Below the pieces are notes generated by a model. The model saw only the letters and a program-made list of their open reading frames with translations. It ran no database searches and was not told the DNA's origin. This document shows, piece by piece, positions 1-64,000 of a stretch of 64,000 nt of DNA (position 1 is its first letter; the number at the start of each line of letters is the position of its first letter). This DNA is from Felixounavirus LF82P1. The stretch lies in the sequence record OZ035762.1. One strand, given 5' to 3'. Both the position numbers and the translations under genes were made by a program.

Positions 1-213
1 TAAGTATGGTACAGAGTTTGTTAAGATGAGGTTTGCACGTTCTGGTAAAGGTTTACTACCCAGAGTCTTGAAAGTCTCATTCCCCATTACTACTAAGTTG
101 TTTTTAGTGAGCCTCTTAAACTCTTGCATATCCTGTTTATGTCGAGGCCACGGCATACCAGTTGGAGTACCAAACTCCCCATTTTCACCACTTGCAAAGA
201 TTAATTTAATCAT
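1..213 (-). CDS. dihydrofolate reductase, N-terminal part (gene continues beyond window start)
   Basis: Minus-strand ATG at 213 overlapping stop of upstream gene (ATGA); translation MIKLIFASGENGEFGTPTGMPWPRHKQDMQEFK... matches DHFR N-terminal motifs; not in ORF track because truncated. Confidence 0.6.
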   Translation of the reverse strand, partial: MIKLIFASGENGEFGTPTGMPWPRHKQDMQEFKRLTKNNLVVMGNETFKTLGSKPLPERANLILTNSVPYL

Positions 214-470
214 TTTGTAAATCCTTTCTTAATGAACCAGTTGATAACATTCTTCACAGCTTTATTGCTATGGTAGATTAAGTGTGGTGTAGGTTGGTAT
301 GAACCATAAGCCCAGAAAGCAATGATTTCATTACATCCTGTACACCTTGTACTCTCTTCAGCAATATGACCGTTGACTATTTCACTTACCTCGCCTTGTA
401 AGTCTGTACACCCACAATGTGGACATCGGATAGGTGTTCCATCAGACTCATAGCAGTGTTCAATTTTCAT
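210..470 (-). CDS. small zinc-ribbon protein (CxxC...CxxC), hypothetical
   Basis: ORF track 86 aa; two Cys pairs (CPHCGC, CTGC). Confidence 0.5.
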   Translation of the reverse strand: MKIEHCYESDGTPIRCPHCGCTDLQGEVSEIVNGHIAEESTRCTGCNEIIAFWAYGSYQPTPHLIYHSNKAVKNVINWFIKKGFTK

Positions 471-986
471 CTATTTAACCTCAAAAACTGGCTCAAGAAC
501 CAATATAAAGTCTACACAGTCATCTTCTTCATCCAGAATACCATCAAAGTTCTTAGGAACGAAGTCGAAGAGGCTCATCACAAAGCAGTCAGAAGTGACC
601 TTGATAGTTCCTCCCATGTTCTCTACAGTTAACACTGTACGACTTTCTTTTACCTCCCTCAGAAGATTACCCACAAAGTCATCTAAGAAATACTTCATTA
701 GTGACTTAAAACCTTTAGGGTAATCTGTACCAGAGTATGTTTCAATCTGCGGTACAAGCTTAACATTTATACTAGTCTTTGTTAAGAACGTTTTAGAGAA
801 CATACTATCAGGTAGCTTACAAACAGTCTTTCCAGTACCTTCATGCTCAATCTCAACAAAACCAGCTTCATCGCCACATGTGACTATTTTAAAAGATGCT
901 TCATTATCACCCTGTGAAGCCATAAACTTTTTAAGCATCGTTTTAAGGAAATCTGCATGAGCATCTTGTAAGTAGATATCAATCAT
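471..986 (-). CDS. hypothetical protein
   Basis: ORF track 171 aa, tightly packed with neighbours on same strand. Confidence 0.5.
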   Translation of the reverse strand: MIDIYLQDAHADFLKTMLKKFMASQGDNEASFKIVTCGDEAGFVEIEHEGTGKTVCKLPDSMFSKTFLTKTSINVKLVPQIETYSGTDYPKGFKSLMKYFLDDFVGNLLREVKESRTVLTVENMGGTIKVTSDCFVMSLFDFVPKNFDGILDEEDDCVDFILVLEPVFEVK

Positions 987-999
987 AGTTAATCACCTA

Positions 1000-1359
1000 T
1001 TATGGGAACAGACACTTAATGTCGTCGTTTTTGAAAACAAAACTCGTGTAGTTATGACCGTCAACATCCAGCCAAACAGCCTGAACATCTACACCATCAA
1101 GATTCTGGTAAAGCTCTTTGATGAAGTGGTCTTTCACAATCTGACTGCTAGTTGTTTCCAGCTTAATGTTCGAGATTGCTGAACCTACAGCCATATAGCC
1201 CATGACACGTTTCTTCTCAGTATGCTTAATCTTACCATCTTTGTAAGCCATAATGAGATTGGAGAGAATCTTCACACCATAATACTTTTCAAGGTGAGTA
1301 GGTACACCATAAAAGCCTAATGCGAAGTTTTCAGAGTGGATAATGTTTTCACGTTTCAT
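1000..1359 (-). CDS. hypothetical protein
   Basis: ORF track 119 aa. Confidence 0.5.
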   Translation of the reverse strand: MKRENIIHSENFALGFYGVPTHLEKYYGVKILSNLIMAYKDGKIKHTEKKRVMGYMAVGSAISNIKLETTSSQIVKDHFIKELYQNLDGVDVQAVWLDVDGHNYTSFVFKNDDIKCLFP

Positions 1360-1360
1360 A

Positions 1361-1690
1361 TTAATCTGCCAGCCTTAAATTGAAATTAACACCAAATTTT
1401 TCACATACTTCCAACATATACTCAAGGGAGACATTACCAGTGAGGTGGATTATGTTGGATACGCGAGCCTGAGAGATACCACAAATTTTAGCAACTTGCT
1501 CTTGAGAAAGACCTCTGGATTTAATCTCTTTCTTAAAACGGTGTGCAACGAAATCTCTCATTTCGTCTACATCCATTGGACAAACATAACTCTCCATTTC
1601 AGCCTCTCTGTCAGCCTCCCAATCATCTTGTGGAGCATAAGGGTCAAAAACTTCATTCATCTTTCTTCTTCCGTTTACGTGAAGTGTCAA
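1361..1690 (-). CDS. helix-turn-helix (XRE-like) DNA-binding protein
   Basis: 109 aa; segment LSQEQVAKICGISQARVSNI resembles HTH_3 motif. Confidence 0.5.
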   Translation of the reverse strand: MTLHVNGRRKMNEVFDPYAPQDDWEADREAEMESYVCPMDVDEMRDFVAHRFKKEIKSRGLSQEQVAKICGISQARVSNIIHLTGNVSLEYMLEVCEKFGVNFNLRLAD

Positions 1691-1865
1691 TTAATGAATC
1701 TATGTTTGTAGCCCTAACCTTTTCACGTTCATCGTTAAGATAATCATCAAGAGCCTTTTCAATCTGTGAATCATCTTGACAGATGACTGTAAATACTGTA
1801 AAGCCGTCTGTATCATCGACTATCTTACCATAACCGCTTCTGGGATGTAACTTTTTAAGAGCCAT
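1653..1865 (-). CDS. hypothetical small protein
   Basis: ORF track 70 aa, overlaps neighbour start; start may be internal. Confidence 0.35.
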   Translation of the reverse strand: MALKKLHPRSGYGKIVDDTDGFTVFTVICQDDSQIEKALDDYLNDEREKVRATNIDSLIDTSRKRKKKDE

Positions 1866-1866
1866 A

Positions 1867-2250
1867 TCAAATACCTGTGCAGCTTCTGTTTTCTAAGAAA
1901 TACTCAACACCATACATAGCTTTTTGCATCAAATCTTCTTTAAACTGGATACGATGATTTAGCATAGCCTGTACATCAATATCTTCATGGTGCTTCTCTT
2001 TAATGTTTGCAGATTGCAGGAAATACTCTGCAAGAACACGATACTGATAGTCAGTTACTTTATCAGTCATCTCTGTCAAAGACTCTTCAGAGATTGGTTT
2101 AAGTAGCTCACCATTAGCTAGAGCAACACCTTTAACAATCTGGCAAGTGTCTTCTGGAACACCTGATAAGTCCACATTTGGAAGTTCTGTTGCATTAACT
2201 GGTAAATTCATTGCCATAACCATTGCAGCAGCTAATAAAACCTTTTTCAT
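1867..2250 (-). CDS. secreted/periplasmic hypothetical protein
   Basis: 127 aa; N-terminal signal-peptide-like MKKVLLAAAMVMAMNLPVNA. Confidence 0.5.
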   Translation of the reverse strand: MKKVLLAAAMVMAMNLPVNATELPNVDLSGVPEDTCQIVKGVALANGELLKPISEESLTEMTDKVTDYQYRVLAEYFLQSANIKEKHHEDIDVQAMLNHRIQFKEDLMQKAMYGVEYFLENRSCTGI

Positions 2251-2279
2251 AATGACCTCAAAGTTATATTAAATTTTGT

Positions 2280-2760
2280 ATTACATTGAGTATAAAAATA
2301 AGCTATAACACCTGACTTGTCAACAGATTTTATAGCTTATTTGGCAGATTTTTTATAAGGCTACTGCCATCCTTCCATACCCTACCTTACCACACCCAAC
2401 CATACCTAACCAAACTACACCATACAATACCTTATTAAAAGACCCTCTTAAAGACCTTTTAAAAAGGTAAGTCTCATTTTAATGTAGCTGAGACTAACTA
2501 CCTGCACCGAACCTCACCTGACCTGACCGCGCCATACCTAACCGCGCTTTACCACACCTCACTTAAAAACCCTATGAGATACTCTATCGAATATAATTTA
2601 AAGACTCTTAAGTGATGTAATCGAATTTTTATGTAGCTCCGATTAACTACCCGCACTTTACCAAACCTCACCCTACCCTACCAGACCTTACCTAACCGCG
2701 CCGTACCTCATTAAAAGACCCTCTTAAAGACCTTTTAAAAAGGAGCCTCCGAAGAGGCTA
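2280..2760. repeat. intergenic repeat block: CA-rich (ACC/CTACC) tracts plus conserved hairpin unit AAAGACCTTTTAAAAAGGTAAGTCTCATTTTAATGTAGCTGAGACT
   Basis: Unit at about 2441-2510 nearly identical to 3961-4030; partial copies 2560-2650 and 2695-2760; inverted repeat AGTCTCA/TGAGACT. Confidence 0.6.
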
Positions 2761-2770
2761 CCTAGTCAAC

Positions 2771-3211
2771 TTAGAAAGGTTTTCTACGTTGCTTGTTAAT
2801 GTTAGCTTTCATAGCAGCTAAATGGTTTTGCTGTTCAATCAGTCGTGAACGTTCTTGATGACTAAGTGCCATAGTATTCACATTCTCAATCGCTTGAGTG
2901 GCTTGCTTTAAAGCACGACCAATCTTACCAGACATTTTACGTTTTGCAATAGTTGCTTGATGCTTAGGTTCAACCACACGATAACCAACACCCATTGAAG
3001 CAACCAGATAAATCTTCTCTTCTTTAAGAAGCTTTTCAATAAACTTCTCAAGTCGGTTTAGACGTGTAAGTGCATAAGCCTTCATTTCATCTTCGTACTT
3101 AACAATGTCACCTTGATAAGTTGGCTTCACAATACCTAAGAAGGTGTCCATCTCAGAATGTGATACAGTGTCACCGTAACTAAACTTTGCTGCTAATGCT
3201 TTTGTATTCAT
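2771..3211 (-). CDS. hypothetical protein
   Basis: ORF track 146 aa. Confidence 0.5.
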   Translation of the reverse strand: MNTKALAAKFSYGDTVSHSEMDTFLGIVKPTYQGDIVKYEDEMKAYALTRLNRLEKFIEKLLKEEKIYLVASMGVGYRVVEPKHQATIAKRKMSGKIGRALKQATQAIENVNTMALSHQERSRLIEQQNHLAAMKANINKQRRKPF

Positions 3212-3213
3212 AA

Positions 3214-3819
<606 letters not shown>

Positions 3820-3839
3820 TTAGTTGATTGTTAAGTTGT

Positions 3840-4140
3840 TTGTAAAGAACCCTCAACAGAAGACTCTTTAGAAACTTGGTAGATTTTTAACGTGGATACT
3901 ACCATCCACCCATACCGTGCCACACCACACCGGACCGTACCATGCCCAACCCTACTACACCAGACCTTATTAAAAGACCCTCTCCAAAGACCTTTTAAAA
4001 AGGTAAGTCTCATTTTAATGTAGCTGAGACTAACTACCCATACATTACCGCACCATATTATACCCTACCCCACCATACTTCACTGCACCGAGCCACGCAT
4101 TACATCACTTAAAAACCCTTTTCAAAGACTCTTAAGTGAT
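3840..4140. repeat. second copy of CA-rich tract + hairpin unit repeat
   Basis: 3961-4030 near-identical to 2441-2510; flanking CCATACC/CTACC tracts. Confidence 0.6.
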
Positions 4141-4355
4141 GCTGGTGAGTACCCGTTGGTTTATGATGCTCAGTATACTCACCAAATTTCCTATGTCAAC
4201 AACTTTTATAAAAAAGTTCTGATAGCTATATGCGTCACGAAACAAAAGATTGTAAACAAGACACCCATTGCAAAAGATGTGTCCAAAAGCTTACTTGCAA
4301 CGTATGACAATACAAAGACAACCAGTATAAATAGAATGACTGTACTGAACATAGT

Positions 4356-5456
4356 TTACTCATAATCCCTAATAACTAGCCCTACAGGAAACTGTAAAGA
4401 ACCTTTACGAGTCATCTTCTGGAACTGAACAGTTAAAGGTTTCCCGATAAACTCTTCAGGATGTTCAGCAAGATACTGTTTCTTCTCGTGTGTAGTTTTC
4501 CATGAAACATCTACAAAGACGTTAGGAAGAGTCTCTACAACGAACTTACCATGACCACGCTTATCGGTCTTTACACCAGTCACTTTAAACTCTTCAGTGT
4601 GCATCTTCTTGTGCTTAATCAAGAAGTATGAACGGTGACAACACTCATAGAAGGAGTCTTCAGAGATTGAACGGTACATTGCACCTTCAAACTTAGCTTC
4701 AACCCACTTATCATGAGCTTCATCAAACTCTTCCCAAGAATTTACACGGATAGTCTGTACAGGAACAACTCTACAGGTATCCCCAAGCTCAACAATAGGT
4801 GAGTTATCAATAACTTCACGACGCTCAGGCCAAGATTTTGAATTGTCACAGATATCATACCAGTAGAATTTAAGAAGGTGACGGTCTGGATTGTCAGCAT
4901 TCTTAATCATAGATACAATATCTTCTAAGTCCCAACCATGAGCATAAATCTCTCCGTCAAAGTCTTCAACTTGCGGATGTAATTTAAGCAACAAAAGCAA
5001 ATCTGGGATTAGTTCTGTTGGAACGTTGTAAACAGTATTCTCACGAGAATAAGCTGTGAAACTGACTGCATCAGCATCTCTTGAAATTCTACAACGGACA
5101 CCATCAAGTTTTGGTTGAGCATCAGCAGGGAACTTCAGATACTTTGCATGACTAACCTTTGCAGCATCATGAGCAAGCTGTACACCTACCTTCTCAGTAT
5201 TCTGTGCAGACTCTTTTGTGTAAGCATAACCTTTGCGGTCAACTTGCTTTTTATACTTAGCAGCAACTTCAAAGAGGGCTTGCTGTTCAGCGTTACGCTC
5301 ATTCTTTTTACCGATGTTTTTAGGCTCTGCTGTATACTCTTCAAACATCATCTTGCCATTTTCTTTACCGTAGGTTGTAATAACTTTGTCACCTACAGCA
5401 ACGCATGACCAGACGTTGAAGGAACCGTCTTTATTTTGTTTGTACAGAATTGTCAT
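4356..5456 (-). CDS. ATP-dependent DNA ligase
   Basis: 366 aa; motif I KLDGVR (adenylation Lys), FDGEIY, EGAMYR, LIKHK nucleotidyltransferase motifs. Confidence 0.75.
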   Translation of the reverse strand: MTILYKQNKDGSFNVWSCVAVGDKVITTYGKENGKMMFEEYTAEPKNIGKKNERNAEQQALFEVAAKYKKQVDRKGYAYTKESAQNTEKVGVQLAHDAAKVSHAKYLKFPADAQPKLDGVRCRISRDADAVSFTAYSRENTVYNVPTELIPDLLLLLKLHPQVEDFDGEIYAHGWDLEDIVSMIKNADNPDRHLLKFYWYDICDNSKSWPERREVIDNSPIVELGDTCRVVPVQTIRVNSWEEFDEAHDKWVEAKFEGAMYRSISEDSFYECCHRSYFLIKHKKMHTEEFKVTGVKTDKRGHGKFVVETLPNVFVDVSWKTTHEKKQYLAEHPEEFIGKPLTVQFQKMTRKGSLQFPVGLVIRDYE

Positions 5457-5758
5457 TTTCTCTTACCACCAATCTCTACGTCGATAACTTGAACATCGCC
5501 AGCAACATCAAACTTATGTATGATGCTTTCCACAGTATAAGTCCAACCATCAATGCGAACCATCTCACCTTCTCGTGGAACTATTGGATTACGTTGAGCT
5601 ACAGTTGTAGTGGAGTGAACAACATCATAACGATAGATATAGTTTACTAGGACTTCCATCGTGAAAACCTCACTCAATAACCGTAGTATGTGATTGTCCA
5701 TTTTTGCCATAGCTGTAAGATGTTGTTGTTTGAGAGTTTGGACATCTGACAACAACAA
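5453..5758 (-). CDS. hypothetical protein
   Basis: ORF track 101 aa. Confidence 0.45.
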   Translation of the reverse strand: MLLSDVQTLKQQHLTAMAKMDNHILRLLSEVFTMEVLVNYIYRYDVVHSTTTVAQRNPIVPREGEMVRIDGWTYTVESIIHKFDVAGDVQVIDVEIGGKRK

Positions 5759-5930
5759 TATCTCTGCTTATAGCATCACCATGTAACTTGTATACTCTGC
5801 AATCTTGCATCTCTGGTGGGAGGCTATAAGAAGCATTTTTATCTTCATAAGAAGGGTTGCAGCCAGATAGAAAAATAACACCAAGCGCAATTACCACTTT
5901 CCACATAACACTACTCCTATTACTGTTCAC
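5670..5930 (-). CDS. putative lipoprotein
   Basis: 86 aa; signal + lipobox-like ...IFLSGC. Confidence 0.45.
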   Translation of the reverse strand: MNSNRSSVMWKVVIALGVIFLSGCNPSYEDKNASYSLPPEMQDCRVYKLHGDAISRDIVVVRCPNSQTTTSYSYGKNGQSHTTVIE

Positions 5931-6162
5931 GATGTTCTACTTCTCTGTACGTTCGTCGATAGTATATAATAAGCTGTGCTAACTCGTTGCTTTTAACATC
6001 TGAACGTAGCAGTTGCCAATCAAAACCTTTACCGACTCTTCCATATAAACTAAACAGTTTTACTTTGCGTTTCATTTTGGTATACCAATACTCAGAAGTC
6101 AATATTAATACGTTCGCCCTTAAGGACTCCAGTACGGTCTCTTGCAATCTTGCCGTCAACAA
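5920..6162 (-). CDS. hypothetical protein
   Basis: ORF track 80 aa. Confidence 0.35.
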   Translation of the reverse strand: MLTARLQETVLESLRANVLILTSEYWYTKMKRKVKLFSLYGRVGKGFDWQLLRSDVKSNELAQLIIYYRRTYREVEHREQ

Positions 6163-6319
6163 TAAGGATATGTGCAGCCCTTAAAGAGTCACTATTAAAA
6201 GCTTTTACGAACTTACTAGGCATCACTACAATGGGCATCTCCTGAATCAACTCTGGAGTATAGCAATTGTCGTGAAGTTGCTGAATAACGTCTGCAAGTG
6301 TCATTTTTGATGTCTCCAA
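6092..6319 (-). CDS. hypothetical protein
   Basis: ORF track 75 aa. Confidence 0.35.
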   Translation of the reverse strand: METSKMTLADVIQQLHDNCYTPELIQEMPIVVMPSKFVKAFNSDSLRAAHILIVDGKIARDRTGVLKGERINIDF

Positions 6320-6510
6320 TACTCAATGTCAATAAGTTCTTGTGCAATGCTTTTAAGGTTACCTTTCAAGAAAACCTTCTCAGAACCTGAAAGAGATGAA
6401 TTGTCAATTAACCTGTTCATTCTCTCAAACAACTTCTGCTTACGATTTTTGATAGTCTCCTTTGAAGCACCTTTCATCATTGCTGCATGGGTTCTTCCAC
6501 GATGGCTCAT
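6301..6510 (-). CDS. hypothetical protein
   Basis: ORF track 69 aa. Confidence 0.35.
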   Translation of the reverse strand: MSHRGRTHAAMMKGASKETIKNRKQKLFERMNRLIDNSSLSGSEKVFLKGNLKSIAQELIDIEYWRHQK

Positions 6511-6561
6511 AAGCCCTCCTATATAAGATACAGTATAAGGTACTCTTCCATGAGCACCTTG

Positions 6562-7125
6562 TCAACTTAGTTTTGCAAACTCTCCGTGGAGTTTAATAGC
6601 AGCTTCACAGTAAGCTTTATGGGCTTCTTCTGGTGTGTCAAACATACCAAGATGATAGTTTTTACCTTGTAAACGTATCATTGCTCGAAACCTTTTACTT
6701 ATCTTCTGTACACCTTTTGGCAACCCAGATGGGGACTTTCTTGACCGATTGCAAGAGTTTTGTGAAGCTGTACAAACCCTTAAATTCAAGTACCTATTGT
6801 CCCAACCGTCCCCATTCTTATGGTCAACCTGTAAGTTTTTATCAGGCAGGTATCCATCCACATATAGTATTGCTAGACGGTTAGCTTGGTAGCCTTTACC
6901 ATCAAGCAATAACTGAACAGACTTGTGACCATCTGTGTTTATCCTATAATTTCCTGCCTTTTTACCTCCAAAACGAGAGTTGAAGTTCTTATTGCCTCGT
7001 GATACCGGCTCTCTAAACTTCCAAGTAAAGACCCCTGTTTCGGGGTCGTAGTCCAATAGCTCCTTAAGACGAATTTCTGTAATCATTTCAACACCATCAA
7101 TGTACTTCCAACCAGCTCTTACCAA
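6562..7125 (-). CDS. HNH homing endonuclease with AP2-like DNA-binding domain
   Basis: 187 aa; motif DHKNGDGWDNRYLNLRVCTASQN; paralog of 16677-17201 (shared YDPETGVFTW N-terminus). Confidence 0.6.
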   Translation of the reverse strand: MVRAGWKYIDGVEMITEIRLKELLDYDPETGVFTWKFREPVSRGNKNFNSRFGGKKAGNYRINTDGHKSVQLLLDGKGYQANRLAILYVDGYLPDKNLQVDHKNGDGWDNRYLNLRVCTASQNSCNRSRKSPSGLPKGVQKISKRFRAMIRLQGKNYHLGMFDTPEEAHKAYCEAAIKLHGEFAKLS

Positions 7126-9796
7126 CCTTACCTGTGCCAGTTACAAGCGTCTCACTCTTCAAACCTAAATTCTTAGATGCCTGACCATACATCCAGTCAG
7201 TTATGGCTTTCACTTCTTGAGTCATACTTTCTGGACATTCCCAACTGTTTTCATCGTGGTATGCCAGCAAAAGCCTAGCACCAATTGCTGGTTTTCGTCC
7301 ATTTAATTTTGTCAACCCTTCTTCACATGCTCTTCTACAAGCAAGGTTAATTGCCTCATTTTGAATCTGAGCCTCCGAACCCATGAGCAAATAATTCAAT
7401 AACTTATGTGGAGATTTACACCACAACCAAGCTCCAGCAACCTTTACGAAGCCACCTTTAGAGATTGCAGCAGTCTTACCAAACACCTCTTCAAGTGCCT
7501 TTTTAGTTGCTTTGTAGTCAGCTTCCAAGTCATCTAACAGCTTCTTAATTTTAGGCAAACGTATAAAGTAAGTTTGTTTAGTCAGTGCACCTTCCTGAGT
7601 AGTTGCAGCTTTAATCGTCTTAGCAAACTTCTCATCCCCTGCACCGAACAGCAGTGCATAGATACCATTCTTAGCTTTCTTACGACCCTTACTAATCTCA
7701 TGGAGAAGATTCTCATCCTGAGTAGCTCGACAAGTCAAGATATCCTGCTCATCATTCAAGCTAAAGTAAATACTGTTCAGTGTATGTGCATCAGTCCCTG
7801 AATAGACAACGTACAGGTCATTCTCAGAGTCATAACGAAGGTACTTATCAATCTCTGGGTTGAGGTACTCATCAAAGTGTTTGCAGTAATAGCGTCCATC
7901 TTCTTGACGAATGAACTCAATTTCTTCTTTACCTTGCGTTACCGCTTTGGTGAAGTCTTTATCACCCATAAAGTTACAAAGAAGAACTAGCTGGGCTGAG
8001 TTCATATCTACAGAGACAACGTTAGTACCTTCCTCACAAATCCACACTGCCCTCATTGGTTCCCCATAGACAGCAGCACCAGACGGTACGTTTACAATAC
8101 CATACTGTGTCATACGTCCAGTTGAAGTACCAAACACCATTGCACCAGCACTAAGGCGACCATCAGGACGAATCTGGTTCAACCAACCTTTTTCATCATC
8201 CTTTGAGTTCTCAATAGTTCTGCGTCGGTGCATCAAAGTGTAGTATTTAGCAATCTTCTGTCCAAGCTCACCTTCAATCGTATCGTAAGATGATTCAGTA
8301 AGTTTTGGTGAAGTACGGATTAAGCAAGGCTCAAGCAAATCTGTGTACTTCTTCACAGACCAGTTATGCTCAATGTACTGTGCACCTTCATGTTCAACAT
8401 AACTTAAACCACAACGTTCTACCATCTCCTGCCACTTAGGATGTTTTGTAATCATCTTTTTATTGTCTTTGAAACGACAAACTTTGACAGGGCGACCGTC
8501 TGAGTCTTTCTTGTAGTTCCAGTCATCTGGAATCCAACCAACTGATTTCAAGTAGTCTTTAACAACTGCTACCTGAGTCATACGAGAAACTTCAAACTCA
8601 ATTGGTGTATATGGTGCATCAATCAAACCTGTGTAGCGACTTGACTCAAGTTCAAAGTGGTTAACAACGTGGCTGTTATAGTACTTCACAGTTTTGACTG
8701 TTTTTACTGGCTTCCAATCTTTGCATTTCTTACCAATCTTTGCGTTTAACTCATTGCAAATTGCACGAGCATCCTTCATTGCTACAAAGCCTTCCTTGTA
8801 CTCTTCACCAGTTACAGAGTTGGTTGGTGTATAGCAATTTCTCTTTTCAATGTTAAAAATCTTTGTAGTTGGTTTACCAAATGGTTTGATTTCATAAGTC
8901 TGCATCTCACCATTACGTACCTGCTGACGATACTTTGTCTTAGGGTACTTGGTGATTCTCTTCAGTCCATCTGCATGACCGAATGCTTCAACATACTCAT
9001 TCCAAGCTTTTGCAAACTCTTCTCCAGTGACTTTACCTTTGGTCTTAATAGTTGGAGGTAGATGTGGTTCAACCTCTGAAGCAAGCTCATTAGTCAACTT
9101 GTCAAGTTCCTTTACATGGAACTCCATAAGCTCTTTATCAGCTTTCCAGCCATTGATAGCTTGTTGACTCATCCAGAAAGATGTTTCTTTAGCTCGCATG
9201 TAGGTTTCATAAGTGTCTATGCCACACTTCTTAAGCTTGAGATATTCATTATCAAGTGCCCGTTTAGTTTTGGCGTTAATACGGATATCTTCTACAACAC
9301 GAGTGAAGATTTCTGCATTCCACACACCCCAATGTTCAATCTCTGGTTTACGAACACCAACACGAGCACCCCATGCAGCCAAACCATGAGCACCTTTATA
9401 ACCCTTTGGAGTTGGTCTATCCATCCACTGAACACGAGACTGGATAAGAGAATCCTGAAAGAAATTACTCCACGGTTTACACTTTGGATTATCAAAGTTC
9501 CATAAATCAGGTGCAATGTGATTGAAAACCCACCAGTCATAACCGAGACCATTATGGATGCAAAGACGTTTTGCCTTTAACGCAAACTCAATACCTTCAC
9601 GTAAGCCACCCTTAATGTACTTGGTATACTTGTGACCGAGGATAGGTTCATCTGTAAAGACCCATACAGGCGGCTCTTCATCGTCAGATTTATAGTCTGC
9701 GAAAGCCATTACGTGCACTTTAGTGAACTCAAGGAGTAAACCATCAGTTTCTGTATCACCAACTAAATGTAAGTTTTTAAAATCTACGTTTTCCAT
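7097..9796 (-). CDS. DNA polymerase, family A (with 3'-5' exonuclease domain)
   Basis: Exo motif DTETDG, HNGLGYDWW; pol motifs VSVDMNSAQL (A), KxxxYALLFGAG (B), YHDE (C); start set at internal ATG 9796 preceded by GAGGGAG RBS. Confidence 0.85.
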   Translation of the reverse strand: MENVDFKNLHLVGDTETDGLLLEFTKVHVMAFADYKSDDEEPPVWVFTDEPILGHKYTKYIKGGLREGIEFALKAKRLCIHNGLGYDWWVFNHIAPDLWNFDNPKCKPWSNFFQDSLIQSRVQWMDRPTPKGYKGAHGLAAWGARVGVRKPEIEHWGVWNAEIFTRVVEDIRINAKTKRALDNEYLKLKKCGIDTYETYMRAKETSFWMSQQAINGWKADKELMEFHVKELDKLTNELASEVEPHLPPTIKTKGKVTGEEFAKAWNEYVEAFGHADGLKRITKYPKTKYRQQVRNGEMQTYEIKPFGKPTTKIFNIEKRNCYTPTNSVTGEEYKEGFVAMKDARAICNELNAKIGKKCKDWKPVKTVKTVKYYNSHVVNHFELESSRYTGLIDAPYTPIEFEVSRMTQVAVVKDYLKSVGWIPDDWNYKKDSDGRPVKVCRFKDNKKMITKHPKWQEMVERCGLSYVEHEGAQYIEHNWSVKKYTDLLEPCLIRTSPKLTESSYDTIEGELGQKIAKYYTLMHRRRTIENSKDDEKGWLNQIRPDGRLSAGAMVFGTSTGRMTQYGIVNVPSGAAVYGEPMRAVWICEEGTNVVSVDMNSAQLVLLCNFMGDKDFTKAVTQGKEEIEFIRQEDGRYYCKHFDEYLNPEIDKYLRYDSENDLYVVYSGTDAHTLNSIYFSLNDEQDILTCRATQDENLLHEISKGRKKAKNGIYALLFGAGDEKFAKTIKAATTQEGALTKQTYFIRLPKIKKLLDDLEADYKATKKALEEVFGKTAAISKGGFVKVAGAWLWCKSPHKLLNYLLMGSEAQIQNEAINLACRRACEEGLTKLNGRKPAIGARLLLAYHDENSWECPESMTQEVKAITDWMYGQASKNLGLKSETLVTGTGKVGKSWLEVH

Positions 9797-10053
9797 TTTT
9801 ACTCCCTCTAAAATCATTAACCTCATACATTACTGCAAAAAATTATAAAAAGCAAGTTGACAATGCACTTGACAAGGTGTTAATCTTTGCGAAGTGGGTT
9901 TTTACTTAAAAGGTTACTTAACAGTTTAACTATACAGATACTTTAAAACTCTTAAAAGATTATTTAATAGCTTTTAAAAAGCTTTAAAGTATAACGTATA
10001 GAATACGTTAAGATAAAAGATTAAAACTTAATAGTTACTTAAAAGAGGCTTAC

Positions 10054-10476
10054 ATGCAGAAAATGTTTGTTCACCCAGACATAGCTGACTTTGTTAGAGC
10101 TTTGCAGAAGTTGGAAGAACTTGACATTGCTGCTCAACGGGAATATGCTCACCATCACAGGAGAATGGTTGATATACAACATGAAATAGAGTTATCTGAA
10201 AACTATGAAGATGACTTAAAATGCTCTGTATTTGAGCATATGAAAGATGTTGCTACAGCGAGACGTAAAGCTAAAGACACAGTTGCTTTACTAGATTCTC
10301 TTAAAAAGAGGTTGCAAAGTGGTACAGACCTGTGTAATCTAGCGTCACTGATTAACGATGTTGAAACTTCTTGGGATAGGCACTATTATCCACGTTCTGA
10401 AAAGACACTTGACTTTTCTTCATCCGAAAACTTAAAATGTTCTAGAAAGAAACTTAACCAACTGAGAGAGAAATAA
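10054..10476 (+). CDS. hypothetical protein
   Basis: ORF track 140 aa; first gene of rightward block. Confidence 0.5.
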   Translation: MQKMFVHPDIADFVRALQKLEELDIAAQREYAHHHRRMVDIQHEIELSENYEDDLKCSVFEHMKDVATARRKAKDTVALLDSLKKRLQSGTDLCNLASLINDVETSWDRHYYPRSEKTLDFSSSENLKCSRKKLNQLREK

Positions 10477-10477
10477 T

Positions 10478-11290
10478 ATGAATACCGATGTAGAAAAGAT
10501 GCTTGAAGAAAAAGGTATTGACGAAGCGTTTTTAATCAATGCCGTAGAAAGCATGGCTATGATTCTTCGTGGTAATAACTACACAGAACAGTTTATGCCT
10601 GCAAGCTATAACCTACCTAAAGATAAGTCTGATAACGGTGCTTTTGCAGAACAGGTTAATATGATGTTGACAGACACTACACTTGCTCTGGCATCTATTG
10701 CGGTTGGTGTTGATGCACTTGCTGAGTTCATTTTTTATGAAATGCAAAAGAATGACTATATCAGAATGTCAGATGAAGATAAGGAACTGTTGCTGACTAA
10801 GGACACTGATTTCATTATTGATACGCTTATCTCATCAACGAGTGCTGTTATGGCTGTTCTTGAGAAGCGCATGGAAGAGAAACTTTCACGATATGAAAAA
10901 CTTGATTGGGGCGTAGAAGAATTAAACCCACGAATCAAAGAGATTATCCAGCAAACTAAAGAGTCTTTGGAAGAAGCTGTTGAGAATGACTCTGTAGCTG
11001 ACATCGAACCACTTCAGGTGAAAGTTGCACTGATGATTCCAGCTATCTCTACGATGATGAATATCGTTGCGCTAGTCCAACTGTCACAGATGATGGGTGT
11101 GAGTATTGAGTTCATTGAGGAGATGACTGGTGGTGTCAGTATGCAAGCAATCAATGATGTTTTGGTGAACATTGGTGCTTCCATCATTGAAGAGAAGCTA
11201 CGCATTAACTTCGGTGATGATTTTGTGAAGCAAATCTCAGCTATGGCTGAAAAAGAGTATTCACAGGCTAATACTGACCAACTGCACTAA
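10478..11290 (+). CDS. hypothetical acidic protein
   Basis: ORF track 270 aa. Confidence 0.5.
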   Translation: MNTDVEKMLEEKGIDEAFLINAVESMAMILRGNNYTEQFMPASYNLPKDKSDNGAFAEQVNMMLTDTTLALASIAVGVDALAEFIFYEMQKNDYIRMSDEDKELLLTKDTDFIIDTLISSTSAVMAVLEKRMEEKLSRYEKLDWGVEELNPRIKEIIQQTKESLEEAVENDSVADIEPLQVKVALMIPAISTMMNIVALVQLSQMMGVSIEFIEEMTGGVSMQAINDVLVNIGASIIEEKLRINFGDDFVKQISAMAEKEYSQANTDQLH

Positions 11291-11307
11291 GTCTTTATAA
11301 ATCTTAC

Positions 11308-11333
11308 AAGCCTCCTTAGTTGGGGGCTTTTTA
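11308..11333 (+). terminator. rho-independent terminator
   Basis: hairpin AAGCCTCC..GGGGGCTT followed by T-run. Confidence 0.5.
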
Positions 11334-11351
11334 GTAATTAATGGAGATAAA

Positions 11352-12095
11352 ATGAGTAATATTATAGCATTTACTGGAAAGGCGCGTTCTGGAAAAGACA
11401 CCTCATGTTCTATTGTGAAGAACATCTTAGAGGATGAGCACGGCTACAATGTTGCAGTAATGGCCTTTGCAGACAACCTTAAACTATCTGCATCAAAGAT
11501 ATTTGACTTGACTTGGAATGACCTGTACGGTGAAACTAAAGAGACTCCGCAGGTATTTGACTTATCATATCATGAACTGATGTTTAAAGTTACGGAAGCT
11601 ATGGAGTTCACCTTCAGGGATGAACGTTACCATATGGACTTCAAGCTTATGTCAGAGTTAACCGGACGATTAATCATGGAGCTTAAGAAGGTTGCTAAAC
11701 CGACTCTATTGACACGTCTGGGGTTTAGTAAAAAGTATAAATTCTCATCAAGACAAATTCAACAGATTTGGGGTACTGAAGTTGTCCGTAAAGTAATGGG
11801 CGACAAGTTCTGGTCTAAAGACCTTGAAAAAAGAATGGTTAGATTCCATGAAATGTGCTCACTTAGAAACCAATATGGCTTTGTCTTAATCAGTGATTTA
11901 AGATTTGACTCTGAAGCTGAATGGCTGAGTAGATTTGCACACCAAACTATTGAAGTAAAAAGAGACAATGTGGACAAAGTTTCATCACATGTTTCAGAAA
12001 ATGGGATTTCTACAAAATATGAGCGTGACATTATTCATAATAATGGTACTCTTGCAGACCTTGAGAACAAGCTAAGAGCCATCATTAAAGTTTAA
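11352..12095 (+). CDS. P-loop kinase, deoxynucleoside monophosphate kinase-like
   Basis: 247 aa; N-terminal GKARSGKDT Walker A resembling T4 gp1-type dNMP kinase. Confidence 0.5.
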   Translation: MSNIIAFTGKARSGKDTSCSIVKNILEDEHGYNVAVMAFADNLKLSASKIFDLTWNDLYGETKETPQVFDLSYHELMFKVTEAMEFTFRDERYHMDFKLMSELTGRLIMELKKVAKPTLLTRLGFSKKYKFSSRQIQQIWGTEVVRKVMGDKFWSKDLEKRMVRFHEMCSLRNQYGFVLISDLRFDSEAEWLSRFAHQTIEVKRDNVDKVSSHVSENGISTKYERDIIHNNGTLADLENKLRAIIKV

Positions 12096-12103
12096 AAGAG
12101 AGA

Positions 12104-12304
12104 ATGAAGATGAGAGTAAAAGACAATTTTAAAGTTATTGACCACCGTTTAGTGGAACTCTCATCTCTTTCCAATGAGGTAATGATTGAACGTCTTAAGA
12201 GAGTTGAATCACGAAGGAAAGAGATTGCAGATGAAATTCATGAACTGGACAAGATTGAAAATGGATTGAAGGCAGAACTACAACGAAGAGGTGCTAATGT
12301 CTAA
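12104..12304 (+). CDS. hypothetical small coiled-coil protein
   Basis: ORF track 66 aa. Confidence 0.4.
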   Translation: MKMRVKDNFKVIDHRLVELSSLSNEVMIERLKRVESRRKEIADEIHELDKIENGLKAELQRRGANV

Positions 12305-14282
12305 AGGTCGTAAATTGAAAGAGGCTGGTCAGTTTGTTGGTCATTGTGCATGTCCACGTTGTGGTTCATCAGATGCTGGTTCAATCTATCATCATGACGA
12401 TGATTCTTATTCAATGACTTGCTTTAGTTGTAACAAAGGTTTCCCAGAGTGGGATTTTGATAAAGGGCAAATCGTGAGCACTTATTCTACTGGTTCAGAC
12501 AATAAAAACCGTACTTTCCGTGGAATGGATTTAGACGATGTAAAAGAAAACCTTGAAGCAATGGACTTAAAGGATAGGAAGATTCCTGCAAAAGTCCTTG
12601 AACGCTTAGGTATCAAGGTTGACATTGACAGTGACGGTGAAATTGATGCGCACTTCTATCCAACTTACAAACGTAATGAAGATGGTAAGCTAGAGCACGT
12701 TGGCTACCGTGTACGTCATCGCTATCCAGAAGACCATCCAAAAGAACACCTACGAGGTAAGCTAAAAGACTTCTCAGGTGGTGTTGGAGACATTAAAGGC
12801 GAACTGGCAATGTTCGGTTCATGGATTGCTCCAGAAGGTGGTAACCGTCTATTCATCTGGGAAGGTGAGATGGAATGTGCGACAGCAATCTATATGACTT
12901 CTCTTGCGATTAAGGACAAGTCTCGTCGTAAGAATTACTGTCACGTATCTGTTCCATCGGGTGCAAACATTAAGTCTATCAAAGACAACTATCAGTACAT
13001 CACATCATTTGACGAGATTTACTTGTGCTTTGATAACGATGAAGCAGGTGCTAAAGCTACCAAAGAGGCTGCTGGTATCCTACCTATTGAGAAGGTTCGT
13101 TTATTCCAGTATCCAGAAGGTGTAAAAGACCTTAACGAATGGTGGACAAAGTTCTATAAAGAAAAAGATACAGTTCTGGAAGGATTTAAGCAGCGTATCT
13201 ACAATGCACCCCGTTACTGCCCTGCTGGTATCAAGAACTTCGCAGATGGTTTTGAGGCAATGAAGAATCGTGGTCAGATTCCATTGATTCCTTTCCCAGA
13301 ATCTTTCGGAGATTTGAACAGACTGACTTATGGTGGTTACGGTTTAGGTGAGATTACAACTCTGGCAGCACCATCTTCAGTGGGTAAATCTGCATACACT
13401 CGTGAAATGATTTATACTGCTTGGAAAGATACCGATTATAATATTGGTGTAATTCCTGTAGAAGATACCTATGAAGAGTTGATGGAGATGCTTTGTGCAA
13501 TCCACCTGAGCAAGCAGATTTCTGAGATTCCTTATGATGAACGTGATTGGGATGAATTGAAGGAGGCACATGCAGAACTATCTAAAGGTCGTCGTATCCA
13601 CATCGTAGACCATCAAGGGGCAATTGACCAAGATAACTTGCTGGAGTTTGTTGACTATCTTGTTAATAGTTTAGACTGTAAGATTATTATTCTTGACCCT
13701 ATTACGTTGGCTCTGTCACGTTCAGATACGGATGAAGAGGAAGTTTTGTCTGAGCTATTGCGTCGTTGCAAACGCTACCAGTATGCACAGGTAAACGTCT
13801 GTCACGTTCGTAAGAGTGCAGGTGGTCAGAAAGCTAACTCTGAAGGTGGAGACATCTCTGAAGAGGATATTAAGGGTTCTGGTGCGTATTTCCAGATTTC
13901 CATGAACAACATTCTGTTAATGCGTAACAAGGTTGACCCAGACCCTGTTAAGAAAAACTTGACAAAAATCAAGTTAACTAAATGCCGTCGTCACGGTAAG
14001 TCAACGGGTATTGCTGGTCATACTTGGTACAATCCAGATACAGGACGTCTCATTAAAGCATCTGGTTGTGGAGTTGACATTGATGGCGCAGCAGAAAATA
14101 TTCGCCAACAGTTTGGTATTGGTGAAGCTGAAGACCATTACGATGACTCTTTGCCACATTATGAGGATGAAGTGTTTGACCGTGAGACTGGTGAAGTCTA
14201 TACTGAAGAGCAGCGTCAAAGCTCAACGATTCCACCTGTATTAAGTGAGGATGCAGATGACTGCCCGTTCGAAACTGAGTGA
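12297..14282 (+). CDS. DNA primase-helicase (T7 gp4-like)
   Basis: Zn-binding CPRCGSSD..CFSCNKG, primase core, helicase Walker A GEITTLAAPSSVGKS; ATG 12297 chosen over GTG 12291. Confidence 0.8.
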   Translation: MSKGRKLKEAGQFVGHCACPRCGSSDAGSIYHHDDDSYSMTCFSCNKGFPEWDFDKGQIVSTYSTGSDNKNRTFRGMDLDDVKENLEAMDLKDRKIPAKVLERLGIKVDIDSDGEIDAHFYPTYKRNEDGKLEHVGYRVRHRYPEDHPKEHLRGKLKDFSGGVGDIKGELAMFGSWIAPEGGNRLFIWEGEMECATAIYMTSLAIKDKSRRKNYCHVSVPSGANIKSIKDNYQYITSFDEIYLCFDNDEAGAKATKEAAGILPIEKVRLFQYPEGVKDLNEWWTKFYKEKDTVLEGFKQRIYNAPRYCPAGIKNFADGFEAMKNRGQIPLIPFPESFGDLNRLTYGGYGLGEITTLAAPSSVGKSAYTREMIYTAWKDTDYNIGVIPVEDTYEELMEMLCAIHLSKQISEIPYDERDWDELKEAHAELSKGRRIHIVDHQGAIDQDNLLEFVDYLVNSLDCKIIILDPITLALSRSDTDEEEVLSELLRRCKRYQYAQVNVCHVRKSAGGQKANSEGGDISEEDIKGSGAYFQISMNNILLMRNKVDPDPVKKNLTKIKLTKCRRHGKSTGIAGHTWYNPDTGRLIKASGCGVDIDGAAENIRQQFGIGEAEDHYDDSLPHYEDEVFDRETGEVYTEEQRQSSTIPPVLSEDADDCPFETE

Positions 14283-14756
14283 TAGCTATAAAAGAGAGGG
14301 GTTCACACCCTTCTTTGAAGAAAAAAGTTTAAATAAATTTCATGAAGAGTGTTTGACAAAGATTGATAGGTTCTATAGAATGCTCCACATGAAATGCGAT
14401 GGAGAAGTTGAAATAGAACAACAGTTCCATCAAAGTATGATTACAGTCATCATTACACTGCCTCAGCATAATATTGGTTGGCTGTTTATAATGAAAGAAA
14501 ATGTGTTTGAATATCAAGTATATCGGAGAATATCATGAAACACTCTAAAGCATTTGAAAAAGTTTTTGGGGATTCCTTAAAAGCCACTGCTGGAAAACCA
14601 GCAAAATACTATGAAGAAAAACGTGTAAGAACTGGAAAAACTGCACGTAAAGCAGCTTCTAAAGATAAGCACAACTTCCAGTAATTAGTATTTGACAATA
14701 GAGTATCAACAAATTAGAATTGGTACTCTTCATAAATTGAGATAGAGGTTTAAATA

Positions 14757-15614
14757 ATGTCTAAAGTTGTTAAAATGAAAGCTCCGGTAGAGAAGTACAA
14801 CGGTACTGAACGTCAAACTCTGCGTTACCTGCTGAAAGATGTCTGGTTTTATTACCTGAACACTTCACCACGTCCGGGTAAAGGTAAATCTATTGACAAG
14901 AAATTCCCAGGAAAAGATTGTAACTACAGCGTATCAATTCTGGCAGAAGACGGTAACAAACTCTTTAAAGAGTTTACTAAGTCTAAGAAGAACCCAGAAG
15001 GTTGGGATAAAGTTACTACTGAAGCAGTTGATGCAGATGACTTCGAAGAGAAGTTTGGTTGCAAACCACCTTTTGAAGCAGACACTTACTACATCTTGAA
15101 AGTAAGTCGTGCAGCAGCTTATAAAGATGGTGCTGTATGGACAGCTAAACAGTCATTCCCTGTAATGCTGATTGAAGAAGTGAATGGTAAGCGTGTAGCT
15201 GTTAAACAGCCGATGAAGAAAATCAAAGCTCAAGCATCTGATAAACATGAAGATGACAAGAACTATGATGTAATTCATCCAGATATTGCAGTTGGTAACG
15301 GTTCTTTTGGTAGTGTGATTCTTTCTACTCACTTCTACACTTTTGAGAACAATGTTCTGACAAAACCTATTCAGGAACAGTTTATCATTGATACTCTTGT
15401 ACCTTACACTGGTGGTAACGGTGCTAACGGTGAACCTGAACTGGATGAAGACGAACTGGCTATGCTTGGTCTTGATGGTGTCGAAGATAACGGTGAAATC
15501 ACTGAAGAAGATGCAACAGACCATAAATCTTCGAATGAGTCTGATGATGGTGATGATGAAGATTTGCCAGACCCAGATGACGAAGAAGATGAAGACTTCG
15601 ATACAGAAGACTAA
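14757..15614 (+). CDS. single-stranded DNA-binding protein-like (acidic C-terminal tail)
   Basis: 285 aa; highly acidic C-terminus ending ..DFDTED as in T7 gp2.5-type SSBs; position next to primase. Confidence 0.45.
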   Translation: MSKVVKMKAPVEKYNGTERQTLRYLLKDVWFYYLNTSPRPGKGKSIDKKFPGKDCNYSVSILAEDGNKLFKEFTKSKKNPEGWDKVTTEAVDADDFEEKFGCKPPFEADTYYILKVSRAAAYKDGAVWTAKQSFPVMLIEEVNGKRVAVKQPMKKIKAQASDKHEDDKNYDVIHPDIAVGNGSFGSVILSTHFYTFENNVLTKPIQEQFIIDTLVPYTGGNGANGEPELDEDELAMLGLDGVEDNGEITEEDATDHKSSNESDDGDDEDLPDPDDEEDEDFDTED

Positions 15615-15676
15615 TCTCTAAAAGTTACTTTAAAGCCCTGTACTTAGTATGGGGCTTTTTCATATGGAGAGCCATA

Positions 15677-16723
15677 ATGGAGAAGTACACATTAACAAAG
15701 CTTCCCGATTCAGTTACACATGTTTTTATTGACTCTGACAGTATTGCCTATAAAGGTGCTTGTGTAGTTGAGAAAGCAAAGTATAAATATGTCAATAAAC
15801 TCACAGCAGAAGAGTCTGAGCCATTTGATAATGCGAAAGATGCTGCAAGATGGTTAGCAGACCAGAGAATCCTTGTGGAAGAGCTTGGCCTGACATTTAA
15901 TGAAGATGAATGGGAAAGGCAGACTTGGAAAGAAGCTAAGAGTGAAAAAGAAGCTATCATGGCTACTCAACAGGTGCTTCAGGAATGGCTTAAGATTGTT
16001 GGTAAAGAAAGAACTTGGGTAGGCTATTTAACAGAGAAAGGTGTGCATAAACATAAAGACATTAAAGGTCTTGAGCACCAATATCAAGGGAACCGTAAAG
16101 ATGCTGTCACACCAACACACTTAGTTGCTTGTCGTGAGTATCTTCTGTCAAGACCAGAGTTCAAACTCTTAAAGGGAGGATTCGAAGCCGATTCAATCGT
16201 AATTGCTAAAGCTGAAAAGATGGGTAAGAAAGCTGCTCTTATGAGTATTGACAAAGACCTTCGACAAGCTGAAGGAACTTATTGTATTGATATGACTTAT
16301 GAAAAGTCACCACTAATTTTTATCGCTGATAATAATGTTGGTAATATCTGGGATTGCCCTATCAAATCAAAACCAAAAGCTGCAAAAACAGTTGGTGTAG
16401 GTTTTAAATTCTTGTGTTATCAGGCTGTTGCCGGAGATAATGCAGACAACTACTTCGGCCTAAAAGGTGCTGGTAAAGTAGCTGTGATGAACGCTTTAGA
16501 GGGTAAAGAGACCTATAAAGAGTGTCTTGACGCTATCTATGAACTCTATGCTAAAAAAGACTCTTATACCTATGTGTCATGGGATGGACAGACTGTTACA
16601 AAGACACCATTGGAGTTAATGGAACAGCATTTCTTCCTAGCTTATCAAGAGCGAAATAAATCAGATATTTTTTCATTTGAAAAGTATGGTTGGACTCCAA
16701 ATGTTGACTCAGCAGATACTTAA
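15677..16723 (+). CDS. 5'-3' exonuclease / flap endonuclease (PIN + H3TH)
   Basis: 348 aa; FIDSDSIAYKG (metal-binding), later GDNADNYFGLKGAGKVA helix-3-turn-helix. Confidence 0.6.
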   Translation: MEKYTLTKLPDSVTHVFIDSDSIAYKGACVVEKAKYKYVNKLTAEESEPFDNAKDAARWLADQRILVEELGLTFNEDEWERQTWKEAKSEKEAIMATQQVLQEWLKIVGKERTWVGYLTEKGVHKHKDIKGLEHQYQGNRKDAVTPTHLVACREYLLSRPEFKLLKGGFEADSIVIAKAEKMGKKAALMSIDKDLRQAEGTYCIDMTYEKSPLIFIADNNVGNIWDCPIKSKPKAAKTVGVGFKFLCYQAVAGDNADNYFGLKGAGKVAVMNALEGKETYKECLDAIYELYAKKDSYTYVSWDGQTVTKTPLELMEQHFFLAYQERNKSDIFSFEKYGWTPNVDSADT

Positions 16724-17201
16724 AGAATATCTACACTATGACCCCGAAACAGGGGTCTTTACGTGGATAAAGAAATCAGCTAACAGAACAGTTATAGGTT
16801 CCATTGCAGGTACACCACATAAGCGAGGTTATATTAGGATAAAAATTAAAAGAAAACCCTATATGGCTCATGATTTAGCAATCCTGTACACAGATGGTTT
16901 CCTACCTAACAGAGTAGACCATCGCAACGGCATTACTAATGATAATCGGAGATTAAATCTAAGGGTTTGCACACAAGCTGAAAACTCTTGGAATAGAAGA
17001 ACACACTCCAACAACACATCTGGAGTTAAGGGTGTATCTTTCTATAAGGCTAACCAAAAATGGAAGGCCAGAGTTATGACACACGGAGTATCTCACTTTC
17101 TGGGGTATTTTGACAGTATTGAAGATGCCAAAGATGCAGTCACAAAGAAAAGAGAAGAACTACATAAAGAGTTTTCAAATCACGGAGAAGCTTATGAATG
17201 A
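16677..17201 (+). CDS. HNH homing endonuclease with AP2-like domain
   Basis: 174 aa; VDHRNGITNDNRRLNLRVCTQAEN; paralog of 6562-7125. Confidence 0.6.
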   Translation: MKSMVGLQMLTQQILKEYLHYDPETGVFTWIKKSANRTVIGSIAGTPHKRGYIRIKIKRKPYMAHDLAILYTDGFLPNRVDHRNGITNDNRRLNLRVCTQAENSWNRRTHSNNTSGVKGVSFYKANQKWKARVMTHGVSHFLGYFDSIEDAKDAVTKKREELHKEFSNHGEAYE

Positions 17202-17695
17202 AGATTAAAGGATTTGGCAATTGCCCTACCTACGGTCATTGGGTATCTTTATGTGGGGAAGTTGACCCCACTAAACATTTTGGCTTTGTCTATTTAGTAC
17301 ACTGTAAGAAGACTGGACAATATTATATAGGAAAGAAACAGCTTAACAGTGTGACCAAAAGAAAAGTTGCTGGGAAGACTCGGAAGAAGGTAGTCACTAA
17401 GGAAAGTGATTGGATGACTTACGAAACCTCTTCTGAGTATATTAAAAAAGATATTGAGAGCTTTGGAAAAGAATTTTTTGACTTTTACATTATCCAAACC
17501 TACTACACAAAAGGTGGCCTAGTCTATGGTGAAGCAAACCTTCAACATAAATTCGATGTAATGACAAAAAGGATTGACTCGAAGCTCAGACTCTTCTACA
17601 ATGCCAATATTGCAGCAATTAAGTTTATTACTAAAGAAACTTATGAAGATGCTGAAAAAAGAATCCATAAGGTAATGAAAGCAAATTGTGCTTGA
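17198..17695 (+). CDS. hypothetical protein, possible GIY-YIG nuclease motif
   Basis: 165 aa; FVYLVHCKKTGQYYIGKK resembles GIY..YIG; weak. Confidence 0.35.
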   Translation: MKIKGFGNCPTYGHWVSLCGEVDPTKHFGFVYLVHCKKTGQYYIGKKQLNSVTKRKVAGKTRKKVVTKESDWMTYETSSEYIKKDIESFGKEFFDFYIIQTYYTKGGLVYGEANLQHKFDVMTKRIDSKLRLFYNANIAAIKFITKETYEDAEKRIHKVMKANCA

Positions 17696-17701
17696 TAACT
17701 A

Positions 17702-17947
17702 TTGAGAGAGAATAAAATGTTTAACAAAAGCAAAGCTGTGAGTCATGTAGCAAAAGTTGACAGCAAGATTGAAGAACTTGAGCGCATCCTTGCAAATGCT
17801 AGAGAGTCAATAATCAAAGAAGTTGAAGCTGTTGAATCTCAAATGCAGCACCTAATGCTTAAACGTCAAGAGCTACGTGAGCATCTAGAATATATTGAAA
17901 CACGAGAGCTAAAAGTTAACAGATTTTTAAGGAGTCCAAATGTTTAA
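17702..17947 (+). CDS. hypothetical coiled-coil protein
   Basis: ORF track 81 aa. Confidence 0.4.
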   Translation: MRENKMFNKSKAVSHVAKVDSKIEELERILANARESIIKEVEAVESQMQHLMLKRQELREHLEYIETRELKVNRFLRSPNV

Positions 17948-18695
17948 CTCAAGAGAAGCAGTAAAAAACTGGAATCTTCGTTGTGGAAACACTCAAAAGC
18001 AACCTTACAGTGATGAGTATTGGGAATCTTTAAAATCCCAGTCTCTGTGTATGCTGGAAGAAGCAAAAGAGCTTGTAAAAGCAATTGAAGAGAAAGACCC
18101 CATTGAGACACTGGATGCTCAGGCAGATTTGCAATATGTTCTTGACGGTTTGATTTACCTGTCACAACATGACCATAACGGTGCTATGAAAGCTGTTTGC
18201 CGTAATAATGACCTGAAGTACACAGATGACTATGAAGAAGCTTTAAAACGTCTTGCAGATATTGAGAAGCGTACTGGTCAAGAGTGTATTATCAGAATGT
18301 CAGTAGTTGATGGTAAAGAGTGGTATGCCATTGTTCGTGCAGCAGATGGGAAGATTATGAAGCAATCGAATCTCCCTAAAGTACAGCTTGGTGAATACAT
18401 TGTAGAACTTGAAAGCCAAGAACTTTTTGTGGTAGTATCTGAGACATGCGTTATCTGCAAAGGTATTGTAGATAGTTTAAAGGATTTGGGTGTAGATGGT
18501 TTTGTAGAAGTTAATCCAATTACCTCTAAAGCAGATAAAGACTTCTGTAAAGAGAATGGACTATGGATTGCAGATATTGTCTATTATGATGGTGAGCAGT
18601 TCCATGTAACCTCATACCCGAAACTGAATTATGATGCTAATAACCTGAAGTGCTGGTTAAAAGGGGTTGGTTATAATGGATTCACAGAACATTAA
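17940..18695 (+). CDS. hypothetical protein
   Basis: ORF track 251 aa. Confidence 0.5.
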   Translation: MFNSREAVKNWNLRCGNTQKQPYSDEYWESLKSQSLCMLEEAKELVKAIEEKDPIETLDAQADLQYVLDGLIYLSQHDHNGAMKAVCRNNDLKYTDDYEEALKRLADIEKRTGQECIIRMSVVDGKEWYAIVRAADGKIMKQSNLPKVQLGEYIVELESQELFVVVSETCVICKGIVDSLKDLGVDGFVEVNPITSKADKDFCKENGLWIADIVYYDGEQFHVTSYPKLNYDANNLKCWLKGVGYNGFTEH

Positions 18696-18999
18696 TAAAG
18701 AGGGTGTGGCTCAGAAGAGCCACTTCTCAAACTACAATATTTCTATGACGGTGTTCATGAATGACCCGTTACTAGAAAAATATGGTGAGACTCCAGATAC
18801 ACTTCTGGACAATGAACAAGTTTTAAAAGCAGTCCTGTACAAATATGGGATTGATATTGAGAAAGAATATTCCTTTGAAATCTGCCAACACAGGAATACT
18901 TTCGGTAAAGTTGTGATGGCTCCACTCTTTATGGGTGTAGAAAGGACTGACTATGGTTGGTTATATCTAAAAAGAAACTTGGAGAAATACCGTGTCTAA
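18676..18999 (+). CDS. hypothetical protein
   Basis: ORF track (18667) trimmed to internal ATG. Confidence 0.4.
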   Translation: MDSQNINKEGVAQKSHFSNYNISMTVFMNDPLLEKYGETPDTLLDNEQVLKAVLYKYGIDIEKEYSFEICQHRNTFGKVVMAPLFMGVERTDYGWLYLKRNLEKYRV

Positions 19000-19330
19000 A
19001 GCAAAAAAGCTATCTTATGATGATATTGTCTCAGGTGCTAAGTTAGGCGTTGACAGCCTCGGACAAGATGTTAAGCACGGGGACACAGTTATGTACTGTG
19101 ATGACCGAAGAGGTAGAAGTGCAATCTTGTTTGGAAGAATTGTTTGCAAGATGCGAGGCAATTACGTTGTTGCAGACATGGATGTGAACGTTACACAAAA
19201 ACTTGAAACACTTATGGATGATAATACATCATCATGGTTCTCCCTGAACTGTATGCACACTTCTTCAGTCACAAAAGTAAGTGATAAGTTTTACGATATG
19301 TGGCAGAATGAGCAAATTTTCAAGATTTAA
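18992..19330 (+). CDS. hypothetical protein
   Basis: ORF track 112 aa. Confidence 0.45.
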   Translation: MSKAKKLSYDDIVSGAKLGVDSLGQDVKHGDTVMYCDDRRGRSAILFGRIVCKMRGNYVVADMDVNVTQKLETLMDDNTSSWFSLNCMHTSSVTKVSDKFYDMWQNEQIFKI

Positions 19331-19335
19331 ACTAG

Positions 19336-19357
19336 GGAGCCTCTTCGGAGGCTCTTT
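19336..19357 (+). terminator. rho-independent terminator
   Basis: GGAGCCTC-TTCG-GAGGCTC hairpin + TTTT. Confidence 0.6.
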
Positions 19358-19376
19358 TCATCTGTAGGATTCAAAA

Positions 19377-21611
19377 ATGATTAAGACAATTAAAAAATCA
19401 AACGGTACAGTAGTAAGCTTTGACCCAGAAAGACTGAATAAGTGGGCATCATGGGCAGATAAACGTGGAATTATCTGGTCAGAAGTCACTATGGAAGCTA
19501 TGAAACGTGTCTATGAGGGTTGCACTACAAAAGAGATGCACCAAGCCATGATTGATGTTTGTGTTGATAAACAAACTCAAGAGTACTCAGATATGGCTGG
19601 ACGACTGCTTTTGGGTATTATCTACAAAGAAGCATTTGGAGGCTTTACTAAGGTTCCTACGCTGGTTACCTTCGTTAAAAATATGGAGAGAGCAGGACTT
19701 TGGGAGAAGATGGACTACTCACAGGAAGAGCTTGAATACCTGCAAGGTTACATTGTGCACTCAAAAGATATATCTTACGGTTATGCAGTCTTGAAACAGT
19801 TCAGAGACAAGTATGGTATCCGTGATATTAAAACGGGAAGACTTTTTGAGTCACCACAATTTATGTTCATGGGTATGGCTATGAAAGCCTTTGAGAAGCA
19901 ACCAAAGCACCGTAGACTGCAAGATGTTATCAAGCTGTACACTTACCTATCTGACCTGAAGATTAACGCTCCTACGCCCTATTTAAACGGGTTAAGAGCA
20001 ACTAAATCAGGTTATGCGTCATGCTGTTTGATTAAGGCAAATGATACTGCTGAGTCTCTTGGTATTGCTGCAAAGGTTGCTTATGATATGACCACAAAGC
20101 AAGCTGGTATTGGTATGCTGATGGAGACACGTACTATTGGTGATGGTATCCGTCAAAATACGATTGAGCACATGGGTAAACTACCTTATTACAAGCTTGT
20201 ACGTTCATCTGTAGAGGCAAACAAACAGAAGAGTCGTGGCGGTTCAGCTAATAACTTCTACACTGCTCTAGACCCGCAGATTGAAGATTTACTGCGTTTG
20301 AAGCACCCTACAACGGTTCCTTCTAAACGTATTAATGAGATGGACTATTCATTCGGCACAAACGATTATTTCTGGCAGTGTGTTCAGTATGATACAGATT
20401 GGTTGCTATTCTCTTACAAAGATGCACCAAAACTCTATGACATGTTCTACACAGCATCTGCTGATGAGTTTGCTATGGCAGTTGGTCATGCAGTACATTC
20501 AGGTGTTAAGCACAGACGAGTCAAGGCTCGTGAAATTGCTAAGCTGTTTATTCAACAGCGTTATGCTACAGGTCGTGTGTATCCATTCTTCACTAACAAT
20601 GCAAACACACATACACCATTTAAAGAACCATTGAAGATGTCAAATCTTTGTATGGAAATTGTGTTGCCAGTGTATGGTTTTGAGAAAGAGACAGACCTTT
20701 ACAGAGACGATGCTGTGAAAGAGGATGGTGAGGTGGCTCTTTGCTTCCTAGCTAGTTTGGTTGCAGGGAGAATTTCAGAAGATGAATACGCTGACGTTGC
20801 TTATTATGCTCTTGCAATGGTTGACTCCGTTATTGACCTTATGGATTATCCGTATCCGTCGATGCGTAACCATGTTCAGAAGCGTCGTTCTGTTGGGATT
20901 GGCCTTACAAATGTGGCTCATTACCTTGCGAAGAACTACGTGAACTACTCTTCACGAGCAGGTAAAACGAAACTTCATGAACTGGCAGAGATGCACTCTT
21001 ACTATCTGCATGAAGCCTCTCTGAGACTTGCTAAAGAGCGTGGCGTTCCAGAGTACATGAAGTTCACTAAGTATCCTGAAGGCTGGGTTCCTCCAAAGAC
21101 AGCTAACAAGAAGATTGATGAAAAGCATGATGCAAAACTACGATATGATTGGGATGACTTAGCACAACGTATCAAAGAAAATGGTGGAATCCGAAACTCT
21201 GTATTAGAAGCTTACATGCCTAATGAGAGTTCTTCACTGGCAACTAATACGACAAATGGCTTGTACCCAATTCGTGACTTTATTTTAACTAAAAAGTCTG
21301 CAACTGGTAACGTGCTGTTTATTGTTCCAGATTATGAAGAGTTGAAGTATGTATATGAAATTGCTTGGGGTATTGACACCTTTGACCTGATTGATTGTTA
21401 TGCAATTGTTCAAAAGTTCACTGGTCAAGCTATCTCTTCAGATTTCTATGTTGACTACGCAAAAGCTAAGAAGGTATCATTGGCTCAAGCTTTGAAGTAC
21501 ATGATTTATGCCAACTCGGTAGGTATGAAAACCATGTACTACCTTAACAGTCGCATTGGTGTAGGTAAATCTGCACTGCAAGATGCTTATTGCGAGGGTT
21601 GTGGTGTTTAG
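19377..21611 (+). CDS. nrdA: ribonucleoside-diphosphate reductase alpha subunit (class I)
   Basis: 744 aa; N-terminal ATP-cone, NLCMEI active-site motif, C-terminal CEGCG. Confidence 0.85.
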   Translation: MIKTIKKSNGTVVSFDPERLNKWASWADKRGIIWSEVTMEAMKRVYEGCTTKEMHQAMIDVCVDKQTQEYSDMAGRLLLGIIYKEAFGGFTKVPTLVTFVKNMERAGLWEKMDYSQEELEYLQGYIVHSKDISYGYAVLKQFRDKYGIRDIKTGRLFESPQFMFMGMAMKAFEKQPKHRRLQDVIKLYTYLSDLKINAPTPYLNGLRATKSGYASCCLIKANDTAESLGIAAKVAYDMTTKQAGIGMLMETRTIGDGIRQNTIEHMGKLPYYKLVRSSVEANKQKSRGGSANNFYTALDPQIEDLLRLKHPTTVPSKRINEMDYSFGTNDYFWQCVQYDTDWLLFSYKDAPKLYDMFYTASADEFAMAVGHAVHSGVKHRRVKAREIAKLFIQQRYATGRVYPFFTNNANTHTPFKEPLKMSNLCMEIVLPVYGFEKETDLYRDDAVKEDGEVALCFLASLVAGRISEDEYADVAYYALAMVDSVIDLMDYPYPSMRNHVQKRRSVGIGLTNVAHYLAKNYVNYSSRAGKTKLHELAEMHSYYLHEASLRLAKERGVPEYMKFTKYPEGWVPPKTANKKIDEKHDAKLRYDWDDLAQRIKENGGIRNSVLEAYMPNESSSLATNTTNGLYPIRDFILTKKSATGNVLFIVPDYEELKYVYEIAWGIDTFDLIDCYAIVQKFTGQAISSDFYVDYAKAKKVSLAQALKYMIYANSVGMKTMYYLNSRIGVGKSALQDAYCEGCGV

Positions 21612-21666
21612 TTTTAACAATTATGAGGGTCGTAAAAGACCCTCTAAAAATAACTTTGGAGAGACC

Positions 21667-21924
21667 ATGAAAGATTTAATAGAAAAACATGAGCGACCAA
21701 TATACTTGCTCTACAAACCCCGCAAAACATTGTACTATGTGAGCAGCACAGGTATCATGATAAAGCAGAATGATGACTTATGGGTCACTGGAGCCTCTTA
21801 TATCTCTACAGCAGATGGTAAAATTTACGCAAGACCTTATGAGATGTTTAACAAAGAAAATTGGGAAGTTTTAGACAGAAAACAAGCCTTAGAAATGATA
21901 AAGAAAGGAGAAATCACGCTATGA
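21667..21924 (+). CDS. hypothetical protein
   Basis: ORF track trimmed to ATG after nrdA stop. Confidence 0.35.
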   Translation: MKDLIEKHERPIYLLYKPRKTLYYVSSTGIMIKQNDDLWVTGASYISTADGKIYARPYEMFNKENWEVLDRKQALEMIKKGEITL

Positions 21925-22994
21925 TTAACCAGCACCCAATCTTTTTAGGTGGTGAGAGAAAAACTTTTGACTCACTTAATAAACACTACCCAAAAATCTT
22001 TGAACTTTATAAACAACAAAAAGCACAAGACTGGTCAGAAGATGAGTTCCCTTTTGAACAATCACGTCTTGATTTTGAGAGTGTCCCAGCATCAATGTCA
22101 GGTGTAATGCTTGAGATTCTTAAGTGGCAGTGGGAAGCAGATACTCAAGTTGCTAAGAGCTTGGCATTTGCCTTTGCACCATTTATCTCTGATGACATCT
22201 ATGCAACTGCAATTATGAAGCAGTCTGAGATTGAAAACCTACATGCCCTTACTTACTCAGAGATTGTAAGGCAATGTATTAAAAACCCTGAAACAATCTT
22301 AGATGAGATTAACCAGAATGTTGCTGTGCAAGACCGATTAAAAACTGTGAATCGTGTTCTTGAAGAATTACTGGATGAAGGTATAAACTATCGTCTGAGT
22401 TATGTGCGTGATTCACTTCTGGACAAAGACCCTTTACACTTCCATAAAGTGATTCTGAAAGGGCTGTTTGCAGTGACTGCACTTGAAGGTATATCTTTTA
22501 TGGCATCCTTTGCATGTACTTTTGCACTTGATGCTCAAGATAAATTTCAGGGTATTGCTCAAGCTGTGCAGAAGATTATGCTTGATGAAATCCTTCACAC
22601 TAAAATTGATATTGAAGTTTTAAAAGAAACTTTAAGAGATGATGAGTGGCAGAAAGCTTTTCAACAAATTCTTCCAGAGATTAAAGTAATCTTAGATGAA
22701 GTAGTTGAAAGTGAAGAGAAATGGTCGTATTATATCTTCTCCGAAGGACGTGCTGTAGTTGGCTTAAATACAAAGCTTCTTCATGAGTGGGTTTACTATA
22801 ATGCTGCCCCACTGTATGATATGTTTGGCATTCCCAGAGATTTTGTAGCTCCTAAAGAACCACCTTTGAAGTACATGATTAAGAAGATGGAAATTGATAA
22901 AGAGCAGAATGCTAATCAGGAGCAACAGAACGGTGCGTACCTATTGAATACTGTTGTAGATGATTTGAATAGTGGATTTTTAGAGGTTCCTTAA
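21921..22994 (+). CDS. nrdB: ribonucleoside-diphosphate reductase beta subunit
   Basis: di-iron/tyrosyl-radical protein features; start at ATG 21921 with AAAGGAG RBS; directly follows nrdA. Confidence 0.8.
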   Translation: MINQHPIFLGGERKTFDSLNKHYPKIFELYKQQKAQDWSEDEFPFEQSRLDFESVPASMSGVMLEILKWQWEADTQVAKSLAFAFAPFISDDIYATAIMKQSEIENLHALTYSEIVRQCIKNPETILDEINQNVAVQDRLKTVNRVLEELLDEGINYRLSYVRDSLLDKDPLHFHKVILKGLFAVTALEGISFMASFACTFALDAQDKFQGIAQAVQKIMLDEILHTKIDIEVLKETLRDDEWQKAFQQILPEIKVILDEVVESEEKWSYYIFSEGRAVVGLNTKLLHEWVYYNAAPLYDMFGIPRDFVAPKEPPLKYMIKKMEIDKEQNANQEQQNGAYLLNTVVDDLNSGFLEVP

Positions 22995-23236
22995 TGACTT
23001 ATGTAATTTACTCCAAAACTGGATGCCCTCAGTGCGAGACTGCAAAGAATTTTGCAAAAGCTCGTGGTATTGACCATGTTGTGAGAATGTTAGGGCAGGA
23101 CTATGAACTATCAGACCTGATTGATATTGCACAGATGCCAGTTCGTCAGATGCCATTCATCATGAAAACTGATGGGCAAAACCTAAAACCTGTTGGTACG
23201 CTACAGAATTTTATGGCAGAGGTGAATAATGCTTAA
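22994..23236 (+). CDS. glutaredoxin-like (NrdH-type) redoxin
   Basis: 80 aa; CPQC active site near N-terminus; between nrdB and nrdD. Confidence 0.6.
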   Translation: MTYVIYSKTGCPQCETAKNFAKARGIDHVVRMLGQDYELSDLIDIAQMPVRQMPFIMKTDGQNLKPVGTLQNFMAEVNNA

Positions 23237-23435
23237 ACGCATTTGGGAAGGTTTGGTTGTTGATGCACCAGCTATTGTGATTGGTATGCTTATCGTTAAC
23301 CTATTTACTGATTTTGAACAAGGTTCATTGTTTGGAGCCATGTTACTATGGGTTATCTTTGAAATATTAGAGATACAGTTAGGCATCACTGAAAAACTGA
23401 GAAAACTCGTTTCTAAGTTTTCTAAAAAGATTTAG
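23229..23435 (+). CDS. small membrane protein
   Basis: 68 aa hydrophobic. Confidence 0.35.
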   Translation: MLKRIWEGLVVDAPAIVIGMLIVNLFTDFEQGSLFGAMLLWVIFEILEIQLGITEKLRKLVSKFSKKI

Positions 23436-23440
23436 AATGA

Positions 23441-23465
23441 AAGGGTCTCTTCGGAGACCTTTTTA
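23441..23465 (+). terminator. rho-independent terminator
   Basis: AAGGGTCTC-TTCG-GAGACCTT + T-run. Confidence 0.6.
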
Positions 23466-23483
23466 GCATGTAAAGGGGCAATA

Positions 23484-25628
23484 ATGAACAAAGTACAGAT
23501 TATTAAAAAGAACGGCTCACTTGAAGAACCTGATATCAAAAAAGTTTTAGCAGCAGTAGCTAAGTCAGCTAACAGGGTTGGATATAAAGAACTTCCACCA
23601 GATGTTACCCAAGCTCTTGAGTCAGCATTCATGAGGATTTTGGTAAAGTCCACTAAGCAGAATAATTTGCTTATCTCGGTAAATGATATTCACAGTATTG
23701 TTGAAGGTGCTTTGGCAGAAGTTAATCACGAGATTTATGAGTCTTACTCAACATACAGAAATTACCGTAAAGAGGTTGCTCAAAATTGGGATGAACTCTA
23801 CCAGAAGACTAAAGATACACTCTTCTTAGGTGACCGTGAAAATGCTAACTTTGACAGCAGTTTAATTTCTACGAAAGGTTCAATTATCCGTGGTTACCTG
23901 ACTAAAGAAATCTTTAAACAGTACCATTTAACACCAGAGGAACTTGAAGCCATTGAAAAAGGATTTATCTATATCCATGATTTAAGAGACCTAATTTTTG
24001 GTGGTATCAACTGTTGCCTGTTTGACATTGGTAAAGTCCTGAAAGGTGGCTTTGAAATGTCTGGCATCGAATATTGTGAACCAAAGTCTGTACTGTCGGC
24101 CTTACAGGTTATAGGTGACGTAGTTCTTTCAGCAACTGCACAGCAATTTGGTGGTTTTACTTTAGCAGAGATTGATAAGGTACTTGTGCCGTATGCTAAG
24201 AAGTCTCTACGCTATCATGCTGAGAAAGCAGCATCTTATGGTATTCCTAAAGAACATTACCACAATTATGTCATGGAGCAGCTACAGATTGAACTGACTC
24301 AAGGTTTCCAGTCACTTGAAATGAAACTAAACACTGTACCTTGTAGCCGTGGGGATTTTGCATTCACAACTTTGACATTCGGGCTACTTGACTCAGATAT
24401 GTCCAATGAAGATAACCGACTGCAATATATGATTGCAAGTACTCTCCTAGATGTTCGTATGAATGGACAAGGTAAGAGCAAGAAACCTGTTGTATTCCCT
24501 AAACTGGTTTATATTTATGACCAGAAGAGACATAATGAGAATATCTGTCAAGGCCACCTGTACAGTAAAGCTATAGAGTGTTGCTCTAAAGCGATGTATC
24601 CAGATTTCTTAAGTGTATCTGGTCATGGTGCTGTAGCAGAGGCTTTTGAGCGTTCTGGCAAGGTTATTTCGCCGATGGGTTGCCGAGCGTTCTTATCTCC
24701 GTATCTTAACGAGAATGGGGAAGAGTTCTACGTTGGTCGTGCTAACATTGGTGCTGTATCTTTGAACTTACCAATGATTTACCAGTATTCTAAAGAGAAT
24801 GGTTTAGATTTCTGGAAAGAGCTTGATAAGTACCTAGAGATGATTCGCAGTTTCCACAAGAAACGCTACGAAATGATTGCTAATATGCCAGCAAGTTCTA
24901 ACCCTCTTGCATTCACACAAGGTGGTCTGTACAAAGGGACTAAGAAACCTACTGACAAGGTTGGTTGGGATATCGTGAAGTCCTTCACAGCTTCTTTTGG
25001 GGTTACTGCTCTTGATGAACTGTCTGTTCTTGCTGAAGGTAAACGACTTCATGAAGTTGGAAGATATAGTTTTGCATACGATGTTCTGGAATACATCAAC
25101 ATGAAAACTGAAGAGTTTAAGAACGAAGATGGCTTCTTGTATGCGGTATATGGCACTCCAGCAGAATCACTTTGTGGAACTCAGTTAAAACAGTTCAGAG
25201 ATATGTTTGGCGTTATTAAAGGTGTCTCTGACAAGGAATACTTTACAAACAGTTTCCATATGAATGTTGCAGCAGACATCTCACCATTTGAGAAGCAGGA
25301 CTTAGAAGAGCCATTCTTCCATATCTGTAGAGGTGGCAGAATCCAGTATGTAAGGGTAGCTAACCCAGAAAACTTAACAGCACTTAAAAGTTGTATTACC
25401 AGAGGGATGTTGAAGGGTTTTTATCAGGGACTTAACTTTGACTTAGCAATCTGTGAACATTGTGGTAACAGACCAAAGGCTGATGTTGAAGAATGTGAGG
25501 TTTGCCATTCACATGATATCTCTGTGATTAACAGGGTGTGCGGGTATCTTGGGTGGACCAAGATTAAAGGTGAATCCCGAATGAACGATGCAAAAATCGC
25601 TGAGATTCGTGATAGAGTCTCTATGTAA
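23484..25628 (+). CDS. nrdD: anaerobic ribonucleoside-triphosphate reductase
   Basis: 714 aa; C-terminal Zn ribbon CEHCG..CEVC and glycyl-radical motif RVCGYLG. Confidence 0.85.
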   Translation: MNKVQIIKKNGSLEEPDIKKVLAAVAKSANRVGYKELPPDVTQALESAFMRILVKSTKQNNLLISVNDIHSIVEGALAEVNHEIYESYSTYRNYRKEVAQNWDELYQKTKDTLFLGDRENANFDSSLISTKGSIIRGYLTKEIFKQYHLTPEELEAIEKGFIYIHDLRDLIFGGINCCLFDIGKVLKGGFEMSGIEYCEPKSVLSALQVIGDVVLSATAQQFGGFTLAEIDKVLVPYAKKSLRYHAEKAASYGIPKEHYHNYVMEQLQIELTQGFQSLEMKLNTVPCSRGDFAFTTLTFGLLDSDMSNEDNRLQYMIASTLLDVRMNGQGKSKKPVVFPKLVYIYDQKRHNENICQGHLYSKAIECCSKAMYPDFLSVSGHGAVAEAFERSGKVISPMGCRAFLSPYLNENGEEFYVGRANIGAVSLNLPMIYQYSKENGLDFWKELDKYLEMIRSFHKKRYEMIANMPASSNPLAFTQGGLYKGTKKPTDKVGWDIVKSFTASFGVTALDELSVLAEGKRLHEVGRYSFAYDVLEYINMKTEEFKNEDGFLYAVYGTPAESLCGTQLKQFRDMFGVIKGVSDKEYFTNSFHMNVAADISPFEKQDLEEPFFHICRGGRIQYVRVANPENLTALKSCITRGMLKGFYQGLNFDLAICEHCGNRPKADVEECEVCHSHDISVINRVCGYLGWTKIKGESRMNDAKIAEIRDRVSM

Positions 25629-25637
25629 AACTTGACA

Positions 25638-25677
25638 AGGTGATGTGGGTCTTGATAGGCTTACATCACCTTTTTTA
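25638..25677 (+). terminator. rho-independent terminator
   Basis: GGTGATGT...ACATCACC hairpin + TTTTTT. Confidence 0.55.
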
Positions 25678-25782
25678 TTGGATGTTAGATATGGCAGAGA
25701 GTATTATTGGGTTGTTCATAGGTTCTGTCTTACTAGGGTTCTTTTTAGGACTCTCTTATTGTGAATTGAAAGGTAAGTTAAA

Positions 25783-25983
25783 ATGTTTAAGATATCAAAA
25801 GCGTTGATATACATACTCCATATTCTAGTCTTCTTCTTTGGGGTTAGTGTTATGGTATGGGGTTTTTCAGACCCACAATGGGGTTTCTCATATCATGGTC
25901 AGATGGATTTATGGTCATGCTTCAAGCCATTTTTAGGGTTAGTCATAGCATTCAGTGCATTGCCAACTAAGGTGAAATTATGA
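25783..25983 (+). CDS. small membrane protein
   Basis: 66 aa, two hydrophobic segments. Confidence 0.35.
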   Translation: MFKISKALIYILHILVFFFGVSVMVWGFSDPQWGFSYHGQMDLWSCFKPFLGLVIAFSALPTKVKL

Positions 25984-26375
25984 TTAAGTTGAACAAAAAA
26001 CAGTTAGAGTGGATTAAAGATTATGCCTCAGAGTGTGGCTCTTGCGAAAAGAATCACGTAAGATATTCAACATTCCATACGACCTTCACATTGTACATCA
26101 GCGACAACGTTCTAAGTGATTCTGTAGAAGATGGTGTAGCATTGCCTAATGAATTGCTTGACAAATTAGCTGTAGTCACTGGAACTTGGTCTGAAGAAGA
26201 CGGTCATGAACTATCTAACGATGTTGTTTTCTACAGTCTTGAAAATATTATGAATCCAGAGTACATTATGCTAATGACTTGCGCACAAGATTGTGTACCA
26301 TTACAAAACTTCATTAAAGAACACTGTGAAGAATTTATTACTAAACAGGTTCCTTGTCAGGTGGTGTTTGAATGA
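25980..26375 (+). CDS. hypothetical protein
   Basis: ORF track 131 aa. Confidence 0.45.
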   Translation: MIKLNKKQLEWIKDYASECGSCEKNHVRYSTFHTTFTLYISDNVLSDSVEDGVALPNELLDKLAVVTGTWSEEDGHELSNDVVFYSLENIMNPEYIMLMTCAQDCVPLQNFIKEHCEEFITKQVPCQVVFE

Positions 26376-26671
26376 GTAAAACAATTCGAAGAAAAGGTTT
26401 AAAGAACGTTCATGGACTCTATGAGTGGAGAAATGAGGTACGTAACAGAGAAAATGCTTCAGATGTCTACTTCCATTCTGATATGATGTCCAGAAAAGGT
26501 GGCTCTTATGACTTTACAAGTCAACCTTGTAGGGAGATTAAGAAGGCTACTAAACGTCTTACAAGAACACAAATCAGGCAGCTTTCTAAGACATCCTTCT
26601 TAGATGAAGACTTTGACATTGATAGCAAGTCTCCAAAGAAAGCTGCTAAGAACACTTATATGTATTGGTGA
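26372..26671 (+). CDS. hypothetical basic protein
   Basis: ORF track 99 aa. Confidence 0.45.
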   Translation: MSKTIRRKGLKNVHGLYEWRNEVRNRENASDVYFHSDMMSRKGGSYDFTSQPCREIKKATKRLTRTQIRQLSKTSFLDEDFDIDSKSPKKAAKNTYMYW

Positions 26672-26680
26672 GGTAACTAG

Positions 26681-27166
26681 ATGAATTACATGGAGATTCG
26701 ACCATTTGACACAGCTAATGGTGAAGGGGTTCGTGTAAGCCTCTTCGTAGCTGGTTGTAAGCATCACTGTGAAGGTTGTTTTAACAGGGAGTCTTGGAAG
26801 TTTAATGCTGGTAAAGAGTTCACTTATGCAAACCTTTATGGCATCATTAAGTTAATGGATGATAATGCCATCAGTGGGCTGTCAATACTTGGTGGAGAAC
26901 CTCTGGATGATAGAAACATTCAAGAGGTTACCAACATATGCAAACGTATTAAAACCGTTTACCCAGAAAAATCTATCTGGCTCTGGACAGGTTTTCAGTT
27001 ACATGAAAAAATTCACCTTGATGTGATGAAATATGTTGACGTGGTGATTGATGGTAAGTATGATTCGTCTAAACCAACAGTTAAACCATATCGTGGTTCT
27101 GATAACCAAAACCTCTGGAGAAAAGAGTACGGATGGCAAGGTGATTGTCAGTGGAGAGCAGAGTGA
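26681..27166 (+). CDS. nrdG: anaerobic RNR activating enzyme (radical SAM)
   Basis: 161 aa; CKHHCEGCFN radical-SAM cluster motif. Confidence 0.75.
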   Translation: MNYMEIRPFDTANGEGVRVSLFVAGCKHHCEGCFNRESWKFNAGKEFTYANLYGIIKLMDDNAISGLSILGGEPLDDRNIQEVTNICKRIKTVYPEKSIWLWTGFQLHEKIHLDVMKYVDVVIDGKYDSSKPTVKPYRGSDNQNLWRKEYGWQGDCQWRAE

Positions 27167-27262
27167 TTATTCTGGCAAATGGACTAAGGTATAACTCCAA
27201 TTGGTATCACTGAAGAAGAACTTCATAAGTTCTGTATTAAACTTTAATGAGAGAGACTAAAA

Positions 27263-27529
27263 ATGGGAATTTTAGGTAATATGAAAGCTGGATTCTTGAA
27301 GGCATTGGCAAAAGCAGCAGCAATTGTTTCTATGACTGGAAAGCAGGTCGGTGTAGATGCTTCAGCGGTTGCACAGGTTCTTACAAGCCAAATTGAACAG
27401 CAGCCTTACATCTACGTAGGGCGTGGTAAAGGTGGTAAGAAACAAGCCCACCGCCAATCTGGTGCAGCAGCTATTAAACGAGCAGCTAAGAAAGCTCGTA
27501 ACCGTAAACGTAATAAGAAGGCTAAATAA
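27263..27529 (+). CDS. small protein with strongly basic C-terminus
   Basis: 88 aa; C-terminal KRAAKKARNRKRNKKAK. Confidence 0.4.
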   Translation: MGILGNMKAGFLKALAKAAAIVSMTGKQVGVDASAVAQVLTSQIEQQPYIYVGRGKGGKKQAHRQSGAAAIKRAAKKARNRKRNKKAK

Positions 27530-27531
27530 TC

Positions 27532-27852
27532 ATGAGCAAAGTTTATAACACTCGTAAATTACAGATTTTCTTACTGTGCCAGTTTATGGCTAGAGAGCAT
27601 AACTCCTACTATTGTGGTACAGGATTCATTAGTGATAATGATGGCTCATATCTCCCATTCAAAGAGGCTGTAAAACTCTTCAATGAAGAGAAAAGCTCTG
27701 AGAAAGATATTGAAAAGGTTAAATTAACCTATAGTAAGAAAGACAAGAAGATTATCTGCCTAGATAACTTTGTGAAAGTTACCAAAGAAACTAAAGAGTT
27801 AATGGAAGAAAGTGAAATTCCATTCACAAGAATCTTGAAAGTAGCTCAGTAA
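27532..27852 (+). CDS. hypothetical protein
   Basis: ORF track 106 aa. Confidence 0.4.
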   Translation: MSKVYNTRKLQIFLLCQFMAREHNSYYCGTGFISDNDGSYLPFKEAVKLFNEEKSSEKDIEKVKLTYSKKDKKIICLDNFVKVTKETKELMEESEIPFTRILKVAQ

Positions 27853-27865
27853 GCAGATACTATAA

Positions 27866-27889
27866 GGGAACTGTAAAGGTTCCCTTTTT
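27866..27889 (+). terminator. rho-independent terminator
   Basis: GGGAAC-TGTAAAG-GTTCCC + TTTTT. Confidence 0.6.
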
Positions 27890-27903
27890 ATTTTGGAGAT
27901 AAC

Positions 27904-28419
27904 ATGTATCTGTCAAACCTGAAACGTTCTGCTGCAATGTCAGTGTTAAGACTCAGTTTTGATGAGCGTCAAGAGTTTATAGACTCCCACAAATATGACC
28001 CTTCAAATTCTAATCACATGGTTCTTTGGAATCGTGATAACTTCCGTGAAAGAGCACTTGTCCGTTATTACCCACACTACACAATAGATAACCTGTATGA
28101 ATGGTGTGTTGTGAAGAACACCATTGCAACACTGAACAATCTTTGCAGGTATACGGGTAAGCAAACATTTACATTAGGTCATCACAAACCTGTTACAAAA
28201 GGTGGTGAACATCACTGTGCAAACTGGTTTATCCAAACTAAAGCTGATAACCAGAAGCAAGGAGATAGCCTCCTAAGTATCCCTAAGATGACCTATGAAG
28301 AGCAAGAGAAATATATCAAAAATAATATGCCAGATGTGCTTGACAACAACTATACAGATTTGGCAATATCTCTCCTGTTGAAGTTCGAGACAGTTTATAG
28401 GGCAACTTATAATGGCTAA
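27904..28419 (+). CDS. HNH endonuclease
   Basis: 171 aa; LGHHKPVTKGGEHHCANWFIQTKADN HNH-like motif. Confidence 0.5.
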   Translation: MYLSNLKRSAAMSVLRLSFDERQEFIDSHKYDPSNSNHMVLWNRDNFRERALVRYYPHYTIDNLYEWCVVKNTIATLNNLCRYTGKQTFTLGHHKPVTKGGEHHCANWFIQTKADNQKQGDSLLSIPKMTYEEQEKYIKNNMPDVLDNNYTDLAISLLLKFETVYRATYNG

Positions 28420-28690
28420 AGAAAAGTGGGAGATTTTACCATTAGTCAGTGAAGGAGGTAATGGTTGTGAAATGTACATGATACGTGGTCATGTTCCAGA
28501 GCCAATTGCACTTGAGATGGTAAACAACTTTACAGATGGTTCTTACAAAGACTTAGGCGAACCAACTGTCAAGCAACAATGGGTTAAACCTGTACCAGAC
28601 AGCACAGGTAACTGTAGTGTACTTTATCACGTTGTAGACCCTGCAAAATGCAAATCTGCAATGGCAGTAACAAACGTAACTTTTGATTGA
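28412..28690 (+). CDS. hypothetical protein
   Basis: ORF track 92 aa. Confidence 0.4.
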   Translation: MAKEKWEILPLVSEGGNGCEMYMIRGHVPEPIALEMVNNFTDGSYKDLGEPTVKQQWVKPVPDSTGNCSVLYHVVDPAKCKSAMAVTNVTFD

Positions 28691-29583
28691 GAGAGAAAAC
28701 TATGAAAACATCTATCCGTGTTACAGTTCATTCACCAACTAAAGGAACTCATGAAGAAGAGTTTAACATCATCCAATTTCCTTCTGGTGAGATTGGTGGA
28801 CACTTTTCGCCAGAGTTTGTTGATTTCACTGCTTATGCAGCATCATCCATCAACAATGTGATTATGATTGTAAAAGGTTATGATAAGGATACATTGTTTG
28901 CTGTGGCACTTGCTAAAGAAGCAATTGATGATTTAATTCCTCATGATTATGCTTTAAAGACTGTCATCTTTTACTACTTACCAAATGCACGTTATGACCG
29001 TCACATGTTTAAAGGCGACGCAGCAGCTTTAAAGGTTTTTGCTAAACAGGTAAATGCAATGGGATTTGGTGCAGTCTGTGCAGTTGACCCTCACAGTTAC
29101 GTTCCAGATAACCTGTTTAACTGCTTCCAGAGTATTCCTCAAAAGGAGATTGCAGTCCACTATGCAAATGACCCACTGGTTGATTACTTAGTAGCCCCAG
29201 ATGCAGGTGCTGCTAAGAAGGTTGCAGAGACCGCTAAAGAGGTGGATAAACCATATATCACAATGTCTAAGGTGCGTAACCTTAAGACTGGTGAAATTAC
29301 TGGTATGCGAATCCTTGATGATGTTGATTTGACAGATAAAACCGTCATGATTCTGGATGATATCTGTGATGGTGGTCGAACCTTCATAGAAGCAGCTAAG
29401 CATCTTCGTGAAGCAGGTGCAAAACGTGTGGAACTCTATGTAACACATGGTATCTTCTCTAAAGATGTTGAAAACCTTCTTGACAATGGCATTGACCACA
29501 TCTACACTACAAACTCTTTAGGGGAAGCTAAAGACCGTGGCTTAACACATTATGGTCAAGTTACTGTAGCAAACCTTGATTGA
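28687..29583 (+). CDS. ribose-phosphate pyrophosphokinase-like (Prs fold; possible ADP-ribose pyrophosphokinase of NAD+ reconstitution pathway)
   Basis: 298 aa; PRTase-type motif VMILDDICDGGRT and PDAGAAKK; adjacent to NAMPT-like gene. Confidence 0.65.
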   Translation: MREKTMKTSIRVTVHSPTKGTHEEEFNIIQFPSGEIGGHFSPEFVDFTAYAASSINNVIMIVKGYDKDTLFAVALAKEAIDDLIPHDYALKTVIFYYLPNARYDRHMFKGDAAALKVFAKQVNAMGFGAVCAVDPHSYVPDNLFNCFQSIPQKEIAVHYANDPLVDYLVAPDAGAAKKVAETAKEVDKPYITMSKVRNLKTGEITGMRILDDVDLTDKTVMILDDICDGGRTFIEAAKHLREAGAKRVELYVTHGIFSKDVENLLDNGIDHIYTTNSLGEAKDRGLTHYGQVTVANLD

Positions 29584-29592
29584 AACTTTATA

Positions 29593-29613
29593 GGGGCTTA
29601 AAAGCCCCATTTT
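29593..29613 (+). terminator. hairpin / weak terminator
   Basis: GGGGCTT-AAA-AGCCCC then ATTTT. Confidence 0.4.
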
Positions 29614-29628
29614 GAGAGAGATTAAAAG

Positions 29629-31410
29629 ATGACTAAATCACTTTATGCAGTACCAGCAGGTTTAAATGCAGATGCTTACAAATCTGGTCATGTTTACCAG
29701 TATCCTAGCGCAACAGAGTACTTGATGTTCAATCTGACACCACGTAGCGACAAATGGTTTAACAGCCCCTTAGCAATTGACGGTGTAGTAGCTTTTGGTA
29801 TTCAACGTTTTGTTAAAGATTACTTGATAGACCACTGGAATGCCACTTTCTTTGAACGTGATAAAAAAGAAGCAATTGACGAAATCTTAGAAGTCATGAA
29901 TGGTGTTCTGGGTAAAGATGCTATAGGTCGAGAGCATTGGGAAGCACTTCACGACTTAGGCTATCTACCAGTTGAAGTATACGCTGTAGAAGAAGGCACA
30001 GTTGTCCCTATGCGTGTTCCGATGATTGTTTTCCAGAACACTGTTTCAGGTTTCCATTGGGTAGCAGGTTATCTGGAAGATGCTTTCTCTGCTGAGATTT
30101 GGAAGGCTTGTACCATTGCAACTATTGCATTGCACTACAAACGTATCTGTAAGAAGTGGGCTGACCTTACTTGTGACAACGACTTGCATTTACCTTATCA
30201 GTGCCATGACTTTGCTATGCGTGGTATGTCCGGCTTTACTGATGACGCATTTAACGCTGTAGGCCACTTAACCAGCTTTAAAGGAACTGATAGCTTTCCT
30301 GCTGTGTATACGGCTAAACGAATCTATGGACAGTCCTACCCAATCTCTGATATTGGTAGCTCTGTACCAGCCACTGAGCACTCTGTAATGTGTGCAAACA
30401 TTGCTTGGGAAGGTGGTAATGAGTTGATTGAAGAAGAAAGACGCTTTAAAGGTGAGTTACAAACCTTCCGTCGTTTCTTAACAGAAACTTACCCAACGGG
30501 TATTGCAAGTATTGTTTCAGATACTTATAACTTCTGGAGAACTGTGTCAGAAATCTTACCAGCACTCCGTAAAGAAATTATGGAACGTGACGGTAAGCTG
30601 GTAATTCGCCCTGACTCTGGAGACCCTGTACATATTGTCACAGGTTACAAAGCAATCCACTTAGAGTGTGCTAAAAAGGCTTATTACGAGCACCTAAGCA
30701 AGCTAGAGGCAAGTGATACAATGCTGAACTCTGTCCTGAACATGAAGCTTGAAAACATTAACTATGGTATTGCTGGATGGCTACTGTCAGAAGGCTACGA
30801 AATGGTTGTTGACAGAGAAGACTTTGAAGTTGCTGATACGGTGATGTTGAAGAATGCTTATATGGTTGGTTCTGCAAACGTTGTAACACGTCCTGTAGCT
30901 GAGATTGATGGGGCTATTAAGACACTGTATAACATCTTTGGAGGAACTATCAACTCTAAAGGTTTTAAAGTACTGGATGAGCATATCGGGCTTATTTATG
31001 GCGACTCTATCACGTTGGAACGTGCAAACGAAATACTGAAGCGTTTGTATGAAATGGGTTTTGCAAGCTCTAACGTAGTGTTTGGTGTAGGTTCTTACAC
31101 TTACCAGTACATGACTCGTGACACCTTTGCATTTGCTGTCAAAGCAACTCTTGCAAGCATTGGTGGTAAAGAGATTATGCTTGCAAAAGACCCTAAAACA
31201 GATAGTGGTGTTAAGAAGTCTGCTTTTGGTGGTGTAGCACCTATGTGGGATGGTGAAAATCTGAAAGCTGTAGATGGCTATGGGTTCCAGAGCTTTGCAG
31301 ATGCACTTGAACACCCAGCTTGTGCTTTGCGTCTAGTCTTTAGCGACTCTGAGCAGTTCGGTTACACAACTCTTGGTGATATTCGAAATAATATTGACAA
31401 GCAGCTTTAA
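29629..31410 (+). CDS. nicotinamide phosphoribosyltransferase-like (NadV/NAMPT family)
   Basis: 593 aa; NAMPT-like overall length and motifs (..GSDSxxxY.., HSVM, RPDSGD); paired with Prs-like gene. Confidence 0.7.
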   Translation: MTKSLYAVPAGLNADAYKSGHVYQYPSATEYLMFNLTPRSDKWFNSPLAIDGVVAFGIQRFVKDYLIDHWNATFFERDKKEAIDEILEVMNGVLGKDAIGREHWEALHDLGYLPVEVYAVEEGTVVPMRVPMIVFQNTVSGFHWVAGYLEDAFSAEIWKACTIATIALHYKRICKKWADLTCDNDLHLPYQCHDFAMRGMSGFTDDAFNAVGHLTSFKGTDSFPAVYTAKRIYGQSYPISDIGSSVPATEHSVMCANIAWEGGNELIEEERRFKGELQTFRRFLTETYPTGIASIVSDTYNFWRTVSEILPALRKEIMERDGKLVIRPDSGDPVHIVTGYKAIHLECAKKAYYEHLSKLEASDTMLNSVLNMKLENINYGIAGWLLSEGYEMVVDREDFEVADTVMLKNAYMVGSANVVTRPVAEIDGAIKTLYNIFGGTINSKGFKVLDEHIGLIYGDSITLERANEILKRLYEMGFASSNVVFGVGSYTYQYMTRDTFAFAVKATLASIGGKEIMLAKDPKTDSGVKKSAFGGVAPMWDGENLKAVDGYGFQSFADALEHPACALRLVFSDSEQFGYTTLGDIRNNIDKQL

Positions 31411-31423
31411 AAGTATATGATAA

Positions 31424-31447
31424 GAGGCTCCTACGGGAGCCTTTTTA
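31424..31447 (+). terminator. rho-independent terminator
   Basis: GAGGCTCC-TACG-GGAGCCTT + T-run. Confidence 0.6.
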
Positions 31448-31463
31448 ATTTCTGGAGAAAACT

Positions 31464-31799
31464 ATGAAAATCAAAGAGATGAACATTAACGTTGTCCTAG
31501 AAGAACGTTGGGAAAACATTAAGAAACCTGAAAATGGTCATAAATTCCTTAACAAAATTTTAGTAGCAGCTAAAGAAGAACTAACGGGTAAGGTTGCAGC
31601 AGCAATCACAATAAAGGTTTGTGTAAAGGGTCTTTCAGACAATCACCAATTTGCACTTGACGAGTTTAAAGAAAGCTTCTACAATCCAAACAAACAGATG
31701 CTTGAAAGTAACTTTGCAGTATCTACAAGTATCGTCCATGACAGAAGCTTTATCCTTTACAAGAATATGAGAGGTGAGTCATGCAAGCATATTGGATAG
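31464..31799 (+). CDS. hypothetical protein
   Basis: ORF track 111 aa. Confidence 0.45.
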   Translation: MKIKEMNINVVLEERWENIKKPENGHKFLNKILVAAKEELTGKVAAAITIKVCVKGLSDNHQFALDEFKESFYNPNKQMLESNFAVSTSIVHDRSFILYKNMRGESCKHIG

Positions 31800-31957
31800 A
31801 AATTTTACTGTCACTTGGTAGTGTAGCAGTATTTGTCTACCTCCTTTGCAAGTACTTTGCAGAGCACAAAAAATGTGACTACTGTAATGGAGAGGGGTAC
31901 ATAAGGGCAGGATGTTGCCCTATGTGTGGTGGTTCTGGTAAAATGTTTAATAAGTAA
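31781..31957 (+). CDS. small membrane-anchored zinc-ribbon protein (58 aa)
   Basis: Below ORF-track cutoff; ATG 31781; hydrophobic N-terminus then CDYCNGEG..CCPMCGG. Confidence 0.3.
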   Translation: MQAYWIEILLSLGSVAVFVYLLCKYFAEHKKCDYCNGEGYIRAGCCPMCGGSGKMFNK

Positions 31958-31985
31958 TTTAACAGTAAACTGAGAGGAAAGTATT

Positions 31986-34352
31986 ATGCGCATGGTAAAC
32001 GACCACGCAGAAGTGATTAAGAGTTCAACTTCTTTAGAGACGTCTCAAGCAAAGATTACAATGACACCTGAAATGTTCAGCCTTTTGAGTTCTGGTGTAT
32101 ACACATTTAAAGAAAGGGCAGTTATTCGTGAACTGTCATGTAACGCAGTAGATGCTCAGAAAGAAGCTGGAAAAGAGAACATCCCATTCCATGTGCATTT
32201 ACCTACTCGTTTTGAGCCTTACTTTGAAGTTCGTGATTTTGGAACTGGATTAACTCATGACAAAGTTATGAGCTTGTACCTAAACTACGGGGCTTCTACA
32301 AAGAATGATTCCAATGACTACATTGGTGCAATGGGTATCGGCTCAAAGTCACCATTTGCAATTGCTCAGTCATTCACAGTATCTAGCTATGTTGATGGTG
32401 TTGTTAATAAGTACTCTGTTTACCTTGAGAATGGTATCCCTCAAGTAACTAAGCTGACAACTAACCCAACAAAAGAACCTAATGGTTTAGCTGTACGTGT
32501 GGCAGTTGCTGACCACCGTATCTCAAAGTTCTTTGAAGAAGCTGGTAATGTATACTCATACTTTGCTGTAAAACCAGAAAGTAATATTGTGTACGACGAT
32601 GTATTAGCAGATATGAACGTCATTGCCCGTGAAGAGGGTGTTTATGATGCCATGATTCATAAGCAAAGTTGGCGTTCTAGTGGTAACAGGACAGAGTTTA
32701 ATGTGGTGATGGGTAACATTTCCTACCCTGTTAACATGGAAGCATTACTTGGTGATGACTTCTTCAAAGTATTGCCAGAATTTTTCCGTAGGAGCGTAGA
32801 CCTTGTAAACATCTACATGCCTATTGGTTCAGTTGCTATTGCAGCTTCTCGTGAAGCATTGCAGATGAATGACACGACAAAAAATGTTATCATTGAGGCT
32901 ACTAAAAAGATAACTGAAGCCATTACAAAGGATGTTATCAAGAAAGTTAATAGCCAACCTACACTCATGGATGCTGCACAGGCTTATGCTGAGTTACGTT
33001 TGAACTCACGAGAGATGTTTAATGCTGTGTGTCCAAAGCTAGAGTGGGGAGGCGTTAAGCTTGATTCTCTGGAAGAAGAATTGCTAAACATTCGTCGTGG
33101 GATTATCTACGCAGAAGACGGCTCAGTCATTTATGAACGTGACGGTAAAGGTAATATTAAGGTTGACAGTAAAGGAAACAACATTCCTAAAGTGGACTAC
33201 CTATACAATCCAGTTGCTTATGTCAAGTTCAACTCTTTAGAGAGTAAGATTCGTGCAACAGCACTTTCCTACACTCAAGAGGCAAGTATGTTCAATATCT
33301 TTGGTGCAATGCGTAAAAGCCAAATTGAACAGTTTTTGTTCGTGATTAATGACCGTCGCAATAAAAACGGAACTGAGAAGACTGTAGGACGCAATCAAAT
33401 CTTGCGTGGTGCATGTCGAGACTACGCCAACGAGTCAAGTCTGTTTCACAGATACAATGGTATTGTGTTTGTATTCTCGACTGAAAAAGAGCTAGATGAC
33501 TTAATCAACCTACACAAACTTGATAAAAGCTTGTTAAAGATTGTGAAAATGTCTGATAAGGAGCACCATTACCAGCGCAAAGAAGCTGTAAGGGGTGTTG
33601 TAAAACTCTGGAAAGCTGTTCCAGCAGAAGGTGTAGCTTCCTATAAAGAGGTTTCAGAGGACTTTGATACAATTGAAGAACCTCAGCTTTACATTAAGGC
33701 AGTTGGTGACACAGTTGATGGCGAATGTTTTTGCTCATCTCCAGAAGATGTAGCTAAGTCAGTCGCTAATGTTCTAGGGAAGACAGTCTATGTTTTCCGA
33801 AAAGCAAATTGGAAAAAGATACCAGAAGACTGGATTGAAGTAGATGAGAAGCTCTTGAACGACAGCTTAACTGATGTTCACTGGATTAATCATAACAGGT
33901 ATATGACACGTATCTATATGAATGGTGTTCTTGACCTTACAAGCAGTTGGATTATCGCCAGAAACTTTACATTCAATAACAGGAAGATTTCTCGTGGTTA
34001 TTGCTATTCACGAGATACTAACAAAACTATCTTCCTAGAAGGCAATGAAGATGCTGTAGAGGCAATGTTCGGTAAAATCCAATACGTTGCTGCACCATTT
34101 GCATACACTTATACTGTTAGTGTATTGAAAACTTTGAAAGACTGTCTTGACAATGATACAAAGCTTTACAAGAAAATTAAGAAAGCTGGTGACCGCATGG
34201 TCATTAAGGTGACAAACTACCTTTCAAAAAGAAAACAAGAAAACTTCTTGCTTTCTCATTTAGATTGGAATAAAGTGTCGCCTATCGAAGTGAGTAAGTT
34301 CTTAGGCTTTGATGTGAAGTGTGTTCCAGAAGGGACTACAATTTACGATTAA
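31986..34352 (+). CDS. rIIA: rIIA-like protein (GHKL ATPase-like N-terminus)
   Basis: 788 aa; ELSCNAVDA N-box-like motif, DFGTGL, size and adjacency to rIIB-like gene. Confidence 0.6.
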   Translation: MRMVNDHAEVIKSSTSLETSQAKITMTPEMFSLLSSGVYTFKERAVIRELSCNAVDAQKEAGKENIPFHVHLPTRFEPYFEVRDFGTGLTHDKVMSLYLNYGASTKNDSNDYIGAMGIGSKSPFAIAQSFTVSSYVDGVVNKYSVYLENGIPQVTKLTTNPTKEPNGLAVRVAVADHRISKFFEEAGNVYSYFAVKPESNIVYDDVLADMNVIAREEGVYDAMIHKQSWRSSGNRTEFNVVMGNISYPVNMEALLGDDFFKVLPEFFRRSVDLVNIYMPIGSVAIAASREALQMNDTTKNVIIEATKKITEAITKDVIKKVNSQPTLMDAAQAYAELRLNSREMFNAVCPKLEWGGVKLDSLEEELLNIRRGIIYAEDGSVIYERDGKGNIKVDSKGNNIPKVDYLYNPVAYVKFNSLESKIRATALSYTQEASMFNIFGAMRKSQIEQFLFVINDRRNKNGTEKTVGRNQILRGACRDYANESSLFHRYNGIVFVFSTEKELDDLINLHKLDKSLLKIVKMSDKEHHYQRKEAVRGVVKLWKAVPAEGVASYKEVSEDFDTIEEPQLYIKAVGDTVDGECFCSSPEDVAKSVANVLGKTVYVFRKANWKKIPEDWIEVDEKLLNDSLTDVHWINHNRYMTRIYMNGVLDLTSSWIIARNFTFNNRKISRGYCYSRDTNKTIFLEGNEDAVEAMFGKIQYVAAPFAYTYTVSVLKTLKDCLDNDTKLYKKIKKAGDRMVIKVTNYLSKRKQENFLLSHLDWNKVSPIEVSKFLGFDVKCVPEGTTIYD

Positions 34353-34431
34353 AGTGTTTGACAAGGGGCTTTGAAGCCCCTTAGAATAGCATCACAAAAT
34401 GATTTATTAACTAACAAGAGAGAGTAATAAG

Positions 34432-35541
34432 ATGACTACTAAAACTAAAGCACAGATTGACGCAGAAATTTACAAACTGGTTAAAGAAGGTAAGCTGACT
34501 AAAACAGCTATTGCACAGAAATTTAATACTTCAACCCGTTCAGTTGGTCGTGCTGTAGAGCGTCATGAAGCAACTTTAAAAGGGGATAAGAAGGCAACTT
34601 CTACACCAGCTACGAAGACTTTGAAGCAAGTTGCTAAGACATTTAAAAAGAAAGCTGACAAACCAGTTGAAAAGGTCGTTAAAGATGCTGTACAGAAAGC
34701 TCCAGTAAATAAACTGCATGAAGCTATGCAGAAAGATGACAAAATTGAGTACATGATTACTGGCGACTCTGTAATTATGACTTATGGTTCAGAATCTGAA
34801 ATTGTTGAGTCTACTCATCCGAACTATCAAGAGATTGTAGTTCATGTTGTGAAAGGTGAGTTCAAGAAAGCCTTTGAACTGATGAATATTCGTAAGTCTA
34901 TCGAAAACTTCACTCAGGGTGCTATCACAATCAAAGGTGACAAGCTATTCTACGGTGCTGTTGAGATGCGTTCTACTCTGGTTGACCGTATTCTTCACAT
35001 GATGAAGACTGGAGATAAAGGCTTTGAACGCCTTGTGATGTTCTTCGAAAAACTGATGGAAAACCCATCTAAAGACTCTGTAGAACAACTTTGGGGCTTT
35101 GTATCTCACCTTGATGTTGAAATTGATGAAGAAGGCTACATCATTGGTTGGAAGAAAGTATCTACTCGTGAAGGTAAGCTGGTTGACTCCCACACCTACA
35201 AAGTTCCTAACGATTTGGGTAACATTGTAGAGATGCCACGTTGGATGGTTGATAATAACCGTAACGTGACTTGCTCTCAAGGTCTTCATGTTGGTGCTTG
35301 GGATTATGTTCGTAGCTTCTCAGGTGATACAATCCTGAAAGTTCGTGTCCACCCACGAGATGTTGTATCTGTTCCAACTGATTACAATGATATGAAAATG
35401 CGTTCATCACGTTATGAAGTTGCAGCTATCGTTGATAGCCAGCGTAATGTTCTGAAAGCATGGGATGGCAAGACTGAAGCTCTACATGTTATCGTTGGTA
35501 CTGCTGGCGAACTTATTTCTCAGCGTAAACGTGAAATCTAA
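34432..35541 (+). CDS. rIIB: rIIB-like protein
   Basis: 369 aa directly downstream of rIIA-like gene; N-terminal HTH-like segment. Confidence 0.5.
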   Translation: MTTKTKAQIDAEIYKLVKEGKLTKTAIAQKFNTSTRSVGRAVERHEATLKGDKKATSTPATKTLKQVAKTFKKKADKPVEKVVKDAVQKAPVNKLHEAMQKDDKIEYMITGDSVIMTYGSESEIVESTHPNYQEIVVHVVKGEFKKAFELMNIRKSIENFTQGAITIKGDKLFYGAVEMRSTLVDRILHMMKTGDKGFERLVMFFEKLMENPSKDSVEQLWGFVSHLDVEIDEEGYIIGWKKVSTREGKLVDSHTYKVPNDLGNIVEMPRWMVDNNRNVTCSQGLHVGAWDYVRSFSGDTILKVRVHPRDVVSVPTDYNDMKMRSSRYEVAAIVDSQRNVLKAWDGKTEALHVIVGTAGELISQRKREI

Positions 35542-35557
35542 TAAGTAATTCTCTTAA

Positions 35558-35582
35558 AAGGCTGCTTCGGCGGCCTTTTTTA
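35558..35582 (+). terminator. rho-independent terminator
   Basis: GC-rich hairpin (GGCTGC-TTCG-GCGGCC) + TTTTTT. Confidence 0.55.
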
Positions 35583-35642
35583 TTTGTATTTTGTGCAGAG
35601 TGCTGTATAATTGTTGTCACGATAAACTAAACAGGAGAACCA

Positions 35643-36191
35643 ATGAAGAAATTGATTATAGGTTTGTGCTTAATGTTTACAGCACACTTATCTTATGCAG
35701 TTGACTGCCCAGAGCTATCAATTAGCCAAAAAGTGAACATGTTAAAAGCTTACCAGTATGGCGAGAATAACATGGGTAAAGGTTGGGGTATCACTCTAGC
35801 AGCTATAGCCTTACAAGAGTCAGAGTTAGGTCTGAAGGTAGAAAATAAAAAGACACATGATTATGGTATTTTCCAGAATCACTTGAAGACTGTTGTAAAG
35901 CGTAACAAAATTAGCCCTAATGTGGCTAAAAAGAAACTCTTAAGAGACTTTGATTATGCTGCGAAGGAAACTCACAAAGAGCTTGAGTTTTGGACAAAGG
36001 TGCATGGTCAGCCAAAGTCAAAGAAGACTTTACAAAAAGTTTTAGCATCATATAATGCTGGGTATTCGTACAGAATCCCTAAAGCTAAGAAGTATTCTCA
36101 AGATGTCTATAACAACATGAAAGTAATTGCTCAATGTGAATTTGCAACAAACATTTCTAAGGTAAATCATGAAAAAATTAAGAAAGTCTGA
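35643..36191 (+). CDS. secreted lytic transglycosylase (SLT domain)
   Basis: 182 aa; signal peptide; SLT motifs ALQESELG (catalytic E-S), GIFQ, ASYNAGYSY. Confidence 0.6.
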   Translation: MKKLIIGLCLMFTAHLSYAVDCPELSISQKVNMLKAYQYGENNMGKGWGITLAAIALQESELGLKVENKKTHDYGIFQNHLKTVVKRNKISPNVAKKKLLRDFDYAAKETHKELEFWTKVHGQPKSKKTLQKVLASYNAGYSYRIPKAKKYSQDVYNNMKVIAQCEFATNISKVNHEKIKKV

Positions 36192-36864
36192 TGAAGTACT
36201 GTGTCATGCTTATGACTTACATCCTCATGAGTTAGGTCTTGATTCCTGTGTATGGTCTCCAGAACAGTGTAGGGATTTTGAAGACACTGCAAGAGAAGTT
36301 GTATGTTCACTTGAAGAGTTCCACACATCAGAACCAATTGTGAACGTTGTGGACAAAGAGACTGGACAATCTATAGGAGTAAGTCGTGATAGCTTAGTCA
36401 TAGTCAATAAAGACCTTGTAGAAAAAGGGAATCTCATCTTAGCAGATATTGATGGTGTTCTTACAAATTTTAATCACGAAGATTGTTCAACGGAATTGAC
36501 TGATGGGTCATTCTCACAGTACACTAATCTTCTTGATTCTGTAAGAGCAAAACCAACGTATGTTTTTAGTATTATTGATGCAATTGCTAATCATGCTGCC
36601 ATTGGACTCTTGACAGCGAGAGGTGAATCTCAGAGAATACCTACTGAGATGTTTTTAAGGCATAACATAGAGCATGACTACATGCTTTTTATGCGTGGTT
36701 TTGGAACTAACTCTATAAGTGCAGAAAGTTTGAAAGTGAGGATGATTCAGTCTTGCATCCTGCCTTACTTTAATATAGTATGTTTTATAGAAGACACAGA
36801 GAAGAATGTGCAGAAGGTGAACAGAATCCTTCCACACATTAAAACCATGTTAGTTAAACATTGA
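36169..36864 (+). CDS. hypothetical protein
   Basis: ORF track 231 aa. Confidence 0.45.
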   Translation: MKKLRKSDEVLCHAYDLHPHELGLDSCVWSPEQCRDFEDTAREVVCSLEEFHTSEPIVNVVDKETGQSIGVSRDSLVIVNKDLVEKGNLILADIDGVLTNFNHEDCSTELTDGSFSQYTNLLDSVRAKPTYVFSIIDAIANHAAIGLLTARGESQRIPTEMFLRHNIEHDYMLFMRGFGTNSISAESLKVRMIQSCILPYFNIVCFIEDTEKNVQKVNRILPHIKTMLVKH

Positions 36865-36874
36865 GAGAAAACTT

Positions 36875-37339
36875 ATGAACAATATCATTACGGTAGCACT
36901 GGACGATACGGTAAACAAATCTGCAATAGTTCGTAAAATGATTCAAGGTAACTTTGAAGGTAAAATTTTTCGTGCTGTTAATGTAAAAGCTGATGGCAGC
37001 ATTCGTGAATATCGTGCATTATTGAATGTTAAAAAACACGTAAAAGGTGCTGGTTCAACTACTGCACACAAAGAAAACCTGATGACTATCTATGATATGG
37101 GCAAGGCTTCAGAGTTAGGTGCTGAAGGTATCGTTAAAGAAGGTGCTCCGTATCGCTCTTTCAATCTGGAAACTACTCTTATGCTTTCCTTTACAAGTGG
37201 TTCTAAAACAATCACTTATCTCTTTACTGATGCTGCAACGGTATCTGCTATTAAGGATAGCACTGTCAAAGCTGGCGTAGTTGCTGCTGCAAAAGCTTCT
37301 TCGATGGCTGCGAATATCCTTGCTAAAGTCCTCGGTTAA
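36875..37339 (+). CDS. hypothetical protein
   Basis: ORF track 154 aa. Confidence 0.45.
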   Translation: MNNIITVALDDTVNKSAIVRKMIQGNFEGKIFRAVNVKADGSIREYRALLNVKKHVKGAGSTTAHKENLMTIYDMGKASELGAEGIVKEGAPYRSFNLETTLMLSFTSGSKTITYLFTDAATVSAIKDSTVKAGVVAAAKASSMAANILAKVLG

Positions 37340-37351
37340 GGTTAAGATACA

Positions 37352-37372
37352 GGCTCCTTCGGGAGCCTTTTT
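37352..37372 (+). terminator. rho-independent terminator
   Basis: GGCTCC-TTCG-GGAGCC + TTTTT. Confidence 0.6.
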
Positions 37373-37391
37373 CATTTTAGGAGATTGTTAA

Positions 37392-37739
37392 ATGACATTT
37401 AAAGAGTTCTGTCAAGCTACTTTCATAATTGTTTTCTTAGTTGGTGCAGGTGTCTGGGGAGGATACTCTTACAGAGACTATCAAGTTGCTGAAACTGAGC
37501 TAAATAATGAGAAACTAATAAGTGTTGCTAAAGATGCTTATCAGGAAGGTTTAGCCACACTCAGCACCAATTACAAAAATGATTTGAAAGATGTGCTTGC
37601 TAAGAATAAGCATACAAAAGAGGTACTAACATATGAAAAAACTAAGCCAGAGTTTTATAATGTTTGTGTTACTGATAACTATGTCAGGGTGTTCAACGAA
37701 CAAAGTGAGCAGTACATTCAAAAACTCCCAAGTAAGTGA
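37392..37739 (+). CDS. i-spanin-like (Rz-type) protein
   Basis: 115 aa; N-terminal TM segment then coiled-coil-like region; o-spanin-like ORF starts inside its 3' end. Confidence 0.5.
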   Translation: MTFKEFCQATFIIVFLVGAGVWGGYSYRDYQVAETELNNEKLISVAKDAYQEGLATLSTNYKNDLKDVLAKNKHTKEVLTYEKTKPEFYNVCVTDNYVRVFNEQSEQYIQKLPSK

Positions 37740-37902
37740 GGGTGATAAGTACACCCAAGAAGAATCACGGTATATCATCAAAGGCAACACAGGCAGCGAT
37801 GTAGCAGCAGCCCTTGAGTTCTATCGTGACGGCTTTTACCAGTGCACAATCAAAGCTAACAACCTTATTGACATGATTTTATTAGGGAATAAGCAGCAAT
37901 GA
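37633..37902 (+). CDS. o-spanin-like (Rz1-type) lipoprotein, overlapping
   Basis: 89 aa; signal + lipobox LLITMSGC; starts within previous ORF in another frame. Confidence 0.5.
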   Translation: MKKLSQSFIMFVLLITMSGCSTNKVSSTFKNSQVSEGDKYTQEESRYIIKGNTGSDVAAALEFYRDGFYQCTIKANNLIDMILLGNKQQ

Positions 37903-38168
37903 CAGAGAATCAAGATACTTTTTACGTAGAAGGGTACTTACTGTTACCACGACCAAAAGAGACTTATATGCGAATTGATTTCTCACCAACCATTATGGAT
38001 AATGTGATGTGCCATATCTTTATGCAAGGTGTCACAGCACAGCTTAAACATGTTGGTAAAGAGTGCAAAATAAAGGTTGACACTCATCCAGAAATCAAAG
38101 AGAATCACTACACATGGTTCTTACCAGATTCTAAAGAAATCTTAGCAGTTCTTAAAACGAGGAAGTAA
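37899..38168 (+). CDS. hypothetical protein
   Basis: ORF track 89 aa. Confidence 0.4.
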   Translation: MTENQDTFYVEGYLLLPRPKETYMRIDFSPTIMDNVMCHIFMQGVTAQLKHVGKECKIKVDTHPEIKENHYTWFLPDSKEILAVLKTRK

Positions 38169-38170
38169 CT

Positions 38171-38497
38171 ATGCAGATTAATGGAAGAGACTTTGTAGCC
38201 GTTTACTATGAGAAAGGTAAAGAAGTTGGCGTAGCACAAGTATCTTACGGCAATGGTAAGTGGCTATATGGAACAATCGCAGTAGTAGGAACAAGAAGTG
38301 ATACAAAAACCTTTAAAGATTGTGTTGACCTTCTTGAAGAATCCATCCAGAATCATTGGTGTCTGATATGGATGACTGATAACGAAGTGATGGAGCGTTT
38401 CAAAAAGATTGATATCAACATTGACAGTATTGAGCATGTTGATTTATATGAACTAACTGAGAAGGTAAACTATGAAAGTAATACTAGCCAGAGATAA
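38171..38497 (+). CDS. hypothetical protein
   Basis: ORF track 108 aa. Confidence 0.4.
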   Translation: MQINGRDFVAVYYEKGKEVGVAQVSYGNGKWLYGTIAVVGTRSDTKTFKDCVDLLEESIQNHWCLIWMTDNEVMERFKKIDINIDSIEHVDLYELTEKVNYESNTSQR

Positions 38498-38699
38498 AAA
38501 GACACGAAAACTTATAAGGTCAGCAGTATTCATTGGACGAAATGAGGTCATCCCATTTACAGCAAATGATGTGATAGCTTACAGGAAGAACTTAGTATTC
38601 ACTGACTGCTTACGTGGCTTCATCTCTGAACCATTGGAAGACTTTAAAAGTCGTTGTGGTAAAGGTATCATCATTCAAGAGGCAATTATTCATGGCTGA
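38472..38699 (+). CDS. hypothetical protein
   Basis: ORF track 75 aa. Confidence 0.35.
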   Translation: MKVILARDKKTRKLIRSAVFIGRNEVIPFTANDVIAYRKNLVFTDCLRGFISEPLEDFKSRCGKGIIIQEAIIHG

Positions 38700-38892
38700 C
38701 TTCTGTAAAGACTGTTCTATCGAAATGTTCGGACGTGATACAGGTGACTTAAAAGGTCTTATCACTGAAGATGATTTTAAAGCTGGTTATGCAATGCCAG
38801 TAATCTGTGAAGGTTGTGGGTGCATCTGGGTAGACCATGAGGGGCAACGTGTAAAACCTTCAGAAGATAAAGAATCTTGGGAGAGATGCTAA
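38692..38892 (+). CDS. small Cys-rich protein
   Basis: ORF track (38614) trimmed to ATG overlapping upstream stop; CKDC..CEGCGC. Confidence 0.35.
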   Translation: MADFCKDCSIEMFGRDTGDLKGLITEDDFKAGYAMPVICEGCGCIWVDHEGQRVKPSEDKESWERC

Positions 38893-39678
38893 ATGGGTAT
38901 TGTAAAAATCATCAATGGTGATATCTTTGCTGCATTTGATAAAGGTAAGTTTGACATCATTGGTCATGGTTGTAACTGCATGAACCTAATGGGCGCAGGT
39001 ATCGCTGACAAGATTTCTAAACTTTACCCAAAAGCATATGAGACCGATACAGAAGTTTATCTCTATGCAGGTGGTATAGGTCACAAACCCTGTGAGAATT
39101 TACTAGGTAATTTCTCTGTAGCACGCTTAAAACAAGGTCGTATAGCTAACCTTTACACTCAGCTTAAGACTGGTAAAGATGCCCGATACAGTGCTTTAGA
39201 GTCATCTTTGAAACAGCTTAACAGATACTGTGAAGTCAATCAGTTGAAGAAAGTTGGTTTACCTATGATTGGTGCAGGTATCGGTGGACTTGACCCTCAA
39301 GCCGTCACAGTTATCATCAATCAGGTGATGAAGAGTGTAGATGTTTATCTATATGTCTATGAAGGAGAGATGTACCACAAGTTACTCTCAGGTTGGAAGA
39401 ACTACTGTGAACCAGAATACTTTGCAGGTGTAGCAGTGTTCACAGATAACGCAGTTACCCTCTTCAGACGAAGAAAAGGTAAGATACATCAAAGTAACCC
39501 TCCGGTTGAAAAGATGTCTCTAAGTAACGCTCTAGTTACCCACCTGTCAAAGAGCAATCACAGAATTGCTGTAACATTTGGTAGTGATGCAGAAGCTTAT
39601 ATCTATGCAAGAACTGATGAGGATATTGAGGCAATCTTCTCTTCACCAGAAGTTACCTTCTTAGACGCAAAGAACTAA
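38893..39678 (+). CDS. macro-domain protein (ADP-ribose binding/processing)
   Basis: 261 aa; N-terminal IINGDIF..DIIGHGCNC..GAGIA pattern typical of macro domains; second Gly-rich stretch MIGAGIGG. Confidence 0.5.
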   Translation: MGIVKIINGDIFAAFDKGKFDIIGHGCNCMNLMGAGIADKISKLYPKAYETDTEVYLYAGGIGHKPCENLLGNFSVARLKQGRIANLYTQLKTGKDARYSALESSLKQLNRYCEVNQLKKVGLPMIGAGIGGLDPQAVTVIINQVMKSVDVYLYVYEGEMYHKLLSGWKNYCEPEYFAGVAVFTDNAVTLFRRRKGKIHQSNPPVEKMSLSNALVTHLSKSNHRIAVTFGSDAEAYIYARTDEDIEAIFSSPEVTFLDAKN

Positions 39679-40106
39679 GAAACTCTGTAGGATATTCACA
39701 ATAGCCTAAGCCTTTCTTATCTGGTAAATTTTTCAGGTAAGGAGGGCTTTTTCATTTCAGATTTGTGCAGGTAGATTTCTCTACAGAACTCTATAGAGAA
39801 AATTTTGAACTCCAAAGAGAAAATTCATTTTCAAACTGTGCAGGTAATCTCCAAAGAGCTTTTTCATTTTCAAAACGTGCAGACCCCGCTCAGGTCGGGC
39901 AAGAAAAATCATTTTAGAATTGTGCAGGTAGGTTTTTATAGACAGCCAGCCCAACCCCTCTCCCCCTCTTACTCCCCCTCTCCCCAAAAGTCAAGAGAAA
40001 AATTTGTAGCGGATTGAAAAATAATTCTTGATTTGCGTTCTGTTTTGTGGTAGTCGTGCGCACCCGTTTCATTACAGTTTTGCCAAAAATATTTTTAAAA
40101 TTTTTA

Positions 40107-40135
40107 TTGACTCTTTGAACGTGGTTATCTAATAT
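40107..40135 (+). promoter_or_regulatory. sigma70-like promoter TTGACT-N17-TAATAT
   Basis: Consensus-like -35/-10 with 17-nt spacer immediately upstream of first conserved leader cassette. Confidence 0.5.
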
Positions 40136-40198
40136 TTACATCAACGGGGAGGGAATGACCTTTCCCACTAAATAAAATCCTAAACTGGAGATTCAAAA

Positions 40199-40387
40199 AT
40201 GGCATCAAGAAAAATTAAAGTTGGCGATGAGGTTAACATTAAGCACGAATACTCTTACAAAATGCTAACTATACGCTCTTATAAGGTTTATCAGGTGGAA
40301 GCTATCCACAAAGATAATACTTTTTCCTTAAAAGGGTATAGCGAACGTTTCCCTGCTGAACTCTTTGAGAAATGGAGCGCGAAATAA
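40199..40387 (+). CDS. hypothetical small protein (array member)
   Basis: 62 aa; preceded by type A cassette. Confidence 0.45.
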   Translation: MASRKIKVGDEVNIKHEYSYKMLTIRSYKVYQVEAIHKDNTFSLKGYSERFPAELFEKWSAK

Positions 40388-40593
40388 TGCTTTACAGTCG
40401 TGAATTGATGGTTACAACTAACGTTAACACAAAGGTAAAACGTTTTTACATGCAAATTTGTGGCGTATGGTCTAGAATATCAGAAGCTGACTATTGCAAC
40501 TATGTAGAAACAGCTATAAACTCTAATTGCTACCTTACAAGAAATACTAAGAATTTTACAAGGCAAACAGCGATTTACTATTACGATAAATAA
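40387..40593 (+). CDS. hypothetical small protein (array member)
   Basis: ORF track 40372 trimmed to ATG overlapping upstream stop (TAATG). Confidence 0.4.
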   Translation: MLYSRELMVTTNVNTKVKRFYMQICGVWSRISEADYCNYVETAINSNCYLTRNTKNFTRQTAIYYYDK

Positions 40594-40683
40594 AAAGTAC
40601 TTTACATGGGGCTTATAGTTCGATAAAGTAAGCCCCAGATAAAGAGCTTTACCAAATTAACCCTTAAACTAGGAGATTCAAAA

Positions 40684-41064
40684 ATGGCATATCGTGCACC
40701 TAAATTCATCAACAAAGACAACTTTCGCAACGCACTGGAGAAGTCACTTGATGAAAATTTTAAAGGCAACATTATCGTTGTTCACGCATTCAATTTTAAG
40801 TATGATGTAAACGGGAATAGAATCAACCATTACACGGCAACCATGTTAGATGGCACACTATCAAGTGAAAAAGCTGTACTGAATGCACTTGCTGGACGTG
40901 GTAAAAACCTGATAAAATGCGATAAGAGACGTTATCAGGGTGGCGCATATGGTTATGATGATGCTATTTATCATCTTGAAAATATGGGCTATCAAGTAGA
41001 AAAAGCTGGAGCATCACAAATCATCGGTAGTGATGGTTATGTAACTATCTTCAAAATTAACTGA
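40684..41064 (+). CDS. hypothetical small protein (array member)
   Basis: 126 aa; type B cassette upstream. Confidence 0.45.
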   Translation: MAYRAPKFINKDNFRNALEKSLDENFKGNIIVVHAFNFKYDVNGNRINHYTATMLDGTLSSEKAVLNALAGRGKNLIKCDKRRYQGGAYGYDDAIYHLENMGYQVEKAGASQIIGSDGYVTIFKIN

Positions 41065-41152
41065 TAAAGTACTTTACAAGGGGCTTATAGTTCGATAAAG
41101 TAAGCCCCAGATAAAGAGCTTTACCACTAAATCCTAAATTGGAGATTCAAAA

Positions 41153-41410
41153 ATGGCTATTATCAAAAACGTTGTAATTCCTGCAAAAACTCGTGATGAC
41201 GCTCGCATCATGGCGAAAAAGTTAGGCGGGAAAGTGGTTGACAACGGAAAACAATCCGCTGTAAGGTGGAACGTGAAGTCGGATAAGCAATTAACCTTAA
41301 AACGTAATTCAAACAACCTTTTTAAAGGTGTAAAATCACTCGGTAAAGTGAACGTGTTTACCAAAAAAGGCTATAAAATGCACTTATCATTAACTGGCAA
41401 TTTAATCTGA
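41153..41410 (+). CDS. hypothetical small protein (array member)
   Basis: 85 aa; type B cassette upstream. Confidence 0.45.
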   Translation: MAIIKNVVIPAKTRDDARIMAKKLGGKVVDNGKQSAVRWNVKSDKQLTLKRNSNNLFKGVKSLGKVNVFTKKGYKMHLSLTGNLI

Positions 41411-41505
41411 TAAAGTACTTTACAAGGGGCTTAAAAGTTGGTATCTTAAGCCCCAGATAAAGAGCTTTACCACTAAATCAAGTCCTTAAACTAGGAGATT
41501 CAAAA

Positions 41506-42018
41506 ATGAAAACTGTAGACGCTACCTTTGAAGTTGTAAAAGAAAAATTTTCCATCATTTACGAAGCGGTAAATTGCTACGAAGCAAGCCATAATCTCGA
41601 TAATTGGGAGTTTACAAACGACCATCAAGGCGGTGTGACTGTTAAAAATCCCAACTGTCAGCGTAATGATTTTAAATATGCAATCCCTTTGCATTACAGC
41701 CTTAAACAGCTTTCAAGTGACTATGCAAAACAAGGCCGGGAAAATCCATCAAAAGAGGCTTACACAAGCTTACAGAAAGAACTAGAAAGAGATTTAGAGG
41801 CTTCAGAATACAACCTTGCCGCGAAAGTTGTCGATGCAAATGGTCAAACAATTTTAGACAGTTTTTATATCGGTTACGCTTTTGATTGGTGCTATAGTGA
41901 CGGCGATGATTTAGATGACAGGCTAAAAGAAGAAGTGAACAACTCAGACGCAGAATCTGAAGTATTAGAACGTTTGGAATCATTAAAAGACTCAGTGATG
42001 AATATCTTTAAGGACTAA
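41506..42018 (+). CDS. hypothetical protein (array member)
   Basis: 170 aa; type B cassette upstream. Confidence 0.45.
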   Translation: MKTVDATFEVVKEKFSIIYEAVNCYEASHNLDNWEFTNDHQGGVTVKNPNCQRNDFKYAIPLHYSLKQLSSDYAKQGRENPSKEAYTSLQKELERDLEASEYNLAAKVVDANGQTILDSFYIGYAFDWCYSDGDDLDDRLKEEVNNSDAESEVLERLESLKDSVMNIFKD

Positions 42019-42106
42019 ATAGATTTCTTTACACGGGGTTATCAAGCTGGTAAGATAGCCCCAGATAAAGAGCTTTACCACTAAATCCTAAACTGGAGAT
42101 TCTAAA

Positions 42107-42403
42107 ATGAAATTATCGAATAAAGTTCGTGAAAATCTAAGCAAGTTACTCAACAAAATTGATTTTATCGAGACATCAAGAAATAGTCATGATGTTATGG
42201 AATGGTTACACGGCAAAATAAAAGGCCGTCGTGTAGTGATTTGCTTATGGAATAGTTGCAGGGAATATAAAAAACCTGTATTGCAAGTTAATATTTATGA
42301 TGATACTTTTAAAAGTCCTGTAAAGTCTAAAAGCGATTTATTAGAATCCTATGAGATAACTGTAAATGGCAAAGTATCACGTAAAGAGGAAACACCATGT
42401 TAA
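42107..42403 (+). CDS. hypothetical small protein (array member)
   Basis: 98 aa; type B cassette upstream. Confidence 0.45.
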   Translation: MKLSNKVRENLSKLLNKIDFIETSRNSHDVMEWLHGKIKGRRVVICLWNSCREYKKPVLQVNIYDDTFKSPVKSKSDLLESYEITVNGKVSRKEETPC

Positions 42404-42729
42404 TGACTGGTATCACTGCAATCATTGCCATTTTCGCGCTATATAAGGCATATAAAGCCTATAATCTAGCAAATAAGGCAATCACACAGCAGGTCAGCAA
42501 TAACCTTGTAGAGAGCTTTCTAGGGCGTCTCAGTGATGAGCAAATAAAGCGGCTAGAGATGAGCTTCAGATACAAAGCGAAAACCTATCAGATAAGTGAC
42601 ATCTTCAAAGATGATTTTCAGTTAATCGATGATTATAATTCACTAATAAATGCTTTAAATATCAGTGACTTAAAAGACTACTACGCTGTAATTGTTCAAG
42701 AATTGAGCAAACGAAAACAAAACTGTTGA
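42397..42729 (+). CDS. hypothetical small membrane protein (array member)
   Basis: 110 aa; N-terminal hydrophobic segment; overlaps upstream stop. Confidence 0.4.
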   Translation: MLMTGITAIIAIFALYKAYKAYNLANKAITQQVSNNLVESFLGRLSDEQIKRLEMSFRYKAKTYQISDIFKDDFQLIDDYNSLINALNISDLKDYYAVIVQELSKRKQNC

Positions 42730-42754
42730 CACTGGTTTTTAGATAGATTAAATT
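42726..42754 (+). promoter_or_regulatory. sigma70-like promoter TTGACA-N17-TAAATT
   Basis: Consensus -35 and A/T-rich -10 just upstream of type A leader. Confidence 0.5.
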
Positions 42755-42817
42755 ACACATCAACGGGGAGGGAATGACCTTCCCCACTAAATAAAGTCCT
42801 AAACTGGAGATTCTAAA

Positions 42818-43021
42818 ATGGCTATTATTAACGGTTTAACCATTGAAACTACACACATCAAAGATATCAAAGTTGGCGATATAGTCCTTTCCCACGGCGT
42901 AGAAAAAACTGTCACTGCAAAGGATATCAAAGAGGATTCTTTCATGGGTAGGACTCTTTTCGGTGATTCTTATTGCTTAGGTTACCTTGCAGTTTTAAAA
43001 GTTGTCAAAAATAACAAATAA
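42818..43021 (+). CDS. hypothetical small protein (array member)
   Basis: 67 aa; type A cassette upstream. Confidence 0.45.
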   Translation: MAIINGLTIETTHIKDIKVGDIVLSHGVEKTVTAKDIKEDSFMGRTLFGDSYCLGYLAVLKVVKNNK

Positions 43022-43105
43022 AGTACTTTACAAGGGGCTTATAAGTCTGTAAAGTAAGCCCCAGATAAAGAGCTTTACACAATCCTTAAACTAGGAGATT
43101 AAAAA

Positions 43106-43354
43106 ATGATGAATTATTTCAATATCCCTGATACCTGCCGACTGTTGACACGAGAAGAAAACTTGGGTAAACCTTTTCTTTACCACATGCCAGATAACAC
43201 ACCAAAAACTTATAGTTACAATGTCAACCGTTTTACCGCATACGCTGCAAAGAACGGTTATAAGTTGGTCACTCAAAAAGTAATGCTGGTTACAATCGCT
43301 GACGAGGTTCCTACGGTTGCAGTTAAACTAATTTTCTCAAAGAAAGTTAAATAA
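43106..43354 (+). CDS. hypothetical small protein (array member)
   Basis: 82 aa; type B cassette upstream. Confidence 0.45.
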   Translation: MMNYFNIPDTCRLLTREENLGKPFLYHMPDNTPKTYSYNVNRFTAYAAKNGYKLVTQKVMLVTIADEVPTVAVKLIFSKKVK

Positions 43355-43438
43355 AGTACTTTACAAGGGGCTTATAGTTCGATAAAGTAAGCCCCAGATA
43401 AAGAGCTTTACACAATCCTTAAACTAGGAGATTCAAAA

Positions 43439-43981
43439 ATGAAATGCTATCACGGAACTACTCAAGAAAATTTCCTCAACCTGATTAATAACGGTGATAA
43501 ACCATCAGGCGCATGGAATTGTTCGGATATGGACGGCAATTTTTACGTGTATCCAGAAAATAAAATCTATGGCGACGATGAGGAAGAAATAGCATCAGAG
43601 GGCATTCAGCAAGCTCTAGGCAATGCCACTATCACCGCAGCTTTTCAGATGAAGACTCAAAATATTGTTATCTTAGAACTCGATATTCCAGAGGATGAGC
43701 TAAATGATGATTATTCTTGTGATAATATGTCGAGTGTAGCAAGTTTTACAGAGTACTTTGATGTAAATTGGATTAAAAAGGTCTATACAACAGAGTTTAA
43801 CGCTATGTATTCACCTTTTTGTCTTCCTTCATTGGATAACCCAAATTTAAACTATCTTGATGAGTCTCTGGAGCTTCTTGCTAAAAGTGTTCAACAGTCG
43901 GACAGTATTCAGGTTTTTTGTGACATCATGGATACACTGACAGGAAACATTGCAGAAGAGGATTTAAAGAGCTTTTTCTAA
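43439..43981 (+). CDS. hypothetical acidic protein (array member)
   Basis: 180 aa; type B cassette upstream. Confidence 0.45.
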   Translation: MKCYHGTTQENFLNLINNGDKPSGAWNCSDMDGNFYVYPENKIYGDDEEEIASEGIQQALGNATITAAFQMKTQNIVILELDIPEDELNDDYSCDNMSSVASFTEYFDVNWIKKVYTTEFNAMYSPFCLPSLDNPNLNYLDESLELLAKSVQQSDSIQVFCDIMDTLTGNIAEEDLKSFF

Positions 43982-44047
43982 AAACCTATGCAATCACCTT
44001 ATAAACACTAATCAGCCCCTTGTAGGGGCTTTTAGAGGGCTTAAATC

Positions 44048-44281
44048 ATGCTTACAACCATTTACCTCATCCTTTCCATCTGTAATGGTCATTCATGTGA
44101 TTTTAAAGGGCTTGAAGAGTTTACAGGAAGTAAAGAAAATGCTATTCAAGTTTGCCAGATAGCAAGACAAGACTATCCCGCTAGTGATGATATACAATGT
44201 TACTTTAAGACAGAAGATGAAGACGGTATCTATTTTGACAGCGTAGATGGTCAGTATGAAATTATCATTGAAAAAGACTAG
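44048..44281 (+). CDS. hypothetical small protein (array member)
   Basis: 77 aa; preceded by hairpin AGCCCCTTGTAGGGGCT rather than conserved cassette. Confidence 0.4.
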   Translation: MLTTIYLILSICNGHSCDFKGLEEFTGSKENAIQVCQIARQDYPASDDIQCYFKTEDEDGIYFDSVDGQYEIIIEKD

Positions 44282-44372
44282 ACAAGCCTGATAAAAATCT
44301 GTAAATTGTCAATCAACGGGGAGGGAATGACCTTCCCCACTAAGTACAATCCTTAAACTAGGAGATTCAAAA

Positions 44373-44714
44373 ATGGCTTATGTAACCGTAATTACCGATA
44401 AAGAAAATTCATCTTGGTCAACTCAAGTAAGTGATAAGATGTCACCTATGCAGTGCCTAAAATACTTTGAACAGTGGAACAAAGGCGAGGACACAAGCCC
44501 CTTTCAAGTGATGCAGATTATCCATGTAGATAACGAAGGGAATAAAACGGTTTTAAATAGTGAGTACTACGCAAGCCGTTTTGAAACGAGAAGTAAAACA
44601 ATGAAGCTTTTACGTGAATCCGGTTACTCCCATATCGCCGCGCTAATCTGGGATGACCTGCTAAAAAGTCAGCGTATCAGCTATGTAAAACCTGAAAAAA
44701 TATTCATCAGTTAA
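44373..44714 (+). CDS. hypothetical small protein (array member)
   Basis: 113 aa; type A cassette upstream. Confidence 0.45.
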   Translation: MAYVTVITDKENSSWSTQVSDKMSPMQCLKYFEQWNKGEDTSPFQVMQIIHVDNEGNKTVLNSEYYASRFETRSKTMKLLRESGYSHIAALIWDDLLKSQRISYVKPEKIFIS

Positions 44715-44933
44715 TCAATAACTTACAAAAAACTTTTAAAAAAGTGTTGACAATACCCATTGACATTGGTAACTTTGTTCGAGGGGGTTATCTAAAAGGG
44801 ATTCACTTAAAAGATTCTTTATAGATAAGCTCAAAAAATTACTTGCAATCAACTATCAAAACAAGTAAATTACTAATCAACGGGAAGGCAATAACCTCCC
44901 CACTAAATAAAGTCCTAAACTGGAGATTCTAAA

Positions 44934-45464
44934 ATGAACAAATTTCAAGCTATCAACTTCATTCGTTCAAATGCTGTAATGTCTAAGCCTGTAAAAGATA
45001 CATACGAATTCCGTTGTAATGGGGTACATTTCGCAACAATCACCAAATCAGAAAACGGGGCTTATTACGTTCATCGTCGTAATGTCTCAACCGTTGTAGT
45101 CTCTCACTTTATGCAAGCTGTAGCGGAATTATTACCGTTATTCTTAGAGATTTATCTAGATGAGTGTAAAAACGTTCACAACCACGTTAAAAACCTTTTA
45201 AACGGTTATAAAATGGCTTATGAACGCTCTATCAAGTCACTAAACAAGTTTTACAATGCACCTGCAAATACTGTTTCAATGGCTTATGATGTAAACGGTG
45301 AGTTAGTTAGTCTCTTTAAAGTGGAAGAAATTAAACTGTATAATTTACGTCCTAGTGGTTACTCTAAGACTCTTGGTGAAGGTTTATCCTTTAATATCAA
45401 GAACTTAGAAAAAACTTTAAAAGACATTGAAAAAGATATTGACGAGACAATCAAAAGTCTGTAA
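44934..45464 (+). CDS. hypothetical protein (array member)
   Basis: 176 aa; variant type A cassette (GGGAAGG..CCTCCCC). Confidence 0.45.
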   Translation: MNKFQAINFIRSNAVMSKPVKDTYEFRCNGVHFATITKSENGAYYVHRRNVSTVVVSHFMQAVAELLPLFLEIYLDECKNVHNHVKNLLNGYKMAYERSIKSLNKFYNAPANTVSMAYDVNGELVSLFKVEEIKLYNLRPSGYSKTLGEGLSFNIKNLEKTLKDIEKDIDETIKSL

Positions 45465-45529
45465 ATTGTCAATCAACGGGGAGGGAATGACCTTCCCCAC
45501 TAAATAAAATCCTAAACTGGAGATTCAAA

Positions 45530-45793
45530 ATGGAACACGTCGAACTGACCACACTTTTACAAATTGCAACTGACAAAGAAGATGTAGCACTGTTTCACCG
45601 TATTGAAAGCGATTTGTTCAATGGTGAAATCATCAAAGAGTCTTACGAAGTTGTCGGATTCAAAGACGGTAAAGCGTTCGGATTCTTTGACCTCGACAAA
45701 GGCAAAGCGGTTACAAAATATGATGTTTTATCTTGTGAGATTCTGACAAAATACAACGAAAAAAGACTTGCAACATACGCCAACATGCAGTAA
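45530..45793 (+). CDS. hypothetical small protein (array member)
   Basis: 87 aa; type A cassette upstream. Confidence 0.45.
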   Translation: MEHVELTTLLQIATDKEDVALFHRIESDLFNGEIIKESYEVVGFKDGKAFGFFDLDKGKAVTKYDVLSCEILTKYNEKRLATYANMQ

Positions 45794-45859
45794 ATTACTA
45801 ATCAACGGGAGGCGATAACCTCCCCACTAAATAAAACCCTTAAACTAGGAGATTCAAAA

Positions 45860-46108
45860 ATGGCAACTATCCGCGCTACTGTCAATGCCTATGGCTGTTA
45901 TACTCTGGACGTTAAATTCGATATTGGTGGAACTGATGAGTGTTTTTCATTAGTGAAGACAGTTATCAAACAAGTTATTCCAGATTATAACCCTACTGAT
46001 GACTTCTGGAAAGATGCTGTAAAAGAGGTATTAAACGACGAGCATCACTATCATTACTGGGGTGACTTGATTGTTTCCCTGTACTACAATAAACAAGGTT
46101 ACAACTAA
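45860..46108 (+). CDS. hypothetical small protein (array member)
   Basis: 82 aa; variant type A cassette upstream. Confidence 0.45.
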   Translation: MATIRATVNAYGCYTLDVKFDIGGTDECFSLVKTVIKQVIPDYNPTDDFWKDAVKEVLNDEHHYHYWGDLIVSLYYNKQGYN

Positions 46109-46146
46109 TCGACGCAGCGGGGCTAAATAGCCCCAGATACCTCAAC

Positions 46147-46169
46147 AGCCCCTCATAGGGGCTTTTTTA
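46147..46169 (+). terminator. rho-independent terminator closing the small-gene array
   Basis: AGCCCCTC-ATAG-GGGCT + TTTTTT; preceded by second hairpin GGGGCTAAATAGCCCC. Confidence 0.6.
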
Positions 46170-46599
46170 CGTCTATCCAATCCTTATACAATCCCTTTCC
46201 CTCACCTTTCCAGAATCTTATCAGACCTTAAAAGCAATAACTCTATAGTCTACGCTATAACCTCTTATCAAATCAACTTAAATATAAGCCCATAACCCGA
46301 AAGGGAAGGGCAACCGTTTAAACGCTCTATAAAGCTCTATAACAGCCTTATCAACCTAACTTAAGGGATTGCATTAACTCACCCTAAAAAGCCCTTTATA
46401 AAGCTTCCCAGAGACTTAAAAGAATCTTATAAGGGTGTAAGCTTTATCGTCTCGTTAGTATTCTTGTGAATATCTAAAAAGGCTTGATAGTGTCTAAAAA
46501 GTATGTTATAGGGGCTATAAAGTTACTTTGAAGTAGCTTAAAAGTTACGTAAAAGAGGCTATAAAGATACGTAAATGCTAGCCCCCTTAACATCTTCTT

Positions 46600-47660
46600 A
46601 ACAAATTCTTAACAATCCCTACACAGTTATGCTTGTTAGAGACTTGTTAGTCCCTTGTTAAATCTCTGTTAAGACCACGTAAAAGCCTTGTAAGAGTCTT
46701 TGGCATAGCCTTTAAAGCTCCTGTAAAGCCTTATAAAAAGGTGTCTGCATAGTTGGGGTGTAATTACTAGGAAGAGGTTTAAAAGAGCTTACAAGGAGCT
46801 ATAGAGAGCTTTTAAAAGGGCTATTTAAAGAGTCACTAAGAGGGAAAGGGAACGATAAGAAAAGAGATAGTGACCGTGTTAATAGCTTGTTAAAAAGATT
46901 AGACACTTGTTAGAAACTTGTTAATTATCTTAACAAAATAACTCTTAAAAATTAACTTGTTAGCTCTTGTTAGTCATCTGTTAAGAGACTATAAAGACCA
47001 TGTATCGACTGTTAAGAACTTGTTACAGCTTTGTTAGTTCTGTTAAGAGTCTGTTAAGACCTCTGAAGAGATGTTAAGAGGATGTAATAGTTGTTAAGAG
47101 ATTGTTAATGATATTTTAAAATTCTGAAAAGGGGGGTGTTACAGGGATGTTAAGGGCTACCAAGCAGATATACATCTTCTACAGATATTTTTCAGTTCCT
47201 TCAGAGACCCTAAAAAATGACTTGATAGTCCTATTTTATAAAAATTTTAAGATTCTGAATAATTACCTATACAGCCTTTTAAAAATACAGGTAATAACAG
47301 GCTTATAAGATACCTTGTTAGTACCGTGTTAGACCTTGTGAGATAAGGTCTGTAAAGATATTCCTGTTAAGTTTGTTAAAACAGTCTATATAGAGGCTTA
47401 GTAGCACCTAGTGAACACCTATAGAGAGTATCATAGCTTACCTAGAGATTAAGAGGTGTATAGGAGCTTCTAAGAGGGTATAGAGAGAGGGTTAAGGTGA
47501 TTGTATAGGTTGTTAAGAAGGCTTGTTAGAGGGCTAGTTAGAAGGGTTATACAGAGGTCTATTAAGACCACTAGATAGATACTAAGATACTATATAGTAC
47601 TATATAACTATATAGAGAGTAAGATTAAGAAGGTTGTTAAGAAGGGTAGATATTTTGTTC
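46600..47660. repeat. ORF-free iteron-like region: more than 30 copies of YTGTTARR (TTGTTAAGA / TTGTTAGA) plus CTATAAAG/ATAGAGAG motifs
   Basis: No ORF of 60 aa or more on either strand between 46109 and 47747; dense short direct repeats in both orientations. Confidence 0.7.
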
Positions 47661-47711
47661 ACATATGATGGTGACCCAGAGGTTGGGACAACCGATAAAA
47701 TTTTATAAAAG

Positions 47712-47734
47712 TAAAAAGCCCCCAATTAAGGAGG
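47712..47734 (-). terminator. rho-independent terminator (minus strand)
   Basis: On minus strand: AGCCTCC-TTAATT-GGGGGCT hairpin followed by T-run. Confidence 0.5.
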
Positions 47735-47747
47735 CTCTTAAGATATT

Positions 47748-48371
47748 TTAAATCAGTGTTTCCAGAACTGTTTTTAGGGATGACTTAGTTGTCTGATAAA
47801 AATGAGTGAATCCGTTGTTATTATCGAATATCTGCATCATGATATCATCTCCCTTGATTGGATACACTCGGATATCATAGTGAAACCCATTAAAGACAGC
47901 AGAACCATTACAGAACACACTAAAATCATCCACTGAGATGTACTCTTCATGACCTGTGATTTTTATACAAACGCCTTTACTCGGTCTCTTAGGGTTGATA
48001 TCTTCCATCACAGAAATACTCTGTCCACCAAGAGATACCATAGTGACCACTTTACGGTTCTTCTGTTTAAAGTACATCTTAACTTTCTGCAAAGTGTCTT
48101 CATAGAATGGATAAGACCTTTCTACAAAGATTCCTTCAAGTGGCTCTTTACCATTTTCAACTTCTCGGTTATGCCGTACTGCAAAGATAATTTGTTCGAA
48201 CCAGTCAAGATTTTCTTCGGAGAGTGCTTCTCGAACATCACTCCAGTCAAGTACTAGGTAGTTACCTTCAACTTCTTTTAAGTTATCTTTTTCCATAGAT
48301 ATCACACCATTATCGTAAAACTTGATATTCTGGTACTGCGAATTTATTACTATTGTTCTTGATGAGGTCAT
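47748..48371 (-). CDS. hypothetical protein
   Basis: ORF track 207 aa; true start may be internal ATG at 48296. Confidence 0.45.
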   Translation of the reverse strand: MTSSRTIVINSQYQNIKFYDNGVISMEKDNLKEVEGNYLVLDWSDVREALSEENLDWFEQIIFAVRHNREVENGKEPLEGIFVERSYPFYEDTLQKVKMYFKQKNRKVVTMVSLGGQSISVMEDINPKRPSKGVCIKITGHEEYISVDDFSVFCNGSAVFNGFHYDIRVYPIKGDDIMMQIFDNNNGFTHFYQTTKSSLKTVLETLI

Positions 48372-48774
48372 CCTCTGAAACTAAAAATGTAATACCACAT
48401 AAGTGTCTGTAACGACTATCATACTCGAATATCTTAAACAGATATTTACCATCATGATAAACCTGTTGCACTTCACCTTCTGCAACAATCTCGCCTGTAA
48501 TAAAATTTTTTAGTTTATACACATTACCAACCTTAGGTACTGTTTTCATCTCAGGCTCTTTTAGTGCTACGCCTATTTTTACATCACCGAGTAAATGAGA
48601 ACTCTCAAAAGCTACGTGTTTCATATAGGCTTCTGAGCATTCCCAAATAAAACAATGTACAAGAACCTTAGCAGCATGTCTTGAGCAGTTCAACTTATCA
48701 CAAATTTCTGTGTACATCTCATCTTTAGTAGAATTGTCAAGCATTGCTCTTTGCACTACTTCTTTAATTTTCAT
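48310..48774 (-). CDS. hypothetical protein
   Basis: ORF track 154 aa. Confidence 0.45.
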   Translation of the reverse strand: MKIKEVVQRAMLDNSTKDEMYTEICDKLNCSRHAAKVLVHCFIWECSEAYMKHVAFESSHLLGDVKIGVALKEPEMKTVPKVGNVYKLKNFITGEIVAEGEVQQVYHDGKYLFKIFEYDSRYRHLCGITFLVSEDDLIKNNSNKFAVPEYQVLR

Positions 48775-49192
48775 AAGCTCTCCGAATAACCCTATTAAGC
48801 ATCTCTAAAGTCAGCTTTCCAGATTCTAAATGTGGCATGATGAGTTTTAAAGCTTTTTCAACATCATTCACAACATCTATTATACCTTCTGCATAGGCTT
48901 CTACAAGGATATCTTTTACGTTTTGTTGGTTACCTTTTTGTGGTATCACTAGACGCATATCAAAATCATTTGCTTGAGGATGGTCACTGCCACGCCAATA
49001 ACCCTCTTTGTTAAAGCTGATGTAGTTACCGTGGTAAAAGTGTATACCATTAACTTTAAACTTTTCCAGTACAAGGCATTGAATGGGGTATTCAGTATAC
49101 CAATCCCTGACTCCTAGAGCCTTCACTGTTGCGATATACTTCTGTGTTTTTGCATCTATGATGTCAAGTTCTCGACCAGCAATGATTTGCAT
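48764..49192 (-). CDS. hypothetical protein
   Basis: ORF track 142 aa. Confidence 0.45.
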   Translation of the reverse strand: MQIIAGRELDIIDAKTQKYIATVKALGVRDWYTEYPIQCLVLEKFKVNGIHFYHGNYISFNKEGYWRGSDHPQANDFDMRLVIPQKGNQQNVKDILVEAYAEGIIDVVNDVEKALKLIMPHLESGKLTLEMLNRVIRRAYEN

Positions 49193-49246
49193 ATTCGCTA
49201 CCTTCTAAGTTCTATAAAGGGGCTATCAAGTAACCCCCTCAAGTTA

Positions 49247-49471
49247 CTACTCAGACTTTTCAGTCTTCTTATCGGATTTCTTGCTAGTCTTCTTCTCAGC
49301 TTTCTGCTCAGGTTCCTTCTCAGAAGTTGCCTTGATAACCATATCAAGAAGTTCTGATAAGTCACTCTTCAGAAGCGTTACAGGCTGCTCATTATAGAAG
49401 TTTTTGTCAAGATAAACTTTAAACTCTTCTATAGAAGGAAATCCAAAAATTGGTACAGGTGTCTTAATCAT
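49247..49471 (-). CDS. hypothetical small protein with Lys-rich C-terminus
   Basis: ORF track 74 aa. Confidence 0.4.
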   Translation of the reverse strand: MIKTPVPIFGFPSIEEFKVYLDKNFYNEQPVTLLKSDLSELLDMVIKATSEKEPEQKAEKKTSKKSDKKTEKSE

Positions 49472-49547
49472 TACTTAGTCTCTCCATAGGCATCTTTTAA
49501 GATTGCCTTGTTAATCATTTCAGCGATTGCAAAACGAATACATACAG

Positions 49548-50081
49548 CTATAATTGTAGGTTGCATTCTTTACTTACCTCTTCAAGTTTAACCTCAGAGT
49601 CCTTAAGTCGTTTCTTATGAACTCTGAATCTCATTAGTGAGATGATGATACCAACTAAAGGAGCAGTATACAAGTACCAGATATCATGTAGCTTTGCAGT
49701 AATCTGTGTAATGGTCAAGTCTTGAGCTATGTAGCTGATTGCTGATACGGCTAGTAATGTTGCTAAGAAGAAAACCAGTATCATAACAATATTCAGACAA
49801 CCTCTGGCGTGGTATTCATGCTTAATGCACTTATTCTTCTCTTCAACAACCCTGTTGTAGTCATTTGTAAAGTCTCTGTAGAAAGCTTTCAAGTATTCTT
49901 GAGTGTAGCCTTCAAAGCAACCTGTACCGTACCAATAATCACCACCAAAATGTGCTATGATACCAGTATCCCCATTTGGTTTGGTTACTCTTAAAGAAGT
50001 ATGGTGGCGAGTATCCTGATAGTCTATCTTATATCTTTCTTCGTAAATCATTTCCCAACCCCTCTCAATCGTTTGTTCCAT
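49548..50081 (-). CDS. membrane protein
   Basis: 177 aa; TM segment IVMILVFFLATLLAVSAISYI. Confidence 0.45.
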   Translation of the reverse strand: MEQTIERGWEMIYEERYKIDYQDTRHHTSLRVTKPNGDTGIIAHFGGDYWYGTGCFEGYTQEYLKAFYRDFTNDYNRVVEEKNKCIKHEYHARGCLNIVMILVFFLATLLAVSAISYIAQDLTITQITAKLHDIWYLYTAPLVGIIISLMRFRVHKKRLKDSEVKLEEVSKECNLQL

Positions 50082-50266
50082 TCAAGGTCAACAAATCTTT
50101 GCAGAACTTTTCCTCTAGGTGTTACACCTTTTAAATCTGCATCGTAACAATGGTAAAAGTCACCTTCAGCGTGCTTACCATAGCATTTTCTTATATTCTG
50201 GCTTCTGCGATACTGTTCTAACAAGGACAGTTTGTAGTAATCTTCAACTGTAGTTAGTTTTTTCAT
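50048..50266 (-). CDS. hypothetical protein
   Basis: ORF track 72 aa. Confidence 0.35.
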   Translation of the reverse strand: MKKLTTVEDYYKLSLLEQYRRSQNIRKCYGKHAEGDFYHCYDADLKGVTPRGKVLQRFVDLEWNKRLRGVGK

Positions 50267-50808
50267 TCTTTCACCATAGCATTTCTGAACTGGCGTTGTG
50301 TTTCTCTTGTAATTTCGTTTGGGGTAAACCCTGCTTTTAGCATATCTCTGAAAAGAACTTCTAAGTGGTCCCTCTCAATGATGTAAATAGCATTCTGAAT
50401 AGCTGTTTTACGCTCCTTCAGGTCACTACTAATTTCTTCGCACTTACTGGTAAGTTCTGTATCAACTTTCTTATAGACTGGCATAACATGTGCGTAGCAA
50501 CCTTTATTAGTCTCCATGAAAAATTTAAAAGATTCTTCAGAATCCTTTAGAGCAATCCCTATAAAGTTTTTGTAAGCACCTGTGAAAGATAAGGAATCAA
50601 TCTCAGCAGTTGAGTATACAGTCCCTGCACACAGTCTTGCAGAAGTACTGAATGTGTGGTTTGGTGTTGTGTCAAAGTCTAAGTTCTTCAGTGGTCGGAA
50701 ATAAACTGTACCATTGTGTGAGATGTGTGTTACAACAGCCTCAACACTCTTTGAAGGATTCTGTTTAACATACAAAATAATTTTATCGTGTTCTTTCACT
50801 TTAGCCAT
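50263..50808 (-). CDS. hypothetical protein
   Basis: ORF track 181 aa. Confidence 0.45.
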   Translation of the reverse strand: MAKVKEHDKIILYVKQNPSKSVEAVVTHISHNGTVYFRPLKNLDFDTTPNHTFSTSARLCAGTVYSTAEIDSLSFTGAYKNFIGIALKDSEESFKFFMETNKGCYAHVMPVYKKVDTELTSKCEEISSDLKERKTAIQNAIYIIERDHLEVLFRDMLKAGFTPNEITRETQRQFRNAMVKE

Positions 50809-50880
50809 ATCTACTCTCCAGAAACTAAAAAGGGAACTACCTCTCGATAGCTCCCATCATAGTCAATATTGTATACTCGG

Positions 50881-51462
50881 TCAAGAGTATTTTTTAGGCA
50901 GCAATGCACTGCGCTTGTTACTCTCTTCACTCAATAGTGCAATGAAATCATCACTTTTACCTTTCCACGGGCTGAATGAAGGGATATGTTCGCGGATAGC
51001 CTCAATCACTGTTTTAAGTGCTGTGTTCTTCATCCACCAATCAGAATCTGCTGATGCTACCACGTAGTATCCACCGTCATCAGTTAAAATTGGCTCTGAA
51101 ATACATGGCGAAATCAAAGTGGTGATGATTGAACCATTGTTCATGTAGTATGTACGCTTAATAACCTTTTCAAGAAGCTTGTGTAGGTCACCAAACAGTG
51201 TGACAAGCTCTTTATGGTCAATGTCTTTTTCGAGGCTTGCTCGATACTTCAATAGTGCAGCATCAACTTCTCTGTCATTGAATTTGAAGTATTGTACTTC
51301 ATCAACAAGGCAAACACTGATATTGTTGACATTCATAGTCAACTTACAGACTTTTGCAGGAGAATTGATACTTGGTTGAAAAAGTGCAACACAACCTTCA
51401 ATGTTCCCAAAATGTTGGACTAGTGTTACTTGTGGGGTAATATTCTGTTGCTCTTCGGACAT
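50881..51462 (-). CDS. hypothetical protein
   Basis: ORF track 193 aa. Confidence 0.45.
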   Translation of the reverse strand: MSEEQQNITPQVTLVQHFGNIEGCVALFQPSINSPAKVCKLTMNVNNISVCLVDEVQYFKFNDREVDAALLKYRASLEKDIDHKELVTLFGDLHKLLEKVIKRTYYMNNGSIITTLISPCISEPILTDDGGYYVVASADSDWWMKNTALKTVIEAIREHIPSFSPWKGKSDDFIALLSEESNKRSALLPKKYS

Positions 51463-51806
51463 TACAGTTTCCTCATTAAATACTTTTTAAGTTGTGTGTT
51501 AGGTTTCTCAAAAACTTCTATAGAAGATATCTTGACAGATTCACCACGCATACCTGTATGTTTGAATATATAGTACTCTAGCATTCCTATATACTTTGCT
51601 GGTAAGTCATGTTTGACATACACCGTTACAGAATCTTCAAATTCAACAACCTTTGTACCATCTTTGTAGTTAAACTCTTTAGGATGATTGTAGTTATCTA
51701 TGTCATACATTAAAAAGAGTCTTTTACGTTGTAAGTCAAGCTTATTTGTTAAAGACTCTTTGATATCTGAGAAGTTTTTGTACACTGTGACATGGAGCTT
51801 ACTCAT
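51462..51806 (-). CDS. hypothetical protein
   Basis: ORF track 114 aa. Confidence 0.45.
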   Translation of the reverse strand: MSKLHVTVYKNFSDIKESLTNKLDLQRKRLFLMYDIDNYNHPKEFNYKDGTKVVEFEDSVTVYVKHDLPAKYIGMLEYYIFKHTGMRGESVKISSIEVFEKPNTQLKKYLMRKL

Positions 51807-52092
51807 CGTTAAACTCTCTGACGAAGAAATAGTTGACTTTGTTATTACCTACCATAAGGTCAAAGCAGGTATTCTCAAAAGGTTTGTTGTAGGCATCATA
51901 GGTAGTGTATGTATCAGCTACTTGTTTAGTATTGAGCTTTTTACTTGATGGGTTTAAGAGGCCACCATACAGTTTCTTGATAGCCTCTTCTACAACAGAC
52001 CAGATAATTTCGTCAGTAATTTCTTCGTACAGGTCAAGTTCACGCTCTAGTGAGAAGTCACAAATAGGGAAAACAACCTGTACTTTACTCAT
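51799..52092 (-). CDS. hypothetical protein
   Basis: ORF track 97 aa. Confidence 0.45.
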   Translation of the reverse strand: MSKVQVVFPICDFSLERELDLYEEITDEIIWSVVEEAIKKLYGGLLNPSSKKLNTKQVADTYTTYDAYNKPFENTCFDLMVGNNKVNYFFVREFNDE

Positions 52093-52481
52093 TAACGAAT
52101 AACCTGTGAGACTTGAATTGCTTCGGTTACTGACAAGTCACCTACTTTCTCTTCTTTGATAAAAGTGAAGGTAAGTTCAACGGGTTCTTGCTCTTCTTGC
52201 TCAACTGGAATACCGTTAAGCTCATCGCGGATTGATTGAGTTGTCCAGTCTTCTCCACCATCTGGATAATGGATGGCATAAAGAGGAAACTCCATATCAT
52301 ACCAGCCAAATACAGGGCAACCATCTTCATCATCTCGCACTCTGCGAAGGGTGCTACCTGAGTCTGTAAAACGAAGACTAATATTACCGTTACACTCAAA
52401 AATTATTGCATCAGCGAGACCAATATCTTCTCGACCATCATGAGCAAAAGTGTCAACTTTTACTTGAATCTCTTTATTCAT
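52092..52481 (-). CDS. hypothetical protein
   Basis: ORF track 129 aa. Confidence 0.45.
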   Translation of the reverse strand: MNKEIQVKVDTFAHDGREDIGLADAIIFECNGNISLRFTDSGSTLRRVRDDEDGCPVFGWYDMEFPLYAIHYPDGGEDWTTQSIRDELNGIPVEQEEQEPVELTFTFIKEEKVGDLSVTEAIQVSQVIR

Positions 52482-52872
52482 AAAAACCTCTCTCTGCTTG
52501 TTCGATTTTTGCTCTTAAAGTTTCGCAATGCTGTAAATGGTAGTTAGCTTCTTGTTCATGTGTTGCTAACTGCCTTTCCAGAACAGATTTATAGTAACCT
52601 GCAAGTTGCTCTTTTGTCAATGGGTGCTCTGAAATAATATCAAGTCCACTTTCACCAAGAGGGTTGAATTGTCCATGTTCGTTGACATTGTAAGTCTCAA
52701 ACTTGAACAGGCCATTGTTCACAGACTCAATAGGCGACAGTTCAACAAGTTCTACAGTAAACCGTGTATACACCTTGTCGCCTCTTGAAACAACATTGTT
52801 TCCTACAATGCGTACAAGAGAACCATTACGAGTGTATTTAAAAGTTCCAAAGTCACTAGCCCAAAGTTTCAT
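52474..52872 (-). CDS. hypothetical protein
   Basis: ORF track 132 aa. Confidence 0.45.
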   Translation of the reverse strand: MKLWASDFGTFKYTRNGSLVRIVGNNVVSRGDKVYTRFTVELVELSPIESVNNGLFKFETYNVNEHGQFNPLGESGLDIISEHPLTKEQLAGYYKSVLERQLATHEQEANYHLQHCETLRAKIEQAERGFYE

Positions 52873-52891
52873 AGTTTTCTCCTTAGAAAAT

Positions 52892-52913
52892 AAAAAAGGC
52901 TCCCGAAGGAGCC
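52892..52913 (-). terminator. rho-independent terminator (minus strand)
   Basis: GGCTCC-TTCG-GGAGCC hairpin with T-run on minus strand, downstream of lysozyme gene. Confidence 0.55.
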
Positions 52914-52923
52914 TATGAAGATA

Positions 52924-53388
52924 TTACTTTGGATATACACTGTCAAGATAAATGTCAGCTTCCATTCTACGTCTGTTTTTCAGGCCGTTTGAAGTGACTT
53001 TCTGACCTTTGACTGTAACCTTGTTCCACCACTGCATAGCCTCTGCACAACCTACCTTATTACCAGCGTTGTGGCGCTTGATAAATGTGGAATCCTGCAT
53101 AGCTGTGATACCAATGTTGTATGTTTCACTTACAAGTGCGTCAAACTCATTCTGAGAAGTTGGAACCTTGATGGCTTTGTTCACTGCTGCAACGAACTTT
53201 TCAACATCTGCGAGAAGATACTGTTCAGCTTGTTCAGCGGTAATCTTCATACCCATCTTAACAGGTTTACCAGCAATACGGATAGTCCCGTACCCAATTG
53301 TTGGGATTCCAGCAGAATCTTCGTAAGCCTCTAGCTTAAGACCTTCAAAGAACTTAATAGCTTCTAAACCTTTTCTTGAGAGTTGCAT
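52924..53388 (-). CDS. lysozyme (T4 e-type, glycoside hydrolase family 24)
   Basis: 154 aa; N-terminal GLEAIKFFEGLKLEAYEDSAGIPTIGYGT with catalytic Glu/Asp/Thr pattern. Confidence 0.75.
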   Translation of the reverse strand: MQLSRKGLEAIKFFEGLKLEAYEDSAGIPTIGYGTIRIAGKPVKMGMKITAEQAEQYLLADVEKFVAAVNKAIKVPTSQNEFDALVSETYNIGITAMQDSTFIKRHNAGNKVGCAEAMQWWNKVTVKGQKVTSNGLKNRRRMEADIYLDSVYPK

Positions 53389-54521
53389 TATGCCTCCCCT
53401 GCTGGGTTAACAGTAACTGTTGCTGCATTAGATGTTACAGAACCACCTGCACCAGTAACTACACAGGTGTAGCTTCCTGCATCAGCAGCGGTTGCACCTT
53501 CTTTGGTGTAAGTTGCAGTAGTTGCATCGAGGATGTCTTCCTCACCTTTCTTCCACTGGTAACCTGTCGCACCTGTTGCCACAACATTCAGCGTTAAGGT
53601 ATCACCTTCAGTGATTTCTTGATTGGTTGGCTGTTGAGTGATTACTGGAAGTGCATTCACAGTTACTACAGCAGCATTAGATTCCACTACACCACCTGCA
53701 CCTGTTACAACGCAAGTGTATGAACCAGCATCTGCTGGCAGCGCACCAGACTTGCTATAGGTAGCATCTGTAGCCGAAGGAATGTCAGAGCCATCTTTCT
53801 TCCACTGGTAGCCTGTTGCACCTGTTGCAGTCACTTCCAAGTTAATGCTTTCACCCTCATTGATGGTCTGGCTAGAAGGTTGCTGTGTAATCACAGGCAG
53901 TGCGTTGACAGTAACTGTTGCCGCATCTGAGGTAACACTTGTCCCAGCCTCTCCAGACACAACACAAGTATAGGAACCAGCATCAGAAGGTGCTACAGAC
54001 TGTTTTGTGTAGGTTGCAGATGTGGCGCTAGTGATATCCTCACCATTCTTTTTCCATTGATATCCAGTGGCATTAGTTGCAATAACGCTTAGGGTAAGTG
54101 TGCCACCTTCATTTACTGTTTGGTTGGTTGGTTGCTGAGTGATTGATGGTGGCTTGATAGCATCCTTCAGCTTAGCATTCAACATTGAGAATGGCTTAAC
54201 TCTTGCCAACCATTCACAATAAACTGTATCAACGTCTTTACCATTGATAATTGCATATTGTAAGTCCATGAAGAAGTCAGAAGTTCTCATTTGAGCGCCG
54301 ATGCTGTAAAGCAACTCATCACTAAATGGGACTTTATAGTCGGGTTTGTAGTCAAACTTCTCAACTTCTGCAATATCAGCTTCAGGCCAATATGAACTAT
54401 AGGTAAGTGGTAAAATAGCCTCTTGATATGTTCTAAAATCATATCTCTTACCAGCCTTTACATTTGCAATGAAACCCTTCACAAACTCTTTGAAGTCTGG
54501 GTAAGTCTTTGCTTTAATCAT
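53388..54521 (-). CDS. protein with three tandem Ig-like domains
   Basis: 377 aa; three repeats ending ..TGATGYQWKK..DAGSYTCVV..; N-terminal domain paralogous to 54518-54889. Confidence 0.55.
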   Translation of the reverse strand: MIKAKTYPDFKEFVKGFIANVKAGKRYDFRTYQEAILPLTYSSYWPEADIAEVEKFDYKPDYKVPFSDELLYSIGAQMRTSDFFMDLQYAIINGKDVDTVYCEWLARVKPFSMLNAKLKDAIKPPSITQQPTNQTVNEGGTLTLSVIATNATGYQWKKNGEDITSATSATYTKQSVAPSDAGSYTCVVSGEAGTSVTSDAATVTVNALPVITQQPSSQTINEGESINLEVTATGATGYQWKKDGSDIPSATDATYSKSGALPADAGSYTCVVTGAGGVVESNAAVVTVNALPVITQQPTNQEITEGDTLTLNVVATGATGYQWKKGEEDILDATTATYTKEGATAADAGSYTCVVTGAGGSVTSNAATVTVNPAGEA

Positions 54522-54889
54522 TTCTTTTTAGCCTCTAAATGTGCGTTTAGTCTAAAATAACCTTTGTGATGCGGAGATACATCACCAACAACAATACCTT
54601 TAACCTTATAGCCTTTACCAATTACATACTGGATATCCATAAGGAATCTTCCAAGACCAACAATATGGAACATTGGATATAATAGATTCTCAGAATCTGG
54701 AATATTGATTTCAGGTTTGTAGGTGCGTTGTTCGCTTGTTGGTGTAATATCTTCTTCAGGCCATTTACTGAGTCTCCATGTCAAAGGTGTTGGGATAACA
54801 TCATTAAGGTTGTACCTTTCACCATTTTGCACGGAATTGATATAGGATTGTAGGAAGCAATAAAAGTCTTTTGCACTCTTAGCTTTCAT
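54518..54889 (-). CDS. hypothetical protein, paralog of N-terminal domain of Ig-like protein
   Basis: 123 aa; shared N-terminal pattern with 53388-54521. Confidence 0.45.
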   Translation of the reverse strand: MKAKSAKDFYCFLQSYINSVQNGERYNLNDVIPTPLTWRLSKWPEEDITPTSEQRTYKPEINIPDSENLLYPMFHIVGLGRFLMDIQYVIGKGYKVKGIVVGDVSPHHKGYFRLNAHLEAKKK

Positions 54890-54936
54890 TAAATATCCTT
54901 ATAAATAGTTAAAGGGGCATCAGCCCCTATTCACAC

Positions 54937-55527
54937 TTAAGCTTTGGTCTTAAGTAGGTTCTTAAGTTTTTTAAGATTCATACTCTCATCAAACTTAAAA
55001 CCAAATCCATTGACATAATCAATGAACTCGGATTTCTTACTGAGTGACAATGCGTAACTCATATCAAAGTTCTTACTTGTTTCTGCGTCTGGACTAGAGT
55101 TCACATCAAATGAAATTTCTGTAGGCTCTTGCTTACTTTTCCTCATATTATCAACCAACAAACATGTATAGTTTGCTGGATAGAAGTTTACACTACCATC
55201 AACGTAGCTGTACTTATTATTATGGATAAGGTTGGAAAATACCTTAAGGAATGTTTCTGAGTCGTGGCAAACAAGTTTGAATTGGCTGCTCTCTCCAAGC
55301 GCAACTAATGAGTACGGACTTTCACTATCAAAGTCATAATTTGGATTCGATGCCGTCACTGTTACACGCATCAAGTTATTAGCAATAGTCTTCTGTTTAA
55401 AAGAATTTTGAACATAGTGAAGACCTCTATCACACTGATTGACTAGCTCTTTAAGTAGGTCATTTGCATATGGTGAATTAATTGATACAGAGCCATCACT
55501 ATTGTAATTAAAACTTACTGTTAACAT
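54937..55527 (-). CDS. hypothetical protein
   Basis: ORF track 196 aa. Confidence 0.45.
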   Translation of the reverse strand: MLTVSFNYNSDGSVSINSPYANDLLKELVNQCDRGLHYVQNSFKQKTIANNLMRVTVTASNPNYDFDSESPYSLVALGESSQFKLVCHDSETFLKVFSNLIHNNKYSYVDGSVNFYPANYTCLLVDNMRKSKQEPTEISFDVNSSPDAETSKNFDMSYALSLSKKSEFIDYVNGFGFKFDESMNLKKLKNLLKTKA

Positions 55528-55754
55528 TTTTCAGTTCTCCTGCGATTTATGATTTTGCTGCAATAGAGAAACGAAGTAAACTCACTGGAAGAAACCATTA
55601 AGTGTTGTTCACTAGATTGAGCCATTGCCCTGAAATACATTCCAGTCAAAGCATCATAGTGACTATTCTTTCCAATTGAGGTTATATAGCCATGACTCTT
55701 TGCAGTTTGATATAAATCTATAATATCTGCGATTTCTAATTGGGAACTACACAT
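55521..55754 (-). CDS. hypothetical protein
   Basis: ORF track 77 aa. Confidence 0.35.
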   Translation of the reverse strand: MCSSQLEIADIIDLYQTAKSHGYITSIGKNSHYDALTGMYFRAMAQSSEQHLMVSSSEFTSFLYCSKIINRRRTEKC

Positions 55755-55918
55755 AGATAATCCTCTTGTCTTCTGTAATTTTGAAAGAACAGGTACAGAC
55801 CAATTTCAGAGGATGAATAGTAGATTGACTCTACCCTTTTTGATTCCTTACAGTGATTGGTATTCTTACCTTTCTTCGGTTTATTTGATTTTCTCATTAA
55901 GTCTCCTTTGTAGAACAA
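55736..55918 (-). CDS. hypothetical basic protein
   Basis: ORF track 60 aa. Confidence 0.3.
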   Translation of the reverse strand: MFYKGDLMRKSNKPKKGKNTNHCKESKRVESIYYSSSEIGLYLFFQNYRRQEDYLCVVPN

Positions 55919-56146
55919 GGCAGACCTACAGCTTTAAGTAAGATGGTACAGTAATCCATACAACAAGTCAAGAACTATTGCAAGTTAAAAAAGTTGTTGA
56001 CAAAGTACTTGACAAGGTGTAGGCTTATAAATACTTAGAAGATTACTTAAAAGGTTCCTCTAAAAAGGCTATTTAAACAGATATCTTTCTGGATATCTAT
56101 CTTTTATCTTAAAAGCCTTTTAAGAGGTCTTATAAGAGGCATACCA

Positions 56147-56518
56147 ATGAAAAACAGAACAAACAAAGGCCAGTTTAAAAAAGGCCAATCTGGAAACCCA
56201 TCTGGAAGACCAAAAGGCTCTCGCAACAAAAGCTCACTTGTAAAAGCTCAACTGACCATTGACAATTCTGCTGAGTTTGCTGCAAAGTTATTTGAAGCGA
56301 TTGTTACAAGGGATGCTGCTAAGCTTGCAGAGTTCGGGTTAAACACAGATGACGTAACCATCAAGAGTATGATTGAGGTCGGTAAAACTATCTTTACTCA
56401 CTCAGCAGGTGAGATGAAAGCACTTGCAGCAGACACTAAGAAGACTCCTGATAATGGTGGTCAACAACAGACAGATAACAAACCAACGTTCTCTGCTGTA
56501 GCGACTCTTAAAAAATAA
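56147..56518 (+). CDS. hypothetical protein with GNPSGRPKG motif
   Basis: 123 aa; N-terminal KKGQSGNPSGRPKGSRNK. Confidence 0.45.
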   Translation: MKNRTNKGQFKKGQSGNPSGRPKGSRNKSSLVKAQLTIDNSAEFAAKLFEAIVTRDAAKLAEFGLNTDDVTIKSMIEVGKTIFTHSAGEMKALAADTKKTPDNGGQQQTDNKPTFSAVATLKK

Positions 56519-56599
56519 TTTTAAAAGGTGTTGACAGACTCTATAAAGTTGCTCTAAAGTCTGTCACATCAAACAACAAATGAGAGAAGAGAGTAAAAT

Positions 56600-58015
56600 A
56601 TGAGCGAATTATTTAAACATGCGCACCTTCATGCAGGTCGAACTGAAAATGGTGCTGTAAACCATACTTCATCAATGTCTGCTCTTGTAGACTTTTACAA
56701 AGCTGCTGGTTCAAGCCGTAGCAATGTAGAAATCTTACCAGACCTGTTCTACAAAGCTTTGCGTGAGGATGTTGATGTTGCAGTTCGTATTTTACTGCAT
56801 ATGCGAGATGTACGAGAAGGTATGGGTGAGCGTAAAGCCTTCAGAACTGTTTTGCTTCAAGCAATTGAAGATAAAGTTTTAGAGCCTACACAGGTTCTTC
56901 GCATTATGGATAAGATTGCAGAACTTGGTCGTTTTGATGACTTCAAAATCTTCGTAGGTACTCGTTTCGAGACAGATGCCTTCAAACATTTAGAAGCAGC
57001 ATTACTAGACCCTGCAACAGCAGGTTTGGCAGCTAAGTGGTTACCACGAGTAAAACCACGTCACAAACAGTTTGTAAAACGTTTCTGCAAGTTTGCAAAC
57101 TTGAGTGAGAAGGAGTATCGCACACTGTTATCTGCACTGTCTGATACGGTTGAGCAAAAAATCTCTGCTAATGAGTTTGGTAAGATTGACTACAGTAAGA
57201 TTCCTTCACTTGCTGCTGCACGTTACCAAAAACTCTTTAACCGTAAAGATGGAGAACGCTACAAAGCTTACATTGAGTCCTTATCAAAGGGCGAGACTAA
57301 GATTAATGCTGGTGCTGTTTATCCATACGATGTGATTAAATCTGTTAAGTATGGTAATGCAGATGTTGCTAATGAGCAGTGGAAAGCACTACCAAACTGG
57401 ATGGCAGAGGGTGAAAACATTCTATGTATGTCTGATGTTTCAAGTTCAATGTCTTGGGTGAATTTTGGTTCAATTACTGCTCTTGATATTGGTGTTTCAC
57501 TTGCATTGTATGTAGCAGAACGTAATACAGGTTGCTTTAAGAATGAGTTGATGGTTTATTCAACAAACCCTCACTTCATTGAACTGAGTGGTGATTTACG
57601 AAACCGTCATCGTCAGGTGATGCGACACGTTGAATATGGCTCAACTAACTTACAAGCAGCTTTTGACCGTATTCTTGAGACAGGTAAAAGAAACAACTTG
57701 ACTCAGAAAGATATGCCAAGTAAGCTTATCATCTTCTCCGATATGGAGTTCAATCAGGTTGATGGAGCTAACGGTCGTACAAACTTTGAAGCAATTCAGA
57801 GTAAGTACAAAAAAGCTGGATATGAGATGCCACAACTGGTATTCTGGTACTTAGCAAACCGTAATGGTACTTGCGAAGTATCTGTTAAGGATAACGGTGT
57901 AGCAATGGTATCAGGGTTCTCTCCAGCCACTTTAAAAGCTCTGCTTGGTGGTGAGAAGTTTGACCCAATCAGTGTAATGCTCAAAGCAGTAATGATTGAC
58001 CGTTATATCTGGTAA
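56600..58015 (+). CDS. Ro60-like protein (TROVE-like N-terminus + von Willebrand A domain)
   Basis: 471 aa; C-terminal vWA MIDAS motif CMSDVSSSM then ..GSTN.. and ..FSDMEF..; N-terminal helical region resembling TROVE. Confidence 0.55.
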   Translation: MSELFKHAHLHAGRTENGAVNHTSSMSALVDFYKAAGSSRSNVEILPDLFYKALREDVDVAVRILLHMRDVREGMGERKAFRTVLLQAIEDKVLEPTQVLRIMDKIAELGRFDDFKIFVGTRFETDAFKHLEAALLDPATAGLAAKWLPRVKPRHKQFVKRFCKFANLSEKEYRTLLSALSDTVEQKISANEFGKIDYSKIPSLAAARYQKLFNRKDGERYKAYIESLSKGETKINAGAVYPYDVIKSVKYGNADVANEQWKALPNWMAEGENILCMSDVSSSMSWVNFGSITALDIGVSLALYVAERNTGCFKNELMVYSTNPHFIELSGDLRNRHRQVMRHVEYGSTNLQAAFDRILETGKRNNLTQKDMPSKLIIFSDMEFNQVDGANGRTNFEAIQSKYKKAGYEMPQLVFWYLANRNGTCEVSVKDNGVAMVSGFSPATLKALLGGEKFDPISVMLKAVMIDRYIW

Positions 58016-58033
58016 AAAGTTTTAAAAAGGGTA

Positions 58034-58062
58034 TTGACAATGTGTTTAATACCCTTTAATAT
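58034..58062 (+). promoter_or_regulatory. sigma70-like promoter TTGACA-N17-TAATAT upstream of tRNA cluster
   Basis: Consensus -35, 17-nt spacer, TAATAT -10. Confidence 0.5.
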
Positions 58063-58180
58063 GTTCTACATAGAAGCGAAATGAGAGCTTTTCTAAGATA
58101 CTGAAAAATATTTTAAAAAAGCTCTTGACAACCACTAAAAAATAATGTTAAAGTGGTTACATAGAGTTTGAAAAGTTTAT

Positions 58181-58257
58181 CTCTGTTTAGCTCAGCTTGG
58201 TAGAGCGTTCCGTTTGGGGCGGTAAGGCCGGAGGTTCAAGTCCTCCAACAGAGACCA
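58181..58257 (+). tRNA. tRNA-Pro (anticodon TGG)
   Basis: acceptor CTCTGTT/AACAGAG, anticodon loop TTTGGGG, T-arm GGAGG-TTCAAGT-CCTCC, CCA encoded. Confidence 0.8.
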
Positions 58258-58264
58258 AATTAAT

Positions 58265-58342
58265 GTTCCAGTAGACAAAATGGTATAGTCACCACTCTTT
58301 CAAAGTGGACATCTGAGGGTTCAAATCCCTTCTGGAACGCCA
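58265..58342 (+). tRNA. tRNA-Glu (anticodon TTC)
   Basis: acceptor GTTCCAG/CTGGAAC, anticodon stem CCACT/AGTGG loop CTTTCAA, T-loop TTCAAAT, CCA. Confidence 0.75.
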
Positions 58343-58344
58343 GT

Positions 58345-58425
58345 TTTGACAGAAGACCAAATACAGCAAACTTAATCTTATTCATCTGAAGGTAAATCGG
58401 ACAAAGAAGAGATTTGGTCTGGTCA
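58345..58425 (+). repeat. structured repeat copy 1 (AGACCAAAT ... ATTTGGTCT helix enclosing about 45-nt insert)
   Basis: 9-bp inverted repeat; conserved AGAAGACC..TACAGCAA box. Confidence 0.45.
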
Positions 58426-58433
58426 TTAAGAAT

Positions 58434-58510
58434 TGCGGGTATAGAGAAAGGGCGTCTCACATGTCTCATTAGCATGGTATCGGCAGGTTCGACTCCTGCA
58501 CCCGCCTCCA
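58434..58510 (+). tRNA. tRNA with anticodon CAT (Met/Ile-lysidine type), atypical acceptor
   Basis: D-stem GAGA/TCTC, anticodon stem CATGT/GCATG loop CTCATTA, T-arm GCAGG-TTCGACT-CCTGC, CCA; 1-72 pairing imperfect. Confidence 0.45.
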
Positions 58511-58583
58511 AATTTACAGAAGACCGTTTACAGCAACATTTATTAAATTTTTAGCGGAAAAATTGAAAGATACGGTCTGGTAA
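58511..58583 (+). repeat. structured repeat copy 2 (AGACCGT ... ACGGTCT helix)
   Basis: Box AAATTTACAGAAGACCGTTTACAGCAA identical to copy 4. Confidence 0.45.
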
Positions 58584-58593
58584 TACTAAACAT

Positions 58594-58670
58594 GGTTAGG
58601 AAGCACATAAGGTATGTGCGGTCGCCTGTTAAGCGAATGGCACAGGGTTCGAATCCCTGACTAACCGCCA
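58594..58670 (+). tRNA. tRNA-Asn (anticodon GTT)
   Basis: acceptor GGTTAGG/ACTAACC, D-stem GCAC/GTGC, anticodon loop CTGTTAA, T-arm CAGGG-TTCGAAT-CCCTG, CCA. Confidence 0.75.
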
Positions 58671-58739
58671 AATTTAGGAGAGAAGCGATTGCTCACCGAT
58701 TTGTAAGGTGCAAGTCCTTAGCCTGAATAGAAATTAAAT

Positions 58740-58827
58740 GTGTCGTTATCCCGTAGATGGTAGCGGTGGGGACTGTAAATCCCTTGTCATTGAGACTCGG
58801 TAGGTTCGACTCCTACACGGCACACCA
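58740..58827 (+). tRNA. tRNA-Tyr (anticodon GTA), long variable arm
   Basis: acceptor GTGTCGT/ACGGCAC, anticodon stem GGGGA/TCCCT loop CTGTAAA, variable arm about 15 nt, T-arm GTAGG-TTCGACT-CCTAC, CCA. Confidence 0.75.
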
Positions 58828-58832
58828 ATAAA

Positions 58833-58910
58833 GGTTATGTAGTTTAATTTGGTTAAAATACTCCCCTGTCACGGGAGATGATGAGGGTTCAAATCCCTTC
58901 GTAACCGCCA
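58833..58910 (+). tRNA. tRNA-Asp (anticodon GTC)
   Basis: acceptor GGTTATG/CGTAACC, anticodon stem CTCCC/GGGAG loop CTGTCAC, T-loop TTCAAAT, CCA. Confidence 0.8.
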
Positions 58911-58965
58911 ATTTTGAGAGGGCTATTTAGCCCCTCCCTTAAAGGGTTCTTACGAGTATCCTTTA

Positions 58966-59046
58966 AAGGAGCAGAAGACCAAATACAGCAAGTTACTTAA
59001 AATTTCAAGCCAATTTAATTTTGAAAAATTTAAAACTTGGTCTGGC
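58966..59046 (+). repeat. structured repeat copy 3 (AGACCAA ... TTGGTCT helix)
   Basis: Same conserved box AGAAGACCAAATACAGCAA; compensatory stem changes vs copies 2/4. Confidence 0.45.
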
Positions 59047-59051
59047 TCAAC

Positions 59052-59190
59052 AAATTTACAGAAGACCGTTTACAGCAAAACTTAAACAATCTATTTCTCG
59101 GTAAAGAAAAGGCGAAGGTTCGATTCCTTCACTCGGCAGATGTCGAGTTGGTGTAATGGTAGCACTTAAGATGATAAACAACGGTCTGGT
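59052..59190 (+). ncRNA. candidate Y-RNA-like element: terminal helix (AGACCGTT/AACGGTCT) enclosing a circularly permuted tRNA-like module
   Basis: Order T-arm GAAGG-TTCGATT-CCTTC (59114-59130), acceptor 3' ACTCGGC, 4 nt, acceptor 5' GTCGAGT (7 bp complementary), D-arm-like GGTGTAATGGTAGCAC; no anticodon arm. Confidence 0.35.
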
Positions 59191-59338
59191 AATTATCTTT
59201 GTAGATAAGTTATTAAGCTTACCTGTGAGTATGCGACCACAAAGGGTGAAAGGGTAAATTCTAGATTTAAACCCAAAAAGGCACATCGCTACAGACCTTA
59301 AGCAAGTCTGGGTAGCTTATCTACAAAGATAATTTAAT

Positions 59339-59414
59339 GGAAGTGTAGCAGAATGGTGATGCGGCAGACTTTTAATCTGACAGGCGATGGGTTCGAATCC
59401 CTCCACTTCTACCA
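59339..59414 (+). tRNA. tRNA-Lys (anticodon TTT)
   Basis: acceptor GGAAGTG/CACTTCT, anticodon loop CTTTTAA, T-loop TTCGAAT, CCA; paralog of Lys-CTT tRNA with compensatory anticodon-stem change. Confidence 0.7.
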
Positions 59415-59418
59415 ATAT

Positions 59419-59495
59419 GGTTCAGTCGCAGATAAGGTAATGCAAGGGTCTCATAAGCCCTATGAATGTGGGTTCGAATCCCATCTGAACCTCCA
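59419..59495 (+). tRNA. tRNA-Met (anticodon CAT)
   Basis: acceptor GGTTCAG/CTGAACC, anticodon stem AGGGT/GCCCT loop CTCATAA, T-arm GTGGG-TTCGAAT-CCCAT, CCA. Confidence 0.75.
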
Positions 59496-59497
59496 AT

Positions 59498-59572
59498 TGT
59501 GGGTTAGCATAAATGGTAATGCAAACGGCTGATAACCGTTAGAAGAGGGTTCGATACCCTCACCTACAACCA
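59498..59572 (+). tRNA. tRNA-Ile (anticodon GAT)
   Basis: acceptor TGTGGGT/ACCTACA, D-stem GCAT/ATGC, anticodon stem AACGG/CCGTT loop CTGATAA, T-arm GAGGG-TTCGATA-CCCTC, CCA. Confidence 0.75.
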
Positions 59573-59587
59573 AGTTCAATAAAGTTG

Positions 59588-59616
59588 TTGACATTGAGAT
59601 GTGACTACTTTATAGT
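59588..59616 (+). promoter_or_regulatory. sigma70-like promoter TTGACA-N17-TATAGT inside tRNA cluster
   Basis: Near-consensus -35 and -10 with 17-nt spacer. Confidence 0.55.
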
Positions 59617-59820
59617 AACCTTAGTTTTCGTTGCGTAGCGTCTATTTTGCAAATTTAAAATAAATGCAAACGACAATGTTTTTCTGGCAGTAGCTTGATA
59701 GGCTAAACACCAGTGAGGTCTTCCAATCCCTCATCAAAGAATTTGGCGTACTCGCCCACGGTATGATTAATAAGGTGGGCATCTTTAAGGGCTTTCTAAG
59801 AGAGTCTTTAAAGATAATTA

Positions 59821-59902
59821 CGGGGCGTATCTCAGCGGTCTTCTAAACCGCCGTTAACCGAGTAAGTGGAGTATGCGGGTTCGAGTCCTGCCGCCTCGAC
59901 CA
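59821..59902 (+). tRNA. atypical tRNA-like gene, anticodon loop CTTCTAA (TCT, Arg-type), D-arm apparently absent
   Basis: acceptor CGGGGCG/CGCCTCG, perfect anticodon arm GCGGT-CTTCTAA-ACCGC, T-arm GCGGG-TTCGAGT-CCTGC, CCA; only 7 nt between acceptor and anticodon stem, 23-nt region before T-arm. Confidence 0.4.
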
Positions 59903-60045
59903 ATTTAGTTAGCAGATTACTTAGACGACCTAAGCGGGTCTTCCTGTAGGGAGGTGGTCTGTATCTCATGTTTTCCAGAACATGTAAATAATCTGAGAAG
60001 GGGCTTTACAGTGTTGAGATAATACGGTAAGCTTCGAATTATAGT

Positions 60046-60128
60046 ATGGGACGATGTTAAGACTCTAAGGCATGAGCAACGGCCTCCAAAACCGTTTCAA
60101 AGGGGTTCAACTCCTCCGTCCCATGCCA
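60046..60128 (+). tRNA. tRNA-Trp (anticodon CCA), atypical extended D region
   Basis: acceptor ATGGGAC/GTCCCAT, anticodon loop CTCCAAA with stem ACGGC/ACCGT, T-loop TTCAACT, CCA; about 8 extra nt before D-stem. Confidence 0.45.
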
Positions 60129-60141
60129 AAGTCTTATTAGG

Positions 60142-60229
60142 GGTAGGTAGCGGCTAATGGCAGCCAAACAGTCTTGAAAACTGTTGCCACTGTAGAGATA
60201 CGGTGAGGGTTCGACTCCTTTACTTACCG
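60142..60229 (+). tRNA. tRNA-Ser (anticodon TGA), long variable arm
   Basis: acceptor GGTAGGT/ACTTACC, 3-bp D-stem, anticodon arm ACAGT-CTTGAAA-ACTGT, about 20-nt variable arm, T-loop TTCGACT; CCA not encoded. Confidence 0.7.
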
Positions 60230-60388
60230 CCTAATAAGATTTTTAAAGCCAAGCTTCATTCGGATGTTGCTTTGGTATCCCTCGTGTATTGTCGTACACA
60301 CTGATAAAACACCTAGTAGGTGTCACGGAGAAGAGATAATATCAAGCTCTCCAAAGGTTCTAGTCACCGGATTAAACAAGACTATGCA

Positions 60389-60412
60389 AAGACCTTTTAG
60401 GTCTTTTTAGAG
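60389..60412 (+). terminator. hairpin + T-run inside tRNA cluster spacer
   Basis: AAGACC-TTTT-AGGTCTT followed by TTTT. Confidence 0.4.
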
Positions 60413-60487
60413 GGCTTCTAAGGTTATTACAGCTTGTTGTGGAACCTTGTTGCTTAGGTTCTTAGAAGTTCTCTAAAAAGATTTAAT

Positions 60488-60565
60488 GGGAGATTGACGG
60501 TAATTGGTAAACCTATCTCGCTTAGAACGAGATGTTTGAGGGTTCGAATCCCTTGTCTCCTACCA
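60488..60565 (+). tRNA. tRNA with anticodon TAG (Leu by anticodon), short variable arm
   Basis: acceptor GGGAGAT/GTCTCCT, anticodon arm ATCTCG-CTTAGAA-CGAGAT, T-arm GAGGG-TTCGAAT-CCCTT, discriminator A, CCA. Confidence 0.6.
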
Positions 60566-60572
60566 AATTAAT

Positions 60573-60648
60573 GCAGGTGTAGCAAAATGGTTATGCGGCT
60601 GACTCTTAATCAGTAAGACGATGGGTTCAATTCCCTCCACCTGTACCA
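60573..60648 (+). tRNA. tRNA-Lys (anticodon CTT)
   Basis: acceptor GCAGGTG/CACCTGT, anticodon arm GCTGA-CTCTTAA-TCAGT, T-loop TTCAATT, CCA. Confidence 0.75.
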
Positions 60649-60654
60649 AACAAT

Positions 60655-60730
60655 GGGGTCATAGTTTATATGGTTAAAATTCGAGTTTTGCAAACTTGGG
60701 AACTGAGTTCAATTCTCAGTGACTCCACCA
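60655..60730 (+). tRNA. tRNA-Ala (anticodon TGC)
   Basis: acceptor GGGGTCA/TGACTCC (G3-U70), anticodon arm CGAGT-TTTGCAA-ACTTG, T-arm CTGAG-TTCAATT-CTCAG, CCA. Confidence 0.75.
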
Positions 60731-60736
60731 ATTAGT

Positions 60737-60811
60737 GCATCCATAGTTTAAACGGGAAAATTACAGTCTTCCAAACTGAGGTTGAGGGTTCGATTCCCTC
60801 TGGATGCTCCA
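60737..60811 (+). tRNA. tRNA-Gly (anticodon TCC)
   Basis: acceptor GCATCCA/TGGATGC, anticodon loop CTTCCAA, T-arm GAGGG-TTCGATT-CCCTC, CCA. Confidence 0.8.
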
Positions 60812-60825
60812 AATTAAGGTGTGAT

Positions 60826-61239
60826 ATGAAAATATGCAGTACTTGCAGAATACCAAAAGATGAAAGCTTATTCCATAAGAATAAGAACAAGAAAGACGGT
60901 CTTCAAAGTCAATGCAAAGATTGTGCAAGACTCCGTGATGCAAAGAGTTATCAAGCAAATGATAAAAGGAAAGAGGCTATTAAAAGCACTCGTAACTTCA
61001 AGAGAGAGCATAACAAGACTCTAGCTAGAAGGTACAAAGCTTTATGCAAATGTCATATATGTGGTGAGAAAGAACCAGTTGCACTGGATTTACACCATAC
61101 AGACCCTTCCCAGAAAGATTTGAATCCTGCATCACTTTATTCATACTCCACAAAAAGATTAAAAGATGAAATCAGAAAGTGCATTGTCTTGTGCGCTAAC
61201 TGTCACAGAAAAGTACATGCTGGTATCATAAAAGTTTAA
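60826..61239 (+). CDS. HNH homing endonuclease inserted in tRNA cluster
   Basis: 137 aa; CxxC..CxxC and HNH motif CHICG..LDLHH..CANCHRKVH. Confidence 0.65.
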   Translation: MKICSTCRIPKDESLFHKNKNKKDGLQSQCKDCARLRDAKSYQANDKRKEAIKSTRNFKREHNKTLARRYKALCKCHICGEKEPVALDLHHTDPSQKDLNPASLYSYSTKRLKDEIRKCIVLCANCHRKVHAGIIKV

Positions 61240-61240
61240 T

Positions 61241-61317
61241 GCTGCTTTCGTATAATTGGCTATTACACATCCCTTGTAAGGATGGAAATGCAGGTTCGAG
61301 TCCTGTGAGCAGCACCA
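61241..61317 (+). tRNA. tRNA-Thr (anticodon TGT)
   Basis: acceptor GCTGCTT/GAGCAGC, anticodon arm CATCC-CTTGTAA-GGATG, T-arm GCAGG-TTCGAGT-CCTGT, CCA. Confidence 0.8.
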
Positions 61318-61412
61318 ATTCAGAGGTCAAGTGAAAGACCGCTGGTGTCAACTGAAGACCGTAACAAATTCCACGGAGTTGAGTTAGCGGCACAACTTCA
61401 GACCTCTTTCAT
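61318..61412 (+). ncRNA. candidate structured RNA (about 95-nt imperfect rod-like hairpin) between tRNA-Thr and tRNA-Val
   Basis: Nested inverted repeats CAGAGGTCAAGT/ACTTCAGACCTCT, CCGCT/AGCGG, TCAACT/AGTTGA, CCGT/ACGG; contains GAAGACCGT box. Confidence 0.3.
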
Positions 61413-61487
61413 ACTCGCTTAGTTTATATGGTAAAACATCACCCTTACAAGATGAAGAAAAAGGTTCAAGTCCTTTAGTGAGTACCA
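61413..61487 (+). tRNA. tRNA-Val (anticodon TAC)
   Basis: acceptor ACTCGCT/AGTGAGT, D-stem GTTT/AAAC, anticodon loop CTTACAA, T-arm AAAGG-TTCAAGT-CCTTT, CCA. Confidence 0.7.
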
Positions 61488-61488
61488 T

Positions 61489-61566
61489 GTTCCAGTATCC
61501 CAATTGGCAGAGGATGCAAGCTCAAACCTTGTACTAGTGACGGTTCGAATCCGTCTTGGAACACCA
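61489..61566 (+). tRNA. tRNA with anticodon CAA (Leu by anticodon), short variable arm
   Basis: acceptor GTTCCAG/TTGGAAC, D-loop AATTGGCAG, anticodon arm GCAAG-CTCAAAC-CTTGT, T-arm GACGG-TTCGAAT-CCGTC, discriminator A, CCA. Confidence 0.6.
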
Positions 61567-61571
61567 ATTTT

Positions 61572-61647
61572 GCAGGATTAGTTCAAATGGATAGAGCAAC
61601 AGTCTACGAAGCTGTTAATAGGGGTTCGAATCCCTTATCCTGCGCCA
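61572..61647 (+). tRNA. tRNA-Arg (anticodon ACG)
   Basis: acceptor GCAGGAT/ATCCTGC, D-stem GTTC/GAGC, anticodon arm ACAGT-CTACGAA-GCTGT, T-loop TTCGAAT, CCA. Confidence 0.8.
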
Positions 61648-61666
61648 ATTTAAAGAGGCTATTTAG

Positions 61667-62224
61667 ATGAGATATTTGAAGTATGCTTCATGGATTTTCT
61701 TAGCTTTGTTAGAACCATTTGCAGCAATCTTAGCAGTTATCTTAGCACCTTTTGTAGTTCCATTTTACAGTGAGAAGAAAGGACACTTACCTTTCGGATT
61801 TAGATGGATGGAAACTTATGACAACCCAATTGATGGTGATGAAGGTCACGTTAAAAGATGGGCTAATATTAGATGGATTGGTAAGCTTGGTGTCTATATG
61901 CAGAGAGTCGGTTGGCTCTGGAGAAACAAAGCTTATAACTTCTCTTACCATGTGTTAGGAAGAGATGTAAAAGATGTTACTAAGTGGAAAGGTAATATCA
62001 ACGTAAGTTCTAACCCTGAAGATAATCAGACAGGTTATCTCCTAATGTGGAACAGCAATGCTTGGGGATTATTCGCTTTTATACCATCAATTAAAATCTT
62101 TGGTAAACAGTTCTACTGGAGAATTTATATTGGGTGGAAGCTAAAAAGTGTTGTCCCAGAAGAAAGAGCATTCTCAAGGGAAAGAGTTATGTTGGCATTC
62201 TTTATTCATCCACTAAGAAATTAA
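61667..62224 (+). CDS. hypothetical membrane protein
   Basis: 185 aa; N-terminal hydrophobic segments. Confidence 0.5.
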   Translation: MRYLKYASWIFLALLEPFAAILAVILAPFVVPFYSEKKGHLPFGFRWMETYDNPIDGDEGHVKRWANIRWIGKLGVYMQRVGWLWRNKAYNFSYHVLGRDVKDVTKWKGNINVSSNPEDNQTGYLLMWNSNAWGLFAFIPSIKIFGKQFYWRIYIGWKLKSVVPEERAFSRERVMLAFFIHPLRN

Positions 62225-62232
62225 AGATTTAA

Positions 62233-62308
62233 AGGGGATTAGTTTACAAGGTTAAAACCTCGGTCTTTGAAATCGAAGAAGTTGGTTCAATTCCAACATC
62301 CCCCGCCA
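62233..62308 (+). tRNA. tRNA-Gln (anticodon TTG)
   Basis: acceptor AGGGGAT/ATCCCCC with unpaired 1-72, D-stem GTTT/AAAC, anticodon arm TCGGT-CTTTGAA-ATCGA, T-arm GTTGG-TTCAATT-CCAAC, CCA. Confidence 0.7.
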
Positions 62309-62310
62309 AT

Positions 62311-62389
62311 GCTCCATTACTCCAATTGGCAGAGAGGCCAGACTTAAAATCTGTGTTATGTATCGGTTCGAATCCGATATGGAGTACCA
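62311..62389 (+). tRNA. tRNA with anticodon TAA (Leu by anticodon), short variable arm
   Basis: acceptor GCTCCAT/ATGGAGT, D-loop AATTGGCAG, anticodon loop CTTAAAA, T-arm ATCGG-TTCGAAT-CCGAT, discriminator A, CCA; paralog of CAA tRNA. Confidence 0.55.
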
Positions 62390-62394
62390 AATTT

Positions 62395-62470
62395 AGCGGT
62401 ATAGCATAACTGGCAATGCAACAGTCTCTGAAGCTGTCTTATTAAGGTTCAAATCCTTATGCCGCTGCCA
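62395..62470 (+). tRNA. tRNA-Gln (anticodon CTG)
   Basis: acceptor AGCGGTA/TGCCGCT, D-stem GCAT/ATGC, anticodon arm ACAGT-CTCTGAA-GCTGT, T-arm TAAGG-TTCAAAT-CCTTA, CCA. Confidence 0.7.
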
Positions 62471-62501
62471 CTTCTAAGGGTTCTTACGAGAGTCCTTAAA
62501 T

Positions 62502-62577
62502 GTGGCCTTATCATAAATGGTAATGACCCATGCTGTGAACATGGTCTATACGGGTTCAAATCCCGTAGGTCACCCCA
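62502..62577 (+). tRNA. tRNA-His (anticodon GTG)
   Basis: acceptor GTGGCCT/AGGTCAC, D-stem TCAT/ATGA, anticodon arm CCATG-CTGTGAA-CATGG, T-arm ACGGG-TTCAAAT-CCCGT, discriminator C, CCA. Confidence 0.8.
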
Positions 62578-62583
62578 ATTTAT

Positions 62584-62659
62584 AGTCCAAGTAGCTTATA
62601 TGGTTAAAGCGCGTGTCTGAAAAACATGAGAAGAGGGTTCAAATCCCACTGGACTACCA
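62584..62659 (+). tRNA. tRNA-Phe (anticodon GAA)
   Basis: D-stem GCTT/AAGC, anticodon arm CGTGT-CTGAAAA-ACATG, T-loop TTCAAAT; acceptor boundaries uncertain by 1-2 nt. Confidence 0.6.
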
Positions 62660-62675
62660 ATTTCAAAGGTGCTTA

Positions 62676-63410
62676 ATGAAAGAGATGACAGAACAAGGTA
62701 AGGAGATTTTTAATCTCTTAAAAACCGGTAAAGGGTTTTCTAACCCACTTATTACTGGTGCAGCAGTTCTCGGTGGAACCGTAGCTGCTTCTACATCACT
62801 TGTAAGCTCTATTAGTTCTGTAACAGACCCTACAATGCAGGAGAAACTTGTTGCTGCTGGACTTACAACAGTCCTTCTAAACAGCTTTACAACAAGCCTT
62901 ACAAGCACTACAGCAACTACTAAAACTCTGACAGACTACGGTCAAAAGTCTATTGATGAGTTTTCATCACGTATGCAGGTAGCAAAGGGGTATTCCAATG
63001 TTATGGGTGCAGCAGGAGAACAAGTTGGTTGTACACCATTCAGTGGTATCATGGGTGTTGCTACAGAGTATGGTCAAAAAGCTATTGACATGATGAACAG
63101 TACACTAGATAGTGTTAATGGTGTGTTAAGTGACTTACAAGATGCTATTGATAAGGGTCTTGATACTGTTTCTGATTTAGCTAATCAGGCTGTTAGTAAG
63201 ATTAATGAAGGTATTTCAAAGATTACAGCTTATGCAGATGAAGTTGTGCAGATGATTGAAGAAGAAGCTTCCCTTATTGCAGAGTACCTTAAAACGAATA
63301 TCAATGGGTTCTTAGCAGGTATCTTACCAGACTGGTTTGATGATGCCTGTAAAACTGGTGTGATTGACACTATTGCAACACCAGAAATGAAGAGCGCATT
63401 ACAGAAATAA
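62676..63410 (+). CDS. hypothetical Ser/Thr-rich protein
   Basis: ORF track 62613 trimmed to first ATG downstream of tRNA-Phe (AAGGTG RBS-like). Confidence 0.5.
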   Translation: MKEMTEQGKEIFNLLKTGKGFSNPLITGAAVLGGTVAASTSLVSSISSVTDPTMQEKLVAAGLTTVLLNSFTTSLTSTTATTKTLTDYGQKSIDEFSSRMQVAKGYSNVMGAAGEQVGCTPFSGIMGVATEYGQKAIDMMNSTLDSVNGVLSDLQDAIDKGLDTVSDLANQAVSKINEGISKITAYADEVVQMIEEEASLIAEYLKTNINGFLAGILPDWFDDACKTGVIDTIATPEMKSALQK

Positions 63411-63412
63411 AT

Positions 63413-63505
63413 GGAAGATTAACCCTAAAAGGTAAGGGAGCAGTTTGCTAAACTGCCAGTAGCTGAGAAATCGGTGTACCAGTTCAAGTCTGGTATCTTC
63501 CTCCA
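63413..63505 (+). tRNA. tRNA-Ser (anticodon GCT), long variable arm
   Basis: acceptor GGAAGAT/ATCTTCC, 3-bp D-stem, anticodon arm GCAGT-TTGCTAA-ACTGC, long variable arm, T-arm ACCAG-TTCAAGT-CTGGT, CCA. Confidence 0.8.
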
Positions 63506-63509
63506 ATTT

Positions 63510-63585
63510 GAATCCGTGACAGAAATGGCTATGTGCCTGTCTGCAAAACAGGTTTATAAGGGTTCGAGTCCCTTCGGATTCTCCA
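63510..63585 (+). tRNA. tRNA-Cys (anticodon GCA)
   Basis: acceptor GAATCCG/CGGATTC, anticodon arm CCTGT-CTGCAAA-ACAGG, T-arm AAGGG-TTCGAGT-CCCTT, CCA. Confidence 0.8.
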
Positions 63586-63621
63586 AGTTATTTTACTCTC
63601 TCTCAATTAAAATAATAATAA

Positions 63622-63682
63622 TGCCCTGCTATAAGTATTCTTCCTTTCGCTACCGAAGAGTATTTTTAGACAGGGCTTTTTT
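63622..63682 (+). terminator. rho-independent terminator (long imperfect hairpin + T6) ending tRNA cluster
   Basis: GCCCTGCTATAAGTATTCTTC...GAAGAGTATTTTTAGACAGGGC + TTTTTT. Confidence 0.55.
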
Positions 63683-63747
63683 ACAGAGTTATACTTTATA
63701 GGAAGACTTATACAGTATGTCTCTGACGTACATTGTGGTTTCTCCTT

Positions 63748-63771
63748 GACGGTCTCTGTGCCGTCTTTTTT
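63748..63771 (+). terminator. rho-independent terminator
   Basis: GACGG-TCTCTGTG-CCGTC + TTTTTT. Confidence 0.55.
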
Positions 63772-63807
63772 AAGGGGAAACATGGTTAATTATTTGGAGA
63801 AAACATA

Positions 63808-64000
63808 ATGAGTGAGACCGTTTACAAAGAACTTTATGAAGCTAATAAAAAGCTAGAATTTATGCAGAACACTATCATGGCAATTGCAGATAGATTATCT
63901 GTAGCAACAGGTATTGATATTAAAGAAGCATCTATGGATGCACTTCTTGATGCTGTTGATGCAAAGTTCGAAGTTAAGAAAGAAGAGACTGCTACAGACT
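63808..64000 (+). CDS. hypothetical protein, N-terminal part (continues beyond window)
   Basis: ATG 63808 preceded by GGAGAAAAC; open to window end. Confidence 0.4.
   Translation, partial: MSETVYKELYEANKKLEFMQNTIMAIADRLSVATGIDIKEASMDALLDAVDAKFEVKKEETATD

What the first reader, a model, noticed from the sequence alone, without database searches (positions are those of the whole stretch)
46109..47747. 1.6-kb ORF-free region packed with iteron-like short repeats (YTGTTARR, CTATAAAG, ATAGAGAG)
No ORF of 60 aa or more exists on either strand, which is unusual in an otherwise tightly packed genome. The region carries more than 30 copies of TTGTTAAGA/TTGTTAGA-type motifs in both orientations (densest 46620-47650), plus CTATAAAG/CTATAGAG and TATAGTACTATATAACTATATAGAGAG clusters. 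It sits at the switch between the rightward early block and the leftward block starting at 47748. Candidate functions are a replication origin with iterons, a packaging/terminal region, or a binding array for a phage regulator.
Basis: seen in the sequence. Interest (0 to 1): 0.65.

Follow-up and report, generated by a model that had tools for sequence, protein, structure and literature searches.

The report
Phage genome ends with phased repeats
The gene-free, repeat-packed stretch is where the linear DNA of this Felix O1-like phage begins and ends: a 581-bp terminal repeat with non-coding flanks, carpeted with short, helically phased protein-binding motifs that most likely guide cutting and packaging of the DNA; the ends were already known, the motif carpet is undescribed.

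Summary
Window 46109-47747 has no ORF of 60 aa or more. It carries 30 TGTTA[AG] motifs (18.3/kb against 1.56/kb elsewhere) and a strong 11-bp periodicity found nowhere else in the window.

The window is a Felixounavirus genome written in a permuted order. The region is the junction of the two physical genome ends. By homology to relatives with determined ends, 46581-47161 is the 581-bp direct terminal repeat (DTR). 46109-46580 is the right-end and 47162-47747 the left-end non-coding subterminal DNA. Two gene blocks converge on the region and each stops at an intrinsic terminator.

The whole 1.6 kb is at least as conserved as the flanking genes across three genera. In a fourth genus (Erwinia phage Tian), where the DNA no longer aligns, the syntenic gap keeps the same TGTTAAGA array. 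It also keeps an invariant 13-mer, AAGCAGATATACA, which in the other three genera lies just outside the right DTR boundary.

Best reading: a cis-acting concatemer-junction and packaging region, a scaled-up version of the T7 terminal repeat with its CCTAAAG arrays. The binding protein is unidentified.

The terminal location is already published and annotated. The phased array and boundary 13-mer appear undescribed. Interest is modest.

The parts
46119..46169 (+). Two tandem hairpins that end the rightward gene block. The second (stem-loop 46147-46163 plus a T-run) is an intrinsic terminator.
   Evidence: Terminator scan. A terminator is annotated at the homologous spot in AYO145A and Maleficent. 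Sequence read.
46181..46580 (+). Right-end subterminal non-coding array. Phased units are of the CTATAAAG / CTTAAAAG / CGTAAAAG / CTTATAAG type. It has no TGTTAR copies and is unique to the right genome end, just inside the right DTR copy.
   Evidence: 11.0-bp periodicity, power 7.22 against a shuffle maximum of 3.69. Tandem units of 21-22 bp. Motif list. 457 nt lie between the last gene and the right DTR in Pr103Blw.
46581..47161 (+). Direct terminal repeat (DTR), 581 bp, present once here because the assembly collapsed the two end copies. It holds 23 of the 30 TGTTA[AG] copies.
   Evidence: Maps base for base onto the annotated 581-bp DTR of Pr103Blw and the exact 581-bp end duplication of I14.1. 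The UAB_69 annotated DTR maps to 46579-47163. At least 9 records start at the equivalent of 46581 and one ends at the equivalent of 47160. Mooglevirus HP1 has a DTR at 1-570 starting at the same spot. Experimental DTR of 608 bp in UAB_Phi87 (PMC4837284).
46586..46615 (-). Three reverse-orientation motif copies (CTTAACA, 11-bp spacing) at the very start of the DTR, that is, at the left physical end.
   Evidence: Conserved in all 10 aligned relatives.
46632..47110 (+). Forward TGTTA[AG] arrays inside the DTR. Clusters lie at 46632-46675 (4 copies, 11-bp spacing), 46875-46925, and 46956-47110 (including a 62-bp tandem duplication at 46954-47079).
   Evidence: Spacings are 9-11, 20-22 and 31 bp.
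47137..47161 (+). Right DTR boundary element, GTGTTACAGGGATGTTAAGGGCTACC. Read inward from the end it resembles the left end (GGTAGCCCTTAACAT against GCCCCCTTAACAT).
   Evidence: conserved in three genera. The resemblance is not seen at the predicted boundaries in Tian.
47162..47174 (+). Invariant 13-mer AAGCAGATATACA immediately outside the right DTR boundary. Candidate cleavage or recognition site.
   Evidence: The only copy with 1 or fewer mismatches in the window. It follows the annotated DTR directly in Pr103Blw (582) and HP1 (571). It is found once in each fetched locus of Felix O1, UAB_69, Sf15, SUSP1, SUSP2 and Maleficent, and occurs once in the whole 85-kb Tian genome, inside the syntenic gap.
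47175..47300 (.). AT-rich, motif-poor spacer of the left-end subterminal DNA (up to 85% AT).
47301..47660 (+). Left-end subterminal array with 7 TGTTA[AG] copies, TATAGAGAG-type units and an 8-10-bp TACTATATAG tandem (47577-47616).
   Evidence: Periodicity 11.75 bp, power 4.77 against a shuffle maximum of 3.67.
47704..47739 (-). Intrinsic terminator that ends the leftward gene block (last gene 47748-48371, - strand).
   Evidence: Terminator scan. Annotated terminators in AYO145A and Maleficent.

Best explanation
The region is the joined-up terminal region of a linear Felixounavirus genome.

Layout. In the virion, 46581-47161 is present at both ends as an exact 581-bp direct terminal repeat. 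47162-47747 is the non-coding DNA just inside the left end, and 46109-46580 the non-coding DNA just inside the right end. In replicating concatemers the three parts lie together exactly as in this window, forming the concatemer junction.

Function (inferred). About 50 short units are spaced at multiples of about 10.5-11 bp, so they face one side of the helix. TGTTAAGA-type units lie in the DTR and left-end flank, and CTWTAAAG-type units in the right-end flank. They are read as binding sites for one or two phage-encoded DNA-binding proteins. Those proteins would coat and bend this DNA into a nucleoprotein complex that marks the junction for the terminase.

Cutting (inferred). The terminase would cut at the two fixed boundaries: TA|GCCCCCTTAACAT on the left, and GGGCTACC|AAGCAGATATACA on the right. 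The repeat would then be duplicated by strand-displacement synthesis from staggered nicks, as proposed for T7.

Shown: the position of the ends (by homology), the array, its phasing and its conservation. Inferred: protein binding, the packaging role and the nick-and-copy step.
For: Ends:
- The DTR of Pr103Blw (PhageTerm, 581 bp) is annotated at both record ends and maps to 46581-47161.
- I14.1 carries an exact 581-bp end duplication at the same coordinates.
- The UAB_69 annotated DTR maps to 46579-47163.
- Mooglevirus HP1 has a 570-bp DTR starting at the same base.
- At least 9 independently deposited records start at this base.
- Bal31 digestion plus run-off sequencing gave a 608-bp DTR and no cos ends in UAB_Phi87 (PMC4837284).

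Array:
- 12-fold enrichment with 26:4 strand bias, and no clusters anywhere else in the 64 kb.
- 11-bp periodicity in all three sub-parts and long-range helical phasing.

Selection:
- Identity to Mooglevirus and Suspvirus is 85-86% over about 1500 nt, against 74-85% for the flanking genes.
- 16-21 of the 26 + copies are kept in place in other genera.
- Boundary sequences are nearly invariant.
- In Kolesnikvirus Tian, which no longer aligns by blastn, the syntenic convergent 1.4-kb gap has 26 TGTTA[AG] copies (18.6/kb against 1.29/kb). It also holds the genome's only AAGCAGATATACA.

Insulation: terminators lie on both sides, with no promoter excess.

Precedent: the T7 160-bp repeat carries and is flanked by CCTAAAG arrays.
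Against: - No reads are available for this phage, so its own ends are inferred by homology only.
- No binding protein is identified. No small terminase subunit is recognisable next to the large subunit in the subfamily (PMC3185647).
- 1.6 kb and about 50 sites is far more than any known terminase recognition site needs, so part of the array may serve another purpose.
- The similarity between the two ends read inward is built largely from the general motif and is not seen at the predicted Tian boundaries.
- The function of the analogous T7 arrays is, to my knowledge, itself unproven.
Confidence: 0.6

Rival explanations
1. Replication origin. The phased repeats are iteron-like sites for a phage initiator, and the AT-rich stretches (about 46914-46960 and 47214-47275) are the unwinding element. 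This could coexist with the terminal function.
For: There are many directly repeated short sites next to 82-85% AT segments. The cumulative GC skew peaks near 47-48 kb. The region is strongly conserved.
Against: There are no DnaA, IHF or Fis consensus sites. The units are 8-11 bp, not the 17-22 bp typical of iterons, and no initiator gene is adjacent. The skew switch coincides with the switch in gene orientation, so it is uninformative. The array spreads over 1.6 kb rather than forming a compact origin.
Confidence: 0.15
2. End-handling array. The sites bind a protein that protects or tethers the two DNA ends after ejection (against RecBCD, or for end-to-end synapsis and concatemer formation), or that paces DNA ejection, as proposed for the repeat-rich region of the T5 terminal repeat.
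For: The arrays occupy the first and last 1.05-1.17 kb of the virion DNA, and no gene lies there. Both ends read inward begin with a similar sequence. Motif polarity is strongly one-sided.
Against: There is no direct evidence. Known end-protection proteins (own knowledge: T4 gp2, Mu Gam) are not sequence-specific. A 1.6-kb site-specific array is not needed for recombination between 581-bp repeats.
Confidence: 0.15
3. Transcription-related element: a binding array for a phage regulator, or genes for small RNAs or small proteins.
For: Some GenBank records annotate small hypothetical proteins here.
Against: No small ORF stays open across relatives. No Rfam family reaches its threshold. Promoter-like sites are not in excess (13 against 8.8 +/- 3.3). 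The motif does not cluster at any other place in the 64 kb. Terminators insulate the region on both sides.
Confidence: 0.04
4. No function of its own: repeat-rich filler produced by slippage and recombination at genome ends.
For: Local tandem duplications exist, for example the 62-bp unit x2 at 46954-47079. Lengths differ by a few tens of bp among relatives.
Against: The region is as conserved as, or more conserved than, the neighbouring genes. Motif cores are more conserved than spacers (0.79-0.92 against 0.65-0.78). The motif and architecture are kept in a genus whose DNA no longer aligns.
Confidence: 0.05

Closest known systems
Bacteriophage T7 concatemer junction: 160-bp exact terminal repeat with adjacent short-repeat arrays (the SRL/SRR arrays of Dunn and Studier 1983; that name and citation are from my own knowledge)
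   Same: Both have a short exact direct terminal repeat at fixed ends. Both have non-coding DNA in and around the repeat filled with a short motif in one orientation. T7 has 8 exact CCTAAAG copies at 175-340, with more inside the repeat and before the right repeat (checked). The T7 motif C[CAT]TAAAG even resembles the right-end-flank units CT[AT]TAAAG seen here.
   Different: The repeat here is 3.6 times longer (581 against 160 bp) and the arrays about 5 times longer. Spacing is 10.5-11 bp here against about 13 bp in the T7 left array. There are two motif families. No promoters or phage RNA polymerase are involved, whereas T7 has phiOL, phiOR and A0-A3 in the corresponding DNA. The large terminase is of another lineage (Terminase_6N/6C) and no small terminase subunit is recognisable.
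Published Felixounavirus / Mooglevirus direct terminal repeats (UAB_Phi87 608 bp, Pr103Blw 581 bp, UAB_69 618 bp, HP1 570 bp)
   Same: This is the same locus, with the same boundaries to within 2 bp, at 77-94% identity (PMC4837284; PMC8303462).
   Different: Those reports give only the length and position of the repeat. In the papers I could search, I found no description of the phased motif array, the conserved boundary 13-mer or the extension to Kolesnikvirus.
pac/cos recognition regions bound by small terminase subunits (SPP1 pacL/pacR, lambda cosB R sites; own knowledge)
   Same: Repeated short protein-binding sites flank a cleavage site, with DNA bending or wrapping implied by helical phasing.
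   Different: Those regions are 100-300 bp with 3-10 sites. Their ends are cohesive or permuted, whereas relatives of this phage have fixed blunt-type ends with an exact repeat and no cos ends (PMC4837284). The binding protein here is unknown.
Repeat-rich non-coding part of the T5 terminal repeat (own knowledge: Wang 2005; Davison 2015)
   Same: A large non-coding, repeat-dense block within or next to a direct terminal repeat of a virulent enterobacterial phage.
   Different: The T5 repeat is about 10 kb and carries pre-early genes, and its block is discussed as an injection-stop signal. No two-step DNA transfer is known for Felix O1-like phages. This was not tested here.

Membership tests
Short exact direct-terminal-repeat (DTR) genome ends / concatemer junction | The locus coincides with the physically determined virion DNA ends | tested here: met
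   By homology to relatives: Pr103Blw, I14.1, UAB_69 and HP1. At least 9 records start at the same base. Bal31 and run-off sequencing were done for UAB_Phi87 (PMC4837284).
Short exact direct-terminal-repeat (DTR) genome ends / concatemer junction | The segment is present twice, identically, at both ends of this phage's own virion DNA | not testable with these tools
   The window holds one collapsed copy, and no reads or virion DNA are available.
Short exact direct-terminal-repeat (DTR) genome ends / concatemer junction | The large terminase belongs to a clade that makes fixed ends with short repeats | not tested
   The terminase gene lies outside the window: the tRNA cluster that precedes it in relatives ends at 63585. 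PMC4837284 reports that Felix O1-like terminases form their own DTR cluster.
Short exact direct-terminal-repeat (DTR) genome ends / concatemer junction | Ends are fixed, not permuted (which excludes headful pac packaging) | tested here: met
   Independent records share the same first base, and two share the same 581-bp length.
Iteron-type replication origin | Host initiator or architectural sites (DnaA boxes, IHF/Fis) next to the repeats | tested here: not met
   There are 0 matches to TTWTNCACA, WATCAANNNNTTR or the Fis consensus in the region.
Iteron-type replication origin | Iterons of about 17-22 bp with an adjacent initiator gene | tested here: inconclusive
   The units are 8-11 bp at 10-11 bp spacing. 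The flanking genes are small hypothetical proteins whose function was not examined.
Iteron-type replication origin | Replication starts here | not testable with these tools
   This needs marker-frequency or 2D-gel data.
cos site (cohesive ends) | Single-stranded cohesive ends | not testable with these tools
   In the relative UAB_Phi87, heat treatment did not change the restriction pattern, so it has no cos ends (PMC4837284).
Known structured RNA families | Match to an Rfam covariance model at its gathering score | tested here: not met
   The best hits score 25.3 and 18.9 bits against gathering scores of 55 and 34.
Type II plasmid-partition centromere (parC-like phased 10-11-bp repeats) | Direct repeats phased with the helix | tested here: met
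Type II plasmid-partition centromere (parC-like phased 10-11-bp repeats) | Adjacent adaptor (ParR) and motor (ParM) genes | not tested
   None are annotated in the flanks of relatives. The flank proteins were not searched.

The most novel reading that the evidence does not exclude
The 1.6-kb array is a dedicated nucleoprotein scaffold. A still-unidentified DNA-binding protein, conserved across the Ounavirinae, polymerises on about 50 helically phased TGTTAAGA-type sites. That protein would replace the missing small terminase subunit. The phased array, rather than a compact pac or cos site, would then define where the large terminase cuts: at the invariant AAGCAGATATACA boundary. It might also tether the two genome ends. 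This would be a new mode of packaging-site recognition in a widespread, therapeutically used phage group.
Probability: 0.2. Interest if true: 0.6.

Novelty: new member of a known kind. Interest (0 to 1): 0.3.

Why it matters
- Assembly and annotation: Felix O1-like phages are diagnostic and therapeutic workhorses. Many of their GenBank records are permuted, lack the terminal repeat, or annotate spurious small proteins in this DNA. Fixed boundary sequences (TA|GCCCCCTTAACAT and GGGCTACC|AAGCAGATATACA) let the true ends be placed in any assembly of the group.
- Engineering: the array marks the cis-acting DNA that must be kept when these phages are engineered, rebooted or used as packaging vectors.
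- Mechanism: it gives a concrete bait (TGTTAAGA repeats) to fish for the unidentified packaging-recognition protein of a group in which no small terminase subunit has been found.
- Limit: the finding does not overturn anything. It extends the T7-type picture to a larger and better-conserved example.

Tried and rejected
- Small proteins: five ORFs of 30-53 aa were checked in ten relatives. All are broken by stops or frameshifts in several of the relatives.
- Structured RNA: the Rfam scan at a permissive threshold gave nothing credible.
- Promoters: no excess over shuffles.
- Host-factor sites: no DnaA, IHF, Fis or Chi sites.
- Inverted repeat bracketing the DTR as the cleavage signal: TAGCCC(CC)TTAACAT is present at both boundaries in three genera. 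However, it is made largely of the general motif, a third copy lies at 46503, and it is not seen at the predicted Tian boundaries. I kept it only as a secondary observation.
- Kolesnikvirus ends from the literature: the held Fifi106 record version starts inside coding-looking sequence. The Fifi318 record starts just after the tRNA cluster, with no end duplication. Neither is informative.
- Small terminase subunit: proteins upstream of the large terminase in Tian and Fifi318 hit only families of unknown function (DUF7217, phrog_2114, phrog_22528, phrog_23097).
- GC skew as an origin marker: rejected because it follows gene orientation.
- The Twort-like phage paper gave no support for my recollection that other phage terminal repeats are bracketed by inverted repeats.
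- The large protein databases, structure prediction and metagenome scans were not used, because the region is non-coding and its identity was settled by annotated phage records.

Full report
**1.

Between 46109 and 47747 the longest ORF on either strand is 53 aa. The core motif TGTTA[AG] occurs 30 times, 18.3 per kb against 1.56 per kb in the rest of the window. CTATA[AG]AG occurs 7 times, and ATAGAGAG 4 times with none elsewhere in 64 kb. Windows of 300 nt with four or more copies of the core motif exist only here.

Two details need correcting. The motifs are strongly one-sided, 26 on the + strand and 4 on the - strand. The two neighbouring gene blocks converge on the region rather than one of them starting there.

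**2. What the window is**

The region matches 256 phage records, 203 of them over at least 80% of its length at 77-94% identity. All named hits are Felix O1-like myophages: Ounavirinae of the genera Felixounavirus, Mooglevirus and Suspvirus. In annotated relatives it is an intergenic gap between convergent genes, with a rho-independent terminator annotated on each side. The same two terminators are found in the window at 46147-46163 (+) and 47739-47714 (-).

**3. The region contains the physical genome ends**

- Phage Pr103Blw (MW481326) is deposited with an annotated 581-bp 'short direct terminal repeat' at both ends, determined with PhageTerm (PMC8303462). It aligns end to end with window 46581-47161.
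- Phage I14.1 carries an exact 581-bp duplication at its two record ends that maps to the same coordinates.
- The 618-bp 'DTR' feature of UAB_69 maps to 46579-47163.
- Mooglevirus HP1 has a 570-bp repeat_region starting at the same base.
- At least nine records begin exactly at the equivalent of 46581, and one ends at the equivalent of 47160.
- For UAB_Phi87, Bal31 digestion and run-off sequencing gave a 608-bp direct terminal repeat. Heat treatment showed no cohesive ends (PMC4837284).
- The Felix O1 genome paper had already inferred short terminal repeats from the genome size (PMC3185647).

The window is therefore a permuted assembly in which the two repeat copies are collapsed. In the virion, 46581-47161 sits at both ends. 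47162-47747 is the non-coding DNA inside the left end, and 46109-46580 the non-coding DNA inside the right end. Transcription runs outward towards both ends and stops at the terminators. For this particular phage the assignment rests on homology, since no reads are available.

**4. Anatomy of the array**

All three sub-parts show a periodicity of about 11 bp: 11.0 in the right-end flank, 11.25 in the repeat and 11.75 in the left-end flank. For the whole region the spectral power is 6.34, against a maximum of 3.83 in shuffles and 3.68 in 74 other windows of the same size. Successive TGTTA[AG] copies are spaced 9-11, 20-22 or 31 bp apart. Over the long range they are in phase with a period of 10.45 bp (R 0.59, above all 500 random sets), so they lie on one face of the helix.

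- The right-end flank has no TGTTAR. It carries CTATAAAG, CTTAAAAG and CGTAAAAG units.
- The repeat begins with three reverse copies (CTTAACA, 46586-46615), then carries 19 forward copies.
- The left-end flank has an AT-rich motif-poor spacer, then seven more forward copies and TATAGAGAG-type units.

**5. Conservation**

Local identity of the non-coding region to Mooglevirus and Suspvirus phages is 85-86% over about 1500 nt. The two flanking genes reach 74-85% over shorter alignable stretches. Motif cores are more conserved than the spacers between them (0.79-0.92 against 0.65-0.78), and 16-21 of the 26 forward copies are kept in place in the other genera.

The boundary sequences are nearly invariant:
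- left: ACGTAAATGCTA|GCCCCCTTAACAT
- right: ATGTTAAGGGCTACC|AAGCAGATATACA

The 13-mer AAGCAGATATACA occurs once in the window, directly after the repeat. It occupies the same place in every relative examined.

The strongest evidence comes from Erwinia phage Tian (Kolesnikvirus), whose DNA no longer aligns with the region by blastn. Tian has a syntenic 1.4-kb gap between convergent genes. That gap holds 26 TGTTA[AG] copies (18.6 per kb against 1.29 per kb genome-wide), arranged mostly as reverse copies first and forward copies after. It also holds a different left-flank motif (CTTCTAAR, 11 copies) and the only AAGCAGATATACA of the 85-kb genome. A motif kept while the surrounding DNA has diverged is what a conserved DNA-binding protein would produce.

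**6. What it is not**

- None of the small ORFs stays open in relatives.
- No Rfam family reaches its threshold.
- Promoter-like sites are not in excess.
- There are no DnaA, IHF or Fis consensus sites.
- The GC-skew maximum near 47-48 kb coincides with the change of gene orientation, so it says nothing about an origin.

**7. Most likely mechanism**

The region is the concatemer junction and the cis-acting packaging and maturation region. The phased sites would be coated by one or two phage proteins, which bend the DNA and mark the junction. The terminase would cut at the two fixed boundaries. The 581-bp segment would then be duplicated so that each daughter genome receives a copy, as in the staggered-nick and strand-displacement model for T7 (established knowledge, not tested here).

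Shown: the position of the ends (by homology), the array, its phasing, its uniqueness and its conservation. Inferred: protein binding, the packaging role and the duplication step.

I put about 0.95 on the terminal-repeat assignment and about 0.6 on the whole statement including the packaging role.

Rivals, which need not be exclusive:
- a replication origin (0.15);
- an end-protection, end-tethering or ejection-pacing array (0.15);
- transcription-related elements (0.04);
- functionless filler (0.05).

Points against a simple terminase site: the size (1.6 kb, about 50 sites) exceeds any known recognition region. In addition, no small terminase subunit is recognisable next to the large subunit in this subfamily (PMC3185647).

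**8. Comparison with known systems**

The closest known system is the T7 concatemer junction. I checked the T7 record. It has a 160-bp exact terminal repeat with CCTAAAG copies inside it, eight exact copies at 175-340 next to the left repeat, and related units before the right repeat. The architecture is the same.

The differences are scale (581 bp and 1.6 kb here), spacing (10.5-11 bp against about 13 bp) and the presence of two motif families. The junction here also has no promoter excess and no annotated promoters, whereas T7 has them, and the terminase is of another lineage.

The terminal repeat itself is already published and annotated for relatives. I found no description of the phased array, the boundary 13-mer or the Kolesnikvirus counterpart in the searchable literature. 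That is absence in that library, not proof of novelty.

**9. Verdict**

This is a real, strongly selected feature, correctly flagged. It is a new and larger example of a known kind of element rather than a new kind. Interest is modest (0.3). The most novel reading still open is that the array, with an unknown protein, replaces a small terminase subunit (probability about 0.2).

Noticed in passing
window 1-64000; also L019+L020 (Erwinia phage Tian, whole genome): GATC is completely absent from the 64-kb window (0 against 182 +/- 12.5 expected) and from the entire 85,232-bp Tian genome. Many 6-bp palindromes (AGATCT, ATGCAT, CTGCAG and others) are also absent from the window. This points to subfamily-wide avoidance of restriction or Dam sites.
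   Followed up: partly
window 58181-63585: There is a cluster of 25 tRNA genes on the + strand, typical of Felix O1-like phages. In relatives the large terminase gene follows the tRNA cluster, so here it should lie just beyond the window end.
   Followed up: no
L005/L006 (PP892526.1 vB_EcoM_I14.1): The GenBank record is filed under Tequintavirus (Demerecviridae), but its ends are Felixounavirus sequence at about 92-93% identity to this window. This is probably a taxonomy mislabel.
   Followed up: partly
L020 32403-33798 (Tian record 82403-83798): The Kolesnikvirus counterpart of the region. By homology of the two boundary sequences, the predicted DTR is about 82948-83388 (about 440 bp). Its left-flank motif is CTTCTAAR instead of CTWTAAAG, which suggests a second, co-evolving binding specificity.
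   Followed up: partly
L021/L022 (PQ051114 Fifi318) and L017 (OR284297 Fifi106): These Kolesnikvirus records are said to start at PhageTerm-derived ends. They do not start at the syntenic non-coding region, and Fifi318 shows no end duplication; its first bases look like the 3' part of a tRNA. Their stated ends are doubtful.
   Followed up: partly
L023 (T7 1-420): The T7 array motif C[CAT]TAAAG resembles the right-end-flank units CT[AT]TAAAG of this phage, although the phages are unrelated. This may be coincidence or a shared preference for bendable TAAAG steps.
   Followed up: no
window 53001-54000: There is a local G+C peak (0.462 against about 0.38 around it).
   Followed up: no
window about 10000: GC skew flips from negative to positive at about 10 kb. 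The ORFs there were not listed, so whether this marks a change in gene orientation was not checked.
   Followed up: no
one search hit list: One record named as a Staphylococcus phage is among the matches to this enterobacterial phage region. It was not examined.
   Followed up: no

What the first reader, a model, noticed from the sequence alone, without database searches (positions are those of the whole stretch)
53388..54889. Ig-like triple-repeat protein with a paralogous stand-alone N-terminal domain gene next to the lysozyme
The 377-aa protein has three tandem about 85-aa Ig-like repeats (..TGATGYQWKK..DAGSYTCVV..), reflected in three about 250-bp DNA repeats at roughly 53400-54130. Its N-terminal about 110 aa is paralogous to the adjacent 123-aa ORF (54518-54889). 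Ig-like domains on phage surface proteins mediate weak adhesion; the duplication suggests recent domain shuffling.
Basis: partly seen in the sequence, partly recalled or inferred. Interest (0 to 1): 0.4.

Follow-up and report, generated by a model that had tools for sequence, protein, structure and literature searches.

The report
Hoc-like capsid decoration gene plus paralogue
The 377-aa protein is the already described "Hex-Dec" head decoration protein of Felix O1-like phages, which plugs into capsid hexamers and displays three Ig-like domains; the only undescribed part is the small neighbouring gene, an old, conserved copy of its capsid-binding domain that has not been detected in virions.

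Summary
ORF 53388-54521(-) encodes a 123-aa N-terminal domain followed by three 83-84-aa Ig-like (Ig_3/I-set) repeats. ORF 54518-54889(-) is a paralogue of that N-terminal domain (37% identity, E 5e-17).

The window is Felixounavirus LF82P2. The 377-aa protein is the orthologue of Bas63 Hex-Dec (PDB 9NCF_S) and Sf14 gp20 (9C2D_S). [quoted passage not shown] So it is a head decoration protein, not the "tail protein" of GenBank records, and it is already known. The 1-4 Ig copy-number variation is also published.

The duplication is not recent. The gene pair is conserved in Felixounavirus, Mooglevirus and a third, more divergent lineage.

The paralogue looks like a functional gene:
- It is under purifying selection (dN/dS 0.12).
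- It is transcribed late and its stop overlaps the Hex-Dec start (ATGA).
- It is basic (pI 9.1).
- It lacks the two arginines that anchor gp20 to the capsid protein.
- It is missing from two virion proteomes.
- It is deleted in a viable sub-clade of 19 records.

It is probably a dispensable, non-virion accessory protein, but its role is untested.

The parts
53388..54521 (-). Hex-Dec / gp20-type Hoc-like capsid decoration gene (377 aa, 39.9 kDa, pI 4.5)
   Evidence: phmmer against PDB: 9NCF_S (Bas63 Hex-Dec) E 2.5e-297 and 9C2D_S (Sf14 gp20) E 4.8e-168. phrog_3995 E 4e-209.
54153..54521 (-). Capsid-binding domain (CapBD), aa 1-123. Contains Arg79 and Arg107, the residues that salt-bridge to capsid protein Asp221 in Sf14.
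   Evidence: Only this part is modelled in 9NCF_S and 9C2D_S (120-122 residues). Arg79 and Arg107 were read from the translation. The LF82P2 capsid protein has Asp221. The binding mode comes from PMC11821841 section 7. dN/dS is 0.045.
53901..54152 (-). Ig-like cassette 1 (type A), aa 124-207
   Evidence: Pfam Ig_3/I-set; boundaries; cassette typing
53652..53900 (-). Ig-like cassette 2 (type B), aa 208-290
53403..53651 (-). Ig-like cassette 3 (type D, which corresponds to the fourth cassette of the Bas63 protein), aa 291-373
   Evidence: (window aa 195-375 align to Bas63 aa 278-458)
54518..54889 (-). Stand-alone CapBD paralogue (123 aa, 14.3 kDa, pI 9.1; phrog_4463)
   Evidence: BLASTP against the CapBD E 5e-17. 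phmmer against 9NCF_S residues 3-117, E 1.2e-11. The AF2 model (pLDDT 63) has 9C2D_S and 9NCF_S as its only significant Foldseek hits, TM about 0.6. dN/dS is 0.12.
54518..54521 (-). ATGA overlap: the paralogue stop (TGA) overlaps the Hex-Dec start (ATG). A GAGG Shine-Dalgarno-like motif lies at 54532-54535, inside the paralogue's last codons.
   Evidence: Sequence read directly. The tight overlap and the GAGG motif are conserved in all 28 loci and in L035.
54913..54928 (-). GC-rich hairpin (AGGGGC-TGAT-GCCCCT) upstream of the paralogue. The equivalent site is annotated as a Rho-independent terminator in phage wV8.
52924..53388 (-). Endolysin (Phage_lysozyme), the last gene of the paralogue / Hex-Dec / lysin block. 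A terminator-like hairpin follows at 52897-52914.

Best explanation
The 377-aa ORF is the LF82P2 orthologue of the Ounavirinae hexamer decoration protein (Bas63 Hex-Dec, Sf14 gp20). One monomer binds each of the 60 edge (pentamer-adjacent) hexamers of the T=9 head. Its N-terminal ~120-aa capsid-binding domain (CapBD) plugs into the Asp-lined hexamer centre, using Arg79 and Arg107 against capsid protein Asp221. A flexible, acidic string of three Ig-like domains projects outward. By analogy with T4 Hoc, these domains probably mediate weak adhesion to glycans, surfaces or other particles. The number of Ig cassettes changes between relatives by in-register loss or gain of whole 83-84-aa modules; this phage has types A-B-D of a four-type set. 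The upstream 123-aa gene is an ancient tandem duplicate of the CapBD alone. It is kept by selection and is made late, and its stop overlaps the Hex-Dec start. It has replaced both anchoring arginines and has not been detected in virions. The most likely reading is that it is a dispensable, non-virion accessory protein acting on the same partners as Hex-Dec (hexamer centres or Hex-Dec itself) during head assembly. Shown: the identity, location and binding residues of the orthologues, and the paralogue's conservation, expression timing, non-detection in virions and natural loss. Inferred: the adhesion function, and any role for the paralogue.
For: Identity:
- The window is 100% identical to Felixounavirus LF82P2.
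- PDB hits are 9NCF_S (E 2.5e-297) and 9C2D_S (E 4.8e-168).
- Cryo-EM places the CapBD at edge-hexamer centres (PMC12609058; PMC11821841).
- Virion mass spectrometry found Felix O1 gp36 (31.6 kDa, 44% coverage, with ORF36 mapped) and Sf14 gp20.
- Arg79 and Arg107 are conserved, and the LF82P2 capsid protein has Asp221.

Ig domains:
- Pfam finds three Ig stretches.
- Relatives have 1-4 copies, forming modular A/B/C/D architectures.

Paralogue:
- It is homologous to the CapBD.
- Of about 252 Felix/Moogle-type records, about 233 carry the paralogue and 19 lack it.
- dN/dS is 0.12.
- ORF36 and ORF37 of Felix O1 both peak at 60 min after infection.
- The tight overlap and the GAGG motif are conserved.
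- Arg79 is replaced by an invariant Gly. Arg107 is replaced by Asp or His/Gln, depending on the alignment.
- pI is 9.1 against 5.5 for the CapBD.
- It is not among the 17 Felix O1 or 22 VpaE1 virion proteins, although it yields 7 good tryptic peptides.
- No density was reported on the other hexamers in either map.
Against: - No experiment on LF82P2 itself was available; everything is transferred from orthologues that are 83-99% identical in the CapBD.
- The Ig domains were not resolved in either cryo-EM map. Adhesion has not been tested for this family.
- For the paralogue, absence from proteome lists is negative evidence. Felix O1 used a 25% coverage cut-off, the VpaE1 table is an image I could not read, and the Sf14 table lists only proteins that the authors assigned.
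- A monomer sitting on a true 3-fold axis would be smeared by icosahedral averaging.
- 19 records of viable phages lack the paralogue yet keep an intact Hex-Dec. This argues against any obligatory chaperone role and leaves the accessory role vague.
Confidence: 0.9

Rival explanations
1. The paralogue is a second, Ig-less decoration protein that fills the 20 facet-centre (true 3-fold) hexamers, which Hex-Dec leaves empty.
For: It has the same fold family as the CapBD. Hex-Dec and gp20 bind only the edge hexamers, and in the 3-fold hexamers Asp221 is shifted away from Arg79 and Arg107. The paralogue has a different but conserved surface at exactly those two positions and a net positive charge that would suit the Asp-lined pore. 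It is expressed late. Icosahedral averaging would blur a monomer on a 3-fold axis.
Against: Both structural studies report no density on those hexamers, and Sf14 carries the gene (two places in the record). It was not detected in Felix O1 or VpaE1 virion mass spectrometry, although it gives 7 suitable tryptic peptides and smaller proteins (9.7-11.7 kDa) were detected. It is lost in a viable sub-clade.
Confidence: 0.12
2. The paralogue has taken on an intracellular function unrelated to the capsid (for example host takeover, or a decoy against a defence system) and keeps only the fold.
For: The anchoring arginines are lost, the charge has switched, it evolves faster than the CapBD (dN/dS 0.12 vs 0.045), it was not found in virions and it is dispensable.
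Against: It has stayed directly upstream of Hex-Dec, with overlapping stop and start, in three diverged lineages and is co-expressed late. Such persistent linkage is more typical of functionally linked genes. No match to PADLOC was sought, and no other family was found (Pfam: 0 hits).
Confidence: 0.3
3. The 377-aa protein is a tail protein, as annotated in most GenBank records ('tail protein', 'HK97 major tail subunit').
For: GenBank annotations. PHROG hits to 'major tail protein' families occur through the Ig domains.
Against: Those hits cover only the Ig cassettes, which are shared promiscuously between head and tail proteins. The N-terminal domain is modelled in density at capsid hexamer centres in two independent cryo-EM structures.
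Confidence: 0.02
4. The two ORFs are joined by a programmed -1 frameshift at T-AAA-AAG, just before the ATGA overlap, to give a protein with two CapBD-type domains followed by the Ig string.
For: The Hex-Dec frame is -1 relative to the paralogue, and TAAAAAG lies 4 nt upstream of the ATG in Felixounavirus.
Against: The motif is not conserved in Mooglevirus or L035 (GCTAATAAATGA, GCTAAGAAATGA, AAAATATAATGA) or in two Felixounavirus loci (CTGAAAAG). The A-run is simply the Lys-rich C-terminus. Felix O1 gp36 was identified at its own predicted mass. In the deletion clade Hex-Dec stands alone.
Confidence: 0.02

Closest known systems
Bas63 Hex-Dec (PDB 9NCF chain S) and Sf14 gp20 (PDB 9C2D/9C3A chain S), the Ounavirinae hexamer decoration proteins
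   Same: Orthologous. The CapBD is 83-99% identical, the Arg79/Arg107 anchors are the same, the Ig cassettes are of the same I-set/Ig_3 type, and the gene sits in the same place next to the endolysin, outside the structural module.
   Different: This protein has three cassettes (types A-B-D). Bas63 has four (A-B-C-D), and relatives have one or two. Neither structural paper mentions the upstream CapBD paralogue.
[quoted passage not shown]
   Same: It is a monomer at hexamer centres, dispensable, with a string of Ig-like domains on a small capsid-binding domain and an acidic surface. Proposed roles are adhesion and environmental sensing.
   Different: The domain order is reversed (the Hoc CapBD is C-terminal), the CapBD fold is topologically distinct and there is no sequence similarity (PMC12609058 discussion). 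Hoc occupies all hexamers, whereas Hex-Dec occupies only the edge hexamers. No stand-alone CapBD paralogue is known to me for Hoc (from memory, not tested).
T5 pb10
   Same: [quoted passage not shown] Its decoration domain gave a weak Ig-level match (5LXK, E 2.6e-12).
   Different: It has one Ig domain and binds all 120 hexamers. The similarity lies in the Ig part only, not in the CapBD.
Kolesnikvirus (Erwinia phage MM7 gp008, SeKF_13) and Hafnia phage homologues
   Same: A homologous CapBD (26-38% identity), the same position upstream of the endolysin, and an N-terminal CapBD followed by a display module.
   Different: The display module is a Big_2 domain in the Kolesnikvirus proteins (tested for MM7 only; the Hafnia protein gave no Pfam hit) rather than an I-set domain, and there is no stand-alone paralogue.

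Membership tests
Ounavirinae Hex-Dec / gp20 hexamer decoration protein | N-terminal ~120-aa CapBD homologous to the modelled chains of 9NCF_S and 9C2D_S | tested here: met
   phmmer E 2.5e-297 and 4.8e-168, aligned from residue 1
Ounavirinae Hex-Dec / gp20 hexamer decoration protein | Anchoring residues Arg79 and Arg107, with capsid protein Asp221 as partner | tested here: met
   Arg79 and Arg107 are present. The LF82P2 capsid protein has Asp221. The roles of these residues are taken from PMC11821841.
Ounavirinae Hex-Dec / gp20 hexamer decoration protein | A C-terminal string of 1-4 Ig-like domains | tested here: met
   Three Ig_3/I-set stretches. The fold itself was not re-predicted here.
Ounavirinae Hex-Dec / gp20 hexamer decoration protein | Physical presence at the centres of edge hexamers of the T=9 capsid | not testable with these tools
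   Shown for the orthologues by cryo-EM and mass spectrometry, not for LF82P2 itself.
Ounavirinae Hex-Dec / gp20 hexamer decoration protein (applied to the 123-aa paralogue) | CapBD fold | tested here: met
   Sequence homology E 5e-17 and 1.2e-11. The model's only significant fold matches are 9C2D_S and 9NCF_S (TM about 0.6), but model confidence is only moderate (pLDDT 63).
Ounavirinae Hex-Dec / gp20 hexamer decoration protein (applied to the 123-aa paralogue) | Anchoring Arg79 and Arg107 | tested here: not met
   Arg79 is an invariant Gly. Arg107 is Asp or His/Gln depending on the alignment. This holds in all three lineages.
Ounavirinae Hex-Dec / gp20 hexamer decoration protein (applied to the 123-aa paralogue) | Ig display domains and presence in virions | tested here: not met
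   There is no Ig domain. The protein is absent from the Felix O1 and VpaE1 virion protein lists, which is negative evidence only.
T4 Hoc family | N-terminal Ig domains with a C-terminal Hoc capsid-binding domain | tested here: not met
   The domain order is reversed. The PHROG 'Hoc-like' hits cover only the Ig region, aa 121-290. The Bas63 paper reports a topologically distinct CapBD. It works like Hoc but is not a member.

The most novel reading that the evidence does not exclude
The stand-alone CapBD paralogue is a previously unrecognised second ligand of the capsid hexamer pore. It would either be a low-copy decoration of the 20 three-fold hexamers that icosahedral averaging and stringent proteomics have missed, or a transient cap on procapsid hexamers that sets where and when Hex-Dec can bind. 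That would be a two-protein system that reads out the two hexamer conformations of a T=9 shell.
Probability: 0.2. Interest if true: 0.45.

Novelty: already known. Interest (0 to 1): 0.25.

Why it matters
The Ig-repeat protein needs no new explanation. Its family has two 2025 cryo-EM structures, and its variable Ig number is published. The practical value is that the widespread GenBank label 'tail protein' is wrong for this gene. The small open point is the paralogue. A capsid-binding domain that was duplicated, stripped of its anchors and display module, and kept under selection beside its parent for a long time is a simple test case for how decoration proteins diversify and how a phage tells quasi-equivalent hexamers apart. 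A natural knockout clade and solved structures are already available. The Hex-Dec CapBD is also a candidate display anchor, by analogy with T5 pb10, so knowing whether the paralogue competes for the same site has some engineering relevance.

Tried and rejected
- Tandem Repeats Finder found no Ig repeat array because the copies are too diverged. The repeats were confirmed with the repeat finder and pairwise alignment instead.
- Word-indexed homology searches with the paralogue and with the CapBD found only close Ounavirinae relatives. An exhaustive profile search of 1.84 billion representatives found just 13 proteins, so there is no wider family to borrow a function from. One of these, P0104, is a repetitive spurious hit.
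- Pfam gave nothing for the paralogue.
- The AF2 model of the paralogue reached only pLDDT 63. It was used only as supporting evidence for the fold.
- A programmed -1 frameshift fusing the two ORFs was considered because of the TAAAAAG motif. It was rejected because the motif is not conserved.
- An obligatory chaperone role for the paralogue was considered. It was down-weighted because the deletion clade keeps an intact, conserved Hex-Dec.
- The capsid protein was first sought in the window and not found. It lies outside the window in the LF82P2 record.
- VpaE1 proteomics Table S2 is an image and could not be read. Non-detection there rests on the main text.
- No phylogeny was computed to date the duplication relative to Kolesnikvirus. 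Pairwise identities (28-38%) are too close to decide.

Full report
**What is in the sequence.** On the minus strand there is a tight block of three genes. ORF 54518..54889 encodes 123 aa, ORF 53388..54521 encodes 377 aa and ORF 52924..53388 encodes 154 aa. The 154-aa protein is a phage lysozyme (PF00959, E 9e-41).

The 377-aa protein has three stretches each of Ig_3 (E 4.2e-34), I-set and Ig_2. The repeat units are aa 124-207, 208-290 and 291-373, which correspond to window 53901-54152, 53652-53900 and 53403-53651. They are 65-71% identical in protein and 62-68% in DNA, with periods of 252 and 249 nt.

Its first ~118 residues align with the 123-aa ORF at 37% identity, E 5e-17.

**What the 377-aa protein is.** The region is 100% identical to Felixounavirus LF82P2 (OZ035741.1) and 90-97% identical to roughly 200 Felix O1-like phages.

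A sequence search of the PDB returns 9NCF chain S (E 2.5e-297) and 9C2D/9C3A chain S (E 4.8e-168). These chains come from the capsid reconstructions of Escherichia phage Bas63 and Shigella phage Sf14.

Both papers describe the protein (Hex-Dec in Bas63, gp20 in Sf14) in the same way (PMC12609058; PMC11821841):
- It is a Hoc-like monomer.
- Its N-terminal ~120-aa capsid-binding domain (CapBD) sits in the centre of the pentamer-adjacent, facet-edge hexamers of a T=9 head.
- No density is seen on the 3-fold hexamers.
- The Ig-like domains project outward and were not resolved.

In Sf14, Arg79 and Arg107 of gp20 form salt bridges with Asp221 of three capsid protein subunits. The window protein has both arginines. 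The LF82P2 capsid protein, which lies outside the window, has Asp221.

The Felix O1 orthologue (ORF36, 294 aa, 31.6 kDa) was found in purified virions with 14 peptides and 44% coverage. Sf14 gp20 was detected by mass spectrometry as well.

The GenBank label 'tail protein' reflects only the promiscuous Ig cassettes, which also produce the PHROG 'major tail protein' and 'Hoc-like' hits over aa 121-290.

Function is proposed by analogy with T4 Hoc: adhesion, aggregation or environmental sensing. Neither paper tested it, and the Bas63 authors state that the role and essentiality are unknown.

**Ig copy number.** In 27 IMG/VR loci plus the window, the protein is 210/211 aa (1 Ig; 4 loci), 294 aa (2 Ig; 10 loci), 298 aa (1 locus, whose domain count my motif parse did not resolve), 377 aa (3 Ig; 10 loci, including the window) or 461 aa (4 Ig; 2 loci).

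Clustering the cassettes gives four orthologous types in Felixounavirus. I call them A, B, C and D, and the observed architectures are A, D, A-D, A-B-D (this phage), A-B-C and A-B-C-D. The alignment to Bas63 agrees: window aa 195-375 match Bas63 aa 278-458. The variation is therefore in-register loss or gain of whole modules.

The range of 1-4 domains was already reported. The cassette typing adds only a small refinement.

In Kolesnikvirus the homologous CapBD carries a Big_2 domain instead of an I-set domain, and one distant relative has only a Lys-rich tail. Shuffling of the display module is therefore real, but it happens on deep time scales.

**The paralogue.** This part is not covered by the two structural papers, which contain no mention of a paralogue or duplication. 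Its accession numbers occur only in a gene table.

- **Homology.** phmmer aligns it to residues 3-117 of 9NCF_S (E 1.2e-11). An AlphaFold2 model of moderate confidence (pLDDT 63) has 9C2D_S and 9NCF_S as its only significant Foldseek matches, with TM about 0.6.
- **Distribution.** The gene is present in about 233 of 252 Felixounavirus and Mooglevirus records, including Sf14. A more divergent 87-kb metagenomic phage also has it directly upstream of a 298-aa Hex-Dec and the lysozyme. The orthologous paralogues are 45% identical, the CapBDs are 59% identical and the within-genome pair is 31% identical. The duplication therefore predates these lineages and is not recent.
- **Single-copy outgroups.** Kolesnikvirus and a Hafnia phage have a single fused gene and no paralogue.
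- **Family size.** The whole CapBD family has only 13 representatives at 50% identity among 1.84 billion proteins.
- **Selection.** Pairwise Nei-Gojobori dN/dS is 0.12 for the paralogue, 0.045 for the CapBD and 0.11 for Ig cassette 1.
- **Expression.** Felix O1 ORF36 and ORF37 are both maximally transcribed at 60 min, together with morphogenesis genes. The paralogue stop overlaps the Hex-Dec start (ATGA). A GAGG motif inside the paralogue's last codons is conserved in all lineages. This suggests translational coupling, which is an inference.
- **Divergent surface.** The position of Arg79 is an invariant Gly. The position of Arg107 is Asp, or His/Gln in an alternative alignment, in all three lineages. 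The paralogue is basic (pI 9.1, charge +3.8), whereas the CapBD has pI 5.5.
- **Not seen in virions.** It is absent from the 17 Felix O1 proteins and, according to the main text, from the 22 VpaE1 proteins. It yields seven suitable tryptic peptides, and proteins of 9.7-11.7 kDa were detected in the Felix O1 study.
- **Dispensable.** Nineteen records (SP116, mio, REP5-12, P54, Tf, Z31 and others) share one ~220-bp internal deletion plus a lost start codon. Hex-Dec stays intact in the five records of this clade I checked (CECAV_041, SP116, mio, REP5, Tf), with the CapBD 97-98% identical and both arginines kept. In a sixth, Z31, the gene is annotated as two ORFs.

**Interpretation of the paralogue.** The data fit a functional but non-essential late protein that no longer binds the hexamer pore in the way Hex-Dec does and is not a stoichiometric virion component.

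My preferred reading is an accessory factor still linked to head decoration, for example transient interaction with hexamer centres or with Hex-Dec during assembly. The main support is the long-maintained adjacency and overlap with Hex-Dec. I put this at roughly 0.4.

Rivals are a function unrelated to the capsid (0.3), a low-copy decoration of the 20 three-fold hexamers (0.12) and a slowly decaying gene (about 0.1, which the dN/dS argues against). A frameshift fusion was considered and rejected.

**Comparison and verdict.** The 377-aa protein is a member of the Hex-Dec/gp20 family; every defining feature that could be tested from sequence is met. It works like T4 Hoc and T5 pb10 but is not a member of the Hoc family, because the domain order is reversed and the CapBD is unrelated.

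The finding is therefore already known and of low to moderate interest. The stand-alone CapBD paralogue is a small, apparently unreported loose end that could be settled cheaply by targeted proteomics and by re-processing the existing cryo-EM data.

Noticed in passing
L029, L030, L037-L040 (paralogue remnant at L030:2313-2497); equivalent to window 54518-54889: Nineteen Felixounavirus records (SP116, mio, REP5-12, P54, Tf, fBSPA4, fKMPT1, Z31, EcF-vB, CECAV_041, FGS030) share one ~220-bp deletion plus an ATG-to-ATA change that inactivates the paralogue. Hex-Dec is intact in the five checked. This is a natural knockout clade.
   Followed up: yes
L029:2498-3070 (Shigella phage Z31): The Hex-Dec gene is annotated as two ORFs (134 aa and 55 aa), so there is a frameshift or a sequencing error in a phage that also lacks the paralogue.
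   Followed up: no
window 53403-54152 and loci L002-L028: The Ig cassettes fall into four orthologous types. The architectures A, D, A-D, A-B-D, A-B-C and A-B-C-D indicate in-register module loss or gain.
   Followed up: yes
L032:2441-3061, L034:2441-3055, and P0103: The Kolesnikvirus homologue couples the CapBD to a Big_2 domain rather than an I-set domain. One distant relative (P0103, 153 aa) has a CapBD followed only by a Lys/Ser-rich tail.
   Followed up: partly
window 54526-54532: T-AAA-AAG lies just upstream of the ATGA overlap and would permit a -1 shift into the Hex-Dec frame. It is not conserved outside most Felixounavirus loci, so it was judged incidental (Lys-rich C-terminus).
   Followed up: yes
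GU169904.1: The record named 'Staphylococcus phage SA1' (147 kb) carries this Felix O1-like gene pair at 97-99% protein identity, which suggests a chimeric or contaminated assembly.
   Followed up: no
window 56600-58015 (+) and 56147-56518 (+): A 471-aa protein with DUF2828 and DUF7788 (annotated 'RNA-binding protein' in wV8 and Felix O1) and a DUF5681 protein are transcribed divergently from the Hex-Dec block. In wV8 and Felix O1 they lie just before the tRNA gene cluster.
   Followed up: partly
L041:5727-6833 (OZ035741.1): The major capsid protein gene, and at least part of the structural module, lie outside the 64-kb window. This agrees with the Bas63 remark that Hex-Dec is encoded more than 10 kb away from the structural genes.
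   Followed up: yes
PDB 9FLP_A: The Ig cassettes score strongly (E 8e-76, 10 stretches) against the Aureispira grappling-hook protein GhpA, a bacterial surface protein built from the same type of Ig repeat.
   Followed up: no

What the first reader, a model, noticed from the sequence alone, without database searches (positions are those of the whole stretch)
56600..59195. Ro60-like TROVE/vWA protein next to a circularly permuted tRNA-like module: candidate phage Rsr-Y RNA pair embedded in the tRNA cluster
The 471-aa CDS (56600-58015) has a clear vWA MIDAS signature (CMSDVSSSM, then GSTN and FSDMEF) behind an N-terminal helical region resembling TROVE, the architecture of Ro60/Rsr. About 1 kb downstream, at 59114-59166, the sequence reads T-arm (GAAGG-TTCGATT-CCTTC), acceptor 3' strand ACTCGGC, 4 nt, acceptor 5' strand GTCGAGT (7/7 pairs, one G-U), then a D-arm-like GGTGTAATGGTAGCAC, with no anticodon arm. 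The whole module is enclosed by the helix AGACCGTT (59063-59070) / AACGGTCT (59180-59187). A tRNA-like domain whose anticodon stem is replaced by a terminal helix is the reported architecture of bacterial YrlA-type Y RNAs that bind Rsr.
Basis: partly seen in the sequence, partly recalled or inferred. Interest (0 to 1): 0.85.

Follow-up and report, generated by a model that had tools for sequence, protein, structure and literature searches.

The report
Phage Ro60-like protein with four partner RNAs
A Felix O1-type phage encodes a ring-shaped Ro60-like protein and, just downstream among its tRNA genes, four small RNAs sharing one conserved stem-plus-UACAGCAA module (one also carries a tRNA-like domain). 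The same protein-RNA pairing recurs in very distant phages, pointing to an undescribed branch of the Ro60/Y-RNA system.

Summary

**Protein.** The window is a Felixounavirus. CDS 56600-58015 scores only as Pfam DUF2828+DUF7788, not TROVE. Its predicted structure matches Ro60/Rsr over the full length; the top nine PDB hits are all Ro60/Rsr/TROVE. It is the ortholog of Bas63 gp130, a published counter to the ppl defence.

**RNAs.** There are four modules, not one: M1 58347-58425, M2 58514-58583, M3 58969-59048 and M4 59056-59192. They fill tRNA spacers. Each has an outer 4-bp helix, an AGA/G loop, a 7-9-bp stem, then UACAGCAA. Only M4 holds the V/T/closed-acceptor/D (YrlA-type) insert, and its acceptor-like stem covaries across Ounavirinae.

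**Association.** The stem+ACAGCAA module flanks DUF2828 genes, always on the gene strand, in Mycobacterium, Listeria, Staphylococcus, Campylobacter, Vibrio and Klebsiella phages and in viral metagenomes. An RNA-only pattern scan recovered the gene in 30 of 45 stem-forming matches, against 1 of 31 others.

**Family status.** Rfam YrlA and Pfam TROVE thresholds are not met, so this is a new variant rather than a member. The module also closely resembles Dictyostelium Class I RNAs.

The parts
56531..56560 (+). sigma-70-type promoter of the Ro60-like gene (TTGACA-18-TAAAGT), embedded in an inverted repeat
   Evidence: 10 of 12 consensus matches; sequence
56600..58015 (+). 471-aa Ro60-like ring protein (helical TROVE-like repeat domain plus vWA/MIDAS); Pfam DUF2828+DUF7788; ortholog of Bas63 gp130
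58125..58154 (+). promoter of the tRNA/small-RNA transcription unit that contains M1-M4 (the next promoter is at 59588; no + strand terminator lies between them)
58347..58425 (+). module M1: outer helix 58347-58350/58422-58425, AGA/G loop, stem 58354-58362/58412-58420, ACAGCAA 58363-58369, variable interior; lies between tRNA-Glu and tRNA-Met
58514..58583 (+). module M2: outer helix 58514-58517/58580-58583, stem 58521-58527/58572-58578, UU-ACAGCAA 58528-58536; lies between tRNA-Met and tRNA-Asn
   Evidence: R1 28.3 bits, E 9e-5; weak RF01414 hit
58969..59048 (+). module M3: outer helix 58969-58972/59045-59048 (GAGC/GCUC), stem 58976-58982/59037-59043, AU-ACAGCAA 58983-58991
   Evidence: (22.6 bits, E 0.003)
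59056..59192 (+). module M4, the YrlA-type member: outer helix 59056-59059/59189-59192, stem 59063-59070/59180-59187, ACAGCAA 59072-59078, V hairpin 59090-59112, T arm 59114-59130, closed acceptor-like stem 59131-59148, D arm 59150-59166

Best explanation
The CDS encodes a divergent Ro60-like ring protein of the DUF2828/DUF7788 family. The four modules M1-M4 are its cognate small non-coding RNAs, a Y-RNA-like set.

Proposed steps, all inferred unless marked:
1. The RNAs are transcribed with the tRNAs from the 58125 promoter.
2. They are freed by the tRNA-processing nucleases that cut the flanking tRNAs.
3. Each RNA presents the same protein-binding module: a terminal stem closed by A-U/G-C, a following 3' G, and single-stranded (U)UACAGCAA next to the 5' strand.
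4. Each also presents a different 'effector' interior. In M4 this is a tRNA mimic with T arm, closed acceptor stem and D arm.
5. By analogy with Ro60/Rsr-Y RNA particles, the RNA would tether or gate the ring towards host RNA-handling enzymes or damaged RNAs during infection.

Shown elsewhere: the protein defeats the ppl defence in Bas63.

Shown here: the protein fold, the RNA structures with covariation, and the gene-RNA linkage.

Not shown: binding, processing and the downstream mechanism.
For: **Fold.** The AlphaFold model has pLDDT 87.8. The top nine PDB matches are all Ro60/Rsr/TROVE chains, aligned over more than 520 columns with TM 0.50-0.65. The MIDAS residues are invariant.

**RNA module in the window.** Four paralogues share CAGAAGACC(AAA|GTT)TACAGCAA...GGTCTGG with compensatory changes in both helices.

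**Linkage to the gene.**
- In 81 loci fetched with the protein, ACAGCAA occurs 150 times on the gene strand and 54 times on the other strand.
- Stem+motif modules number 91 on the gene strand and 13 on the other.
- Covariance model R1 gives 37 of 37 hits on the gene strand; 18 of these were not in the seed alignment.
- 42 of 75 non-Felix loci carry a module, at a median of 265 nt from the gene and never inside it.

**Reverse test.** An RNA-only pattern scan of 2.9 million viral contigs, with no pairing imposed, gave 76 matches. 39 had 7/7 stem pairs, where chance predicts about 2%. 30 of the 45 stem-forming matches have a DUF2828 gene in the locus, all on the same strand, against 1 of 31 non-pairing matches.

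**Cultured phages.** The same arrangement occurs in Mycobacterium phage BigCheese, Listeria List-36, Campylobacter CP81, Vibrio XZ1, Staphylococcus 6ec and Klebsiella FBKp34.

**tRNA-like member.** One tRNA-like module accompanies short modules in Felix-type phages, BigCheese, L019 and FBKp34. The Rfam YrlA model hits the tRNA-like part in L019 (39.2 bits, E 4e-5), L071 and BigCheese. The M4 acceptor-like stem covaries while the T and D arms stay invariant, as described for YrlA.

**Leader copies.** Minimal 35-45-nt modules sit directly before the Shine-Dalgarno sequence of the DUF2828 gene in several loci. This is expected for a protein-binding site.

**Published function.** Bas63 gp130 is the ortholog. 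It resembles Ro60 and counters ppl.
Against: - No RNA-protein binding or expression data exist for any of these RNAs.
- gp130 alone rescues T7 on ppl hosts, so that activity does not need the phage RNAs.
- There is no Pfam TROVE match, and the PDB profile hits to Ro60 are only E about 0.3.
- Window M4 does not reach Rfam YrlA even at E 10, and no phage module reaches the YrlA or Class I gathering scores.
- 33 of 75 non-Felix loci show no detectable module.
- The alignment behind the stem statistics (A3) was selected for pairing, so its 99% paired figure is circular. The unbiased figures are those.
Confidence: 0.72

Rival explanations
1. The modules are cis-acting elements, not stable trans-acting RNAs. 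They would be operators through which the protein autoregulates its own mRNA, and/or processing signals of the tRNA precursor, and would be degraded after cleavage.
For: Minimal modules lie in the 5' UTR, abutting the Shine-Dalgarno sequence of the DUF2828 gene, in L011, L014, L024, L028, L048 and Vibrio phage XZ1. In the window they exactly fill tRNA spacers.
Against: - In the window, BigCheese, 6ec and FBKp34 the modules lie downstream of the gene, in tandem arrays of 3-4 with elaborate and different interiors. Autoregulation of the gene does not explain this.
- M4-type members carry a full tRNA-like domain with conserved tertiary-interaction nucleotides. In YrlA this stabilises and modifies a free RNA.
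- The two roles are not mutually exclusive.
Confidence: 0.13
2. The RNAs act independently of the protein, for example as tRNA-like or stem decoys for host tRNA-targeting nucleases or defence sensors. They would sit next to the gene only because both serve the same counter-defence pathway.
For: gp130 works without them against ppl in T7. The loci are often embedded in tRNA clusters or lie next to RNA-repair genes, such as the RtcB-type ligase in List-36.
Against: - The strict same-strand, near-adjacent linkage holds in phages that have no tRNA genes in the locus, namely BigCheese, L063 and L009.
- The conserved part is the stem+ACAGCAA module rather than the variable interior.
- The motif appears in the gene's own leader.
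- Together these point to direct recognition by the encoded protein.
Confidence: 0.1
3. M4 is a decaying junction of two tandem copies of one tRNA gene, and the shared flanks are spacer repeats of the tRNA cluster. On this view there is no function.
For: A junction of tandem identical tRNAs would read T arm, 3' acceptor, spacer, 5' acceptor, D arm. The Rfam tRNA model aligns the V hairpin, T arm and 3' acceptor strand of M4 at 14.9 bits.
Against: - The acceptor loop is only 4 nt, with no CCA or spacer.
- M4 is conserved in 245 of 252 matching phage records.
- The acceptor-like stem changes by compensatory substitutions while the T and D arms and flanks are invariant.
- The same architecture with unrelated sequence recurs in BigCheese, L019, L071 and FBKp34.
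Confidence: 0.03

Closest known systems
Bacterial and phage Ro60 (Rsr)-Y RNA particles: Salmonella/M. smegmatis Rsr with YrlA/YrlB, cluster C mycobacteriophages (PMC4201824), and Thermus phage phiLo phiRo60 with Yrl1/Yrl2 (PMC12135203; PDB 9KOP/9L5Y)
   Same: - Ring-plus-vWA fold; 9KOP is the best structural match.
- Several small RNAs encoded within about 1 kb on the same strand.
- One RNA with a V-T-closed acceptor-D tRNA mimic and the others short.
- A terminal helix joining the 5' and 3' ends.
- An RNA-repair/tRNA genomic context.
   Different: - The protein belongs to Pfam DUF2828/DUF7788, not TROVE.
- The RNAs lack the GNCGAA(N)G / CGAA motif and instead carry stem-(U)UACAGCAA with a 3' G.
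- The Rfam YrlA model does not detect window M4.
- The RNAs are embedded in a tRNA operon.
Bas63 (Escherichia phage JohannRWettstein) gp130, PhageMaP preprint PMC11482910
   Same: It is the ortholog of the window CDS (bas63_0130, same length and position), with 98% identical M4 DNA. The authors noted the structural likeness to Ro60 and showed that it counters the ppl defence.
   Different: The authors only guessed that 'some tRNA genes are possibly Y RNAs'. The actual candidates are not annotated tRNAs; they lie in the spacers. In Bas63, M4 is overlain by a minus-strand 'hypothetical protein' call, bas63_0137.
Dictyostelium Class I RNAs (Rfam RF01414; PMC7919456)
   Same: - About 60 nt, multi-copy.
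- A 6-bp terminal stem starting with G, and a single-stranded CCUUACAGCAA directly 3' of the 5' strand.
- A variable interior and a 3' end ...C-UG. Compare DdR-21 GUUGAC-CUU-ACAGCAA...GUCAAC-UG with phage GGUUCC-UU-ACAGCAA...GGAACC-UG.
- RF01414 matches these modules: window M2 and M4, BigCheese, L016, L021, L042 (30.7 bits), L047 and HP1.
   Different: - All scores are below the gathering score of 41.5.
- The spacing between stem and ACAGCAA is 1 nt shorter in the phages.
- Class I RNAs are eukaryotic genes with a DUSE promoter.
- The only proven direct binder is an RRM protein (Rnp1A/CIBP).
- Whether dictyostelids have a DUF2828 protein could not be tested here.
Stable non-tRNA RNAs in phage tRNA clusters (T4 species 1 and 2 / rnaC, rnaD). 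This rests on my own recollection and was not checked here.
   Same: Small stable RNAs co-transcribed and co-processed with phage tRNAs, with function unknown.
   Different: No sequence or structure comparison was made, and T4 has no DUF2828 gene to my knowledge.

Membership tests
Ro60/Rsr (TROVE + vWA) | Whole-chain fold: ring of alpha-helical repeats followed by a vWA domain | tested here: met
   The Foldseek top nine hits are Ro60/Rsr/phiRo60 chains, E 5e-9 to 4e-7, TM 0.50-0.65, 523-557 aligned columns. The model has pLDDT 87.8.
Ro60/Rsr (TROVE + vWA) | MIDAS motif DxSxS...T...D in the vWA domain | tested here: met
   D279, S281, S283, T349 and D381 are invariant in 39 homologues; sequence.
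Ro60/Rsr (TROVE + vWA) | Significant match to the Pfam TROVE profile, or sequence-level similarity to solved Ro60 proteins | tested here: not met
   Only DUF7788 and DUF2828 appear at E<=1. phmmer against PDB finds nothing. The profile against PDB gives Ro60 at E 0.32, over the MIDAS stretch only.
Ro60/Rsr (TROVE + vWA) | Binds Y RNA on the outer surface and single-stranded ends in the central hole | not testable with these tools
   Needs pull-down, EMSA or a structure.
Pfam DUF2828 / DUF7788 | Score above the gathering thresholds | tested here: met
   DUF7788 scores 148.8 bits (cut-off 27.1) and DUF2828 scores 102.2 bits (cut-off 29). PHROG 850 'RNA-binding protein', E 4e-184.
YrlA (Rfam RF02553) | Covariance-model score at or above 69 bits | tested here: not met
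   There is no YrlA hit at E<=10 over 58000-60200 or over 59050-59200. Relatives score 39.2 (L019), 26.7 (L071) and 21.7 (BigCheese) bits.
YrlA (Rfam RF02553) | 5' GNCGAA(N)G motif proposed to contact Rsr | tested here: not met
   The 5' strand reads UUACAGAAGACC. The nearest string, ACAGAAG, differs at two specified positions.
YrlA (Rfam RF02553) | Order V arm, T arm, closed acceptor-like stem-loop, D arm between the two strands of a terminal helix; T and D arms conserved, acceptor-like stem variable but paired | tested here: met
   Fold. T and D arms are invariant and 3 of 7 acceptor-like pairs are compensatory in the Ounavirinae alignment.
YrlA (Rfam RF02553) | Encoded within about 4 kb of the Ro60 gene on the same strand | tested here: met
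   M4 starts 1041 nt and M1 starts 332 nt after the stop codon, on the + strand.
Dictyostelium Class I RNA (Rfam RF01414) | Covariance-model score at or above 41.5 bits | tested here: not met
   M2 scores 17.1 bits and M4 scores 13 bits. The best phage module scores 30.7 bits (L042). None reach the gathering score in 13 further loci.
Dictyostelium Class I RNA (Rfam RF01414) | Short stem joining the 5' and 3' ends, with the 11-nt CCUUACAGCAA directly 3' of the 5' strand and a 3' ...C-UG | tested here: inconclusive
   9 of 11 nt (UUACAGCAA) are identical in M2 and M4, with the same layout and the same 3' UG. The spacing is 1 nt shorter and the first two motif positions differ.
canonical tRNA | Detected by ARAGORN or by Rfam tRNA at 29 bits or more, with an anticodon arm | tested here: not met
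   ARAGORN finds no gene at 59056-59192. Rfam tRNA gives 14.9 bits, truncated.

The most novel reading that the evidence does not exclude
The stem-(U)UACAGCAA-...-stem-UG RNA may be the universal ligand of the whole uncharacterised DUF2828/DUF7788 branch of Ro60-like proteins. Pfam also records this family in eukaryotes. On this reading, Dictyostelium Class I RNAs would be the eukaryotic members of the same RNA family. They have been an orphan, abundant, developmentally important ncRNA class since 2004. A DUF2828-type protein would be their missing partner, conceivably DDB_G0281243, the function-unknown protein pulled down with DdR-21. This would turn an 'amoeba-specific' RNA into part of an ancient Ro-like RNP shared with phages.
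Probability: 0.2. Interest if true: 0.95.

Novelty: new variant of a known kind. Interest (0 to 1): 0.82.

Why it matters
- **A candidate function for DUF2828/DUF7788.** This large family had no functional literature in the searched library. The result gives it a concrete, testable one: a Ro60-like RNP with its own RNA ligand class.
- **A defined RNA element.** The element is only 35-60 nt and is easy to mutate.
- **Relevance to studied and applied phages.** The system is present in Felix O1/Bas63, P100-type Listeria phages, Campylobacter and KVP40-type phages, and cluster L mycobacteriophages.
- **Link to counter-defence.** The protein already has a counter-defence phenotype (ppl). The RNAs are therefore candidates for how a phage directs a Ro-like ring at host RNA metabolism or defence.
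- **Annotation.** Current phage annotations call spurious minus-strand ORFs over these RNAs.
- **Dictyostelium.** If the Class I resemblance reflects common ancestry, a 20-year-old question about those RNAs becomes directly testable.

Tried and rejected
- **Rfam YrlA / Y RNA.** Scans of the window gave no hit even at E 10. No Class I or YrlA hit reached the gathering score in 13 further loci.
- **Sequence searches against PDB.** A single-sequence search found nothing, and a profile search gave only a marginal hit.
- **NCBIfam.** No family matched.
- **Full-length MAFFT alignment of short modules (A2).** It misplaced the inner 3' stem bases, so I used a trimmed, gap-free 37-column alignment (A3) instead.
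- **Model R1.** It relies on local ends. It therefore misses or truncates long modules: M4 was not found and M1 was mis-paired. It undercounts.
- **Promoter idea.** The TTGACA/TTTACA overlapping the outer helices could have been -35 boxes. I rejected this because there is no acceptable -10 and the scan finds no promoter there.
- **Tandem-tRNA remnant.** Rejected (see the rival explanations).
- **Resources that were unavailable.** The AFDB50 fold library was unavailable. Avesson 2011 is not held. The Chen 2014 supplements are not held. The Kjellin supplements and the preprint supplements do not mention DDB_G0281243 domains.
- **Dictyostelium DUF2828.** I found no way with these tools to retrieve a Dictyostelium DUF2828 protein, so that link stays untested.
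- **Literature.** Searches for DUF2828, PF11443 and related terms gave no functional study.


Full report
**Origin and observation.** The window is a Felixounavirus: positions 56000-60000 are 100% identical to OZ035741 and 96-98% identical to many Felix O1-type phages. It also contains a hairpin at 59090-59112 just 5' of the T arm.

**The protein.**
- Pfam gives only DUF7788 (148.8 bits) and DUF2828 (102.2 bits); TROVE does not appear even at E<=1. PHROG 850 names it 'RNA-binding protein', and NCBIfam gives nothing.
- Sequence searches of the PDB are negative or marginal. A profile of 39 homologues hits Ro60 at E 0.32, over the MIDAS stretch only.
- An AlphaFold model built on that alignment is confident (pLDDT 87.8, pTM 0.88). 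Its nine best Foldseek matches in the PDB are all Ro60-type proteins: Thermus phage phiRo60 (9KOP), Xenopus and human Ro60, and Deinococcus Rsr. E-values are 5e-9 to 4e-7, alignments cover 523-557 columns, and TM-scores are 0.50-0.65. Isolated vWA domains follow only from E 1e-3.
- The MIDAS residues D279, S281, S283, T349 and D381 are invariant.
- The gene is the ortholog of bas63_0130. The PhageMaP preprint reports this gene as structurally Ro60-like and as the counter to the ppl defence. It is active even when moved alone into T7. The authors only speculate that 'some tRNA genes are possibly Y RNAs'.

**Four modules, not one.**
- A repeat search shows four copies of CAGAAGACC(AAA|GTT)TACAGCAA (family D7). 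The pattern AGAAGACC-N-GGTCTGG occurs three times within the allowed spacing, against 0 in 100 shuffles.
- All four fold the same way: an outer 4-bp helix (UGAC/GUCA, UUAC/GUAA, GAGC/GCUC); an asymmetric AGA/G loop; a 7-9-bp stem AGACCnnn/nnnGGUCU (AAA/UUU against GUU/AAC); then single-stranded (U)UACAGCAA and a variable interior.
- Only M4 has the tRNA-like insert.
- The modules fill spacers between tRNA-Glu, Met, Asn ... Asp and Lys. They lie in one transcription unit that starts at the 58125 promoter, with no + strand terminator before the next promoter at 59588. Release by tRNA-processing nucleases is an inference.

**M4 in relatives.** M4 is present in 245 of 252 matching phage records. 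In an alignment spanning Felixounavirus, Suspvirus and Mooglevirus, the flanks, T arm and D arm are invariant. The acceptor-like stem exists in three versions (ACUCGGC/GUCGAGU, ACACGU/GCGUGU, ACCCUUC/GAAGGGU). It is 100% paired, with 3 of 7 pairs compensatory. This is the pattern Chen et al. describe for YrlA: T and D nearly invariant, the stem between them variable but paired, and the element order V-T-AS-D.

**The same design far away.**
- Mycobacterium phage BigCheese (cluster L) has a DUF2828/DUF7788 'Ro-like RNA binding protein' 33% identical to the window protein. Three modules of the form GUGGACnn-UA(A)CAGCAA...nnGUCCAGU follow it. The middle one has a T arm, a 7-bp closed acceptor stem and a D arm, and gives a weak YrlA hit.
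- In 81 loci fetched through the protein, mostly 39-47% identical, ACAGCAA occurs 150 times on the gene strand and 54 times on the other strand; about 50 per strand are expected.
- A stem+motif descriptor finds 91 modules on the gene strand and 13 on the other. 57% of real motifs have a stem, against 25% in shuffles.
- Among 82 distinct modules, 54 share an unimposed signature: AG at the start of the stem and CU-G at its end.
- A trimmed alignment of 44 modules shows 6 of 7 stem pairs with compensatory changes and an invariant 3' G. The 99% pairing figure is circular, because pairing was a selection criterion.
- Covariance model R1, built from that alignment, gives 37 hits at E<=1 in 76 loci. 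All are on the gene strand, and 18 were not in the seed. In the window its only significant hits (E 9e-5 to 0.075) are M1-M3; one further match, at E 1.5, lies on the minus strand at 56533-56565.
- 42 of 75 non-Felix loci carry at least one module, at a median of 265 nt from the gene and never inside it.

**Reverse test.**
- I scanned 2.9 million viral contigs with an RNA-only pattern, AAAGGNNNNNTACAGCAA-N25-55-CCTGA, with no pairing required. This returned 76 matches.
- 39 of them have all 7 stem pairs, where chance predicts roughly 2% for the four free positions. There are at least 16 different stem sequences.
- 30 of the 45 stem-forming matches have a DUF2828 homologue in the fetched locus, all 30 on the same strand and mostly 16-700 nt away. 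Only 1 of the 31 non-pairing matches has one.

**Cultured phages.**

| Phage | Modules | Position relative to the gene |
|---|---|---|
| Listeria List-36 | three | upstream; an RtcB-type ligase lies 1.3 kb downstream |
| Campylobacter CP81 | two | upstream |
| Vibrio XZ1 | one | in the 5' UTR |
| Staphylococcus 6ec | three | downstream |
| Klebsiella FBKp34 | three to four | downstream; one has a textbook T arm / 7-bp closed acceptor / D arm |

L019 likewise has two short modules and one tRNA-like module. The Rfam YrlA model hits the tRNA-like part at 39.2 bits, E 4e-5.

**Interpretation.** The conserved part is the terminal stem plus single-stranded ACAGCAA, and the interiors differ. This is the logic of Y RNAs: a common protein-binding module and a variable effector module. 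Minimal modules directly before the Shine-Dalgarno sequence of the gene in several loci suggest that the protein recognises this element and may autoregulate. Binding itself, processing, and any tethering to nucleases are inferred by analogy with Rsr-YrlA-PNPase and phiRo60-Yrl-PNPase. gp130 defeats ppl without the RNAs. The RNAs are therefore not required for that activity and may serve another or a broader role.

**Family membership.**
- The protein has the Ro60 fold but fails the TROVE sequence test.
- M4 has the YrlA architecture, but it fails the Rfam threshold and lacks GNCGAA(N)G.
- I therefore file the pair as a new variant of the Ro60/Y RNA kind, not as members of Rsr/YrlA.
- No paper in the held library describes DUF2828 function or these RNAs. 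The library is incomplete.

**Class I resemblance.**
- The Rfam family that recurrently matches these modules is Dicty_Class_I_RNA. It scores 13-30.7 bits, at the exact module positions and on the correct strand, in the window, BigCheese, HP1, L016, L021, L042 and L047.
- Class I RNAs are about 60 nt. They have a 6-bp terminal stem, an adjacent CCUUACAGCAA, a variable interior and a 3' C-UG. This is the phage design except for 1 nt of spacing.
- A DdR-21 pull-down recovered Rnp1A/CIBP (a direct binder), GuaB, NdkC and the function-unknown DDB_G0281243.
- I could not determine whether dictyostelids encode a DUF2828 protein. No phage module reaches the family's gathering score. This therefore remains a lead.

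Noticed in passing
window 59190-59338 (+): A separate, very stable structured element lies directly after M4: a 24-bp closing stem around three small hairpins, -48.3 kcal/mol, z -7.2. It is conserved in Felixouna-, Susp- and Mooglevirus, with 6 pairs showing compensatory changes. It has no ACAGCAA motif, and Rfam gives nothing. In Bas63 it is covered by a minus-strand 'hypothetical protein' call (bas63_0138).
   Followed up: partly
window M2 58522-58579 and M4 59064-59188; L042 6692-6749; L021 6399-6456; L016 1535-1592; L047 3960-4017; L082 4511-4557; L083 3014-3072: The Rfam Dictyostelium Class I RNA model (RF01414) repeatedly matches the phage modules below threshold, at 13-30.7 bits against a gathering score of 41.5. 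The design (G-stem, UUACAGCAA, variable interior, stem, UG) is nearly the same as that of DdR RNAs. One protein pulled down with DdR-21 (DDB_G0281243) has no known function.
   Followed up: partly
L011 1761-1798, L014 2856-2893, L024 4947-4988, L028 4900-4940, L048 4904-4946, L162 1961-2009: Minimal 35-50-nt versions of the module sit in the 5' UTR of the DUF2828 gene, and their 3' strand abuts the Shine-Dalgarno sequence. This suggests translational autoregulation by the protein.
   Followed up: partly
window 59056-59286 (-); L086 3522-3674 and 3686-3796 (-): Minus-strand ORFs overlie M4 and the following structured element. They are annotated as hypothetical proteins in Bas63 and other records, and are probably spurious calls over RNA genes.
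   Followed up: partly
window 59515-59698 (+) and 59630-59819 (+); L083 3947-4133: There are weak hits to permuted tmRNA (31.4 bits, gathering score 47) and to tmRNA after tRNA-Ile. The hit recurs at the same relative place in Citrobacter phage HP1 (29.9 bits). This may be a divergent tmRNA-like gene or chance.
   Followed up: no
window 59821-59899 (+) and 60048-60122 (+): The Rfam tRNA model scores 31.7 bits at 59821-59899, which ARAGORN missed; at the corresponding position (after tRNA-Ile and a minus-strand ORF) Bas63 has an annotated tRNA-Arg (not aligned here). A tRNA-Sec-like match of 23 bits at 60048-60122 may be a further degenerate or unusual tRNA.
   Followed up: no
window 56533-56565: The inverted repeat GACAGACT...AGTCTGTC overlaps the promoter of the Ro60-like gene. 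On the minus strand it gives a weak R1 match (11.9 bits, E 1.5; UUAGAGCAA in place of UUACAGCAA). It may be an operator, or coincidence.
   Followed up: no
window 58671-58740 and 58911-58972 (+): Two more tRNA spacers fold into hairpins better than shuffles do (z -2.4 and -2.7). They have no ACAGCAA motif, and their function is unknown.
   Followed up: no
L160 (Listeria phage List-36) 4075-5455; L113, L110, L146, L116, L120, L131: DUF2828 loci often sit beside RNA-repair or translation-related genes. In List-36 these are an HD phosphohydrolase and an RtcB-type 'tRNA splicing ligase'. In several viral contigs they are large tRNA arrays and tmRNA genes. Cluster L mycobacteriophages also encode an RNA ligase and a polynucleotide kinase (PMC13148394).
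   Followed up: partly
supplement file 56 of PMC7919456: The Class I RNA covariance model of Kjellin et al. found an Arabidopsis candidate (ath_can_1, UGUUUUC-AUU-ACAGCAA...GAAAAC-UG, score 40). It was set aside for lack of the dictyostelid promoter. Plants encode DUF2828 proteins. Its genomic position is not given.
   Followed up: no
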